Assembly (NCBI GenBank): GCA_965223155.1
Contig: CBDCVR010000005.1
Span: 1-11,179 of the forward strand
Reading direction: 5' to 3'
Length of the DNA: 11,179 nucleotides
From: Candidatus Multivoradales bacterium
GTDB lineage: Bacteria; Acidobacteriota; Thermoanaerobaculia; Multivoradales; JAHEKO01
Positions 1 to 11,179 of the stretch are shown piece by piece (the stretch's first letter is position 1; every line of letters starts with the position of its first letter). The notes under the pieces were generated by a model. That model saw only the letters and a program-made list of their open reading frames with translations, searched no databases and was not told the DNA's origin. A program made the position numbers and the translations under genes.

Positions 1-90
1 CCTGGGTAACACCGACGGGCTGGCGCTCTTTACGGGCCTGCTCGAGGCGGTCGTGGCCCGGCGCCAGGTGCGTCACGGAGGGACGGCGGC

Positions 91-94
<4 letters not shown>
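1..94 (+). CDS. purQ: Phosphoribosylformylglycinamidine synthase glutaminase subunit PurQ, C-terminal end (partial)
   Basis: The frame starting at base 2 reads [30 protein letters not shown] (TGA 92-94). LGxxDGxxxF is the typical PurQ C-terminal motif. The stop overlaps the purL TTG start (TTGA). Confidence 0.8.
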
Positions 95-2290
<2,196 letters not shown>

Positions 2291-2321
2291 ATCGGAGCGG
2301 GTACTAGCGGAGACGCCGATC

Positions 2322-3715
2322 GTGTGTGGAATCTTTGGCATCGCCGGCCACGAGGACGCGGCCAACTACGCCTACCTGGGCCTTTATGCCCTCCAGCATC
2401 GCGGCCAGGAGAGCGCTGGCATGGTGAGCACGGACGGCAAGCGCATCCACGTCGAGCGCGGTATGGGCCACGTCGCGGACATCTTCTCGGAGCGGCGGCT
2501 GGCGCGCCTTCCCGGACGCTCGGCCATCGGGCACACCCGGTATTCGACCGCCGGGTCCAGTATCCGGACCAACGCCCAGCCGATCGTCTCCAAGACTTCG
2601 ATGGCGCGGTGGCGATCGTCCACAACGGCAACCTGGTCAACGCGCGGACGATCCGGCACGAGCTCGAGCTGGAGGGCGCGATCTTCCAGACCACGAGCGA
2701 TACCGAGGTAATCCTGCATCTGATGGCGCGGAACCCCCGCGCGGACGTCGTCGAGTCGCTGATGGTGGCGCTCGAACAGGTGCGCGGCGCGTACTCGATC
2801 CTGCTCCTGACGCCGGACGTGGTCGTGGCCGCGCGCGACCCGCATGGCTTCCGGCCCTGGCCATGGGCGACTGCCAGGGTGCGCCCGCCTTCGCCAGTGA
2901 GAGCTGCGCGTTTGATCTGTTGGAGGTCTCGGATCGCCGCGAGCTGGATCAGGGCGAGGTCGTGGTGGCGCGCTCGGGGTCGGTCGAAAGCTTCCGGCTG
3001 GCGAGTACCGCAACGCCGTCCCGCTGTCTTTTCGAGCACGTCTACTTCGCCCGCCCCGACAGCCGGATCTTCGGCACCAGCGTCTCGAAAGCGCGGCTCA
3101 AGATGGGCGCCCAGCTCGCGCGGGAGGCGCCGGTCGATGCCGACGTCGTCGTGCCCATTCCCGACAGCGGGCTCTTTGCCGCCCTCGGCTACGCTCGGGA
3201 AAGCGGGCTGCCCTTCGAGCAGGGGCTGGTTCGGAACCATTACGTGGGCCGCACCTTCATCGAGCCCAAGCAGTCGATCCGCCACTTCGGGGTCAAGGTC
3301 AAGCTGAACCCGGTGCGCGAGCTGATCGAAGGCCGCAAAGTCATTCTGGTTGACGACTCGATCGTGCGCGGCACGACCTCGCCCAAGATCGTCAAGATGG
3401 TGCGCGATGCCGGGGCGCGGGAAGTTCACGTCCGGATCTCGTGCCCGCCCACGGCCTGGCCCTGCCACTACGGCATCAACATGCCGACGCGCGAGGAGCT
3501 GATCGCTTTCCGATCACTCGGTGGAAGACATCGCTTCCTACATCCGAGCCGACAGCCTGGCCTATCTCTCGCTCGAGGGTACGCAGGCTTGCGTGTCCGG
3601 CCCCCGCGAGAGCTACTGCACGGCCTGCTGGACCGGCGAGTACCGCGAGCCGGTTGCCGAGATCGACGAGCGCCAGCGCGATCTGTTCCCGATCCGAACG
3701 GAGGACGAGGTGTGA
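2322..3715 (+). CDS. purF: Amidophosphoribosyltransferase PurF, with 3 apparent frameshifts (~2604, ~2856, ~3507)
   Basis: GTG start with GGAG at 2309-2312, giving MCGIFG (N-terminal nucleophile Cys). Then LQHRGQESAG, IGHTRYSTAG, HNGNLVN, SDTEVI, RDPHGFRP, CLFEHVYFARPDS, RNHYVGRTFI, the PRPP-binding VDDSIVRGTT, SLAYLSLEG, CTACWTGEY. Stop TGA at 3713-3715. Confidence 0.95.
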
Positions 3716-4797
3716 GCGGAGCCGATTCCAGCTCGGCGGATCGTTCGAGCGCCTACGCTCGGGCGGGCGTTGACATCAACGCCCAGGACGAGGCTCTGGA
3801 GCGCGTCAAGGCGCTGGTCAAAGACACCTTCACTTCCGGAGTCCTCTCCGACGTCGGAAGCTTCGGAGGGCTGTTTCAGCCGGATCTTTCGGCGACGGCC
3901 GAACCGGTGCTGGTGGCCTCGGCCGACGGCGTCGGCACCAAGCTGCGGGTGGCGCAGATGATGGGCGACTACTCGACGGTGGGCGAGGACCTGGTCAACC
4001 ATTGCGTCAACGACATCCTGGTTCAGGGGGCGCGGCCGCTCTTTTTTCTGGACTACGTGGGCGCCGGCGTGCTCGAGCCCGAGGCCATGGAGGCGCTGGT
4101 TGCTGGAGTGGCGAGGGGGTGCCGGCGCAACGGCTGTGCTCTCCTGGGTGGCGAGACCGCCGAGATGCCCGGCTTCTACGATGCCGGCGACTACGAGCTC
4201 GTCGGCTTCATCGTGGGAATGGTGGATCGCGGACGCCTCCTCGACGGCAGCCGCGTGGAGCCGGGCGACCTGCTGATTGGCCTACCCTCGACCGGTCTCC
4301 ACACCAATGGGTACTCGCTGGCGCGCAAGGTCTTCTTCGAAGAGCTGGGCCTGGCGGTGAGCGACCGGCTGCCCGGCTCCGACTCGGGGGCGACCGTCGG
4401 CGAGCTGCTCCTGGCCGTTCATCGCTCGTATCTCCCCGAGGTCGCGCCGCTTCTCGACCATCCCGCGTTGCGCGCCCTGGCCCACGTGACCGGCGGCGGG
4501 CTGACCGACAACGTGCCGCGGGTTCTGCCGGACGGGACGCATGCCTCGATCCGCGTCGGCTCGTGGGAGATCCCGGAGCTCTTCCACCTGCTCCAAGAGG
4601 CCGGCAAGGTCGACTCCGAGGAGATGTTGCGGGTCTTCAACATGGGAATCGGCATGGTCCTGGTCGCCGCCGCCGACGGCGTTGCCGAGGTTCTCGAAGC
4701 GCTCCGGACCGCCGGCCTTCCGGGAGTGCCGATCGGGACGGTCCAGGCCGGCGGTAGCGGCGTCGCGTATTCGTTCGCTGGAACGACTGAGTCCTGA
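3712..4797 (+). CDS. purM: Phosphoribosylformylglycinamidine cyclo-ligase (AIR synthetase) PurM
   Basis: GTG at 3712 overlaps the purF stop (GTGA), with GGAGG at 3700-3704. Motifs YARAGVDI, FGGLF, ADGVGTK, CVNDILVQGARPLFFLDY, GGETAEMPG, GLHTNGYSL, HVTGGGL, FNMGIG. The frame is intact. Confidence 0.96.
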   Translation: MSGADSSSADRSSAYARAGVDINAQDEALERVKALVKDTFTSGVLSDVGSFGGLFQPDLSATAEPVLVASADGVGTKLRVAQMMGDYSTVGEDLVNHCVNDILVQGARPLFFLDYVGAGVLEPEAMEALVAGVARGCRRNGCALLGGETAEMPGFYDAGDYELVGFIVGMVDRGRLLDGSRVEPGDLLIGLPSTGLHTNGYSLARKVFFEELGLAVSDRLPGSDSGATVGELLLAVHRSYLPEVAPLLDHPALRALAHVTGGGLTDNVPRVLPDGTHASIRVGSWEIPELFHLLQEAGKVDSEEMLRVFNMGIGMVLVAAADGVAEVLEALRTAGLPGVPIGTVQAGGSGVAYSFAGTTES

Positions 4798-4800
4798 CAG

Positions 4801-4819
4801 GGCCTGCTGGGCTCAGGCC
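4801..4819. terminator. Short hairpin between the convergent purM and sulfotransferase stops (possible terminator)
   Basis: GGCCTG-ctgggct-CAGGCC inverted repeat in the 35-bp gap between convergent stop codons. There is no U-tract, so support is weak. Confidence 0.3.
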
Positions 4820-4832
4820 GGCTCGCCCCGCT

Positions 4833-5691
4833 TCAGCGCTCGTGGCGCGGGCGGTAGAGAGCCACCTGCTCGGTCAGCCGGCGGAAGGCTCGCCAGAGCT
4901 CGTAGACGGGGCCGTCCCGCCACCGGCAGCGCCGGGCCAGGACGCGCCGGGCGCTTTCGAGCTCTGCCGTCGAAAACCTGCCCGCGAGCTCACGCTCGAA
5001 CGACTCCTGCGCGAAGCGGTGAAGCTCCGTGTCGAGCTGGTTGTTCCGGGCAATGAGCTCGCGGATGGCTGCACTCGGCTGGCTCTTGCCGCGAGTTACG
5101 TTGCGTCTTCGGTAGGCGACGTCCCGAAACGACTCGGGATAGCGACGGTTCAAGACGAGCATCGCGTCGGCAAAGCTGGTGAGCGGAAAGAGATGGAGGT
5201 GGCCGCGCTCGACGAGCGTCCGGACTTGCTCGACGGCGTCCCGATCGGCGTCGACCGCCAGGTGGCGTAGCTGGCCGTCGCCGTAGCGGTCGCGTGGGAA
5301 ATTAGCCCTCCTCGAACACCCACCGGGCGTAGTCGTCGAGAGCCATCCGGCGCGGAGCCTCCATGGCCCGGCCGGTTCGCAGGCCCTGGTGGTAGTTGTA
5401 GTGCGACAGGAAGCGGTCTACCGGATCCCGGACGAAGGAGATGGTGACGAAGGGCCTGGGGGCGTTTTCGTAGTCGAGAGCCGCCGGGAAGCCATGGCTC
5501 GAGAAGGCGCGAAGAAACGGACGCTGTTCGAGAAGCCGGTTCATCTCCCACGGCGTCTTGGGGCTCAGGTTGGACAAGAGCCCGTAGTCCGAGACCCATC
5601 CGGGCCGGAAGTTCTCCCACAGGACGGTGTCGAAGGAGGTGCCGCCGCACTTCTGGATGTGGGCGTGCAGAAAGACGGGATCGGTCGGCAT
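4833..5691 (-). CDS. PAPS-dependent sulfotransferase (Sulfotransfer_2-like), about 285 aa after correcting one +1 indel near 5304
   Basis: N-terminal FLHAHIQKCGGTS (5'-phosphosulfate-binding loop), SFVRDPVDRFLSHYNY (3'-phosphate-binding motif) and C-terminal NNQLDTELHRFAQESF (NxxDxxLY-type motif). Removing one base at ...GAG GGC (T) AAT TTC... joins ORF 5302-5691 to ORF 4833-5162 in one open frame (EEG-NFPRDRYGDGQLRHLAV...DAMLVLNRRY). Confidence 0.85.
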
Positions 5692-5803
5692 TGCGAGGGG
5701 CCTGGTGACCGGCCGATGGTACCGCTAGACCGGTGCCGCGGTGGATCGCCGGTTGCCTGCGCTACGATGACCCCCTACCCTGTCGAAGACAAGGAGAGAT
5801 GCC
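5692..5803. promoter_or_regulatory. Divergent intergenic region with candidate -10 boxes and an RBS
   Basis: TACCAT on the - strand (5716-5721) upstream of the sulfotransferase. TACGAT on the + strand (5763-5768) and AAGGAG (5791-5796) 7 nt before ATG 5804. No convincing -35 boxes. Confidence 0.4.
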
Positions 5804-8800
5804 ATGCCGGAGAACCGTCGGCTCGGTCAGAGGTTGGGCGCTCGCGCGCCCCGAATGCGAATGAGAGCGATAGCGGGTGCCATCTTCGGCGCTTGCCTGG
5901 CACTGGCTTCGCTTGCCGCGCTTGTAGGCCACGACCCCGCGCGGGCGGGAACGCTCGGCACCAACGGCGACCTCAAGCTCTCGGCGAACTTCCGCTTCGC
6001 GCCCACCCGAGCCCAGCTCGAGGAAGCCAAGCGCTCGCTGGTCTGGTTCGGACGGCTTCTGTGCGACGCGACCGAAGGCCAGATTCACTTGCGCCAAGTG
6101 GAGCTCAACGCCGGCGCCCGCTTCGAAGACGGAGCCGATATCTGGTACCACGCCGAACCACTGATCGCGAGCGTGGCGAACAACAAGTGGGACGGCAGCG
6201 GCCTGGTTCGCCGCGACAGCCACATCACGATCGGCAGGACCTACCTCGGCGACTCCGACACGATGCTCCACGAGTTCGGTCATTACGCCTTTGGCCTGGG
6301 TGAGCAGTACGCCATCGTGACCTCTGAATGTGGGGTGGGCCCGGGATTCGAGCCGGCCCTGGTGGACGAGCGCAACCACACTCCGATGCAGAATCTGGGC
6401 GGCGGCGTCGCGTGCGCCGCCGGCCCGCGGGCCGGAGAGTCCTGCACGCGGGATGCGGACTGCCCGCAGAGCACCTGCCGGGAGCGGCTGACGTCCGAGT
6501 TCAGCGTCAAGCAGAACCACGATCTGTTGCGCGGCGATGTTGGATGCCCCGGAGCGAAGGCGCTGTCCGAGCTCCGGATCCTCGGGGTCCTCAACACCGG
6601 CATCGTCTCCGGTCCGCTCGATGCCTCGACGGTGGCGTCGGCGACGCGCACGTCGGTCGCGACCCAGAACCTGCTGATTCCCGATGGCCGCTCGATTCAG
6701 ACGGCAAGTCAGCTTCAGGTCTTTGTCGGTCAGGAGCGCCGGGGCGAGTGGGCCGCCGTCGTGGGGATGCCCGACGACTCGGCGGGTGCCGCTCCCGGAG
6801 CCTTGAAGCTCCTTGGCCGTTGGCGGATGACCTTCAATGCCGAGGGAGGGCTCAAGACGATCTCCGGTCCGGATTGGGTCCGCGTGCGTCGAGGGGGCGG
6901 CCTGCCGCACCTCGATTTCAAGGTCCTCTTCGGCCAGCCACGAGCGACCGGCATGGCGCCGGCCTGGTGGACCGAGCTCGTGGTCAACGACGCTCGCCGC
7001 CAGGTCCTCTTTTCCGAGACGGATGGCCGGTTTCCCTGCCGCTGGTCGGCGTGCTCGACCCTGAAGATGTGGAACACGCGCACCAAGGGCTGGGAGACGA
7101 CCTCCCAGTCGATCGTTCACAACTTTCGGTCCGAATGGGAGACCCTGGTGCGGAACTACCCGTTCTTGAAGGCTCCAACCGGACTGCCTGTAGCAGCCGC
7201 GCCCGCCTCCTGTGCCAAGCCTCCCAAGTTCGTCGAGAAGGTCCAGGGTGTGGACCAAGTGGTTCTGGTCCTCGACCGTTCCGGCAGCATGCGCCACGCG
7301 GTGACCGTGCCCCATGGCGAGGTCTGCGCCAACGGTCTCGACGATGATGGCGACGGCATCACCGATGAGACGGTCTGCGCCGAGAGCCGGCTTACCTTCG
7401 CCAAGGCCGGTGCCCGCGCCTTCCTCGAGCTACAGAAATCGGCAGGGATCGAGGTCGGGATCGTCGACTTCAGTAGCCGTACGAATCTGGCCAAGCCGGT
7501 TGCCGTGCTCGACGCGTCATCGTTTTCGAGCCTTGCTGCCACGGTCGATGGCCTTCACTCCGGCGGCTTGACCGCGATCGGCGACGCCCTGACCCGGGCC
7601 GGAGCCGAGCTCAAGCGCGTGCGCGCTTCGGGCCGCGGCCAGGCGGTGATCCTGTTCTCGGACGGCCAGAGCAATGCCGGCAGTGACCCGCGCGCGGCGT
7701 CGAAGGTTCTGGACGCGGCCGGAGTTCGGGTGTTGACGGTTGCCGCTGGACCCGGAGCCGACAAGAAGACACTGGGCGAGATCGCCACGATCGCCATGCC
7801 CATCGAGGACTTTGTCGAGCTGCCCGCGGTGTATGCGGAGCTGGCGGCCGCCTACGGCGGCGCGGCCTTGCTTCATCCTCGGCTGCGGGTGGCCCAGGCC
7901 TGGGATCTTCAGACCGCGCTCGAGGAGCGTCCCGAATTGGATGGCATCGTCGAGCCCGAGACGGTCGTCGAACTGCCGGTCGAGGCGGGGAGCGAGGCAC
8001 TGGTGGTCTTCGTGGGTGCGGCCAACCGGGACACCTCGATGTGGCACCCGCGCATCGAGCTTGTCGGCCCACGCGGAGAGCGGTTCGATCAGGACGATCC
8101 AGCGGTCGTTCGGGACGGTCACTACGCTGTCTTCCGGGTCCCGGCGCCCGCGGAGGGCGTCTGGAGCCTGCGTCTCGGGCCACAAGGCCCGGCGCTTCAG
8201 GAGAGCACGGTGGTGTCGTACCTCGAAGGTGCCTCTGCCGATCTCGCCGCCGACGTCTTGCCCAAGATTGTGCCTTCGGGCGGGACCGCCGTGGTGACCG
8301 CCGGGGCCGTCTACGAGTTGCCCCTGGGCGACGGTATCGAGCTCGAGGGGAGCCTGCGCCGGCCCGACGGAACCGTCGAGGCGCTTCGTTTCGATCGCGA
8401 GATCTTGGGCGCCTGGAGCGCCGAGACTCCCGCGCTGGTCGAACGCGGCACCTACCGTGTCGACGTCCGGCTGCGCGTTCCGGCGGGTACCGAGGTCGAG
8501 CCCACCGAGCCGATGTATCCGGGGCCGCCGATCGACCTGGCCGTGCCGGCGTTCGAGCGTGCCACGACCTTGACCGTCTTGGTCGCCGACGGGCCGCTGC
8601 CTGCGTGTACGACCGACGACTGCGACGGCGATGGTGTGCCGAACGAGTGGGAGTGCGCGGGCGACGACGACGGCGATGGCTGGCCCGGAGAGCGCGATAT
8701 CGATGCCGACGGCGATGAGATTGCGGACGCCGCCGAGGGCTTCGGCGACGACGACGGCGACGGCGTTCCCAACCTGTGCGATCCAGCCACGCCGCTCGAT

Positions 8801-9106
8801 CTGGAGCGGGCGATTCTGGCCGAGGAGCAGGTCCTGGCGCTGGCCTGTGAGGATTCGGTGCGGGCCGGCGCCTTGCTCGCGAGCTCGCTCGAAGAGATTG
8901 CCGGCGTGCTTCCGGCCCTCGAGCGGGGATCCGCGGTTGGGGACCCCGACGCCGAAGCGCGGCTGGCAGCGTTGTCTCGGATTCTGACGTTCAAGGAGGA
9001 AGCTCTGCGTTTGAGTGAGATGGACGGTGCCTGCCGGCAGGTCCGGCAGCTTCTCGAGTCCGCCCTGGAGCTAGAGCGCGGTCTTGTGCAGGAGGACGTG
9101 GACTAG
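5804..9106 (+). CDS. Exported CLCA-like zinc metallopeptidase / VWA-domain protein with Ca-binding repeats (1100 aa)
   Basis: Intact 1100-aa ORF with a good RBS. Basic N-terminus plus hydrophobic segment ending in ARA-G (signal peptide-like). HEFGHYAFGLGEQY at 6269-6310. VWA MIDAS elements: VLVLDRSGSM (from ~7259), TAIGDAL (7571), ILFSDG (Asp at 7661). Beta-sandwich segments follow, then DxDGDG repeats at 8606-8782. Confidence 0.88.
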   Translation: MPENRRLGQRLGARAPRMRMRAIAGAIFGACLALASLAALVGHDPARAGTLGTNGDLKLSANFRFAPTRAQLEEAKRSLVWFGRLLCDATEGQIHLRQVELNAGARFEDGADIWYHAEPLIASVANNKWDGSGLVRRDSHITIGRTYLGDSDTMLHEFGHYAFGLGEQYAIVTSECGVGPGFEPALVDERNHTPMQNLGGGVACAAGPRAGESCTRDADCPQSTCRERLTSEFSVKQNHDLLRGDVGCPGAKALSELRILGVLNTGIVSGPLDASTVASATRTSVATQNLLIPDGRSIQTASQLQVFVGQERRGEWAAVVGMPDDSAGAAPGALKLLGRWRMTFNAEGGLKTISGPDWVRVRRGGGLPHLDFKVLFGQPRATGMAPAWWTELVVNDARRQVLFSETDGRFPCRWSACSTLKMWNTRTKGWETTSQSIVHNFRSEWETLVRNYPFLKAPTGLPVAAAPASCAKPPKFVEKVQGVDQVVLVLDRSGSMRHAVTVPHGEVCANGLDDDGDGITDETVCAESRLTFAKAGARAFLELQKSAGIEVGIVDFSSRTNLAKPVAVLDASSFSSLAATVDGLHSGGLTAIGDALTRAGAELKRVRASGRGQAVILFSDGQSNAGSDPRAASKVLDAAGVRVLTVAAGPGADKKTLGEIATIAMPIEDFVELPAVYAELAAAYGGAALLHPRLRVAQAWDLQTALEERPELDGIVEPETVVELPVEAGSEALVVFVGAANRDTSMWHPRIELVGPRGERFDQDDPAVVRDGHYAVFRVPAPAEGVWSLRLGPQGPALQESTVVSYLEGASADLAADVLPKIVPSGGTAVVTAGAVYELPLGDGIELEGSLRRPDGTVEALRFDREILGAWSAETPALVERGTYRVDVRLRVPAGTEVEPTEPMYPGPPIDLAVPAFERATTLTVLVADGPLPACTTDDCDGDGVPNEWECAGDDDGDGWPGERDIDADGDEIADAAEGFGDDDGDGVPNLCDPATPLDLERAILAEEQVLALACEDSVRAGALLASSLEEIAGVLPALERGSAVGDPDAEARLAALSRILTFKEEALRLSEMDGACRQVRQLLESALELERGLVQEDVD
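8606..8782 (+). repeat. Coding D-rich Ca-binding repeats (thrombospondin type 3-like)
   Basis: Four units: DCDGDGVPNEWEC, DDDGDGWPGERD, DADGDEIADAAEG, DDDGDGVPNLCD. Confidence 0.75.
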
Positions 9107-9107
9107 C

Positions 9108-9123
9108 CCGGCCTTCGGGCCGG
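9108..9123 (+). terminator. GC-rich hairpin immediately after the stop of the large ORF (putative intrinsic terminator or RNA-stabilising stem)
   Basis: CCGGCC-TTCG-GGCCGG, a perfect 6-bp stem with a C(UUCG)G tetraloop, starting 2 nt after the TAG. It lacks a U-tract. Confidence 0.55.
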
Positions 9124-9220
9124 TGGGCGGATGAGGTCAGGAGGCGAGGGCAAGGGTCCCCGGGGCCGTCATGGACCTGGGATTCAAGAAGCCGGCCGGA
9201 GGACCCGGGCTCCGAAAGCG

Positions 9221-9226
9221 TAGAAT
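9221..9226 (+). promoter_or_regulatory. Candidate sigma70 -10 element upstream of purN
   Basis: TAGAAT (5/6 match to TATAAT) in otherwise GC-rich DNA, 6 nt before GTG 9233. No Shine-Dalgarno sequence before GTG 9233 or ATG 9239. Confidence 0.5.
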
Positions 9227-9232
9227 CTGGCG

Positions 9233-9841
9233 GTGACAATGCGGGTGGCGATCCTGCTCTCCGGCCGGGGCTCCAATTTCTTGGCGCTCCACGGTGCAAT
9301 CGAACGCGGAGAGTTGCCGGCCGAGCTGGCGGTCGTGATCTCGAACGAAGCCGAGGCGCAGGGGCTCGAGAAGGCTCGCTCGCTGCGCCTGCCCAACGTT
9401 TGCATCCCGCACCGGCTGGAGAGCTCCCGAGCCGCCCACGAAGACAAGCTCCTGGCCGCCCTCGATCACGCCGGGGTGGATTGGATCTGCCTGGCTGGAT
9501 ACATGCGGCTCTTGTCCGCGGAGTTCGTTGCCCGCTATCCGCTGCGGGTGCTCAACATTCATCCTTCGCTCTTACCCGCCTTTCCAGGTCTCAACGCCCA
9601 GAAGCAAGCCGTTCGCTGGGGCGCCAAGGTCTCGGGCTGCACCGTCCATTTCGTTGACGAAGAGCTGGACCACGGCGCCATCGTGGCGCAGAAGGCGGTG
9701 CCGGTGCGGGATGACGACAACGCGCTCTCGTTGTCGGCGCGGATCCTGGCCGAGGAACACAAGCTCTATCCGGAGGCGCTTCGGCAGCTTCTGACCCGGC
9801 GCTGGCGGATCGATGGCCGGCGGGTTGTGTTCTCAGGCTGA
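9233..9841 (+). CDS. purN: Phosphoribosylglycinamide formyltransferase PurN
   Basis: AILLSGRGSN, CLAGYMRLL, LNIHPSLLPAFPG, GCTVHFVDEELDHGAIVAQ and RILAEEHKLYP motifs. Start is either GTG 9233 or ATG 9239. Confidence 0.97.
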   Translation: MTMRVAILLSGRGSNFLALHGAIERGELPAELAVVISNEAEAQGLEKARSLRLPNVCIPHRLESSRAAHEDKLLAALDHAGVDWICLAGYMRLLSAEFVARYPLRVLNIHPSLLPAFPGLNAQKQAVRWGAKVSGCTVHFVDEELDHGAIVAQKAVPVRDDDNALSLSARILAEEHKLYPEALRQLLTRRWRIDGRRVVFSG

Positions 9842-9847
9842 GGCGCG

Positions 9848-11179
9848 ATGCAGGAAGCCATGGACGAAAGCCGGATCGACCGCGACGAGGAAGCCGGGAG
9901 TGCTTTCGGCTGGGCGCGGCGGGTACTTGTGGCCGTGGCGATTCTCGTGGCGGCGGTGGTCCTCGGCTACCTTATCGGCGCCAACTGGTTTCTGAATTCC
10001 TCCTGGGGCAAGGCGCGGCTGAATCGCAAGCCGGAGAAGCTCTCGATGAGCTGGGAGCGCGCCTGGACCGTGATCCCGGGACTCGTGCATCTTACGCAGT
10101 TCGATCTCGCCGGCCGCGCGCGTCGAGCCACCTGGGAGACGCACATGGACTCGGGCCGGGTGTGGATCTGGCTGCCGTCCCTGGTGCGCCGCCATATGCG
10201 GGTTGTCTCCGGCTCCGGCCGGGGTGTTTCGGTGGCGGTCGACACGTTGCCGCCGCCGACCACGCCACGGCCCGAACGGCGGCGGCGCGGCTGGCGCATC
10301 TCTCTTGATCGTCTCCGGCTCGACGAGATCGAGCGTTTGCGTATGAACGAGTACAGCTTGACCGGCCCGGGCAGGATTCTGGGCGGCGCATTCTTCGAGA
10401 TTCGCGGGCCGATGCGGCTCGACTTCGAGCGGCTGCAATTTCCGGAGGCGCAGCTTGTTGCCGGTGACGCTGTGGTGGCCGAGTCGGTAGCCCTGGACGC
10501 GAGCCTCGAAGTCGAGGAGATCACCATCGGCGAGACCACGGTCGCGGATCTTCTTGCCGAGCTCTCGGGCGAGATCGATCTCGCCGCTCGCACCTCGAGC
10601 CTGGGTTTCCTTGCCGCCTATCTCGAAGCGTTCCCCTGGATCCGGATCGGAGGCGCCGGCGACCTGGCCCTGGATCTCGAGGTCAGCCACGGCTGGCTGG
10701 CTCCCGGAAGTAGCCTGACCTTCACCGGGCCGGAGCTCGCCGCTACCTACTTCGGACTGCGGGCCGAGGGCTCCGGGTCGGTCACCGGCGGCGTCCCGGA
10801 GGACGCCAGCCACGTACGGCTCGAAGCTACGCTCGATCGGTTCGGGGTCGTGCGTCCCGCCGACGGCCGGCGCCTGCTCGAGGGCGAGGGCCTGCGCCTC
10901 GCCCTCACCAACGATTCGAATGCCATCGACCGGCCCGCGGAAGGCATCGCCGTCGAAGTCGAGCTGCCCCGGCGAGCGTGCCGGAGGTGGCGGCGCTGTC
11001 GGCGTACCTGCCCGAGAGCCTCGATCTGGAGATCCGCGGTGGCTCGGGCGAGATCGAGGCCCGGCTCGACTACGACAGCGTCGAGGATCTGGGCTCGGGC
11101 TCGCTGGTGGTCTCCGGCAAGCGTATCGCCGCCGCCTTCGAGGACGCGGCGTTTGTGGCCGATGCGCGGCTCGAGGCCA
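9848..11179 (+). CDS. Membrane-anchored, beta-rich envelope protein, possibly AsmA-like (partial, runs off the window; probable -1 indel near 10968)
   Basis: Open frame from ATG 9848 (or 9860) with no stop before the window end, so it is missing from the ORF track. Reads MQEAMDESR...WARRVLVAVAILVAAVVLGYLIGANWFLNSSWGKARLNRKPEKLSMSWERAWTVIPGLVHL..., i.e. one N-terminal TM helix followed by alternating hydrophobic/polar beta-strand patterns. Protein-like sequence continues in another frame after the C-run at ~10966 (ASVPEVAALSAYLPESLDLEIRGGSGEIEARL). Confidence 0.7.
   Translation, partial: MQEAMDESRIDRDEEAGSAFGWARRVLVAVAILVAAVVLGYLIGANWFLNSSWGKARLNRKPEKLSMSWERAWTVIPGLVHLTQFDLAGRARRATWETHMDSGRVWIWLPSLVRRHMRVVSGSGRGVSVAVDTLPPPTTPRPERRRRGWRISLDRLRLDEIERLRMNEYSLTGPGRILGGAFFEIRGPMRLDFERLQFPEAQLVAGDAVVAESVALDASLEVEEITIGETTVADLLAELSGEIDLAARTSSLGFLAAYLEAFPWIRIGGAGDLALDLEVSHGWLAPGSSLTFTGPELAATYFGLRAEGSGSVTGGVPEDASHVRLEATLDRFGVVRPADGRRLLEGEGLRLALTNDSNAIDRPAEGIAVEVELPRRACRRWRRCRRTCPRASIWRSAVARARSRPGSTTTASRIWARARWWSPASVSPPPSRTRRLWPMRGSRP

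Follow-up and report, generated by a model that had tools for sequence, protein, structure and literature searches.

CLCA proteins and related metzincins

Animal CLCA1 ('CLCAsins'; PF08434) is secreted without a prodomain and, in a cryo-EM structure, has the domain order MH-VWA-BSR-ID, with an eight-stranded BSR and an inhibitory domain (ID) bearing a beta6-beta7 extension (preprint 10.1101/2025.10.18.683246). There, the CLCA1 BSR is described as similar to the spacer of ADAMTS13. HExxHxxxGxxDEY is given in the literature as the CLCA form of the zinc motif, common with family M64. The M64 igalysins (PF09471), e.g., the Thomasclavelia ramosa IgA peptidase (9qdh/9qa6) and BF3526 (4df9), share the extended D-E-Y motif, lack a prodomain and carry a Cys at Met-2; in the descriptions consulted, they have no VWA-jellyroll-sandwich body like that of P0001, the protein reported here.

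Bacterial and archaeal CLCA proteins, e.g., those of Shewanella sp. MR-4 and Plesiocystis pacifica, have the metazoan head-VWA-beta architecture, which P0001 shares (Lenart et al., 2013; PMC3650047). As in the P0001 family, their distribution among phyla is very patchy, their gene neighbourhood is not conserved and some members have substituted catalytic residues. They were delimited by matches to CLCA_N and contain DUF1973 and FnIII, whereas P0001 fails CLCA_N and has no FnIII. The P0001 family, with 1463 representative clusters of its N-domain at 50% identity, far exceeds the few strains reported up to 2013.

ADAM, ADAMTS and snake-venom metalloproteases (M12B) are secreted metzincins, too, and combine several domains, including ancillary ones for binding. 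M12B enzymes use His as the third ligand (HExxHxxGxxH), and their N-terminal prodomain carries a cysteine switch. P0001 has neither this prodomain nor the third His: its +7 position is Glu/Asp, and one more residue precedes the Gly. The hemicentin/VWA7 VWA-GBD-Ig module (PF23560, PF23619) resembles the part of P0001 behind its head, in that the post-VWA jellyroll gives weak GBD_Hemicentin matches in relatives (best 7.5e-5). Hemicentin and VWA7 proteins are not known to have a protease head.

The P0001 gene

The window, i.e., the whole stretch of 11,179 nt analysed here, contains an ATG-to-stop ORF at 5804-9106 (+ strand, as are the protein features below) of 1100 codons plus a stop, whose 1100-aa product is P0001. 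A Shine-Dalgarno sequence, AAGGAG (5791-5796), is read 7 nt upstream of the ATG. Full-length homologues at 30-40% identity number 13, the second copy in P0001's own genome excluded, and homologues are present at 14 loci in MAGs spanning many phyla. The full-length AlphaFold2 model, based on a 58-row alignment, has a pLDDT of 89.5 and a pTM of 0.86, and a separate N-terminal model a pLDDT of 86.6. The ORF is a genuine gene rather than a chance reading frame.

A preliminary description of this DNA had proposed a near full-length prokaryotic CLCA homologue on the basis of a series of motifs, all of which are present in the translation in the order quoted: LLCDATEGQIHLRQVEL (residues 85-101), ADIW (111-114), HEFGHYAFGLGEQY (156-169), SEFSVKQNHD (231-240), RSEWETL (441-447), PPKF (472-475), VVLVLDRSGSM (486-496), TAIGDAL (590-596), ILFSDG (616-621), PRIELVGPRG (749-758), FRVPAPAEGVWSLRL (776-790), RRPDGTVEAL (852-861), GTYRVDVR (882-889) and FERATT (917-922). 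Its statement that this is not just an isolated HExxH or VWA domain is borne out by the model, in which a metzincin domain, a VWA domain, a jellyroll and a beta-sandwich follow one another in the order MH-VWA-BSR-ID.

Putative signal peptide and metzincin head

Residues 1-48 (5804-5947) form a putative Sec signal peptide with a basic N-terminus, a hydrophobic helix (18-41, at low pLDDT) and A-x-A before G49; A48 and G49 are invariant in 14/14 sequences, and this region contains no lipobox Cys. We infer cleavage before G49. The catalytic domain starts at this residue, and P0001 has no prodomain. Its N-terminal part (residues 49-250; 5948-6553) comprises a sheet, a backing helix (69-89) and the active-site helix (151-163).

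The zinc motif HEFGHYAFGLGEQY (6269-6310) has the extended form H156-E157-x-x-H160-x-x-x-G164-x-x-E167-Q168-Y169, a CLCA/igalysin variant (HExxHxxxGxx[D/E]xY). By analogy with CLCA1 H156/H160/D167/Y169, the putative zinc ligands are H156, H160 and E167, with E157 as the general base and Y169 nearby. The pattern HxxxHxxx.xx[DE]xY is found in 156 of 162 family proteins, with the His and Tyr residues invariant in all 156; position 2 is Glu in 145, +4 is Gly in 126, and +7 is Asp in 130 and Glu in 26. The catalytic Glu is replaced in the other 11 (nine Leu, one Val and one Gln), including the close full-length relatives P0004 and P0006-P0010. The candidate Met-turn methionine, M195 (6386-6388), is Met in 56 of 58 aligned sequences. 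At the positions of Q168, T193 and S234, type-B relatives carry Glu and Cys residues, and CLCA1 and igalysins a second-zinc Glu. A four-Cys knot (C204, C214, C220 and C225; residues 204-225; 6413-6478) is confined to the 'type A' subfamily in a co-occurrence table.

The C-terminal subdomain of the protease includes a beta-rich insert resembling FlgE domain D2 of the flagellar hook (residues 251-410; 6554-7033), which is missing from short-form relatives. The rest of this subdomain (residues 411-480; 7034-7243) consists of helices 415-420, 434-438, 444-451 and 468-471 and strand 475-479. Structure alignments with metzincins reach residues 409-433 of the model.

VWA domain

The VWA domain (residues 481-686; 7244-7861; PF00092, E=2.7e-13) has a complete MIDAS, in which D491, S493, S495 and D620 are invariant and T590 is nearly so (at least 90%). 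Directly after the MIDAS DxSxS, an acidic loop bounded by Cys (residues 506-529; 7319-7390; C508...C525, with D513-D515, D517, D521 and E522) has invariant columns and weakly matches the NCBIfam acidic double-disulfide repeat (E=0.0012), suggesting that it binds Ca; the loop is missing from the P0163 subfamily. Among the PDB sequence matches of the family profile, 6pyo, a structure of the CLCA1 VWA domain, ranks third (7.7e-8). TIGR00868 (hCaCC) matches all 10 proteins scanned, and its coverage is essentially the VWA domain only: the match is confined to the VWA part in 9/9 relatives, with the P0001 envelope extending to residue 791, and the BatA VWA model outscores it in seven of the 10.

Beta domains and C-terminal tail

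The jellyroll or GBD-like domain (residues 687-810; 7862-8233) has eight or nine strands and takes the position of the CLCA1 BSR. PF23560 GBD_Hemicentin matches 5/14, 3/58 and 4/65 relatives, and neither it nor PF23619 Ig_VWA7 is found in P0001 itself at E<=10. In the ESM Atlas, residues 686-932 have as their nearest named neighbours clusters with GBD_Hemicentin and Ig_VWA7 (scores 0.85 and 0.78), which serve as leads only. The beta-sandwich (residues 811-930; 8234-8593; strands 812-819 through 917-927), for which such leads also exist, takes the position of the CLCA1 inhibitory domain and has invariant or nearly invariant columns at G882, Y884 and R919.

Its last two strands are separated by a long loop of 24 residues (893-916; 8480-8551), a candidate latency or self-cleavage loop by analogy with the CLCA1 beta6-beta7 extension. 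E902 is present in 58/58 sequences and Gly at 901 in 57/58 (Thr in P0001), and within this domain pLDDT is lowest at residues 901-910 (67). When residues 46-480 were docked with 808-932, the score was 0.53 against 0.01 for the best control, with at least 54% of contacts shared between runs and a partner pLDDT of at least 78; this gives weak support to an association. Of 80 solved complexes, 58 reach the docking mark, as do two of 110 mismatched pairs; these counts hold only roughly here because a self-built alignment was used. At 0.60 or below, only seven of those 80 complexes and both mismatches reach the mark. A docking result this weak is more likely to be false than true unless the pairing was already probable.

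Asp-rich TSP3-like repeats follow (residues 931-999; 8594-8800; PF02412, E=0.083 in P0001 and up to 2.5e-10 among relatives), and their conserved Asp columns would bind Ca. The tail (residues 1000-1100; 8801-9103) consists of four long helices (1000-1013, 1018-1042, 1048-1070 and 1077-1098) and has no match in a Pfam search. P0001 contains no FnIII-like domain; the TSP3-like repeats and the helical tail occupy its position in CLCA1.

Relation to the CLCA and M64 families

Compared with CLCA1 as described in the preprint (10.1101/2025.10.18.683246), P0001 has the same secreted, prodomain-free form, the same type of metzincin head, with a large Cys-stabilised region separating the active-site helix from the C-terminal helices, and the same succession of a VWA domain with MIDAS, a jellyroll of about eight strands and a beta-sandwich in which a long extension connects the last two strands. 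The predicted arrangement is likewise compact (pTM 0.86), and structural neighbours are common to both: ADAM17, ADAMTS, CpaA, Amuc_1438, OgpA and archaemetzincin. In contrast, the third ligand is Glu in P0001 and Asp in CLCA1, Q168 replaces the second-zinc Glu with the matching Cys/His ligands absent (second-zinc ligands of igalysins are absent as well), and the candidate Met-turn follows the third ligand by 28 rather than about 70 residues. The last-two-strand loop is about 47 residues in CLCA1 (G680-C727). Unlike CLCA1, P0001 has the FlgE-D2-like insert and the acidic Cys loop of the VWA domain, and it carries TSP3-like repeats and a four-helix tail instead of the FnIII-like domain.

Profile searches place CLCA similarity in relatives rather than in P0001 itself, which matches neither PF08434 nor PF09471 at E<=1; PF08434 finds nothing at E<=10 in its entire genome. 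One relative, P0163 (locus L024), exceeds the PF08434 cut-off (27.5 vs 25.6 bits; E=2.8e-6; profile 201-256), and the stretch matched aligns to P0001 residues 411-480. The family profile (A4) aligns to P0163 by hhalign with E=6.7e-47 over 574 columns, which extend from the protease through the VWA domain to the second beta domain. Another, P0193, reaches 24.6 bits (E=2.1e-5; profile 125-152) and aligns to the P0001 family with E=3e-156. CLCA matches occur in 15/65 and 2/58 relatives at E<=0.01 and in 1/14 in another set; Peptidase_M64 matches, all sub-threshold, occur in 15/65, 5/58 and 2/14. With M64 matches as frequent as CLCA matches, the N-domain cannot be called specific to CLCA. The P0001 family is large, prokaryotic, unnamed in Pfam and about equally distant from Pfam CLCA and Peptidase_M64, and is intermediate between the CLCA proteins and the IgA proteases of bacteria.

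The preliminary proposal of a CLCA homologue holds in part: for the domain order, the zinc motif and the CLCA-matching relatives, but not for PF08434 in P0001, the reach of TIGR00868 or an FnIII-like domain. The model has Foldseek matches to VWA structures, and the CLCA structure 9R2T is absent from both the fold matches and the PDB sequence matches. Full-length bacterial CLCA proteins had been described by 2013 (PMC3650047), so that 'unusual' fits the decorations of this architecture and not its kind.

Possible mechanism and alternative explanations

P0001 is probably a zinc endopeptidase of several domains that is secreted and belongs to the igalysin/CLCA branch of metzincins, with its body in animal CLCA1 order. 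In such an enzyme, H156, H160 and E167 would coordinate zinc with E157 acting as general base, and the MIDAS, beside the putative Ca-binding acidic loop, may capture an extracellular ligand or substrate. The conserved loop of the beta-sandwich would occupy the active-site cleft as its CLCA1 counterpart does, and there it might keep the enzyme latent, be cut by it, or both.

A clearly less likely origin is independent assembly, in which domain shuffling fused an igalysin-like (M64-related) head to a mobile VWA-jellyroll-Ig cassette, making the CLCA-like order convergent rather than inherited. The equal frequency of M64 and CLCA matches (15/65 each), the Cys at Met-2 together with the DEY Glu in type-B relatives (the igalysin second-zinc-site pattern) and the GBD_Hemicentin and Ig_VWA7 neighbours of residues 686-932 are in line with such shuffling. 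Behind S8 peptidase heads (P0230 and P0242) and Peptidase_M14 heads (P0254, P0255 and P0264), the family profile picks up a related region that contains a VWA domain, and M10 and CHAP heads occur on the CLCA architecture (Lenart et al., 2013; PMC3650047). However, two relatives, one of them over the cut-off, have PF08434 matches that lie on different parts of the head; the head, VWA and two beta domains are kept as a block across the family (hhalign, 574-705 columns); and M64 proteins, in the descriptions consulted, have no VWA module.

P0001 could also be a non-catalytic adhesin, its head structural or binding and its action exerted via the MIDAS and Ca-binding repeats only. Loss of the catalytic Glu in 11/156 family proteins, close full-length relatives included, means that the scaffold can persist in non-catalytic proteins; conservation of the MIDAS is complete, and substituted active sites are a CLCA trait (Lenart et al., 2013; PMC3650047). 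This role is improbable for P0001, which retains H156, E157, H160, E167, Y169 and M195; the Glu is retained in 145/156 family proteins. An assembly artefact or dead gene is more improbable by far. The window is an entire contig (C5) that is 97% identical to C15:609503-620684, in an alignment containing 24 indel columns, and purL is split into three ORFs in the window vs a single 797-aa ORF in C15; on a redundant, error-prone contig of this kind, the ORF might not be a live gene. Yet the reading frame is uninterrupted in the two copies (1111 aa, no stops), which show no mismatches at positions 5000-8499, and the Shine-Dalgarno sequence and the confident fold also argue against an artefact.

Genomic setting and distribution

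Among 401 genomes of the phylum, the N-domain is found in three, namely the window's own genome and two with weak partial matches, and in no other member of the same genus or family. The gene lies in a 4.4-kb segment (4798-9232) between purM (AIRS/AIRS_C; ending at 4797) and purN (starting at 9233). This segment is missing from all four relatives examined (G131, G119, G314 and G005), in which purM and purN adjoin. Judging from this sequence comparison, the gene would have reached P0001's genome by insertion between purM and purN. The segment also holds a divergent 129-aa ORF (5302-5691, - strand) that matches the sulfotransferase profile PF03567 (E=4.8e-7) over its first 100 or so positions only (9-99 of 252) and is truncated or frameshifted.

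Gene and relatives

The open reading frame at 5804-9106 (+) runs from an ATG to a stop codon, encodes a protein of 1100 amino acids (P0001), and is preceded by the sequence AAGGAG at 5791-5796 (+), 7 nt upstream of the ATG. The fourteen motifs quoted in the preliminary description are all present in its translation, in the order quoted. When 5.8 billion proteins were searched by word index, 14 relatives emerged, among them a second copy from the same genome with 99% identity; the others have 30-40% identity, mostly across 84-98% of the length. A scan covering one genome per species located 14 loci, in MAGs labelled as Gammaproteobacteria, Deltaproteobacteria, Blastocatellales, Pyrinomonadaceae, Parvularculaceae, Phaeodactylibacter, Bacteroidota, Binatia, Planctomycetota (two), Phycisphaerales and Polyangiaceae, with two unclassified. 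Given these relatives and loci in many MAGs, the frame is a real gene. The homologue of the Polyangiaceae MAG (L018, 5755-8905) is in three open pieces (5755-6567, 6698-6970 and 7067-8905), being either a pseudogene or misassembled. No promoter-like sites were found in 4700-9900 of the window, and the two terminator-like sites found there are no more than chance would give.

The N-terminal region of P0001, hereafter the head, defines a large family. A profile (A2) built from the window and 13 loci was run with HMMER against the whole of 1.84 billion representatives and matched 1463 proteins at E<=1e-3, of which 499 reach E<=1e-10 and 138 E<=1e-30; the 1463 are clusters at 50% identity matched by the head only, and constitute a lower bound. 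The head family occurs in MAGs labelled as Gamma-, Alpha- and Deltaproteobacteria, Blastocatellales, Pyrinomonadaceae, Planctomycetota, Bacteroidota, Polyangiaceae and Binatia, and in one Thermoplasmata archaeon. Members are annotated merely as 'VWA domain-containing protein'.

Predicted structure

AlphaFold2 prediction of all 1100 residues from a 58-row alignment gave a mean pLDDT of 89.5 and a pTM of 0.86, and the structural reading rests on the secondary structure and fold searches of this model. A helix at residues 18-41 may be a signal peptide (low confidence). The head begins with a strand from residue 56, about 7 residues past the inferred signal cleavage site A48/G49, leaving P0001 without a prodomain; a backing helix (69-89), the active-site helix (151-163), a beta-rich insert (256-406), helices at 415-471 and a strand at 475-479 just before the VWA domain follow. 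The VWA domain (483-686, with a loop at 497-528) is followed by eight to nine strands (688-808) and a sandwich (812-927) in which a 24-residue loop lies between the last two strands (882-892 and 917-927). The protein ends with an acidic repeat region and four helices at 1000-1098.

In the model, the catalytic fold of metzincins is present: a twisted sheet, backing helix, active-site helix and C-terminal helix. When residues 46-480 were modelled separately (pLDDT 86.6), the top Foldseek matches were FlgE D2 domains (E=2.4e-6 and weaker), followed by snapalysin (2.2e-3) and then by ADAM10, MMPs and ADAM33. As the metzincin alignments extend from model residue 7 to 409-433, the FlgE-like domain is placed as an insertion within the C-terminal subdomain of the protease. 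This FlgE D2-like domain (6554-7033, residues 251-410) is found in long-form members (9 of 14 in the set A1), and is lacking in short forms. We know of no report of a FlgE D2-like domain within a protease. With the full-length model, all Foldseek matches except FlgE at rank 50 were VWA-containing chains, so that this search is uninformative on the beta domains.

Zinc motif of the head

The pattern HxxxHxxx.xx[DE]xY is found in 156 of 162 family proteins. Among these 156, position 2 is mostly Glu (E 145, L 9, V 1, Q 1), Gly occupies position +4 in 126, position +7 is Asp in 130 and Glu in 26, position +8 is Glu in 79 and Gln in 53, and the Tyr is present in all 156. In P0001, the motif HEFGHYAFGLGEQY (156-169) keeps the CLCA spacing, with E replacing D and Q replacing E. 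The CLCA motif HExxHxxxGxxDEY, which has an extra residue before the Gly, is described in the accessible parts of its sources as common to M64 igalysins (PMC3650047; 10.1101/2025.10.18.683246); as M64 has the same motif, it is not exclusive to CLCA. In CLCA1, zinc is held by H156, H160 and D167, with Y169 beside the zinc, according to the available preprint text (10.1101/2025.10.18.683246). P0001 carries H156, E157, H160, E167, Q168 and Y169 at the residue numbers of CLCA1 by coincidence. Membership in CLCA_X, for which the available part of the 2013 study gives HExxHxxxD (PMC3650047), was considered and rejected: position +4 is Gly in 126 of 156 proteins and the acidic ligand is at +7.

In one subclade, the catalytic Glu of HExxH is replaced by Leu (9 of 156), Val (one) or Gln (one). 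This subclade comprises P0004, P0006-P0010, P0026, P0028 and P0032 and the loci L008, L013 and L015. Its members retain both His residues as well as Asp, Tyr, the MIDAS and the Glu of the sandwich loop (see below), and are apparently natural pseudoproteases.

The candidate Met-turn residue M195 is kept in 56 of 58 sequences, and lies 28 residues past the third ligand in P0001, as compared with about 70 in CLCA1, where the Met-turn sits beneath the zinc, as described in the accessible preprint text. The same text describes a second zinc site, formed in CLCA by the Glu of DEY with Cys, Cys and His, and in M64 by the Glu of DEY with three Cys, of which one precedes the Met by two residues (10.1101/2025.10.18.683246). 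Unlike both, P0001 lacks the second-zinc set and has Q168, G181, T193 and S234. The alignment divides the family into two head types at these positions. Type B heads have E168, C181, C193 (at position -2 from the Met) and C234, a set which plausibly forms an igalysin-like second zinc site. Type A heads, including that of P0001, have G181, S/T193, S234 and a variable E/Q168, together with an extra four-Cys knot (C204, C214, C220 and C225). P0001 would thus probably bind one zinc, judging from these residues.

Relationship to CLCA and Peptidase_M64

In P0001 itself, Pfam detects the VWA domain alone (PF00092, E=2.7e-13, 51 bits against a cut-off of 23.8 bits). Its MIDAS (DxSxS...T...D) is complete: D491, S493, S495 and D620 are invariant and T590 is near-invariant, and an acidic, Cys-bounded loop (506-529) with ten invariant columns follows right after DxSxS, an insertion that distinguishes P0001 from CLCA. 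TIGR00868, the full-length CLCA model of NCBIfam, matches residues 526-791 with positions 319-569 of 863 (E=1.6e-8), and is outscored on P0001 by the BatA VWA model. In all nine relatives scanned, the TIGR00868 match is confined to the VWA part (profile 292-481); it was therefore counted as evidence for VWA only, and was rejected as a sign of collinearity with CLCA past this domain. For PF08434 (CLCA N-terminal; gathering score 25.6 bits), no match was found in P0001 at E<=1 or in its own genome at E<=10, and for PF09471 (Peptidase_M64; gathering score 26 bits) none was found in P0001 at E<=1. Pfam scans of single domains at E<=10 returned no useful match for residues 46-250, 405-485, 695-835 and 830-935. 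A Pfam search had been proposed with the preliminary description as a check of CLCA homology; for P0001 alone, HMMER gives no significant match beyond the generic VWA domain, which speaks against the claim at this level, and by profile score P0001 is outside Pfam CLCA_N.

Among relatives of P0001, CLCA and Peptidase_M64 are the only protease families recurring in Pfam scans (Peptidase_M6, Reprolysin_2 and Peptidase_M13 appear in one member each). Among 14 members at E<=10, CLCA was matched by one (0.27) and Peptidase_M64 by two (best 0.0021); among 58 members at E<=0.01, by two (best 5.3e-4) and five (best 6.5e-4), respectively; and among 65 members at E<=0.01, by 15 each (best 2.8e-6 for CLCA and 7.5e-5 for Peptidase_M64). 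Two of the Peptidase_M64 rows have bit scores of 12.7 and 19.3, under the 26-bit cut-off. The bridge to CLCA is provided by two proteins. P0163 (L024; 662 aa), the single hit of a PF08434 search in 401 genomes of a different phylum, that of genome G401 (1/401), scores 27.5 bits with that profile (positions 201-256), above the 25.6-bit cut-off, and is aligned by hhalign with the 58-sequence family profile at E=6.7e-47 over 574 columns, covering the head, the VWA and both beta domains. P0193 scores 24.6 bits with PF08434 (positions 125-152), just under the cut-off, and is aligned with the family profile at E=3e-156. By this transitive evidence, which involves two separate collinear segments, the head is kin to CLCA_N. 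As far as profile comparison can place it, the head is equally near M64 and CLCA_N, and is best placed in the igalysin/CLCA branch, inside neither Pfam family.

Several searches around this question were negative. CLCA_N genes were found by PF08434 in 0 of 401 genomes of the window's phylum and in 0 of 4 genomes holding family loci. Two homologue searches, in which scoring was limited to the 8000 candidates sharing most words, did not reach eukaryotic CLCA. Matches named 'Ca-activated chloride channel' in homologue searches are ordinary bacterial VWA/VIT proteins and were dismissed as evidence for CLCA. The CLCA1 entry 9R2T was absent from the PDB sequence matches and the Foldseek matches, in which the CLCA1 VWA structure 6pyo was the only CLCA1 entry. 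As leads only, the ESM Atlas placed the head near a CLCA cluster (0.80) and residues 686-932 near an unnamed cluster that is mainly from arthropods (0.92). The family profile also matches a VWA-containing region accompanied by S8 peptidase (P0230 and P0242) or Peptidase_M14 (P0254, P0255 and P0264), suggesting that the related VWA-containing region may be a protease-swappable cassette.

Body plan and a possible latency loop

In CLCA1, the VWA domain is followed by an 8-strand jellyroll (BSR) and a beta-sandwich termed the inhibitory domain (ID), according to the available preprint text (10.1101/2025.10.18.683246). Compared with this description, without superposition, the model of P0001 has the same order of protease head (MH), VWA, BSR and ID, with equal strand counts. 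The C-terminal part differs: residues 931-1100 of P0001 consist of TSP3-like repeats (E=0.083) and a four-helix tail, without the FnIII-like domain of CLCA. C-termini vary widely within the family, including RTX, FG-GAP, HYR, PKD, Por_Secre_tail and an OMP beta-barrel. The earlier proposal of a near full-length CLCA homologue is partly supported: it holds for the body plan and for a metzincin head of CLCA/igalysin type, but P0001 is outside Pfam CLCA_N and lacks FnIII.

The accessible preprint text further describes an extension between beta6 and beta7 of CLCA1 (G680-C727) that enters the active site, gets cut and remains bound, with K674 and R676 in beta6 and S729, R730 and T731 in beta7 (10.1101/2025.10.18.683246). 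In the present family, the last two sandwich strands carry G882 (58/58), Y884 (57/58), R919 (57/58) and F917 (49/58), and the 24-residue loop between them carries E902 (58/58) and G901 (57/58; T in P0001). E902 and G901 are retained even in the subclade without the catalytic Glu. When the head (46-480) was docked with the sandwich (808-932), the score was 0.53 against 0.01 for the best control, which is weak support; the runs share at least 54% of contacts, with a partner pLDDT of at least 78. Of 80 solved complexes, 58 attain the docking mark, as do 2 of 110 mismatches; at scores no higher than 0.60, it is attained by just 7 of those 80 complexes and by both mismatches. These rates apply only roughly, since the docking used an alignment built for this analysis. 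By analogy with CLCA1, we infer that the loop of the inhibitory domain might serve latency by occupying the active site and be self-cleaved.

Origin of the family

CLCA-like proteins of bacteria have been on record since 2013, and the accessible part of that study presents the recognised prokaryotic relatives as a handful of presumed animal-derived xenologues (PMC3650047). In the 2025 preprint, which reports the first full CLCA1 structure, the CLCA proteins are cast, in its available text, as a new eukaryotic metzincin family (10.1101/2025.10.18.683246). Besides these two, a literature search found nothing relevant on bacterial CLCA-like or igalysin-VWA proteins. What is new here is the size and breadth of the unnamed family, its intermediate place between igalysins and CLCAs, and its decorations. 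This large prokaryotic family has its body plan in common with CLCA and its zinc motif with CLCA and igalysins, and its head is roughly equidistant from CLCA and M64.

These features can be read together, with considerable doubt, as follows. Rather than a stray animal gene, the family would be a large and ancient prokaryotic radiation that already had the order of head, VWA, jellyroll and latency sandwich and links igalysins with CLCAs; a bacterial gene of this kind would be the ancestor of metazoan CLCAs, and the catalytic zinc would be controlled by the invariant Glu902 as a 'glutamate switch'. We regard this combined reading as possible but rather unlikely. If it were true, the animal-to-bacteria transfer proposed in 2013 would be reversed, and the 'CLCAsins', as the preprint names the family, would be prokaryote-born. 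The sequence diversity of the family is suited to testing the direction of CLCA gene transfer. The family also offers a tractable bacterial model of how such proteases could be controlled by their VWA domain and by a loop near the C-terminus, with natural 'dead-Glu' variants available for comparison.

Genomic setting

The gene is located between purM (end at 4797) and purN (start at 9233). As purM and purN are adjacent in all four relatives compared (one of the same genus, two of the same family and one of the same order), 4798-9232 is a lineage-specific insertion. A search of 401 genomes of the phylum with the head gave three matches, one in the own genome and two weak and partial (E=3.2e-10 and 8.4e-4); there was no match in other genomes of the same genus or family. 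The two weak matches, L004 (G093:C1:4329150-4329629) and L005 (G364:C11:62782-62892), lie within long open frames (1469 and 1129 aa), the N-terminus in G093 being similar to that of the family, and could be remoter family members that differ in architecture. Across the 13 loci and the window, no conserved neighbour gene was found, except for one downstream ORF common to the three closest HLxxH loci. With the head as query, tblastn at E<=1e-4 was negative for 72,556 plasmids and for 50,697 phage records. These searches revealed neither a mobile vehicle for the gene nor CLCA_X-like phage relatives.

Within the same insertion, an ORF of 129 aa (5302-5691, -) that is divergent from the protease gene matches only positions 9-99 of 252 of Sulfotransfer_2 (E=4.8e-7). 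The ORF represents a sulfotransferase that is truncated or frameshifted, perhaps continuing in 4833-5162 (-).

The window, which makes up all of the 11.2-kb contig C5, duplicates positions 609503-620684 of the large contig C15 in the same assembly (L022) at 97% identity. The 349 mismatches form a mosaic: 5000-8499 and 9500-9999 are free of them, and the other parts have about 5%. In addition, there are 24 indel columns. This redundancy could reflect a strain-variant contig, strain recombination or true duplication, and the indel columns point to one copy having decayed or carrying sequencing errors. In the window, purL (91-2711, +) is in three ORFs (91-1386, 1402-1923 and 1659-2711), whereas C15 has one ORF of 797 aa. 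At 2863-4797 (+), an ORF of 644 aa fuses a phosphoribosyltransferase-like N-terminus to purM, and its C15 counterpart consists of two overlapping ORFs (451 and 565 aa). Downstream of purN, a frame of 444 aa (9848-11179, +, open at the 3' end) has no Pfam match at E<=0.01; at the matching place, C15 has an ORF of 640 aa.
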